A DNA stretch of 34,633 nucleotides. It comes from Betaproteobacteria bacterium (lineage in GTDB: Bacteria; Pseudomonadota; Gammaproteobacteria; Burkholderiales; SG8-41). Shown here one piece after another: positions 1-34,633 of this stretch (the stretch's first letter is position 1; each line of letters begins with the position of its first letter). The stretch is taken from assembly GCA_043752435.1 (NCBI GenBank), contig JAYUYQ010000096.1, positions 1 to 34,633 on the forward strand. Reading direction: 5' to 3'. The notes under the pieces were generated by a model. The model worked only from the letters and a program-made list of their open reading frames with translations, was not told the DNA's origin and made no database searches. The translations under genes were made by a program, and so were the position numbers.

Positions 1-1
1 T

Positions 2-1828
2 GAAGAGCGCGAAAAAACCGGCACCGAGGAGCATGTGCTGGATTCCTGGCTGAACTGGCTGGAAGTCGACGAGCCCTGCCCGACCTGCGACGGCCAACGT
101 TTGAACCCGACGGCGCTGGCGGTGCGTTACCGCAAACGTTCGATTGCCGCACTGGCCGCGCTGCCGGTGGCCAAACTTGCGCGCGAATTCACCGATGTCT
201 CCTTCAGTGGTCGCGAAGCGGCGATTGCCCGCGACATCGTCTCTGAGATTCGCAGCCGGCTGAGTTTTCTCGACGAAGTCGGTTTGGGTTATCTGGCGCT
301 GGACCGCGCCGCGCCCACACTGTCGGGGGGCGAAGCCCAGCGCATCCGCCTCGCGGCACAATTGGGATCCAATCTGCGCGGCGTCGCCTACATCCTCGAT
401 GAACCGACCATCGGCCTGCATCCGCGTGACAACCTCATTCTGCTTAACACGCTGACGAAACTGCAGACGAAGGGTAATACCCTCATTGTGGTCGAACACG
501 ATGAAGACACCATCCGCCGTGCCGACCATGTCATCGACCTCGGCCCCGGCGCAGGGCGCCGCGGCGGCCATGTCGTTGCAGTCGGCACTGCTGCCGAACT
601 GCAGGCGAACCCACAGTCGGTCACCGGTCGCCTGCTGGCCAAACCGCTGCAGCACCCGCTGCATCCGCCGCGGCGCGTCGACAACAACACGCCGTCATTG
701 TTCGTTCGCGAAGCGCAGTTGCACAACCTGCAGCGCGTGACGGCGCGTGTGCCGCTGGGGCGACTGACGGTGATCACGGGGGTATCGGGCTCGGGTAAAT
801 CGACATTGGCGCGCGATGTGCTCCATGCCAACCTCGTACGTCTGGTCAACAACAAATCAAAATCATCAATAAAAACAAATGGTTGCAAAGAAATCACGGG
901 CTGGGAGGCAGTAGGCCGGGTATTGGAAGTCGATCAGACACCCATCGGCAAGACACCGCGTTCCTGTCCCGCAACCTATGTCGGTTTCTGGGACACCATC
1001 CGTCGCCTGTATGCCGAAGTGCCGGAAGCGCGCATGCGCGGTTACACGGCGAGCCGGTTTTCGTTCAACACCAAGGGCGGACGTTGCGAGGCCTGCGAAG
1101 GACAAGGCGTGCAGAAAATCGAAATGAGTTTTCTGCCTGACGTCAAAGTGCCCTGCGATGTCTGCAATGGCGCGCGCTTTGATACGGAAACGCTGGCAGT
1201 ACGATTCAAGGACAAGTCGATTGGCGATGTGCTGGCGCTGAGTGTTGATGACGCGGTGGATTTTTTCGCTGCACACCCTATGATTCACCACACGCTGAGT
1301 CTGCTGCAGGATGTCGGCCTGGGTTACCTGACGCTGGGCCAGCAAAGCCCGACGCTGTCCGGCGGCGAAGCCCAACGCATCAAATTGGTCACCGAACTGG
1401 CCAAGGTGCGGTCGTCCCTCACCCCCGGCCCCTCTCCCGAAGGGAGAGGGGGGGCAGATGTTTCCCTTCTCCCTTCGGGAGAAGGGTCAGGGATGAGGGC
1501 GGCAGGCGGGCGGCCCGGCCGCAGCGGCGCGCAAAAACGCACCTTGTATGTGCTCGATGAACCCACTGTCGGCCTGCACATGGCGGATGTGGAAAAACTG
1601 ATCCATGTGCTGCACCGCCTGGTCGATGCCGGCAACTCGGTGGTAGTGATCGAACACAACCTTGACGTGATGGCCGAAGCCGACTGGATCATTGATCTGG
1701 GGCCCGAAGGTGGCGACGGCGGCGGACGTATTGTGGCGGAAGGACCGGCAGCAACCATCGGCAAAAAATCTGCGCGCTCACACACTGCGCGCATTCTCGG
1801 TGAATTTCTGCGCGAACGCAGCACATGA
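2..1828 (+). CDS. uvrA: Excinuclease ABC subunit A, 5'-truncated by the window edge
   Basis: Frame is open from base 2. Two LSGGEAQRI signatures, Walker B ILDEP/VLDEP, Walker A GVSGSGKS, CxxC zinc fingers and the [17 protein letters not shown] motif. Confidence 0.95.
1416..1499. repeat. Inverted doublet of a 36-bp REP-like palindromic unit, in frame inside uvrA
   Basis: 1416-1451 CCCTCACCCCCGGCCCCTCTCCCGAAGGGAGAGGGG versus reverse complement of 1464-1499 CCCTCATCCCTGACCCTTCTCCCGAAGGGAGAAGGG, 31/36 identical. Each unit has a 10-bp stem with a 3-nt loop. Confidence 0.9.
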
Positions 1829-1915
1829 CCGGACATCGGCGCATTGGGCGGCACATTTCACAGCGCAAGCTGCGGTCTATAATCGAATCTCCACTGCTCT
1901 CCGCATAAAACTGCC

Positions 1916-2776
1916 GTGATCAGCCAATTATTAAAAGCGCACACCAAAGACCTCGGGGATGGCTTTACAGTGCGGCGCCTGCTGCCGGCGGCAACGCGCA
2001 AGATGGTCGGCCCGTTCATTTTTTTCGACCACATGGGTCCGGTGCGCTTCGAGCCCGGCCATGCCATCGACGTGCGACCGCATCCGCACATCGGCCTGGC
2101 GACGGTGACTTATCTGTTCGAGGGCGCAATCATGCACCGCGACAGCCTGGGTTATAAACAACGCATTGCTCCCGGCGACGTCAACTGGATGACCGCCGGT
2201 CATGGCATCGTGCATTCGGAACGCAGCCCTGATGACGAGCGTGGGAAAGCCCGCGGGCTGCACGGCATCCAGACCTGGATTGCACTGCCGGTCGCCGACG
2301 AGCGCACCGATCCGGCGTTTGCCCACCATCCGGCAGCCACGCTGCCGGTTAAACAATGGCCAAACGCGGAACTGCGCCTGATCGCAGGATCGGGCTGGGG
2401 GCTGCAGGCGCCGGTCAAAACCTTCTCGCCGATGTTCTACGCTGCCATCACCACCAGCGACGCGGCGCAATTCGACCTGCCGCCGGAACATGCCGAGCGC
2501 GCAATTTACGTGGTCGGCGGTGAGGTAAGCATCGACGGCACAACCATCGCGCCACACACCGTAGCAGTTGTCGAACCCGGCGTGCCGGTGACCGTGAGCA
2601 CCACCTCCGCCGCACGCATCATGGCGTTCGGGGGTGCAGCCATGGACGGGGATCGCTTCATTTCTTGGAATTTTGTCGCCAGCAGCCGGGAACTGCTCGA
2701 CGAAGCACGCAGCCGCTGGCGCGAACAACGTTTCCCGGGTGTGCCTGACGAAACGGAATTCATTCCCCTGCCCTAG
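1916..2776 (+). CDS. Pirin family protein
   Basis: GPFIFFDHMGP, DVRPHPHIGLATVTYLFEG, HRDSLG and WMTAGHGIVHSE motifs. GTG start, with a TATAAT at 1878-1883 upstream. Confidence 0.93.
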   Translation: MISQLLKAHTKDLGDGFTVRRLLPAATRKMVGPFIFFDHMGPVRFEPGHAIDVRPHPHIGLATVTYLFEGAIMHRDSLGYKQRIAPGDVNWMTAGHGIVHSERSPDDERGKARGLHGIQTWIALPVADERTDPAFAHHPAATLPVKQWPNAELRLIAGSGWGLQAPVKTFSPMFYAAITTSDAAQFDLPPEHAERAIYVVGGEVSIDGTTIAPHTVAVVEPGVPVTVSTTSAARIMAFGGAAMDGDRFISWNFVASSRELLDEARSRWREQRFPGVPDETEFIPLP

Positions 2777-2827
2777 CGGTAAAGTGCGCGGTAGAATCGA
2801 CTGCAGCAAACCAGCCTGGAAATATTC

Positions 2828-3460
2828 TTGAATATAGCCGCAATGCGCAACGAATACATGCGCGCCAGCCTCGACGAAGCGGATGCTGGCGCCGATCCGT
2901 TGACGCAATTCCAGCACTGGTTTGACGACGCAGTGCGTGCCGAATTGCCGACGCCGAATGCGATGACACTGGCCACCGTGGCCGCCGACGGCGCCCCGGG
3001 CGCGCGGATCGTGCTATTGAAGGGTGCAGATCCACAAGGCTTCGTGTTTTACACCAACTACCAGAGCCGCAAGGGCCGCGAACTGGCCGCCAACCCGCGT
3101 GCCGTGCTGGTTTTTCACTGGATAGAGCTTGAGCGCGAAGTGCGCATCGAAGGCGCGGTTGAAAAAACCAGCGCCGCAGAATCCAATGATTATTTTTCCA
3201 GCCGCCCGCTGGGCAGCCGCCATGCCGCCATCGCATCGCCGCAAAGCACGGTGGTCGCCAGTCGCAGCGCGCTCGAAACCCGCTTTGCTGAAGTCGCCAA
3301 ACATCAGGGCGAAGCACCCGCCCGCCCCGCACACTGGGGCGGCTACCGGTTAAGCCCAATAGCGGTGGAATTCTGGCAGGGCCGGCGCAACCGGCTGCAC
3401 GACCGGCTGCTGTATACCCGCACCGGAGAACGCTGGAACATCAGCCGGCTGGCGCCTTGA
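2828..3460 (+). CDS. pdxH: Pyridoxamine 5'-phosphate oxidase
   Basis: [41 protein letters not shown] and C-terminal RLAP. TTG start, with a TAGAAT at 2792-2797. Confidence 0.96.
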
Positions 3461-4040
3461 TCGGCGCGGCATCCGGCTTGCCATAACGCCGCTGCCACTC
3501 GGACTCGAGTTCGGCATCGGTTTTATAGTGCGGCACGCGAAACGTATAGCGATACCAGTTCTGCGGCCGGAACGGGCGGTCTTTGGTCTCCTGCTCCCAG
3601 TAGCGATCGCCCAGCACAATATTCTGCTGCTGGTCCATTTCCCAATGCCGGCGTGAACGCGGACTGCCGAACAGATAGAGGCGGCCGTCGACGATTTTGA
3701 AGGTATTGGCGCCGATATTGGACTTCAATGCATAGGGCGCGCCGCTGGCGCAAAAACCGCCATACGCCGGCACAAAGCGCTGCGGTGCGGCGGTAAACAT
3801 CCTGCGGTGCTCCTCGCTGGCAAAACGATAGACGAAGCCGTCGTGTTGCGCTTTGATCTGCGGGTCACCTGGCATTGCCTTGCCGAGGGTGTGATAGGCC
3901 ACCGGATCGTTACCGCGCAGCATTAGTTGCGAATCGGCGCCTTCGGACACCACGTTCATCGTCGCGCAACCGGGCAACAACGCCAACAACAGCAGCAGAA
4001 ACAACAAGCGTGGCGCAATGGATCGGTTTTTCCAAGTCAT
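3441..4040 (-). CDS. YHS-domain lipoprotein
   Basis: Lipobox LLPG-C after a Leu-rich h-region. [15 protein letters not shown] and PAYGGFCA motifs. Start is 4040 or 4055. Overlaps the pdxH 3' end by 20 bp. Confidence 0.8.
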
Positions 4041-4146
4041 GACATACACCCCCATGGCCGCATCTTACGACGTTCACGTCCGCATCGGCGATCACTCGTG
4101 CGTCGCGTTATACTCGACGCCTTTACGGCTTTGCCGCCCCGCCATC

Positions 4147-5052
4147 TTGGGTTCTCCGCTCTCCGCCCGTCATTACGAATCGCTGCTGGCGTGGTATTTC
4201 GTCGCGATCTGGGGTTCCGGCTTCCTCGCCACCAAAATCGGCCTGCAGCATGCAGCGCCGTTTACCTTCCTCGCGCTGCGTTTTGCCTTCGGCATTCTGT
4301 GCCTGATTCCGATCGTCCTGATTTACAAACCCCGCTGGCCGGAACATCGCGGCGAGTACGGTCACATCCTCGTCGCCGGGCTGCTGATGCACACCGTGCA
4401 CCTCGGCGGCAGCCATTACACCCAGTACCTCGGCATGTCAGCAGGCATCACTGCCGTGTTGCTGTCGATACAGCCGCTGCTGACCGCGGTGATCGCCGGG
4501 CGCTGGATGAATGAACGACTGGGTCCGCGGCAATGGCTGGGCATCGCCATCGGTCTGGCCGGTGTGACGCTGATCGTGTGGCACAAGATCGACGTGCGTG
4601 AGGCCACGCTGGGCGCACTGTTGGCGGTGACGGTGTCATTGATCGGCGTGACCGCCGGCACGCTGTATCAGCGCGTGTACTGCCCGGCGGTCGACCTGCG
4701 CGCAGCAGCATTGATCCAGTTCGCCGGCAACATCGTCGTGCTGGCACCCCTGGCGTGGCTGGTCGAGGGCGCCGCCGTGCGCTGGTCTTGGACACTGGCG
4801 GGTACCATCGTCTTTCTGGTGATCTTTGCGTCAATACTCGCCGTCAATGCGCTGCATACGCTGATGCGGCGCGGCCAGGCGACGCGGGTCACCAGCCTGA
4901 TTTACCTGACGCCGATTTTTGCGGTGGCGCTGGAGCTGCTCCTGTTCGGCGTGGTGCCAACCGCCATTTCGCTAGTCGGGATTGTGATTACCTGCCTCGG
5001 CGTAGCCCTGGTGTCGTGGCAATCCCGTTCGTCACCGAAAACCGCGTCATGA
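4147..5052 (+). CDS. DMT/EamA family transporter
   Basis: IWGSGF..TK.GL, PFTFLALRF, ERLGPRQWLG and about 10 hydrophobic segments. Start is uncertain (TTG 4147 chosen because the ORF-track start overlaps the divergent YHS gene). Confidence 0.87.
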   Translation: MGSPLSARHYESLLAWYFVAIWGSGFLATKIGLQHAAPFTFLALRFAFGILCLIPIVLIYKPRWPEHRGEYGHILVAGLLMHTVHLGGSHYTQYLGMSAGITAVLLSIQPLLTAVIAGRWMNERLGPRQWLGIAIGLAGVTLIVWHKIDVREATLGALLAVTVSLIGVTAGTLYQRVYCPAVDLRAAALIQFAGNIVVLAPLAWLVEGAAVRWSWTLAGTIVFLVIFASILAVNALHTLMRRGQATRVTSLIYLTPIFAVALELLLFGVVPTAISLVGIVITCLGVALVSWQSRSSPKTAS

Positions 5053-6182
5053 GCATCCGCCTTGTATTGTTGCTGACCATCCTGCTGCACCTGGCGTTTG
5101 CCGGCAGTCGGGTCACGCTGTCGCTGTTTGCGCTGCACCTGCAGGCCTCGGCGCTGACGGTCGGCATACTCATTTCGTTGCTCGCCGCGGTGCCGCTGGT
5201 GTTTTCGGTGGGTTGGGGACGCAGCATTGACCGCATCGGCGTGCGCACACCATTGTTCATTGGCGCCGGTGCCGTACTCGGCGCGTTGCTGCTGGCCGTC
5301 GCCGTACCGCGCATCGAAACCCTGTTCATCGTCAGCGTGGTCACCGGCAGCGGATTCATGCTGGTGCATATCTGCGTCAACCACGCCATCGGCCTGCTCG
5401 GCCCGCCGGAGCAGCGCTCACGCAATTTCAGCCTGCTTGCGCTGGCGTTTTCGACTTCGGGTTTCCTCGGACCGATGATTTCCGGTTTTGCCATCGACCT
5501 GATCGGCCACCGGCTGACCTTCCTGCTGCTCGGCGCGAGCGTGGTGGCCGCGATCGCTCTGCTGCTGACACGGCCGATCACGCTGCCTGCGCATGCCACC
5601 ACGGCCCACAACGCGCCCCGCAAACGCGCCATTGACCTGTTCCGCATGCCCGGCCTGCGCCGGGCCTTCATCGCCAGCGCGACCCTGTCGATGGCTTGGG
5701 ACCTGTTCACCTTTGTCACGCCGATTCACGGTACCAGCCTCGGGCTGTCGGCATCCACCATCGGACTGATCCTTGGCGCATTCGGCGGCGCGATTTTCCT
5801 GGTACGCGTGTTGTTGCCCCTGCTCGCGCACCGCGTACGCGAGTGGCCGCTGGTGATCGGGGGCATGTTCGCCACCGGTGCGGCCATGGCCGTGTTCCCG
5901 CTGATCGAACAGGTGCCATTGCTGATGGCGGTGGCGTTTGTGCTCGGACTGGCCATCGGCGGCACGCAGCCGATGATCATGGCGCTGCTGTATAACGCCG
6001 CACCGCCGGGACGTGGTGGCGAAGTGGTGGGTGTGCGCACCTTTCTGCTTAACCTGACGCAGGTGGGCATCCCGCTGCTGTTCGGCATCCTCGGCGCCAC
6101 GCTGGGCATGACGCCGGTATTTTGGGCAATGGCCGCGGTGCTGGTGCTGGGAGGGGCCTGGGTCAGCTGGCGGCAGGGGTAA
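5049..6182 (+). CDS. MFS transporter
   Basis: Motif A-like GRSIDRIGVR and about 12 TM segments. ATGA overlap with the DMT stop indicates translational coupling. Confidence 0.88.
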   Translation: MSIRLVLLLTILLHLAFAGSRVTLSLFALHLQASALTVGILISLLAAVPLVFSVGWGRSIDRIGVRTPLFIGAGAVLGALLLAVAVPRIETLFIVSVVTGSGFMLVHICVNHAIGLLGPPEQRSRNFSLLALAFSTSGFLGPMISGFAIDLIGHRLTFLLLGASVVAAIALLLTRPITLPAHATTAHNAPRKRAIDLFRMPGLRRAFIASATLSMAWDLFTFVTPIHGTSLGLSASTIGLILGAFGGAIFLVRVLLPLLAHRVREWPLVIGGMFATGAAMAVFPLIEQVPLLMAVAFVLGLAIGGTQPMIMALLYNAAPPGRGGEVVGVRTFLLNLTQVGIPLLFGILGATLGMTPVFWAMAAVLVLGGAWVSWRQG

Positions 6183-6243
6183 AAAGGGGGGGGAGCGGGG
6201 CAAAAAAGCGAGCGGGTGCGCGGGAGTAACGTAAAAAAAGCTA

Positions 6244-6274
6244 CAAAACAAACGGGGCGCCTGAGCGCCCCGTT
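6244..6274 (-). terminator. Intrinsic terminator of the SWIB gene
   Basis: Minus strand AACGGGGCGC-TCAG-GCGCCCCGTT followed by TGTTTTG, about 20 nt after the stop codon. Confidence 0.8.
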
Positions 6275-6295
6275 ACAGTCCTGCCGTAAGGCAGA

Positions 6296-6610
6296 TTATT
6301 TCAGATGCTTGTTGACCAGTTTGGTCATTTCAAACATCGACACCTGTTTCTTGCCACCGAAAACGTCTTTCAGTTTCTCGTCGGCATTGATGTTGCGGCG
6401 GTTTTTGCTGTCTTGCAGGCTGTGCTTCTTGATGTACATCCAGATTTTCTTGGTGACTTCGGTACGCGGCATCATGCCGTTGCCGATCACCGCACCGAGC
6501 GCTGCGCTCGGCTGCATGGGCTTCATGAATGCTGCATTGGGCTTGCGCTTAGCAGCTGTTTTCTTTTTCTTTGCAGCGGGTTTCTTGGTAGCTTTTTTCT
6601 TTGCAGCCAT
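6296..6610 (-). CDS. SWIB/MDM2-domain protein with Lys/Ala-rich N-terminal tail
   Basis: PRTEVTKKIWMYIKKHSLQDSKNRRNINADEKL...VSMFEMTKLVNKHL is the SWIB signature. GGGAG RBS upstream. Confidence 0.92.
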   Translation of the reverse strand: MAAKKKATKKPAAKKKKTAAKRKPNAAFMKPMQPSAALGAVIGNGMMPRTEVTKKIWMYIKKHSLQDSKNRRNINADEKLKDVFGGKKQVSMFEMTKLVNKHLK

Positions 6611-6690
6611 CGATTATTCTCCCGTGTAGGTCCTGATTGGATCAGTTGGTCAAGTTAGTCTGGTTTGCCGTGATAGCGCACGGTGACGAG

Positions 6691-6719
6691 AGGATGCCGA
6701 GGGAAAACATCTTTGTCAA
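6691..6719 (-). promoter_or_regulatory. sigma70-type promoter of the SWIB gene
   Basis: TTGACA (6719-6714), 17-bp spacer, CATCCT (6696-6691). Confidence 0.6.
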
Positions 6720-7015
6720 TGTTTGCCAGAGGGAAAATAAGAGCGTACAGCAGGGGAGGCGACCCAGATGTAATGACCGGTGCCCTGCCGGAATACGCAT
6801 CGTTTGTATGTCTGGCCGACTCGCCGCACAATAGCGGCGCCCTCTCCCGCCGCATCCGTAACCTTGCCCGCGGCGCAAGAGCAGAAACAAATCAATGACC
6901 TAACCGGGGAATTTGAATTGTGTATCTGCAACATCAGCAAGCCCTTCACGGTCCACAAAGCGTCGCCGCACGGTGACGCCATGACGCAATTTCCCCCGTT
7001 AAACTCACATTAATC

Positions 7016-8026
7016 ATGACCAGACAACTCTCACTGTTCGAGGGTGATGCGCGCGCCAGCGCGCCACACCAGGCCATTGCCGCGGCAACGGTCACACAAG
7101 AGGTACGTGATCTGGCACGACAATTACCCCCAGGCCTGCGGCTGGGTACGTCGTCATGGCATTTCCCCGGCTGGCGCGACATGGTCTGGGCAGACGCGGA
7201 AACACCGGGTGACCTGTCGCGATACGGGCTCGCCGCTTATGCGCAGCATCCGCTGTTCGGTGCTGTCGGCGTGGATCGGTCGTTTTATGCACCGCTGTCG
7301 GTGCGCCAGTACGAGAGTTACGCCCGTCAGGTTCCCGTCAGCTTTCGTTTTGTCGTCAAGGCCCCCAACCTGCTGACCAGTCCGTGGATCCATGGCGAGG
7401 ATGGCGGTCGGGGTAAAACCAATGCCGTGTTCCTCGACGCCGCTTATGCCGCCGAACAGTTTGTCGGACCTGCACTCGAGGGCTTGGGTGCCACCACGGG
7501 ACCGCTGCTGTTCCAGTTTCCGCCGCTGGGACGCACGCTGACGCGGTCGCCGGAGCGGTTCATTGCGCAACTGCAGGAATTCCTCGGGCGACTGCCGCAG
7601 GGGCCGCTGTACGCGGTCGAGGTGCGTGATGACCGCGTGATCACCCGGCGGTTTTTCGCGACGCTGAAAGAGGCCGGCGCGCGTTATTGCCTCGGCGTAC
7701 ATCCGCGAATGCCCCCGGTCGCGGCGCAGGCAGCGGCGATGTCGGGATTCGGCCCCGGACCGCTGATTGTGCGCTGGAATCTGAAGGCGGGTTACAGCTA
7801 TGAGGAGGCCAAAGTGCGCTTTACACCTTTCGACCGGCTGATTGACGAGGACAGCGCGACCCGGGAATCCATCGCCCGGTTATGCACCGCAGCGCTGGCG
7901 GCCGGTCAGGAATGCACGGTGATTGCCAACAACAAAGCGGAAGGTTCAGCGCCGCTGACATTGATCAGGCTGGCGCAGGCGATTATTGCCGCCACGCGGC
8001 AGCGTCAGTACGCCGCCGAATCGTGA
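7016..8026 (+). CDS. DUF72 domain protein
   Basis: LRLGTSSW.FPGW, VDRSFY, FRFVVKAP, GPLLFQFPP, YAVEVR and NNKAEGSAP motifs. Confidence 0.88.
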   Translation: MTRQLSLFEGDARASAPHQAIAAATVTQEVRDLARQLPPGLRLGTSSWHFPGWRDMVWADAETPGDLSRYGLAAYAQHPLFGAVGVDRSFYAPLSVRQYESYARQVPVSFRFVVKAPNLLTSPWIHGEDGGRGKTNAVFLDAAYAAEQFVGPALEGLGATTGPLLFQFPPLGRTLTRSPERFIAQLQEFLGRLPQGPLYAVEVRDDRVITRRFFATLKEAGARYCLGVHPRMPPVAAQAAAMSGFGPGPLIVRWNLKAGYSYEEAKVRFTPFDRLIDEDSATRESIARLCTAALAAGQECTVIANNKAEGSAPLTLIRLAQAIIAATRQRQYAAES

Positions 8027-8066
8027 AAATTCGCACAGTTACCCTGCGGTGTGATGCTGCGGTAAA

Positions 8067-8627
8067 TTATTTTTTCAGCCGCGCAGCGAACTGCTTGCGG
8101 AATTTGGCAACCTTGGGTGACACCACGTACTGGCAATACGGCTGGCGCGGATTGCGCTCGAAATATTCCTGATGATACGACTCGGCTTCATGGAATTTTG
8201 GCGCCGGTGATATTTCGGTCACGATGGGCCGGCTGAATTCCTTGGCCTCGGTCAGCGCACGGATCACCGCGTCGGCGGTGGCTTTCTGCTCCGGCGTATG
8301 AAAAAAAATCACCGAGCGGTACTGGGTACCGAAGTCGTTGCCCTGGGCATTGAGCGTGGTTGGATCGTGTATCGCGAAAAAGATATCGAGGATGTCGCGG
8401 TACATCACCACCGCGGGATCAAAAGTCATGCGGATGACTTCGGCGTGGCCGGTGTCGCCGCTGCAGATGTCTTCGTAAGTCGGGTTTTGCAGGTGTCCGC
8501 CGCTGTAGCCGGACTCGACGCACTCGACGCCCTGCAGGCCGTCGAATACCGCCTCGATACACCAGAAACAACCAGCCCCCAGGGTCGCGACTTCGCGTGC
8601 GCCTGCATTTTCACCGTTAGCCGACAT
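8067..8627 (-). CDS. msrA: Peptide-methionine (S)-S-oxide reductase, cytoplasmic
   Basis: GAGCFWC, SGYSGG, TGHAEV, HDPT, GTQYRS and AESYHQEY motifs. Confidence 0.95.
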   Translation of the reverse strand: MSANGENAGAREVATLGAGCFWCIEAVFDGLQGVECVESGYSGGHLQNPTYEDICSGDTGHAEVIRMTFDPAVVMYRDILDIFFAIHDPTTLNAQGNDFGTQYRSVIFFHTPEQKATADAVIRALTEAKEFSRPIVTEISPAPKFHEAESYHQEYFERNPRQPYCQYVVSPKVAKFRKQFAARLKK

Positions 8628-8701
8628 GAATGTCTCTTTCTATTGGTTAATACGCATCAGTCGCCGGCAGCGCCGATTCATGACAGCAGCACGCCACGGA
8701 C

Positions 8702-9697
8702 CTATGGCTTGCGGTGATATCCGGTCACGCGCTCTACTTCGTTGCGCGAGCCGAGGATCACGCCGACCCGCTGGTGCAGTTTGGTCGGTTGCACATCCAG
8801 TATGCGCTCGTGACCGTTGGTGGCAGCCCCGCCCGCCTGTTCGACGATAAACGCCATCGGGTTGGCTTCGTACATCAAGCGCAGCCGGCCGTCCTTGTGT
8901 TTGGCATCCTGCGGGTACATGAAAATGCCACCGCGCGACAGGATGCGATAAACGTCGGCCACCATCGAGGCCACCCAGCGCATGTTGTAGTCCTTGCCCA
9001 GGGGCCCGGTTTTGCCAGCCAGGCACTCGTCGATGTAGCGCTTCACCGGTGCGCCCCAATTGCGCATGTTCGACATGTTGATCGCGAATTCGGCGGTATC
9101 CGCGGGGATTTCGATTTTCGGCTGGGTCAGCACCCAGCTGCCCAGTTCGCGGTCCAGCGTGAAGCCCGCGACACCGTTGCCCACCGTCAACACCAGAATG
9201 GCCGACGGGCCATACACCGCAAAACCGGCGGCGACCTGCCGCACACCCGGTTGCAGGAACGCCTGTTCGTTCGCTTCGCAACCTTCGGGACAGCGCAGCA
9301 CCGAAAAAATGGTGCCGATCGATACGTTAACGTCGATATTCGACGACCCGTCGAGCGGATCCATCAGCAGCAGGAATTCGCCGCGCGGATAACGGTTGGG
9401 AATCTGGTGCGGATGCTCCATTTCCTCGGAAGCCATCGCGGCGAGGTGGCCGCCCCACTCGTTGGCTTCCAGCAACACTTCGTTGGATATCACATCAAGT
9501 TTTTTCTGCGCTTCGCCCTGGACGTTGTCGCTGCCGGCATTGCCGAGGATACCGGTCAAGGCGCCCTTGCTGACCGCGTTGCTGATCGATTTGCAGGCGC
9601 GAGCGACGACTTCGACGAGCAAGCGCAGTTCTGCGGAAACAACGCCTTTTTCGCGCTGTTGTTCAACCAGATACTGCGTGAGTGTAATGCGCCGCAT
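8702..9697 (-). CDS. fbp: Fructose-1,6-bisphosphatase class 1
   Basis: [39 protein letters not shown] and [11 protein letters not shown] motifs. Confidence 0.97.
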
Positions 9698-9783
9698 GTT
9701 TTCTCCACTAATGAACGAAGCCCGGCACGCCGGGTCTGTGAATAAAGATTATCCGATATACTGGTTTTAACCGGGAGACACAA

Positions 9784-10452
9784 ATGATGTACATGATTTT
9801 CAAAGGTATTTTCTGGCGGATCGCGTTGCTGAGCGCAATGTTGCTACCGGCGCTGGCACAAGCCCAGACCGCCAAACCGGCTGGCCCCGCTGCGGCCCCG
9901 GCCACCTCCGCCGTGGCTGCAGCCGTTGCCACCTCAGTTGCCACCTTCGGTGCCGGCTGTTTCTGGTGCGTCGAGGAAGCCTTCGACAAGGTGCCGGGCG
10001 TCATTTCGACCATTTCGGGCTACATGGGCGGTCACACCAAAAACCCGACTTATCCGCAGGTTTCGGCGGGCAATACCGGCCACAACGAAGTGGTGCAGGT
10101 GGCCTACGATCCGGCGAAAGTCAGCTACGCGCAACTGCTCGACACCTTCTGGCGCAACATTGATCCGACCCAGGCCAACGGCCAGTTTTGCGATCACGGC
10201 TCACAGTACCGCAGTGAAATTTTTTATCACAATGACGATCAGCGCAAAGCCGCCGAGGCGTCGAAGGCAAAACTGCTGAAAGACAAACCGTTCACCGGCG
10301 ACATCAAAACGCTGATTACCAGGGCGGCGGAGTTTTACAGCGCCGAGGAATACCATCAGGATTACTACAAAAAGAACCCGGTCCGTTACACCTACTACAA
10401 GACCAGCTGCGGCCGCGCGGCACGCCTGAAGGAAGTGTGGAAAACCCAATAA
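9784..10452 (+). CDS. msrA: Peptide-methionine (S)-S-oxide reductase with signal peptide (exported)
   Basis: Signal peptide ending AQA, Ala/Pro linker, then GAGCFWC, SGYMGG, GQFCD, AEEYHQDYY and CGR. GGGAG RBS. Confidence 0.92.
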   Translation: MMYMIFKGIFWRIALLSAMLLPALAQAQTAKPAGPAAAPATSAVAAAVATSVATFGAGCFWCVEEAFDKVPGVISTISGYMGGHTKNPTYPQVSAGNTGHNEVVQVAYDPAKVSYAQLLDTFWRNIDPTQANGQFCDHGSQYRSEIFYHNDDQRKAAEASKAKLLKDKPFTGDIKTLITRAAEFYSAEEYHQDYYKKNPVRYTYYKTSCGRAARLKEVWKTQ

Positions 10453-10462
10453 ACCGGCGACG

Positions 10463-11587
10463 ATGCAGAAGCGCCTGCTGCTGATCGGCGGCGGCCACAG
10501 CCACGTCGAAGTCATCCGGCGCTTCGGCCTCAACCCCGAACCGGGCGTTGCAGTAACCCTGGTCAGCCCCGACCGGCATACGGCTTATTCGGGAATGCTG
10601 CCCGGCTACATCGCCGGGCATTACCGTTTTGAAGATTGCCATATCGATCTGGAAACTTTGTGCCGCAGCGCCGGCGTCACGCGCGTGGCGGCGGCGGTCA
10701 CCGGCATCGATTTGCAACGCCGCATCGCCCGCTGCGCTGACGGCGCAGAGCACGCCTTCGACGTGGTTGCCATCGACAGCGGCTCAACGCCGGTCATCGC
10801 CGGCATTCCCGGCGCTGCACAACACGGCATGCCGGTTAAACCGGTCCCCGCATTCCTCGGCTATTGGACGACACTGCGCGCAGCGGCGCGCAATGCACCC
10901 TCTGATTTGCGCATCGTCATCGTTGGCGCCGGTGCCGGCGGGGTCGAGCTGACATTAGCCATGCATAATCGTATCCGCGGCGACAATGGCCGTGCGCAGT
11001 TCACCGTCATCAGCGACGGCCCGACGCTGCTGGCCGCCCATCCGGCAGGCGTGCAGCAGCGTTTCAGCGCGGTATTGCGCGAACGCGGCATTACGCTGCG
11101 CCTCAATGCCCCGGTGCAGACTGCAACAGCCGAGGGCTTGGTGCTGGGCAGCGGCGAAGTGTTGCGCGCCGACCACGTGATCTGGGTCACTGGCGCTGCG
11201 GCGCCAGCCTGGCCGCGCGAATGCGGACTGCTGACCGATGCCGCCGGCTTCATCGTTGTCAATGCGCATCTGCAATCACCGTCTCACGACTGCGTGTTTG
11301 CCACCGGCGACATCGCGGCCATGCTGGCGACGCCGCGGCCGAAATCCGGCGTCTATGCAGTGCGCCAGGGTCCGCCGCTTACGGAAAATCTGCGGCGCGC
11401 ACTGCGCGGCGGCACACTGCTTGAATATCACCCGCAGCGCAGGGCGCTGGCCTTGATCAGTACCGGTGACCGTTATGCAGTGGCGTCATACGGACCGCTT
11501 GCGTTTGGCGGCGCGTGGGTGTGGCGATGGAAGGATTACATCGACACGGCGTTCATGCAGCGCTACCGCGTTGCAGAAACCCTTTAA
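10463..11587 (+). CDS. FAD-dependent pyridine nucleotide-disulfide oxidoreductase (stand-alone SelD N-terminal-like domain)
   Basis: LLLIGGGHSH, YSGMLPG, PVKP, GAGAGGVE, FATGD, PKSGVYAVRQG and WRWKDYID..FM motifs. Confidence 0.83.
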   Translation: MQKRLLLIGGGHSHVEVIRRFGLNPEPGVAVTLVSPDRHTAYSGMLPGYIAGHYRFEDCHIDLETLCRSAGVTRVAAAVTGIDLQRRIARCADGAEHAFDVVAIDSGSTPVIAGIPGAAQHGMPVKPVPAFLGYWTTLRAAARNAPSDLRIVIVGAGAGGVELTLAMHNRIRGDNGRAQFTVISDGPTLLAAHPAGVQQRFSAVLRERGITLRLNAPVQTATAEGLVLGSGEVLRADHVIWVTGAAAPAWPRECGLLTDAAGFIVVNAHLQSPSHDCVFATGDIAAMLATPRPKSGVYAVRQGPPLTENLRRALRGGTLLEYHPQRRALALISTGDRYAVASYGPLAFGGAWVWRWKDYIDTAFMQRYRVAETL

Positions 11588-11597
11588 CTTATTGATT
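11585..11597 (-). promoter_or_regulatory. Candidate IHF-binding site at a convergent gene junction
   Basis: Minus strand AATCAATAAGTTA matches WATCAANNNNTTR exactly and has an upstream A-tract. Confidence 0.5.
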
Positions 11598-11610
11598 TTA
11601 TTTGTATTTT

Positions 11611-12822
11611 TTAACTGACGGTGACGCGCGCGAACTTGCGCTTGCCGACCTGCAGCACCACGCTCGCGCCGCGCGCAAGCTTCAGCGACTTGTCGCTGAT
11701 TTTTTCACCGTCCATTTTGACGCCACCCTGCGCCAGCATGCGCAGCGCATCCGACGTGCTCGACGTCAGGCTCGCCTGTTTCAGCACGACGGCAATCGAC
11801 AGGCCGTCGGCCTCGCCTGTCAGTGTCACCTCGGAAATGTCTTCGGGAATCTCATGTTGCTTGAAACGCATCTCAAAATCGGCCAGCGCATTGCGCGCGG
11901 CATCGGGGCCGTGGAACCGTTCAACAATTTCCTGCGCCAGCGCCACCTTGATGTCGCGCGGATTGCGCCCGGTGGAAACTTCAGCGCGCCACTGTTTGAT
12001 GGTCTCCGGCGGCTCGAATGACAGCAGCTCGATGTAACGCCACATCAGTTCGTCGGACACTGACATCAGTTTGCCGAAAATTTCGTTGGGCGCTTCCTGG
12101 ATGCCGACGTAGTTGCCCAGCGATTTCGACATCTTGTTGACGCCGTCGAGGCCCTCGAGCAGCGGCATGGTCAATATGCATTGCGGCGCCTGGCCGTGAT
12201 TTTTCTGCAGCTCACGCCCCATCAGCAGGTTGAATTTCTGGTCGGTGCCGCCGAGTTCTACATCGGCCTTCAGTGCCACCGAATCGTAGCCCTGCACCAG
12301 CGGGTAGAGGAATTCGTGGATGGCGATCGGCTGGTTGCCGCGGTAACGCTTGGAGAAGTCATCGCGCTCGAGCATGCGCGCGACGGTGTGCGAAGCGGCA
12401 AGGCGGATCATGTCGACCGCGCTCATGCGGTCCATCCAGGTCGAGTTGAACACCACCTCGGTGCGCTTGCGGTCGAGGATGCGGAATACCTGTTCCGTGT
12501 AGGTCTCCGCGTTGCGCGCGACCTCCTCGCGGGTCAGCGGCGGGCGCGTCGCATTTTTGCCCGTCGGGTCGCCGATCATGCCGGTGAAATCACCGATCAG
12601 GAACAATACATGGTGGCCGAGCTCCTGAAACTGCCGCAGCTTGTTGATCAGCACGGTATGGCCCAGGTGCAGATCCGGCGCCGTCGGATCAAAGCCTGCC
12701 TTGATGCGCAACGGCCGGCCGGTGGCGAGTTTTTCGCGCAATTCAGGCTCGCGCAGCAGTTCGTCGCAACCGCGGCGGATAACCTCGATCTGGTGATCGA
12801 TGCTGGTCACGTTGTTGGTCAT
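11611..12822 (-). CDS. tyrS: Tyrosine--tRNA ligase
   Basis: [34 protein letters not shown] and a C-terminal S4-like domain (QVGKRKF). Confidence 0.98.
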
Positions 12823-12895
12823 TCAGTGTGGTATTTCACGGTGCAAAAAACGGGTTTTCCAGCCCGCGGTACTCTGCTAAGCTTCGGGCTGAAAA

Positions 12896-14245
12896 ATGCT
12901 TGTAAATCAACAGGGGAAGCGCATTTTGTCTTTGTCCGCGCGATTCGCAATTCTAGCGCAAAAACTTTCCGGCGGGCTCCATGGCAATGCGGCGCGCCGT
13001 GTGCTGCTCGCGCTGGTGCTGCCGTTTGTCGGCGTCATGGCAGCGTTCGGCATCGCCCCCGACACGGTGACCGACACCGTGGCGCGGGAGAACGTCATCG
13101 AAGAGCTGGTGCTGCCGGCGCTGCCCGTCACCGACACCTCCGGCGAAACCTACTGGCGTGAAACGCGCATCGAGCGCGGCGACACCATCGCCTCCATATT
13201 GCAGCGCCTGCAGATCGACGAGGCAGGTTCGGCGCTGCTGCTGCAACATACGCGTCAGGCGCGTGCGCTGTACCGGCTGATCCCGGGCCGCACGGTGCGT
13301 GCCCAGACCACCGCCGACGGCCGGCTGCTCGCGCTGCGTTACCTGAATGGCGCGCAATTGCTGAAAATCGACCAGGCCGGCAACGATGTCCTGCAGGTCT
13401 GGGAAGGTCCCGTCGACGTCGAGACCCAGATCCACATGCGCTCCGGCGAAATCGCCTCCTCTCTGTTCGCCGCAACCGACGCCGCCGGCATATCCGACGC
13501 GGTCGCCGTGCAGATCGCCGACATCTTCTCCACCGACATCGATTTCCATCGCGACCTGCGTCGCGGTGACCGTTTCTCCGCCATTTACGAAGTGCAGTAT
13601 CACCAGGGTGAGCCGGTGAAGACCAACCGCCTGCTGGCAGCCGAATTCACCAATCAGGGCAAAACCTTCCATGCGGTGTGGTTTCAGAACCCCGAAGGCG
13701 AGGGCGGCTATTACACCCTGGAGGGCAAAAACATCCGCAAGGCCTTCCTGCGCTCGCCGCTGGAATTCTCGCGTATCAGTTCGGGTTTCACCAAGGCGCG
13801 CTTCCATCCGGTGCTGCAGACCTGGCGCGCGCACACCGGTGTCGATTACGCGGCACCCACCGGCACGCGGATCAAGGCCACCGGCAGCGGGATCGTCGAA
13901 TTCGCCGGACGCCAGGGCGGTTACGGCAACCTGGTGGTGTTGCGGCACCAGACAAAATTCACCACCTGGTACGGCCACCTGTCGGGGTTCGCTCCGGGCA
14001 TGCAGCGCGGCAAACGGGTAAGCCAGGGCGACGTCATCGGTTATGTCGGCAGCACCGGACTCGCCACCGGACCCCATCTGCATTACGAATTCCGCATCAA
14101 CAACGCCCATCAGGATCCGTTGCGCGTCGCGATGCCGCCGGCGCCACCGCTGGCGCCGCAGTACCGCGCCGCGTTTGACGAGACCACGCGCCCGATGAGT
14201 GAGCGCCTCGCGTTGCTGCGGCAAATTTCCTCGACTGCCCGCTAA
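12896..14245 (+). CDS. M23 family peptidoglycan DD-metalloendopeptidase (MepM-like)
   Basis: N-terminal TM segment, HTGVD (HxxxD), YGHLS and ATGPHLHYE (HxH). Typical tyrS-M23-anmK order. Confidence 0.92.
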   Translation: MLVNQQGKRILSLSARFAILAQKLSGGLHGNAARRVLLALVLPFVGVMAAFGIAPDTVTDTVARENVIEELVLPALPVTDTSGETYWRETRIERGDTIASILQRLQIDEAGSALLLQHTRQARALYRLIPGRTVRAQTTADGRLLALRYLNGAQLLKIDQAGNDVLQVWEGPVDVETQIHMRSGEIASSLFAATDAAGISDAVAVQIADIFSTDIDFHRDLRRGDRFSAIYEVQYHQGEPVKTNRLLAAEFTNQGKTFHAVWFQNPEGEGGYYTLEGKNIRKAFLRSPLEFSRISSGFTKARFHPVLQTWRAHTGVDYAAPTGTRIKATGSGIVEFAGRQGGYGNLVVLRHQTKFTTWYGHLSGFAPGMQRGKRVSQGDVIGYVGSTGLATGPHLHYEFRINNAHQDPLRVAMPPAPPLAPQYRAAFDETTRPMSERLALLRQISSTAR

Positions 14246-14257
14246 AGCACGCGCGCG

Positions 14258-15346
14258 ATGCCCGGTCTGTATATCGGGTTGATGTCCGGCACCAGCATGG
14301 ATGGCATCGATGCCGTGCTGGTCGACCTCCACAACATCCCCAAACTGCTGCACCACGCCCACCAGCCGTTTTCGCCGCAATTGCGGGCAGCACTGCTCGC
14401 GCTGAACGAGTCGGGCAACGATGAACTGCATCGCGCCGCTCTGGCGGCGAACGCACTGGCACTGGGCTATGCCACGGTGGTGCGCACGCTGCTGACCCAG
14501 GCACACTTGGCTTCCGACCGGGTAACCGCCATCGGTTGCCACGGCCAGACCGTGCGGCATCAACCGCAATCCGGTTACACCCTGCAACTGGTCAACGGCG
14601 CGTTGCTCGCCGAACTCACTGGCATCCGCGTAGTCTGTGATTTTCGCAGCCGCGACATCGCCGCCGGCGGTGAAGGTGCGCCGCTGGTGCCGGCTTTCCA
14701 TCGGACAGTGTTCACACATCCGCAGCAGTCGCGCGCGGTGGTCAACATCGGCGGTATCGCCAATATCACCAGCCTTCCGGCACGGGGTGACGTCATCGGC
14801 TTCGACTGTGGCCCCGGCAATATGCTGATGGACGGCTGGATCATGGCGCACCAGAACGTCTCCTACGACGCGGGCGGCGCCTGGGCGGCGCAGGGCGCTG
14901 CGCTGCCAGAATTGCTGGAACGACTGCTGACGCATGAATTTTTTGAACGGGCACCGCCAAAAAGCACCGGGCGTGACCTGTTCAATCTGAAAAATCTTGA
15001 GGCAGTGCTGGCCGGCAACGAGCGTCCGGTGGATGTGCAGGCCACACTGTGCGACCTGACGGCAACGGCCATCGCCCGCGCGCTGAATGCGCATTGCGCC
15101 GATGCCCGTGAGGTTTATCTGTGCGGCGGTGGTGCCCGTAACGACAGGCTGCGCCAGCGCCTCGCTGCGCTGCTGCCGGATCGCCGCGTGGCACTTACCG
15201 ACGAACTGGGTATTGCCGCCGAAGCGGTGGAAGCCGCGGCGTTTGCGTGGCTGGCGCAGCGTGCGCTGGCCGGGGAGCCCGGCAACCTGCCGGCGGTGAC
15301 CGGCGCGCACGGCCCGCGCGTGCTGGGCGCGATTTATCCGGCGTGA
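14258..15346 (+). CDS. anmK: Anhydro-N-acetylmuramic acid kinase
   Basis: GLMSGTSMDGID, HGQTVRH, DFRSRDIAAGGEGAPLVP, NIGGIAN, FDCGPGN, PKSTGRD and CGGG motifs. Confidence 0.97.
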   Translation: MPGLYIGLMSGTSMDGIDAVLVDLHNIPKLLHHAHQPFSPQLRAALLALNESGNDELHRAALAANALALGYATVVRTLLTQAHLASDRVTAIGCHGQTVRHQPQSGYTLQLVNGALLAELTGIRVVCDFRSRDIAAGGEGAPLVPAFHRTVFTHPQQSRAVVNIGGIANITSLPARGDVIGFDCGPGNMLMDGWIMAHQNVSYDAGGAWAAQGAALPELLERLLTHEFFERAPPKSTGRDLFNLKNLEAVLAGNERPVDVQATLCDLTATAIARALNAHCADAREVYLCGGGARNDRLRQRLAALLPDRRVALTDELGIAAEAVEAAAFAWLAQRALAGEPGNLPAVTGAHGPRVLGAIYPA

Positions 15347-15367
15347 CCGTTGATTGATGTGCCGCTG

Positions 15368-15398
15368 AAAAACAAAACGGGAGCAGAAGCCCCCGTTT
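15368..15398 (-). terminator. Intrinsic terminator after erpA (possibly bidirectional)
   Basis: Minus strand AAACGGGGGC-TTCT-GCTCCCGTTT followed by TGTTTTT, between convergent anmK and erpA. Confidence 0.75.
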
Positions 15399-15421
15399 GA
15401 TTTGCCGCCTGAAGTTACGGT

Positions 15422-15775
15422 TTACGCCGAGAACGACGAACCGCAGCCACAGGTGGAACTGGCGTTCGGATTTTTGATCACGAACTGCGCGCCTTCAACG
15501 TTTTCCTGGTAGTCGATTTCCGCGCCGGTCAGGTACTGCAGGCTCATCGGATCAACCAGCAGCGTGACGCCGCCTTTTTGCAGGGACGTGTCGTCTTCGT
15601 TCACCGCTTCGTCGAAGGTGAAGCCGTACTGGAACCCGGAACAGCCGCCGCCGGTGACGAACACCCGCAGCTTGAGTCCGGGATTGCCTTCTTCTTCAAT
15701 CAACTGCCGTACTTTGGCCGCGGCGTTCTCGGTGAACACCAGTGGTTCCGGCATCATTTCCACAACTGCATTCAT
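15422..15775 (-). CDS. erpA: Iron-sulfur cluster insertion protein ErpA
   Basis: [17 protein letters not shown] and TCGCGSSF motifs. ATG at 15775 follows an AGGAG RBS. Confidence 0.94.
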
Positions 15776-15852
15776 CGCTTGCTCCTGATTCGGTGCTGTA
15801 CTCAAGTGCTGTACTACAGGGGACCATTATAGTCCCTTGCTCCTGTCGGCGC

Positions 15853-16260
15853 TTAATCCACCGCAGCAGGCTTGAATTTCACGACTTTGTCGGCTTTGAC
15901 GTCATCCTGGTAGACCAGCCGGCCCTGTACCACGGCACCCAGCTGCATTTCCAGGGTCCGGTAATACACATCCCCTGTGACATTCGCCTTGCTCTGCAGT
16001 TCGACGTAATCAGCGGCATGTACCGGGCCGACCACCGTGCCGTTGATAACCACATGGGAGACGCGGATTTCGCCTTCGATACGCGCGGCCTCCGACAGCA
16101 CCAGCGTGCCGGGTTTGCCTTCGACGGAGGTCACATTGCCATGAACATGGCCATCGACGCGCAACCCGCCGTCGAACGTCAGATCACCCTTGATCACGGT
16201 GCCCGCGCCAATCAGACAGTCAATGCGATTCTGGGGTTTGCTGGGTTTATTACCGAACAT
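15853..16260 (-). CDS. Bactofilin (polymer-forming cytoskeletal protein)
   Basis: IDCLIGAGTVIKGDL.F.GGLRVDG.V.GNV beta-helix repeats. Confidence 0.92.
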   Translation of the reverse strand: MFGNKPSKPQNRIDCLIGAGTVIKGDLTFDGGLRVDGHVHGNVTSVEGKPGTLVLSEAARIEGEIRVSHVVINGTVVGPVHAADYVELQSKANVTGDVYYRTLEMQLGAVVQGRLVYQDDVKADKVVKFKPAAVD

Positions 16261-16274
16261 GATGACGTCTCCCG

Positions 16275-17024
16275 CTATGAAATCGTGACATTGTGGGTCA
16301 GTTTCGGCGCTTCGGAATTACCTTCGAACACGCGTACCTGCAGACCCTTTACCGCCGCATCGGGCGCGATCCGGAACATGCCCTCGACGCGCTGGAACAG
16401 CTTGAAACTGACTTGATATTCCTTGGACACCACCTTGGGATCCGGCGGCAGCATCAGGACTACTTTACGGCCATCCTGCTGCAGATTCAATACGAACTGC
16501 AGGCGACCGTTGAACTCCTTGGCCCGCTCCCCCGTCTGCACCAGCAGTAACTGGTAACGGTATTCGCCGGGAACGGTTTCCGGCAGCAGGCGGAAGCGGT
16601 TGACGCTGACGGCACCTTCCTTGCCGGTAGAAGCCGTCAGCGACTGGAAAAACGCGAGATCTTCCTTCAACGTGGCGTTTTCCTGTGCCAGCGATTTGAC
16701 CTGCCGCGCCAGGTCGCCGAAGGTCGCACGTTCCATCTGCAACTGGCGTTCTGCAGTGGCGGTTTTGGCATTCAGCTCCGCAAGCTCAAGCTGTTGCTGG
16801 CGCACGGTTTCGTCGAGTTGGGCGCGCAAACGCGTCGCCTCCCCCTGGCGAAATCCGGCGTATTCCAGGCCAAAGTCATAGGTAAACCAGGCTACACCCG
16901 CGACCAGCATCCCGCCCGCAACCACACCACTCCAGCGCCAGTACCAGGGCATGTGCGCACGTATCGCAAGATGCGGCGCGTCGATGCCGAAACGGCGCAC
17001 TATGTTTTTGATCGTGCGCCTCAT
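16275..17024 (-). CDS. Membrane-anchored coiled-coil protein (DUF6776-like)
   Basis: TM segment, coiled coil ending LKEDLAFF, YRYQLLLVQ and FKLFQRVEG. Usual neighbour of bactofilin and argC. Confidence 0.78.
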   Translation of the reverse strand: MRRTIKNIVRRFGIDAPHLAIRAHMPWYWRWSGVVAGGMLVAGVAWFTYDFGLEYAGFRQGEATRLRAQLDETVRQQQLELAELNAKTATAERQLQMERATFGDLARQVKSLAQENATLKEDLAFFQSLTASTGKEGAVSVNRFRLLPETVPGEYRYQLLLVQTGERAKEFNGRLQFVLNLQQDGRKVVLMLPPDPKVVSKEYQVSFKLFQRVEGMFRIAPDAAVKGLQVRVFEGNSEAPKLTHNVTIS

Positions 17025-17028
17025 GGCT

Positions 17029-18069
17029 TCAGGGCAGCAAAGCCACCTGGGTCAAGCCGGTATCCTCGGCCAGCCCGAACAGGATATTCATGTTCTGCAC
17101 GGCCTGACCGGCGGCGCCTTTGACCAGATTGTCGATCACCGACAACACGACCACGGTGTCCCCACCCTGTGGCTGGTGCACGGCGATGCGGCACTGGTTG
17201 GCGCCACGCACCGAACGCGTTTCGGGATAGCTGCCTGCGGGCATGACATCAACAAAAGCTTCGCCGGCGTAACGCTTTTCGTACAGCGCCTGCAAATCCA
17301 TGGGTTTGGTCAGTCTCGCGTACAGCGTGGCATGAATGCCGCGGATCATCGGCGTCAGATGCGGCACAAACACCAGACCGACCGGCTTGCCGGCAACACG
17401 GGCCAAGCCTTGTGCGATCTCAGGCTGGTGGCGATGGTTGCCGACACCGTAAGCCTTGAAATTGTCCGCGGCTTCGGCGTGCAATATATGAGTCTCCGCC
17501 TTGCGACCCGCGCCGGACACGCCGGACTTGGCATCGGCAATCAGATGACCGGCATCGACGCAGCCGGCCTCAATCAGCGGCAGGAATCCCAGTTGCACTG
17601 CCGTCGGATAACAACCTGGATTGGCAATCACGCGAGCTTTTTTGATCTCGGCGCGGTTGATTTCGGGCAAAGCGTACACCGCCTCGGCCACCAGCTCCGG
17701 ACAGGCGTGTTTCATCTTGTAATACTGTTCCCAGACCGCCACATCGCGAATACGGAAATCGGCGGCAAGGTCGATCACTTTCACGCCGGCATCGACCAAC
17801 GCGCGCGCCTCCTGCATCGCGACACCATTGGGCGTCGCGAAAAACACCACGTCGCATTGTTCCAGCCCGGCCGCGGCAGGTTCGCTGAAGCGCAAGCTGA
17901 CCCGGCCGCGCAGATTCGTAAACATCTCGGCCACCGGCATACCGGCTTCCTTGCGCGAAGTAATCGCGCGCAACTCGCAATGCGGATGCTGCGCCAGCAA
18001 GCGCAGTAACTCGACCCCGGTATAACCGGTGCCGCCGACGATACCCGCCTTAATAATCTTCTGAGTCAT
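17029..18069 (-). CDS. argC: N-acetyl-gamma-glutamyl-phosphate reductase
   Basis: [26 protein letters not shown] and [16 protein letters not shown] motifs. Confidence 0.97.
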
Positions 18070-18123
18070 GTCTTACCTGCCCTCTCTGCCCGCCGACTTG
18101 TCGGCTTATGACGACATTTCCGC

Positions 18124-18158
18124 CAGAGACGACAAAGCCGCCCAAGGGCGGCTTTGTC
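18124..18158 (-). terminator. Hairpin/terminator after rpsI
   Basis: Perfect 13-bp inverted repeat GACAAAGCCGCCC-AA-GGGCGGCTTTGTC (18131-18158) with an interrupted U-tract. Confidence 0.7.
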
Positions 18159-18182
18159 CGAACACATTGTTCTGCCAAAAAC

Positions 18183-18575
18183 TTAACGCTTGGAGAACTG
18201 CTTGCGCCGCCGCGCTTTGCGCAAACCAACTTTTTTGCGCTCGACTTCGCGCGCATCGCGCGTGACGAGACCGGCTTTGCGCAACACCGGTTTCAGTGCG
18301 GCGTCATAGTCGATCAACGCGCGTGTGATGCCGTGGCGCACGGCACCAGCCTGGCCGGATTCGCCGCCGCCGGTGACATTGACCTTGATATCAAAAGTGT
18401 CCAGCTTCTCAATCAGCACCAAGGGCTGGCGCACGACCATGCGGCCGGTTTCGCGCGAGAAAAATTCGTCCACCGGCTTGCCGTTGACAACGATGCTGCC
18501 CTTGCCGGGCTGCAGGTAAACACGGGCCACTGCGCTTTTACGCCGGCCGGTACCGTAATTCTTTTGAACTGCCAT
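18183..18575 (-). CDS. rpsI: 30S ribosomal protein S9
   Basis: [23 protein letters not shown] and C-terminal QFSKR. Confidence 0.99.
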
Positions 18576-18586
18576 GGTCTGTGATC

Positions 18587-19015
18587 CTAGATTTCGAGAG
18601 TCTTGGGCTGTTGCGCGATATGCGGGTGATCGGTACCCACATACGTCTTCATCTTTTTCAGCATTGCGTAGCCGAGCGGTCCCTTGGGCAGCATGCCCTT
18701 CACCGCTTTTTCGAGCACGCGTGCCGGAAATTTTTCCTGCATTTTTTCAAAGCTCGTGGTGTACAGGCCGCCCGGATATCCGCTGTGGCGGTTGTAGAGC
18801 TTGTCCTTGGCCTTGTTACCGGTCACGCGCAGCTTTTCGACATTGAGGACAACGATAAAATCACCGGTGTCAATGTGCCGGGTGAACTCGGGCTTGTGTT
18901 TGCCGCGCAGGCGATGTGCGATCCCCGCAGCGAGCCGGCCCAGCACTTTGTCGGAAGCGTCGACCACGTACCAGTCGCGTTTAACGTCACTCGGTTTTGC
19001 GGAATAGGTCTTCAT
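18587..19015 (-). CDS. rplM: 50S ribosomal protein L13
   Basis: WYVVDA..VLGRLA, LRGKHKP, HSGYPGG, GMLPK and HPHIAQQP motifs. Confidence 0.99.
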
Positions 19016-19053
19016 GCTTGTTCCTGCGTGTTCTCTGATTCAGGGAACCGCGA

Positions 19054-19083
19054 ATTCTATGGGAAATCAAGCGGATGTGTCAA
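19054..19083 (-). promoter_or_regulatory. sigma70 promoter of rplM-rpsI
   Basis: TTGACA (19083-19078), 18-bp spacer, TAGAAT (19059-19054), then a GC-rich discriminator TCGCGG typical of stringently controlled promoters. Confidence 0.75.
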
Positions 19084-19161
19084 ACTCCAAACACCTTCCC
19101 GATAACAGCCATCATCATCGGGAATGGTAAAATAACTGTTTAAAAACAATGGTTTAACGTC

Positions 19162-19920
19162 ATGCTGACGTGGCAACTGACCCATACGCTGGCTGCGCTG
19201 CTGCTGCCCCCGGGCGTGCTGATGCTGGTCATCGCCGGCGGCCTGATGCTGCACCGGACGCGCCCACGCCCCGGTATGGGCCTGGTCACCGGCGGTCTGG
19301 CTGCACTGTATGTGTTGTCGATGCCGCTGATCGCAGGTACTTTGCTCTCCGCACTGGAAGTGAGATCACCCGCGACGAACAACGGCGGCGCCGCTGCGAT
19401 CATTGTGCTCGGCGGAGGTAAATCTCATGCCGCGCCGGAATATGGCGGCGATACCATAATTGGCGCCTCGCTGGTTCGGCTGCGTTACGCCGCCCATCTG
19501 CAACGCCAAACCGGGTTGCCTGTCCTGGTCAGCGGCGGCAGCCCCGAAGGCAGTGAGCAAAGCGAAGCGGAACTGATGCGGCGCGCGCTGCAGAACGAAT
19601 TTTCGGTGCCGGTGCGCTGGGCCGAAAGCGGCTCTGCCAATACGCTGGAAAACGCGCGCCTGAGTTATCGCATGCTGGCCGCCGAAAACATCCGCACCGT
19701 TTATCTCGTCACCCATGCCTGGCATATGCCGCGTGCGCAGCTCGCTTTCGAAGCCGCCGGATTTAAGGTCATCCCGGCCGCAACCGGCTACACCACGCGC
19801 TATCGGCTGACCATTCTTGATTTCATGCCGGACGCGCGCGCACTGCGCGACAGCGCGCTGTTTTTCCACGAAATCATCGGCATAGTCTGGTATCGTTTGC
19901 GCCTCATTTTACAGGGTTGA
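19162..19920 (+). CDS. YdcF/DUF218 (ElyC-like) membrane protein
   Basis: N-terminal TMs, IIVLGGG, VLVSGG, SEAELM, S.NT.ENA, LVTHAWHMPRA and HE.IG motifs. Confidence 0.88.
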   Translation: MLTWQLTHTLAALLLPPGVLMLVIAGGLMLHRTRPRPGMGLVTGGLAALYVLSMPLIAGTLLSALEVRSPATNNGGAAAIIVLGGGKSHAAPEYGGDTIIGASLVRLRYAAHLQRQTGLPVLVSGGSPEGSEQSEAELMRRALQNEFSVPVRWAESGSANTLENARLSYRMLAAENIRTVYLVTHAWHMPRAQLAFEAAGFKVIPAATGYTTRYRLTILDFMPDARALRDSALFFHEIIGIVWYRLRLILQG

Positions 19921-19934
19921 TCGCGGGGACCGGA

Positions 19935-20360
19935 ATGAAAGCACGCATCAAGTGGATCGAAAATGTCAGTTTTGTCGCTGAGTCGGGCAGCGGCCATGCG
20001 CTGGTGATTGATGGCGCACCGGAAGGCGGCGGCCGCGACTTGGGGCCACGACCCATGGAAGTAGTGCTGATGGGCACCGGCGGCTGCACCGCCTATGACG
20101 TCATGCACATCCTGCGCAAATCACGCGCACCGGTCACCGATTGCGTGCTGGAAATCGACTCCGAACGCGCCGCCGAAGATCCCAAGGTGTTCACCAAAAT
20201 CCATTTCCACTTCATCATCACCGGCAAGGGTCTGAAGGCCGCACAGGTTGAGCGCGCAGTGCATCTGTCAGCGGAAAAATACTGTTCGGCGTCGATCATG
20301 CTGGGCAAGACCGCGGCGATCACTCACGACTTTGAAATCCGCGAAGCGGAAGCTGATTGA
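19935..20360 (+). CDS. OsmC family protein (YhfA-like)
   Basis: SGSGH, GPRPME, GGCTAYDV and SAEKYCSAS motifs. Confidence 0.9.
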   Translation: MKARIKWIENVSFVAESGSGHALVIDGAPEGGGRDLGPRPMEVVLMGTGGCTAYDVMHILRKSRAPVTDCVLEIDSERAAEDPKVFTKIHFHFIITGKGLKAAQVERAVHLSAEKYCSASIMLGKTAAITHDFEIREAEAD

Positions 20361-20437
20361 GAATCCCCAAAAACATGACAGCCTTGTCAGAAGCCTGTTT
20401 TTGTCATCATTCAGGCAGTTCTCAATAATCATTCCGC

Positions 20438-21064
20438 CTACACCAGGAACGAAGCCCCGGTCATCACCTTAGATGACGCCTGCATCACCGCCTTGACCGG
20501 CGCTGGCAGTTCCGCGCCGCCATGCTGTCGCGCACTGCGGGCATGGCGTGCTTCGTCGGCGCACATCTGCTTTACGATCGCGCGGCTTTTCTGATCGGTC
20601 TCCGGTAGACGCGCGAGATGGCCTTCAAGATGTTGTTCGACCTGGCGTTCCGTTTCCGCCAGAAATCCAAGATTCCATTTGTCGCCCAATGCGCCCGCAG
20701 CCGCACCGATGGCGAAGGAACCGGCATACCACAGCGGATTCAGCAGGCTCTTGCGGCCACCCAGTTCGGCGATACGTTTCTCGGTCCACGCCAGATGTTC
20801 AGTTTCCTCCTGCGCCGCCGCTTCCAGTGCAGCCCGCGCGCCTGAATCGCGCGCGGTCAGCGCCTGGCCCTGATAGAGGGCCTGGGCGCAAATTTCGCCG
20901 CTATGATTGACACGCATCAGTGCCGCCGAGAGCGCGCGTTGCGCAGCATCCATGTCGGCATCCACCAAGTTTGCGCCGGGCATCGTGCGCGTGCTGCGCG
21001 CCGGCGCAAACAACGTGCGCAGGCCCTTGTCGAAACCGATGATCAGTTCGTCGATGCGCAGCAT
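20438..21064 (-). CDS. coq7: Demethoxyubiquinone hydroxylase (di-iron, Coq7)
   Basis: [33 protein letters not shown] and DEARH di-iron motifs. Start is 21064 (ATG) or 21070 (TTG). Confidence 0.94.
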
Positions 21065-21066
21065 GT

Positions 21067-21864
21067 TCAAGCCGCCTTTCCAAACAAACGTTCCAGTTCC
21101 GCCCCGGGGTCGGCGGCGCGCATGAACGCTTCTCCGACGAGGAAACCGTGCACGGCGTGGGCGCGCATTTTCTCCACATCCTGCGGCTTGAGAATGCCGC
21201 TTTCGGTAATCACCAGACGTTCCGCCGGGATTTTTTGCAACAGACCCAAAGTGGTTTCGAGGGTCGTCTCAAAGGTGCGCAGATTACGGTTGTTGACGCC
21301 GATCAATGGAGTTTTGAGTGCCAGTGCCGCGTCGAGTTCAGCGCCATCATGTATTTCGACCAGCACCGCCATGCCCAGTTCGTGGGCCGTGGCTTCGAGT
21401 TCGAGCATGCGCCCGGCTTCCAGCGCAGCAACGATCAGCAGAATGCAGTCAGCCCCGGCAGCGCGTGCCTCGTAGACCTGGTACGGATCCATCATGAAAT
21501 CCTTGCGCAGCACCGGCAGCTTGCAGGCGCCACGCGCGGCTTTAAGGTCCGCCAGCTTGCCCTGGAAAAACTGATGGTCGGTCAAAACCGACAGGCAGGC
21601 CGCGCCGTGGCGCTCGTAGGTGGCGGCAATTGCCGCTGGATCAAACTGTTCGCGCAACACACCTTTGCTCGGACTGGCTTTTTTGACCTCGGCAATCACC
21701 GCCGGTTTGCCGGCAGCGATTTTGGCACGCAGTGCACCGGCAAAGTCGCGTGCCGGCGCTGTGGCTCGTGCCGCCGCCTGCATCTGCGCCAAAGACACCT
21801 CTGCCTGCGCCGCACTAATTTCCTGCGCTTTGACTGCGAGTATGCGTTGCAGGATGTCAGCCAT
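21067..21864 (-). CDS. trpC: Indole-3-glycerol phosphate synthase
   Basis: [29 protein letters not shown] and ESGI motifs. ATG at 21864 overlaps the trpD end. Confidence 0.97.
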
Positions 21865-22894
21865 GGTTTTTGGTGAAGGCCACGAACTGATCGAGTTTCT
21901 GTCGCGCCGCGCCACTCTCGAGTACAGCCTGCGCTTTTTTGACACCATCGACCAATGTGAGGGCCAGTCCGGCAATATAAATACTCGCGCCGGCATTCAA
22001 CGCTACGATGTCGCGTGCCGCACCCGGCTTGTTGTCCAGCGCACTGAGCAACATGTCACGCGACTGCTCGATACCTTCAACGCGAATCGCCGCGTTATTG
22101 TGGGTTTTCAGCCCGACATCGGCCGGCGCCACCATGTATTCGCGCACCTGCCCGTCTTTCAGTTCGCTGACCGCCGTCGGCCCGCTGATCGACAGTTCGT
22201 CGAGGCCTTCCAGCCCGTGCACGATCATCACGCGACGGCTGCCCAGTCGCTGCAACACACGCGCCTGTATGCCGACCAGATCGGAATGGAACACACCCAT
22301 CACCTGCTGCTTTGCACCCGCCGGATTGGTCAGCGGTCCGAGGATATTGAATATGGTTTTGACGCCGAGTTCACGGCGCACCGGCGCTGCATGTTTCATT
22401 GCACTGTGGTGGTTAGGTGCAAACATGAAACCGATCCCGGTTGCGGCAAGCGACTCTGCCACGGCCTCCGGTTTCAGGTTGATGTTCACGCCGAGCAATT
22501 CCAATACGTCAGCGCTGCCGGATTTGCTGGAAACCGAACGGCCACCGTGCTTGGCGATTTTTGCGCCGGCAGCGGCAGCAACAAACATCGCTGCCGTCGA
22601 CACGTTGAAGGTATGTGCAGAATCACCGCCGGTGCCACAGGTGTCGATCAGTTCCGGCACGTCGGGCACCGGCACCGCAGTGGCAAATTCGCGCATCACC
22701 GTGGCAGCAGCGGCAATTTCGCCAATGGTTTCCTTTTTAACGCGCAACCCGGAGATGATTGCGGCAATCAGCACCGGCGACACTTCGCCGCTCATGATCT
22801 GCCGCATCAACGACAGCATCTCGTCGTGGAAAATCTCACGGTGTTCGATGATGCGCGCCAAGGCCTCCTGCGGTTTCATCACCGTATCGGTCAT
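21857..22894 (-). CDS. trpD: Anthranilate phosphoribosyltransferase
   Basis: [28 protein letters not shown] and [10 protein letters not shown] motifs. Confidence 0.97.
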
Positions 22895-23460
22895 CGTTTT
22901 TCCTCGAGGAAATTCTTCAGCATCTGGTGGCCATGCTCGGTCAGTATCGATTCCGGGTGAAACTGCACGCCCTCGACCGTCAGCGTTTTGTGGCGCACAC
23001 CCATGATTTCTCTGTCGTCAGTCCACGCCGTCACTGCCAGGCAATCGGGCAGGCTGCTGCGCTCAATCACCAGCGAATGGTAACGCGTTGCCGCAAACGG
23101 CCGCGGCAATCCGCGAAACACCCCTGCGCCCTCGTGCTGGATCGGTGACGTCTTTCCGTGCATCAGCTGCCGGGCATGGACGATTTTGCCGCCGAACGCC
23201 TGGCCGATGCTCTGGTGGCCAAGGCAGACACCGAGAATGGGGATTTTCCCGGCAAATTCCTTGATCAGCGGCACCGAGACGCCCGCTTCGTTCGGCGTAC
23301 ACGGCCCGGGTGACACGACAATGCGTGCCGGCTTGAGCCGCGCAATATCCGCGAGTGTGATTTCGTCGTTGCGGTGCACAGCGACGTCCTCGCCGAGCTC
23401 ACCGAAATACTGCACCAGGTTGTAAGTGAAGGAATCGTAATTATCGATCATCAGTAACAT
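22891..23460 (-). CDS. trpG: Anthranilate synthase component II (glutamine amidotransferase)
   Basis: [29 protein letters not shown] and QFHPES motifs. Confidence 0.95.
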
Positions 23461-23470
23461 GGCGATTCCC

Positions 23471-24961
23471 TCAGTCCAGACCGTGCGTATCTAATCGGGT
23501 ATCCAGGCCGGCTTCGGCGATTTCAGCGGCGCGCAGCAGGGCCCGCGCCTTGCTCTGGGTTTCCTGCCATTCGGCTTCCGGCTGCGAATCGGCAACCACG
23601 CCGCCACCCGCCTGCACATGCAGACGGCCGTCCTTGATCACCGCGGTACGCAAGGCAATCGCCACGTCCATGTTGCCGTGAAACCCGAGATAACCGACGG
23701 CGCCGGCATAAATGCTGCGTTTGACCGGCTCCAGCTCGTCGATGATTTCCATCGCCCGCACCTTGGGCGCGCCCGACACCGTGCCCGCCGGGAATGTCGC
23801 GCGCAGCACATCGATCGCGTTGAGCCCCGGCTTCAGTTTTGCCTCGACACTGGACACGATGTGCATCACATGGGAATAACGCTCGATGATCATCTGCTCG
23901 GTGACTTTGACGCTGCCGGTTTGGGCGACTCGTCCCGCGTCATTGCGACCGAGGTCAACCAGCATCAGGTGTTCGGCGCGCTCCTTGGCGTCCGCCAGCA
24001 ATTCAGTCGCCAGCGCGGCATCTTCTTCCGGTGTGGCGCCGCGGCGGCGCGTGCCGGCGATGGGCCGCACCGTGACCACATCGCCTTCCAGCCGCGCGAG
24101 GATTTCCGGGGAAGCGCCGACCACATGAAAGTCGCCAAAATTGAATGAGAACATGTACGGCGAAGGATTCAACGCACGCAGCGCACGGTAAAGTGACAGC
24201 GGCGAGGCGTGAAAAGGCTTGCTCATGCGCTGCGACGGCACCACCTGCATGATGTCGCCTTCAAATATGTATTTTTTCGCGCGCTCCACCGCTTTGTAAT
24301 AGGCCACCTCGCCAAATCCGGATACTGCAGGCTCGGATTGGGTCGGCGCGCTTTCCGGCAGTTTCACGGGCGCGCGCAGTTTTTCCAACAGCACCGCCAG
24401 CCGCGCACGCGCCGCGGCATACGCACCGGGTTTGCCCGGCTCGGCATACACCACCAGCGACAGCTTGCCCGACAGGTTGTCGACGATGGCAATTTCTTCG
24501 GACACCAGCAGCAGGATGTCCGGTGTGCCCAGTTCGTCGGGTTTGTCGCTGCGGGCGAGCCGTTTTTCGATGTAACGCACGGTGTCGTAGCCGAAATAAC
24601 CGACCAGTCCGCCGCAGAACCGTGGCAAGCGCGGATCGGTCGCGACTTTGAAGCGCTGCAGATAATTTTCGACGAAGGCCAGCGGGTCATCGGCTTCTTC
24701 GCGCAGTGTCTCGACCCCATCACGGACCTCGATACAGCTGTGGTCACGCACTTCGATGCGAGCGGCGGCGGCGAGGCCGATGAAGGAATAACGTCCGAAA
24801 CGCTCACCCCCGACCACCGATTCCAGCAAATAGCTGTACGGCTGGTTGGCGAGCTTCAGGTAGATCGACAGCGGCGTGTCGAGGTCGGCAAAGGTTTCGA
24901 GCACCACCGGCACACGATTGTAACCCGCGGCGGCGAGTCGATCGAATTCAGCTTCAGTCAT
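23471..24961 (-). CDS. trpE: Anthranilate synthase component I
   Basis: [35 protein letters not shown] and GTVSGAPK motifs. ATG at 24961 lies 6 nt after a GGAG. Confidence 0.97.
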
Positions 24962-25014
24962 GTCTTGCTCCACAAATCATTACGAGTACGAAACAACAGC
25001 CCGGCAAAATACGA

Positions 25015-25092
25015 TCAGCAACGCCAATCGCAACGCCAGCGCTGGCCATCAGCGGCAATTTCGGACTTCGTGGAGCAGATCGGAGAAGACAC
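25015..25092 (-). CDS. Putative trp leader peptide, 25 aa (MSSPICSTKSEIAADGQRWRCDWRC)
   Basis: GTG start 2 nt after the gph stop with AAGG upstream, two TGG codons among the last 7 codons, directly upstream of trpE. Too short for the ORF track. Confidence 0.6.
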   Translation of the reverse strand: MSSPICSTKSEIAADGQRWRCDWRC

Positions 25093-25094
25093 GA

Positions 25095-25781
25095 TTAACC
25101 TTTTATAATCAACGGGATACACTCCGTCAGCGCGCCTACTATAGCATCAACATCGAGGCTCTGCACAGCCAGCCCCTCGTTGTAGCCATAGGGCACACAG
25201 AATACCGGACATCCCGCCGCGCGCGCCGCCTGCGCGTCATTCACCGAGTCGCCAATCATCAGCATGCGCTCGGGCGCAACACCAAACTGCGCGCAGGCAT
25301 GCAGCAACTGCATGGGATCGGGCTTTTTGCGCGCCAGTGTGTCGCCGGAAATGGTTTGTGCAAAAAAATGGGCCATGCCCATGCGCTCCAGCAACGGCAG
25401 CGTGAACGCAGCGGATTTGTTGGTAACACAGGCCAGCGGGAAGCCGCCGGCGCGGAATTGCTCCAATCCTTCTCGGACACCGGGATACACCGTCGTGTAA
25501 CGGCCGTTGACTTCGGTGTAAAAACGCTCGAACACCGGCAACGCCTCGGCCATCGCCGCAGCTTCAGTATCGCCGTCGATGTCGCGGGCCAGCGCGCGCT
25601 CAACCAGACGCGGGATGCCCTTGCCGACGAAGCTGCGCACGGCGTCCAGCGGCAGCGGCGCGTGGCCCAGCGCCTCCAGCATCAGGTTGGTCGCAGCGGC
25701 CAGGTCAGGGATCGTATCGAGCAGGGTGCCGTCGAGATCGATCATCACGGCCTGCACGGCAATCGGAAACGTTTTTTTCAT
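25095..25781 (-). CDS. gph: Phosphoglycolate phosphatase (HAD family)
   Basis: DLDGTLLDT, VTNK, KKPDP, IGDS.ND and YGYN motifs. rpe-gph-trpE gene order. Confidence 0.94.
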   Translation of the reverse strand: MKKTFPIAVQAVMIDLDGTLLDTIPDLAAATNLMLEALGHAPLPLDAVRSFVGKGIPRLVERALARDIDGDTEAAAMAEALPVFERFYTEVNGRYTTVYPGVREGLEQFRAGGFPLACVTNKSAAFTLPLLERMGMAHFFAQTISGDTLARKKPDPMQLLHACAQFGVAPERMLMIGDSVNDAQAARAAGCPVFCVPYGYNEGLAVQSLDVDAIVGALTECIPLIIKG

Positions 25782-25847
25782 GATTCAGCTGCAGAAAACG
25801 GCAGGGCAACGCGGCTCACCGGCCGCGACGCCGCACTACCGGAGAGT

Positions 25848-26510
25848 TCAGGATTTGGCGAGCGCTGCGCGCATCGCCGCGATGGTGGTCTTGTAGTCCT
25901 TGGTACCGAATATTGCCGAGCCCGCGACAAAGGTATCCGCCCCGGCTTTGGCGATTTCCGCGATGTTGTCGGCTTTGACGCCGCCATCCACCTCCAGCCA
26001 GATGTCACGGCCGCTCTGATCAATGCGTTTGCGCACGGCAGCGAGCTTGACCAGCGCACCCGGAATGAACGCCTGTCCGCCGAACCCGGGATTCACCGAC
26101 ATGATCAGCACCAGATCAAGTTTGTCGAGCACGTGATCGAGATAATCCAGAGGCGTCGCCGGATTGAACACCAAGCCGGCCTTGCAGCCATGTTCCTTGA
26201 TCAGGCTGATGGTACGATCAATGTGTTCAGACGCTTCCGGGTGGAAGGAAATGATGTTGGCGCCGGCTTTGGCGAAATCCGGCACGATGCGGTCCACCGG
26301 CTTCACCATCAGGTGCACGTCGATGGGCACCTTGACCAGCGGGCGGATGGCCTGGCACACCAGCGGCCCGATGGTCAGGTTGGGCACGTAGTGATTGTCC
26401 ATCACGTCAAAATGGATCAGGTCGGCGCCGGCAGCGACCACCGCCTGCACTTCTTCACCGAGGCGGGCAAAGTCGGCAGACAGGATGCTGGGCGCAAGGC
26501 GATGGGTCAT
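25848..26510 (-). CDS. rpe: Ribulose-phosphate 3-epimerase
   Basis: [41 protein letters not shown] and VAGSAIF motifs. Confidence 0.97.
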
Positions 26511-26548
26511 GGCTGAATCCAGATCAATGACAGTGAATAGCAACGGGG

Positions 26549-26597
26549 TGATTCTACCCGTTTCAGCCATTGTATCGACGGCATGATTCTACCCGTT
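26549..26597 (-). repeat. 14-bp direct repeat, each copy containing a -10-like TAGAAT facing rpe
   Basis: TGATTCTACCCGTT at 26549-26562 and 26584-26597 (minus strand AACGGGTAGAATCA). Confidence 0.7.
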
Positions 26598-26666
26598 ACC
26601 GCCGTTTTCTACGTGTGCACAGATGCAGAACTTCCGCAGGCGCTCCGCGGATGCGAGAATACGGCC

Positions 26667-27047
26667 ATGACCGCACACAAATATCAAATCACCGTCGCAC
26701 CGCGCGCGACCTACATCGCTGAACAATCCGATGCCGATGCCGATCGTTACGCGTTTGCCTACACCATCACCATCACCAACACCGGCGAAGTGCCGGCGCA
26801 ACTGCTGAGCCGCCATTGGATCATCACCGACGCCAACAACCTGGTGCAGGAAGTCAAAGGCCAGGGCGTGGTCGGCGCGCAGCCGAAACTGAAACCCGGT
26901 GAAAGTTTCGAATACACCAGCGGTTCGGTGCTGACGACGCCAGTGGGTACCATGCGCGGGGCCTACCAGATGCTGGCCGAGGATGGCACGCGTTTTGACG
27001 CGACCATCCCGGAGTTTGCGCTGTCCGTGCCCCGCGTGTTGCACTGA
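26667..27047 (+). CDS. apaG: ApaG protein
   Basis: FAYTITI.N.G, QLLSRHWIITD, G.GVVG.QP, FEYTSG and PRVLH motifs. Confidence 0.96.
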   Translation: MTAHKYQITVAPRATYIAEQSDADADRYAFAYTITITNTGEVPAQLLSRHWIITDANNLVQEVKGQGVVGAQPKLKPGESFEYTSGSVLTTPVGTMRGAYQMLAEDGTRFDATIPEFALSVPRVLH

Positions 27048-27064
27048 CCTGCGTTCCCTGCGGC

Positions 27065-27802
27065 ATGTCCCTTCGTTCCAGTTACACGCTGATCGCACCG
27101 TTTTATGATTGGCTGGTCGGTCCGGCGCTTGGCCAGGCGCGTGCCAGAAGCCTCGCGCGTCTGCCCCGCGCCGGGAACGCGCACATCCTCCTCAACGGTA
27201 TCGGCACCGGACTCGACCTGCCGCTGCTGCCGGCCACGCATCGCTACACTGCGCTCGACCTGACTCGCGCCATGCTGGACCGGGCTCTGCCGCGCGGCAG
27301 CCATCTCGACCTGCACTGGACGCAGGGTGACAGCCAGCAGCTACCGTTCCGCAGCGGGGCATTCGATCATGTATTGCTGCACCTGATCCTCGCCATCGTG
27401 CCCGACACCTGCGCCGCGCTGCGCGAAGCCGCGCGCGTGGTCAAGGTCGGCGGACGGTTGTTCATACTCGATAAATTCCTGCGGCAGGGCGAATCCGCCT
27501 GGCTGCGGCGCATGATCAATCCGCTGACACGGCGCATCGCCACGCGCACCAATGTTGTGTTCGAGGACGCGCTGGCCGGAGTCAGCGGGCTGCGGCTGAT
27601 CGACGATCAGCCGGCGCTGGCCGGCGGCTGGTTCCGGATGATTACGCTGGAGAAAACCGCAGATCAGGACTTGTCGGATTCGTCCGTATCGTCATCCTCG
27701 CGGCGCGGCCAGGTCAGCCAGATGATGCCGCCCAGCAATGCCACCGCCACCGAGGCCTCAATCAGATACCACATCAATCCGGTCATTGCTTGCGTCCTGT
27801 GA
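27065..27802 (+). CDS. Class I SAM-dependent methyltransferase (phospholipid N-methyltransferase-like) with a probably extended tail
   Basis: Y...APFYD, GIGTGLDL, DLT.AML, GD...LPF..FD, LHLILAIVP and DKF motifs. Confidence 0.8.
   Translation: MSLRSSYTLIAPFYDWLVGPALGQARARSLARLPRAGNAHILLNGIGTGLDLPLLPATHRYTALDLTRAMLDRALPRGSHLDLHWTQGDSQQLPFRSGAFDHVLLHLILAIVPDTCAALREAARVVKVGGRLFILDKFLRQGESAWLRRMINPLTRRIATRTNVVFEDALAGVSGLRLIDDQPALAGGWFRMITLEKTADQDLSDSSVSSSSRRGQVSQMMPPSNATATEASIRYHINPVIACVL
27664..27786 (-). CDS. Putative 40-aa single-TM small protein (MTGLMWYLIEASVAVALLGGIIWLTWPRREDDDTDESDKS)
   Basis: AGGA RBS 8 nt before the ATG, one hydrophobic helix followed by WPRR and an acidic tail, GC-rich third positions. 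Confidence 0.65.
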   Translation of the reverse strand: MTGLMWYLIEASVAVALLGGIIWLTWPRREDDDTDESDKS

Positions 27803-27809
27803 ATTGCTG

Positions 27810-29126
27810 ATGCATCGCACCGACTTTAACAAATTACCGCTGTCTACCAAGGGGACTTCCTCCGGGGCGCCCCCCAAGGGGACTTCCTCCGGGGCGCGTG
27901 GAACGATCGCTGCCGTGATTGTGATGCTGATCATGGCCGCCTGCCGCTCAACACCGGAAAATTCCGTCGCGCCGCCAGCCGCCCCCCCGGTGCTGGCGCC
28001 GCTTCCACAACAACCGGCGCCACCAACAGAACCGCCTTCTGCAATCACACCAGTTCCGGCGCCACCCGCTGGCAACCATCTGCGCCGCGGTCAGTGGACA
28101 GAACTGCCCGGCTGGCGAGACGATGATCCAGCCGCGGCATGGGACGCGCTGCTGGCCAGTTGCGGCCCCCTCAAAAAACAGGAGACCTGGCGTACGGTCT
28201 GCGCCAGCGCGTTGGCCGCATCGCGCCCGGATCGCGAACGCGCCCGGCGTTTTTTCGAATTGAATTTCATACCGTACCAGCTACTGCAAGCCGATGGCGG
28301 CACTGACGGCCTCGCCACCGGTTATTACGAACCTCTGCTGCGCGGCAGCCGCAAACCGACCGCGCGTTTCCGTTATCCAATCTATGGCGCGCCCGATGAC
28401 CTGATCAGCATTGATCTGCCGGCCTTCGGCGTCGAGTCACGCGAATCACGATTGCGCGGGCGACTCGACGGCAAACGCGTGCTGCCGTATTTCGATCGCG
28501 CACAAATCGAATCCGCTACAGCGCCACTGCGCGGCCGCGAAATCGCCTGGGTCGACGATCCGGTGGAACTGTTCTTTCTGCAGATCCAGGGCTCGGGTCG
28601 CCTTGATCTCGAGGGTGGCGGTGTCATGCGCGTGGGGTTTGCCGACCATAACGGGCATCCCTACCGCTCCATCGGCCGCCTGCTGATCGACCGCGGCGAA
28701 CTGGCGGCGGAGCGCGCATCGATGCAGGGCATCAAGGCCTGGGCGCAGCAGAACCCGGACAAACTGCGCGAAGTGCTGGACTACAACCCGCGCTACATTT
28801 TTTTCCGTGAATTGCCGCCGGGCATCGGCGGACCGCTGGGCGCACTGGGCGTGCCACTGACCGCACGCCGCTCGATTGCCGTCGACCCGCGTTTCATACC
28901 ACTCGGCGCGCCGGTGTTTCTCGCCACGACCTGGCCGCTCAGCAGCAAACCACTGAACCAGTTGATGCTTGCCCAAGACACCGGCTCAGCCATCCGCGGT
29001 GCGGTGCGCGCCGATTTTTTCTGGGGCTATGGCGATGACGCCGGACGCGAAGCCGGTCGCATGAAGCAGGCGTTGCGGATGTGGGTTTTATTGCCCCAGG
29101 GCTATCCGGTCACGGCGGCAGAGTAG
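27810..29126 (+). CDS. mltA: Membrane-bound lytic murein transglycosylase A (lipoprotein)
   Basis: Lipobox MAA-C, Pro-rich linker, TGYYEP, FFLQIQGSG, NPRYIFF, SIAVDP and AQDTGSAIRG..RADFFWG motifs. Start is uncertain. Confidence 0.93.
   Translation: MHRTDFNKLPLSTKGTSSGAPPKGTSSGARGTIAAVIVMLIMAACRSTPENSVAPPAAPPVLAPLPQQPAPPTEPPSAITPVPAPPAGNHLRRGQWTELPGWRDDDPAAAWDALLASCGPLKKQETWRTVCASALAASRPDRERARRFFELNFIPYQLLQADGGTDGLATGYYEPLLRGSRKPTARFRYPIYGAPDDLISIDLPAFGVESRESRLRGRLDGKRVLPYFDRAQIESATAPLRGREIAWVDDPVELFFLQIQGSGRLDLEGGGVMRVGFADHNGHPYRSIGRLLIDRGELAAERASMQGIKAWAQQNPDKLREVLDYNPRYIFFRELPPGIGGPLGALGVPLTARRSIAVDPRFIPLGAPVFLATTWPLSSKPLNQLMLAQDTGSAIRGAVRADFFWGYGDDAGREAGRMKQALRMWVLLPQGYPVTAAE
27847..27897 (+). 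repeat. Tandem perfect 24-bp direct repeat with 27-bp period
   Basis: CCAAGGGGACTTCCTCCGGGGCGC at 27847-27870 and 27874-27897, encoding KGTSSGA twice. Confidence 0.92.
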
Positions 29127-29215
29127 CCCGATACGCTTGAAGTAAGCGCCTGCTCACTGGAGAGTTAAATGTAACTATTTGTTTTTATTGTGTTTTTTAA
29201 TGCCCCGCCGGCGCA

Positions 29216-31570
29216 CTACGTTTGCAGGGCCCAGACGCCGTCCCAGTCCGCGAGAGGCGGGTTTTGGCGGTAAATCTCGCAACGCTCGAGATACAGTTGT
29301 GACGGCCGGTCGCTGGGACAGGCCTTGAGAATGTCCGCGAACAGCACGGCGGCGCGCTCCCAGGACCGGTTGCGGTAATGCGCCAACGCTTCCGCAAACG
29401 CGAAAATGACTTCGTCCAAATGCGGAAAACTCTCCGCGGTGTGATGTTCCAGCACCTCGCAGATGGCCACCGGTTTCTGCATGCCGCGTGCGCGGATCAA
29501 GTCCAGCTCACGCAACCGCAAGGGTTTGGGCAACCGCGCCGCGGTCGATTCACAGATCAGCACACTGGTGCCGTAATACTTGTTGGCGTTCTGCAGACGC
29601 TCGGCAAAATTGACGCGGTCGCCGATCACCGTGTACTCCAGCCGCCTCGGTGAACCGATGTTACCCGCGACCACGTCGCCGGTGCTGATGCCGATGCCGA
29701 TCCGGATCGGCTCGTGCCCGGCGGGGGCGCGGCGGCGGTTCAGTTCACCCAGCGCGACCATCATTTTGCTGCCCACAGTGACAGCGTTCTCCGCGTCCTG
29801 CTGTGTGGCACGCACCGAGCCGAACACCGCCATGATCATGTCGCCGATGTATTTGTCGAGGATGCCGTTGTGGGCAAACACGATGTCGACCATGTCGGTG
29901 AAATAGTCGTTGAGCATGGCCACGGTTTCGCGCGCGCCCAGCCGCTCCGACATGGTGGTAAAGCCGCGAATGTCCGAAAACAGCACGCTGACCTCGCGAT
30001 TGACACCACCCAGCACCGCGTCACCGCCTTCCAGCAGCTCATCCATCACCGCTTTGCTCATGTAGCGTGACATCGTGTTGCGCAGCCGCTTCTCGCGGGT
30101 GATGTCCTCCATGATCAGCATGGATCCGAGCTGCTCGTCGCGCTGATCCTGCAACGGCACCGCAGTCATATTCACCGACACCGCACGGCGCCCGTCCAGC
30201 ACCAGGTCGGAATCCACGGTGTTGTCGATTCTTCCGGTGCGCAGCACCTTGTCCAGGCTGTTGGTCACCCAGCTGTTGGGCCCGCCAAACACATCACCGA
30301 CCCTGCGGTTGACCATGTCCGGTTCGGCACGCTGCAGGATGCGCAGCGCCGACTGGTTGACCTTGCTGATCACATTACCCTTGTCCAGAGTCAGCACGCC
30401 GTTGCTCATGCTGCGCAGGATGCTTTCGTTGTAGTTACGCGCGTTGCTGACGTCTTCGAACAGTTGTGCGTTTTCGATGGACACCGCCGCCTGGGCGCAC
30501 AACGCGCCGAGGCGACGCTGGTCATTGGCAGTAAAAGAGCCCTCTTTCTTGTTGAGGATTTCCATCACGCCGACCTTGTTGCCGCCCTTGGTGGTGATCG
30601 GCATGCACAGAATGTTGCGGGTGCGATAACCCGTGCCCTTGTCCACCGCCGGATTGAACCGGGTGTCGCTGTAGGCGTCATCGATGGTAATGCGCGTGCC
30701 TTTGGTGAAACATTCTCCGGCGATGCCGGCGCTGGCGGGAAAGCGAATCTGCCGCGATGACTCACCGCCCGCGACGCGCGACCACAGCTCATTGCTGGCT
30801 GGATCGTAGAGAAACAGCGACCCACGGTCGGCATCCAGCAACTGGGTCGCGGCGGCAAGGATTTTCTCGAGCAGCGGATCGAGCAGGATTTCCGAGGTGA
30901 TCGAACTCACCACGTCGAGCAGCAGGACCTCTTCACGCTGAGAGCGCTCGACTTTCTCGAACATCCGCGCATTTTCCAGCGCGGCAGCAGCCTGCGACGA
31001 CAGCGCCTCCAGCGAATGCTGGTCCTCGGCGTCAAACGCGCCTTCGCGCTTGTTCAGCGCCTGTGTGACACCGATCACCACCAGTTTCTTGTTGCGGATG
31101 GGCACGCACAGGATGTTCCGCGTGTGATAACCGGTGTCGGTATCGACCTTGCGGTTGAAACGTGGATCAGCGTAGGCGTCGGGAATGATCTCGCCTTCGC
31201 CGGTGGTGAACACCGAGCCGGCGATGCCGCGGTCCGCGGGAAACCGGATTTCGCCCATTGCGTTGCCCTGCATTACGCGGGAAAACAGTTCTTTGGTCTC
31301 GGCATCGTAGAGAAACAGCGAGCTGCGTTCGACGTTGAGGGTTTCGGTGACCACCTCCATCAACCGCGGAAACAGCACGTCCAGCGAGAGGGTATCGGAC
31401 ACGCGGTTGGCAACATCGACCAGAGCAGTAGTACGACGTACCAGTTCGGTAATGCGGATCAAGAGCTGGGTTTTTTCAGAATCCGACAGGCCGCCAAGTA
31501 AACGCTCGATGTCGGTCTGCTGCAAACGCCGCTCCAGGATGCCGCGGATGATATCGAAGTCGATTTTCAT
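29216..31570 (-). CDS. Class III adenylate cyclase, GAF-GAF-PAS-cyclase-TPR-like
   Basis: Two GAF repeats (GIAG...DAY.D.RFN..VD..TGY.TRNILC.PI...NK..G.F), a PAS segment, then FSDIRGFT, DKYIGD and YTVIGDRVNFAERL. Confidence 0.92.
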   Translation of the reverse strand: MKIDFDIIRGILERRLQQTDIERLLGGLSDSEKTQLLIRITELVRRTTALVDVANRVSDTLSLDVLFPRLMEVVTETLNVERSSLFLYDAETKELFSRVMQGNAMGEIRFPADRGIAGSVFTTGEGEIIPDAYADPRFNRKVDTDTGYHTRNILCVPIRNKKLVVIGVTQALNKREGAFDAEDQHSLEALSSQAAAALENARMFEKVERSQREEVLLLDVVSSITSEILLDPLLEKILAAATQLLDADRGSLFLYDPASNELWSRVAGGESSRQIRFPASAGIAGECFTKGTRITIDDAYSDTRFNPAVDKGTGYRTRNILCMPITTKGGNKVGVMEILNKKEGSFTANDQRRLGALCAQAAVSIENAQLFEDVSNARNYNESILRSMSNGVLTLDKGNVISKVNQSALRILQRAEPDMVNRRVGDVFGGPNSWVTNSLDKVLRTGRIDNTVDSDLVLDGRRAVSVNMTAVPLQDQRDEQLGSMLIMEDITREKRLRNTMSRYMSKAVMDELLEGGDAVLGGVNREVSVLFSDIRGFTTMSERLGARETVAMLNDYFTDMVDIVFAHNGILDKYIGDMIMAVFGSVRATQQDAENAVTVGSKMMVALGELNRRRAPAGHEPIRIGIGISTGDVVAGNIGSPRRLEYTVIGDRVNFAERLQNANKYYGTSVLICESTAARLPKPLRLRELDLIRARGMQKPVAICEVLEHHTAESFPHLDEVIFAFAEALAHYRNRSWERAAVLFADILKACPSDRPSQLYLERCEIYRQNPPLADWDGVWALQT

Positions 31571-31594
31571 ATCCGCTGCATTCCCCGGGTTCGG

Positions 31595-33391
31595 CTAAAG
31601 ATCAGAGAGCCGGAGTTTGGCCAGTCCCGCGCCGCTTTTTTCGAACACCAGTATTTCCTCGGCGGTCAGCGGCTGGCTGACATGCGGACCCTGCACCCGC
31701 TCGCAGCCCAGTGCAAGCAGCGCCACCACCGTCTCCCCGTCGCCGACGCCCTCCGCCGTGAGCTGCAGTCCGAGATCACGAGCGAGGCGCACCAGTGAGC
31801 GAACAATTTTTCCGTGCAGCGCCGAACGCTGCATGTCATGCACAAACGAGGCGTGCAGTTTTAATTCATCAAACGGCAGTTGCGCCAGGTTACTCAGCGA
31901 CGATGCTCCGGTAGCGAAGTCGTCAACGCCCAGACGCAACCCGAGCCGCTTCAAACGCGTAAAAGCATCCCTCACCGGGCCCAGTTCACCGGCAATCGCC
32001 ATCTCGTGCACGCCAATCACCACCCGCCCCGGCGGCACGCCCCAAGTGCGCAATGCGCGGTCGACAAACTCCGGGAAATCCGGCTGCAGCAGACCGCTTG
32101 CCGACACTTTAAGCCCGAGTTTGCACTGCAGCCCGGCGCGCGCAAATTCGGCACTCTGGCGCAATGCATTGTTAAATATCCACCAGGTTACTTCACGCAC
32201 CAGTCCGGCGCTTTCGGCGGTCTCCAGCGCCTGCGCTTCCGACACCTCACCGAGTTCCGCATCCGTCCAGCGCAGCACACATTCCAGTCCGCCGATGCGG
32301 CCCGACTGCGCATCGAGCTGCGGCTCAAAAGCCAGCCCCAGCGTGTTCTGTTCCAGCGCGTGACGCATCCGCGTCTCATAACGCATCTGGCGTTCCTCGC
32401 TTTCACCATGGGCTGCGTCATAAACAGCGGTGCGTTCCGCGCCGCTGCGCGCAGCGCGCGCCGCCAGCTTGGCATTGCGCACCAGAGTCTGCGGATCCCC
32501 GCCGTGATCCGGATAAACCACGATACCGATGACAACATCCGTATCAAACGTGCGGTCACCGAGCGGAATCGGCGCCTCCAGCGCACCGAGGATCTTGTTT
32601 GCCGCGAGGATTGCCACGCCTTCACCGGCGATCCGCGGCAACAGGCAGGCAAACTGGTCGCGGCTGACGCGGCCGAGTTGATCCTGCTTGCGCAACACCC
32701 CTTCGCGCATGCGCCGCGTGACGCGCAGCATGAACGCTTCGCCCTTCTGCAGGCCAAGCTGGCGGTCAATCTGCTCGACTTTGCCGACTTGCAGCAGCAA
32801 CAATCCCAGTTGTTTACCGTCTTGGCGGTGGCTTTCGATGGTGGTTCGGAAAATCTCCATGAACGCCGCGTACTCCGGCGTCGGGAGAGTGCGCACCACA
32901 CCGCCCTCTCCCTGGCTGCGCGTCGCCAGTGAGGCCAGCAGCGCAAGTTGCAGGAAATTGAAACGTTGCAGCGCAAGCAGGTTTTCCGTGCACTGCGAGG
33001 CGTCGGCGGAGTACAGGCGCATGGTGCCGCGTGTCATCGCATCCTGGAAACGTTGACAATCCCGCCGCATGCGCTCCAGCGGTTCATTTTCAGCGTCCAG
33101 TGCCCACTCGCCCAGCGCGGCGTGGATGATCCCGGCATCGCTGCCGCCCGTAATCGCCTGGGCGGTGAACGCTGTGGCCAGCGTACCGGCCGCAGGCACA
33201 AATAAATCGGGTGCACGTTCGCTGACATCACGGAATATCGTGGCAACGCGAACCATGGTATCGGGACCAGCGCCAAATTCTTCGGCAAGGCGCACTATCA
33301 GCGCGCCCAGGCTGACTGCAGACGGCTCAGCGGCGGAAATAACCGCGTCGCCGCTATCAGAGGAAGAATTCAGAGGGGTCGATGGGGACAC
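31595..33391 (-). CDS. GGDEF-EAL protein with degenerate active sites and a helical N-terminal domain
   Basis: GGDEF fold with RKQD-x5-SRDQF, EAL fold with EPQ, ECVLRW, DDFATG, AEGV and QG. Start is uncertain (GTG at 33391 has GGAG 7 nt upstream). Confidence 0.85.
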   Translation of the reverse strand: MSPSTPLNSSSDSGDAVISAAEPSAVSLGALIVRLAEEFGAGPDTMVRVATIFRDVSERAPDLFVPAAGTLATAFTAQAITGGSDAGIIHAALGEWALDAENEPLERMRRDCQRFQDAMTRGTMRLYSADASQCTENLLALQRFNFLQLALLASLATRSQGEGGVVRTLPTPEYAAFMEIFRTTIESHRQDGKQLGLLLLQVGKVEQIDRQLGLQKGEAFMLRVTRRMREGVLRKQDQLGRVSRDQFACLLPRIAGEGVAILAANKILGALEAPIPLGDRTFDTDVVIGIVVYPDHGGDPQTLVRNAKLAARAARSGAERTAVYDAAHGESEERQMRYETRMRHALEQNTLGLAFEPQLDAQSGRIGGLECVLRWTDAELGEVSEAQALETAESAGLVREVTWWIFNNALRQSAEFARAGLQCKLGLKVSASGLLQPDFPEFVDRALRTWGVPPGRVVIGVHEMAIAGELGPVRDAFTRLKRLGLRLGVDDFATGASSLSNLAQLPFDELKLHASFVHDMQRSALHGKIVRSLVRLARDLGLQLTAEGVGDGETVVALLALGCERVQGPHVSQPLTAEEILVFEKSGAGLAKLRLSDL

Positions 33392-34607
33392 TGCCCTGCT
33401 CCAGCGTGCGTTTAATGCGATAGGGAACACCCGGTGCCGCCTTGGGTTCACTGGCGAGGTCGAGGATCAGTTGCGGGTTAAGCGGGGCCCCCTTGGCATC
33501 CAGCACCACCATCACCTTCGGCAGCAATCGCCGCACCAGGTTTTGCGCAATCACGATGCCCACTTCGCCGGAATTGAGTTCCACCAGGGCCCCGACCGGA
33601 AAAATGCCGATGCACTGGACGAACTGCTCGACCAGCGGGCCGTCGAACTGGACGTTACGCGTATTGTAGAGGTGATTCAGCGCGTTGGACGGCGAGTAGA
33701 TCTCCGCATACGGCCGCGGGTGAGTCATTGCATCAAAACAATCGACCAGGCCGGCGATCGAACCAAACAGGCCGATCTGGTCCGCTTTTAATCCTTTGGG
33801 GTAGCCACTGCCGTCGTAACGCTCGTGATGCAGCTCGACCAATGCCGACAGCTCGGGCGGCAATCCTGGTGTTTCCTTGATGATCGCCAAGGAATGGGCC
33901 ACATGGCTGCGGCAGACCATCAGCTCGACCTTCGACAGCGGCTCTTTTTTCGCGACCACTTCCTCGGGCACGACGGTCATGCCGACGTCCTGCAACAGAC
34001 CGAGCATGCCGAGGAGATCGAGTTGTTCGCGCGGAAGCTGCAGAAAGCGGCCAAAGGTCAGCATGTAAATGGACACACCGAACGCGCGGTCGAGGGTATG
34101 CCCGCCTTTCGCCTTCAACTTGGCCAGCAACATCATCGCGTCGGGGTTGCGCACGACGCTGTCAGTCATGCTGGTCACCGCCTCCCGCACCCGCGGTGCA
34201 TCCAGCGCCTTGCCTGCATGGACCGTGCCCATGATGTCTTTCAACACCACTTCGGTTTTCTGCTGGACCGTTCGCGCCACCGGCAACTCTTCGTCGACGG
34301 TCGCTTTTTCCTTGTAGACAACCTTGTTCTTGATCGTTGTCAGTACACTGGGACCCAGCGGCAGCGCCACCTTGGGCCGCGCGCCTTCACCCATACGGCT
34401 GGTCAGCAATTCGTTACGGTCAGGAAGGTCCGGTCCCTTATCGAGGTCGATGATGACTTTTTTGCAGTACTTTTTCAGGGCTTCGAGCTGCTTGTCGTTG
34501 TTGAGCACGAACCCCTGGTACATGAACGGGGTTTCCGTCCACGGGCGATCGAGTTCGGAGACAAAAACGCCGAATTCGAGTTTTTCTACGGGAACTTCTT
34601 TTTTCAT
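33357..34607 (-). CDS. HD-GYP domain protein (DUF3391-like N-terminus) with a degenerate HD dyad
   Basis: G.FVSELDRPW.ETPF.YQGF N-terminus, LLQDVG in place of LLHDIG, HHERYDGSGYP, FDAMT.PRPY and the GIFPVG.LVELNSGE tail. Confidence 0.88.
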   Translation of the reverse strand: MKKEVPVEKLEFGVFVSELDRPWTETPFMYQGFVLNNDKQLEALKKYCKKVIIDLDKGPDLPDRNELLTSRMGEGARPKVALPLGPSVLTTIKNKVVYKEKATVDEELPVARTVQQKTEVVLKDIMGTVHAGKALDAPRVREAVTSMTDSVVRNPDAMMLLAKLKAKGGHTLDRAFGVSIYMLTFGRFLQLPREQLDLLGMLGLLQDVGMTVVPEEVVAKKEPLSKVELMVCRSHVAHSLAIIKETPGLPPELSALVELHHERYDGSGYPKGLKADQIGLFGSIAGLVDCFDAMTHPRPYAEIYSPSNALNHLYNTRNVQFDGPLVEQFVQCIGIFPVGALVELNSGEVGIVIAQNLVRRLLPKVMVVLDAKGAPLNPQLILDLASEPKAAPGVPYRIKRTLEQGSVPIDPSEFFL

Positions 34608-34633
34608 TTTTTATGAAATCAATCCGCCGTCAC

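Follow-up and report, generated by a model that had tools for sequence, protein, structure and literature searches.

A tryptophan-codon leader peptide and a helix closing onto the trpE ribosome-binding site in the gph-trpE spacer of an uncultured Burkholderiales bacterium

In an uncultured Burkholderiales bacterium, the genes rpe, gph, trpL, trpE, trpG and trpD are arranged in one row (Table 1), and the 133-nt spacer between gph and trpE, located on the minus strand of the window (the whole stretch of DNA that was analysed, 34,633 nucleotides), contains an element that can be regarded with high confidence as a tryptophan-sensing trpL leader. As a ribosome-mediated tryptophan attenuator, it would correspond in kind to the gph-trpL1-trpE leader of Pseudomonas. 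For its mode of action a two-layer attenuator is proposed, combining an occluded weak terminator with a lock on the ribosome-binding site of trpE, a reading to which we assign a probability of about 0.45. While the trpL leader type itself is known, its occurrence as a leader family in Betaproteobacteria and the helix closing onto the Shine-Dalgarno (SD) sequence appear to be new. In a search of the open-access literature, no description was found of a trp leader peptide in Betaproteobacteria or of an SD-masking helix in a proteobacterial trp leader.

Table 1. Positions of genes, leader elements and RNA structures in the window
Feature	Position	Strand	Basis
rpe	26570-25848	minus	NCBIfam match above curated cut-off
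gph, phosphoglycolate phosphatase, upstream cistron	25095..25781	minus	NCBIfam NF009695, 2.3e-83, above curated cut-off
AAAGG, SD-like purine run within the last gph codons, 6 nt 5' of the uORF GTG	25099..25103	minus	direct reading
gph stop codon TAA	25097-25095	minus	translation
P1 5' strand UCGUGUCU, including the uORF start codon	25087..25094	minus	MFE folds
Leader ORF, 25 codons + TGA, peptide VSSPICSTKSEIAADGQRWRCDWRC*	25015..25092	minus	GTG 25092 to TGA 25015, direct reading
P2 5' strand, anti-SD segment UGCUCCACGAA, uORF codons 6-9	25067..25077	minus	folds, alignment
P3 5' strand AGUCCGAAAU	25058..25067	minus	pairs with GUUUCGUACU at 24994-24985
12-bp palindrome GCCAGCGCTGGC	25035..25046		part of hairpin E 5' arm, no separate element
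Trp codon 19	25038-25036	minus	leader ORF translation
Trp codon 23	25026-25024	minus	leader ORF translation
Hairpin E, 48 nt, about 20 bp, interrupted, dG -25.5 kcal/mol	24997..25044	minus	folding
U-rich tract UUGUUUCGU, candidate weak termination site, directly 3' of hairpin E	24988..24996	minus	d-score +7.7
Closing helix 3' strand UUUGUGGAGCAAGACAUGA	24958..24976	minus	direct reading and folds
trpE SD GGAG	24971-24968	minus	direct reading
P1 partner AGACAUGA, including the trpE start	24965-24958	minus	MFE folds
trpE ATG	24961-24959	minus	direct reading
trpE, anthranilate synthase component I	23471..24961	minus	TIGR00564, 5e-171, above curated cut-off
trpG	22891-23460	minus	TIGR00566, above curated cut-off
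trpD	21857-22894	minus	TIGR01245, above curated cut-off

A 25-codon ORF with two Trp codons between gph and trpE had been reported in a preliminary description of this DNA, and its presence was confirmed by direct reading. The sequence TGGCGTTGC is present twice in this upstream ORF (uORF), and its GTG is located 2 nt past the gph stop codon. The AAAGG run, which might serve as the SD sequence of the uORF, is retained as a purine-rich run in the sequences of the listed relatives. Translation of the uORF and its cotranscription with gph are presumed throughout.

For comparison, spacers were collected from 80 loci identified via TrpE and from 22 loci of genomes of the same genus; 69 distinct gph-trpE spacers from related Burkholderiales were long enough for a leader, 28 of them from the genus. 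The leader DNA was matched in 19 of the 24 other genomes of the genus. A Trp-containing uORF was identified in 66 of these 69 spacers; it extends far beyond the genus, to relatives with a TrpE identity of about 60%. Trp is nearly always followed directly by Arg and is always located near the end of the uORF, which usually terminates in a W-R-x-(x)-W-R-x motif. For three spacers, no Trp uORF was found by the script used, with TGGCG repeats still visible in at least two of these. Of the 66 uORFs, 41 start exactly 2 nt after the gph stop codon, and within the genus this spacing is found in 26 of 28 cases; this suggests translational coupling to gph. An alignment of the spacers, as had been advised in the preliminary description, revealed conserved Trp codons and a closing helix with some compensatory changes. 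For annotation outside Rfam, the family can be recognised by TAR-TC-RTG immediately after gph, a uORF with Trp-Arg codon pairs, and closure of the 5' end onto a 3' GUGGAG-N6-AUG.

Seven relatives are devoid of the leader (L024, L026, L041, L042, L045, L049 and L062); here, the gph stop codon abuts or overlaps the trpE ATG (at about positions 1490-1515 of these loci), implying that the trpL leader has been repeatedly lost or gained within the group. In a close relative with 95% TrpE identity (L057, positions 1368-1515, the same sequence as in L082), one WRC repeat is lost, which leaves a single Trp codon and a shorter hairpin of -13.5 kcal/mol with an unchanged tail. The uORF of L017 likewise contains only one Trp codon, and eight leaders of the genus are short, with 18 codons. 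In L055 (positions 241-517), about 107 nt with inverted repeats at both ends, CTAGTGCCGTTCCAACT and AGTTGGAACGGCACTAG, are inserted exactly at the uORF stop codon; this insertion separates the leader peptide from the terminator and looks like a miniature inverted-repeat element.

The closest studied counterpart is found in Pseudomonas. According to PMC13434334, trpL1 upstream of trpE in P. aeruginosa encodes RWRWRA and is translated, trpE expression of a miaA mutant was reset when these Trp codons were replaced, and the trpL1 fusion used carried its native promoter. The resemblance of the uORF to this peptide points to a trpL attenuator. In Pseudomonas loci, retrieved via the trpL1 codon string from that paper, gph is followed by trpL and trpE, with a distance of at least about 200 nt between gph and trpL. 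The shared gph-trpL-trpE synteny and the short peptide ending in an Arg-rich Trp motif (RWRWRA compared to RWRCDWRC in the window) place the window element in a known class, of which the Pseudomonas leader is the closest example to have been studied. Further similarities are a GCCGG hairpin arm with a short U tract within about 10-20 nt of the stop codon (CGUUUGC compared to UUGUUUCG in the window) and some complementarity of the 5' leader to the trpE SD (CGUGG to CCACG). However, the Pseudomonas leader is located about 200 nt or more after gph and has its own promoter, whereas the window uORF follows 2 nt after the gph stop codon and a scan of 24500-25900 gave no promoter. The terminator hairpin of Pseudomonas lies wholly past the stop codon, while the hairpin of the window is made from the Trp codons themselves. 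The closure of the 5' onto the 3' end is also weak in Pseudomonas, reaching p<=0.05 in 10 of 28 loci and p<=0.01 in one of 28, which is a hint only. The mechanism had initially been described as different from the enteric model. This is correct in so far as an E. coli-style separate antiterminator is not present, but the leader is no separate invention, since synteny and the W-R motif are shared with Pseudomonas trpL1-trpE.

The pairing of the leader with the trpE SD holds exactly as first described: UGCUCCACGAA (25077-25067) and UUUGUGGAGCA (24976-24966) can form 11 bp, one of them G-U, and the GGAG of trpE lies within this helix. The helix can be extended to about 18 bp, and in the MFE fold an uninterrupted stretch of 18 nt that contains the trpE SD and AUG is paired; in the free RNA of the window leader, the SD is unpaired with a probability of 0.00. 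The whole leader folds with -58 kcal/mol (z=-3.6 compared to shuffles). For the duplex between the first 50 nt and positions -24 to +6 of trpE, -27.9 kcal/mol was obtained, versus a mean of -14.7 for 200 dinucleotide shuffles, so that the duplex exceeds chance (p=0.005). Folding of the RNA, also advised earlier, showed that the leader start and first codons close onto the trpE SD and AUG in the MFE folds of all 28 genus leaders.

The RNAalifold consensus, based on a sequence-only MAFFT alignment, retained the closing long-range helices, plus just two short local helices. Standard pairs occupy 93.3% of the cells of the two closing helices, versus 23-54% when the partners are slid by 1-3 columns; for helix 1 in alignment A1, 95.4% of the cells are paired. 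In P2, column pair 50/172 is GC in 17 sequences, GU in five, AU in five and unpaired in one, and the outer pairs of P3 show compensatory exchanges between AU and GC (AU 14 and GC 8 for one; GC 17, AU 4 and GU 4 for the other). Covariation is inherently limited, because the 3' strand consists of the SD and the start codon. Over the wider family, the duplex of the 5' and 3' ends beats 95% of the shuffles in 51 of the 69 spacers and 99% in 37, relatives with textbook terminators included. Judged from these folds and alignments, the anti-SD closing helix is a real and old, conserved structure, with compatible and some compensatory changes. The leader subtype of the window has two anti-SD-like copies, UCUCC and GCUCC (25082-25086 and 25071-25075), and the L006 leader contains UUCCACC and UUCCACG; the double copies in the window, L006 and L057 leaders are due to the insertion of 9 nt that the other leaders of the genus lack.

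The second structure of the leader is hairpin E. Its 5' arm holds Trp codon 19, its inner stem is formed by Trp codon 23 and the region of the UGA stop codon, and its 3' arm is UGCCGGGCUG. The mid-stem CUGGCG:UGCCGG is paired in 24-26 of the 28 genus sequences. For hairpin E and P3 on alignment A1, a shuffle control was not significant (105/500), because the columns are conserved, and only the slid-partner control separates them. The 12-bp palindrome to which attention had been drawn earlier is present, but not special. As an operator it was rejected: it is a chance occurrence, since the window contains 13 perfect palindromes of 12 bp in all and just one of the 28 genus spacers has this one.

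Whether hairpin E is a terminator has to be considered with care. It is followed directly by the interrupted tract UUGUUUCGU, with five U among the first 8 nt of its tail; this tract overlaps the 3' strand of P3, so that its conservation has a second explanation. Sites were rated with a d-score, a discriminant of hairpin energy and U tail with constants after d'Aubenton-Carafa and Lesnik. The stem of hairpin E ends 35 nt upstream of the trpE ATG. In six distant relatives (L034, L048, L055, L058, L060 and L080), terminators with a GC hairpin and a U5 run and with d of 14-22 were identified, the stem of which also ends 35 nt before the ATG; their tails start with UUUUUCGA, where the window has UUGUUUCGUAC. 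The absence of a GC hairpin with a U run, as claimed in the preliminary description, thus holds for a compact canonical terminator, for which a simple scan of the gph-trpE spacer gave no candidate. It does not hold for hairpin E and its tail, and the term terminator-less is unproven, because the Trp-codon hairpin and the U-rich tract match the position of the clear terminators in the six relatives. Sites with d>=0 were found in 40 of the 66 leaders compared to 23 of 150 random window tiles, and in 35 of the 66 such a hairpin spans a Trp codon. In a second subfamily (L040, L061), the Trp-spanning hairpin has a U5 tail.

The score of hairpin E itself is low. Its d of +7.7 was reached by 11 of 150 random 151-nt tiles of the window (7%), it ranks 35th of the 47 window sites with d>=5, and the likely real terminators of this genome are compact, with d of 24-56. 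Compact GC hairpins followed by U runs are present at 6253-6272 (minus strand, d=56), 15378-15395 (minus strand, d=46) and 18137-18152 (both strands, d=29/24); these are probably genuine intrinsic terminators. Most of the genus has a U6-U7 run directly 5' of the SD, where the window subtype has only AUGAUUUG, and when longer hairpins are allowed, 18 of the 25 other genus leaders score above +7.7 (up to 24). By these scores, the subtype of the window is the least terminator-like in its genus, and as a terminator hairpin E is unconvincing from sequence alone. Across the 69 spacers of the family, U-rich sequence is best conserved immediately before the SD, at -18 to -14 relative to the trpE ATG (U frequency 0.55-0.84). 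In many relatives, this U run follows the large leader hairpin, so that transcripts terminated at this site would end right at the SD.

The influence of ribosomes on both structures was modelled by equilibrium folds in which a 28-nt footprint was masked (-15 to +12 relative to the A site, an assumed size). The probability of hairpin E is 0.92 in the free RNA, 0.00 with the A site at any of codons 16-24, which include both Trp codons, and 0.02 with the ribosome at the stop codon. Because a ribosome at the stop codon also covers hairpin E, termination would need fast release. In folds of the window masked at a Trp codon, no competing hairpin that could be a separate antiterminator appeared; the 5' arm of hairpin E is just covered. 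The SD behaves differently. In the window, its unpaired probability stays at 0.00 with a ribosome at either Trp codon or at the stop codon, and it opens (0.5-0.7) only with a single ribosome that has its A site at codons 4-6. Among the genus leaders, a single ribosome with its A site at a Trp codon left the SD pairing the same as in the free RNA in 28 of 28, and in 26 of 28 the SD was opened by a single ribosome only with the A site in about the first seven uORF codons. The earlier proposal that one stalled ribosome prevents occlusion of the SD is therefore not supported; only a queue of ribosomes opens it, and only partly. The masking results imply that the Trp codons are placed to control hairpin E and not the anti-SD strand, and that the SD lock depends on whether ribosomes are present on the first codons.

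The same masking model was applied to relatives with clear terminators and to a Pseudomonas leader, which mostly keep the terminator with a ribosome on a Trp codon: L058 and L034 lose it at some Trp positions, while L060, L080, L048 and L165 keep it. A search for an enteric-type antiterminator in these leaders by masked folding gave inconsistent results. The model thus fails to reproduce known regulation, and may mislead for the window too.

In the two-layer attenuator proposed here, the 25-codon peptide would be made by ribosomes which finish gph or initiate at the GUG 2 nt on. For the first layer, the Trp codons and the stop codon would act as parts of the strong hairpin E, followed by the U-rich tract. 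With plentiful Trp-tRNA, the ribosome would reach the UGA and depart, and hairpin E would fold and serve as a weak intrinsic terminator, probably halting a part of the polymerases; that polymerases actually terminate here is what we infer from the model. With scarce Trp-tRNA, the ribosome would be held on the 5' arm, hairpin E would be blocked and transcription would go on. An antiterminator would be unnecessary, the ribosome itself covering the arm of hairpin E. For the second layer, the ribosome-binding site would be locked by pairing of the trpE SD and AUG with slightly more than 30 nt at the start of the leader. This lock would be opened only by ribosomes on the first trpL codons, including those presumably queued behind a ribosome stalled at Trp, so that trpE translation would be coupled to trpL translation. 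As a part of the two-layer reading, and with the same reserve, the lock may couple trpE translation to that of both trpL and gph.

The strongest competitor, although distinctly less probable, is a purely translational and possibly Rho-assisted attenuation, in which intrinsic termination plays no role and the trpE SD and AUG are concealed by the closing helix. When Trp runs short, ribosomes would pile up on trpL, the anti-SD strand would be single-stranded and trpE would be translated; otherwise trpE would stay untranslated and the mRNA would be lost by polarity or decay. The closing helix is the best-supported structure of the leader, the terminator score of hairpin E is weak, and the subtype of the window has lost the U run beside the SD, all of which speaks for this explanation. 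The anti-SD strand is located 29-39 nt 5' of the first Trp codon by direct reading, which is where a second ribosome would sit. When ribosomes were stacked at 30-nt spacing behind a stalled one, a queue behind the first Trp codon gave an unpaired SD probability of at least 0.5 in 13 of the 28 genus leaders and of at least 0.2 in 22. In six of the eight short 18-codon leaders, the SD opened (0.45-0.75) with the queue at the Trp codons and not at the stop codon (0.06-0.14). Rho attenuation dependent on a uORF also exists elsewhere (PMC12360218).

However, a lone stalled ribosome was without effect at the SD in all 28 leaders, and in the window the queue gave just 0.18 at Trp codon 19 and 0.54 at Trp codon 23, versus 0.19 at the stop codon. 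The window subtype has UCUCC as a second anti-SD-like copy, the Trp codons are part of hairpin E rather than of the anti-SD strand, and relatives carry the same helix together with clear terminators. The 53-nt spacer after the uORF is highly paired. With 9 C and 15 G, its composition does not resemble the C-rich and G-poor loading sites of uORF-dependent Rho attenuation (tnaC, mgtL, speFL type). It is conceivable, though rather unlikely, that this lineage, and perhaps a large part of the gph-trpL-trpE family in Burkholderiales and Pseudomonas, uses attenuation without antiterminator or intrinsic termination, in which a ribosome queue that forms on trpL under Trp starvation keeps the conserved helix at the SD and AUG open. 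If true, the leader would be a ribosome-traffic sensor acting on translation, and the loss of mRNA only a consequence.

It is improbable that the uORF and the closing helix provide only a constitutive coupling of trpE translation to gph, by unmasking of the ribosome-binding site as at the MS2 coat-replicase junction, with Trp codons of little regulatory effect and Trp control elsewhere, for example by feedback inhibition. The seven relatives without any leader would fit such a role, as would the leaders with just one Trp codon (L057/L082 and L017) and, according to PMC13434334, the transcriptome of wild-type P. aeruginosa, which was unaltered by changes of the trpL1 Trp codons. The retention of Trp-Arg codons near the uORF end in 66 of 69 spacers over deep divergence argues against it, as do the participation of the Trp codons in a conserved hairpin and the response of the Pseudomonas counterpart to Trp decoding in the miaA background (PMC13434334).

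An arrest peptide, in which the C-terminal R-W-R-x-D-W-R-x would sense free tryptophan in the exit tunnel like TnaC, is very improbable: W-R is kept as amino acids while the third position of the Arg codon varies (CGU, CGC, CGG), but the logic would be inverted for a biosynthetic operon, and RNA pairing also explains the UGGCG repeats. Least probable of all is an unrecognised enteric-type attenuator of four segments (1:2, 2:3, 3:4) with separate antiterminator and terminator, which is the general expectation for trpL leaders and to which the separate post-stop sites with d>=0 in just nine of the 66 leaders would conform; in the window, the 18 nt between the uORF stop codon and the U tract leave no room for segments 2 and 3, no terminator-like hairpin was found wholly 3' of the stop codon, and Rfam gave 0 matches to Trp_leader (RF00513) or to any other family at E<=10 (24700-25400).

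The E. coli and Salmonella trpL (RF00513) shares with the window the Trp codons followed by Arg, the location of the peptide upstream of trpE and the stalling ribosome as the sensor. In contrast, the window has no Rfam match, its Trp codons are spaced and not in tandem, it has neither a 2:3 antiterminator nor a compact terminator, and its trpE SD and AUG are paired with the 5' end of the leader. Masking of a ribosome-binding site by long-range pairing that is opened by upstream translation is known from the MS2 coat-replicase 'Min Jou' interaction. Here as in the window, the downstream site pairs inside an upstream translated ORF and would be unmasked by ribosomes there (in the window according to the model), but the masking ORF of the window is an amino-acid-sensing leader of 25 codons. 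For pyrBI, a ribosome on the leader ORF physically blocks the terminator hairpin, no antiterminator being involved, and UTP is sensed through polymerase pausing. The occlusion of a terminator hairpin by the ribosome would be the same in the proposed mechanism, but UTP and not an amino acid is sensed.

In the translational attenuation of ermC and cat, a stalled leader ribosome remodels the RNA and frees the SD. In both cases, pairing hides the SD that serves the regulated gene; however, a lone ribosome at the sensing codons does not free the trpE SD of the window in the equilibrium model. The B. subtilis trp leader forms a TRAP-dependent hairpin that sequesters the SD. Premature termination is combined with sequestration of the trpE SD, with Rho polarity possible, as it would be in the window, but the sensor is a protein binding (G/U)AG repeats and no translating ribosome. 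For ermC, the stall site is located in the SD-masking strand, whereas in the window it is found 30-40 nt downstream of that strand. For B. subtilis, it was reported in PMC12360218 that trpE translation is inhibited by bound TRAP and that this binding also unmasks intragenic termination; ermC is mentioned in PMC2965389.

The enteric four-segment model is the taught basis of leader-peptide attenuation, and the leader family described here, with its many relatives among uncultured Burkholderiales of freshwater and soil, has another architecture: its only strong hairpin includes the sensing codons, an antiterminator is lacking, and the ribosome-binding site of trpE is where the entire leader closes. 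Provided that it is confirmed, such an architecture would be a simpler occlusion logic combined with a lock on the ribosome-binding site, and it could help to explain the mechanism of the Pseudomonas trpE leader.

For the transcription of the locus, the promoter scan gave no sigma-70-like promoter in 24500-25900. The sequence CTGACG-17-TATAAA within gph appeared possible by eye as a promoter, but is poor and not conserved, and was dropped. In the gap between rpe and gph (25799-25841, minus strand), a 43-nt hairpin of -25.2 kcal/mol is followed by GUUUUCUGCAG about 16 nt before the gph start (d=19.4). Partial termination or attenuation between the two genes may occur at this hairpin, which bears on the cotranscription of gph-trpL-trpE with rpe. 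Within the gph coding sequence (25368-25382, minus strand), the compact hairpin AUGGGCAUGGCCCAU is followed by seven U (d=27), and may be due to chance or be an internal terminator. Four metatranscriptome runs, all in the form of contigs, shared only a 0.06 fraction of the sequence words; the contigs of two were without matches and those of the other two belong to relatives at 90-95% over trpE; one contig of 250 nt spans the 3' part of the leader of a relative and trpE.
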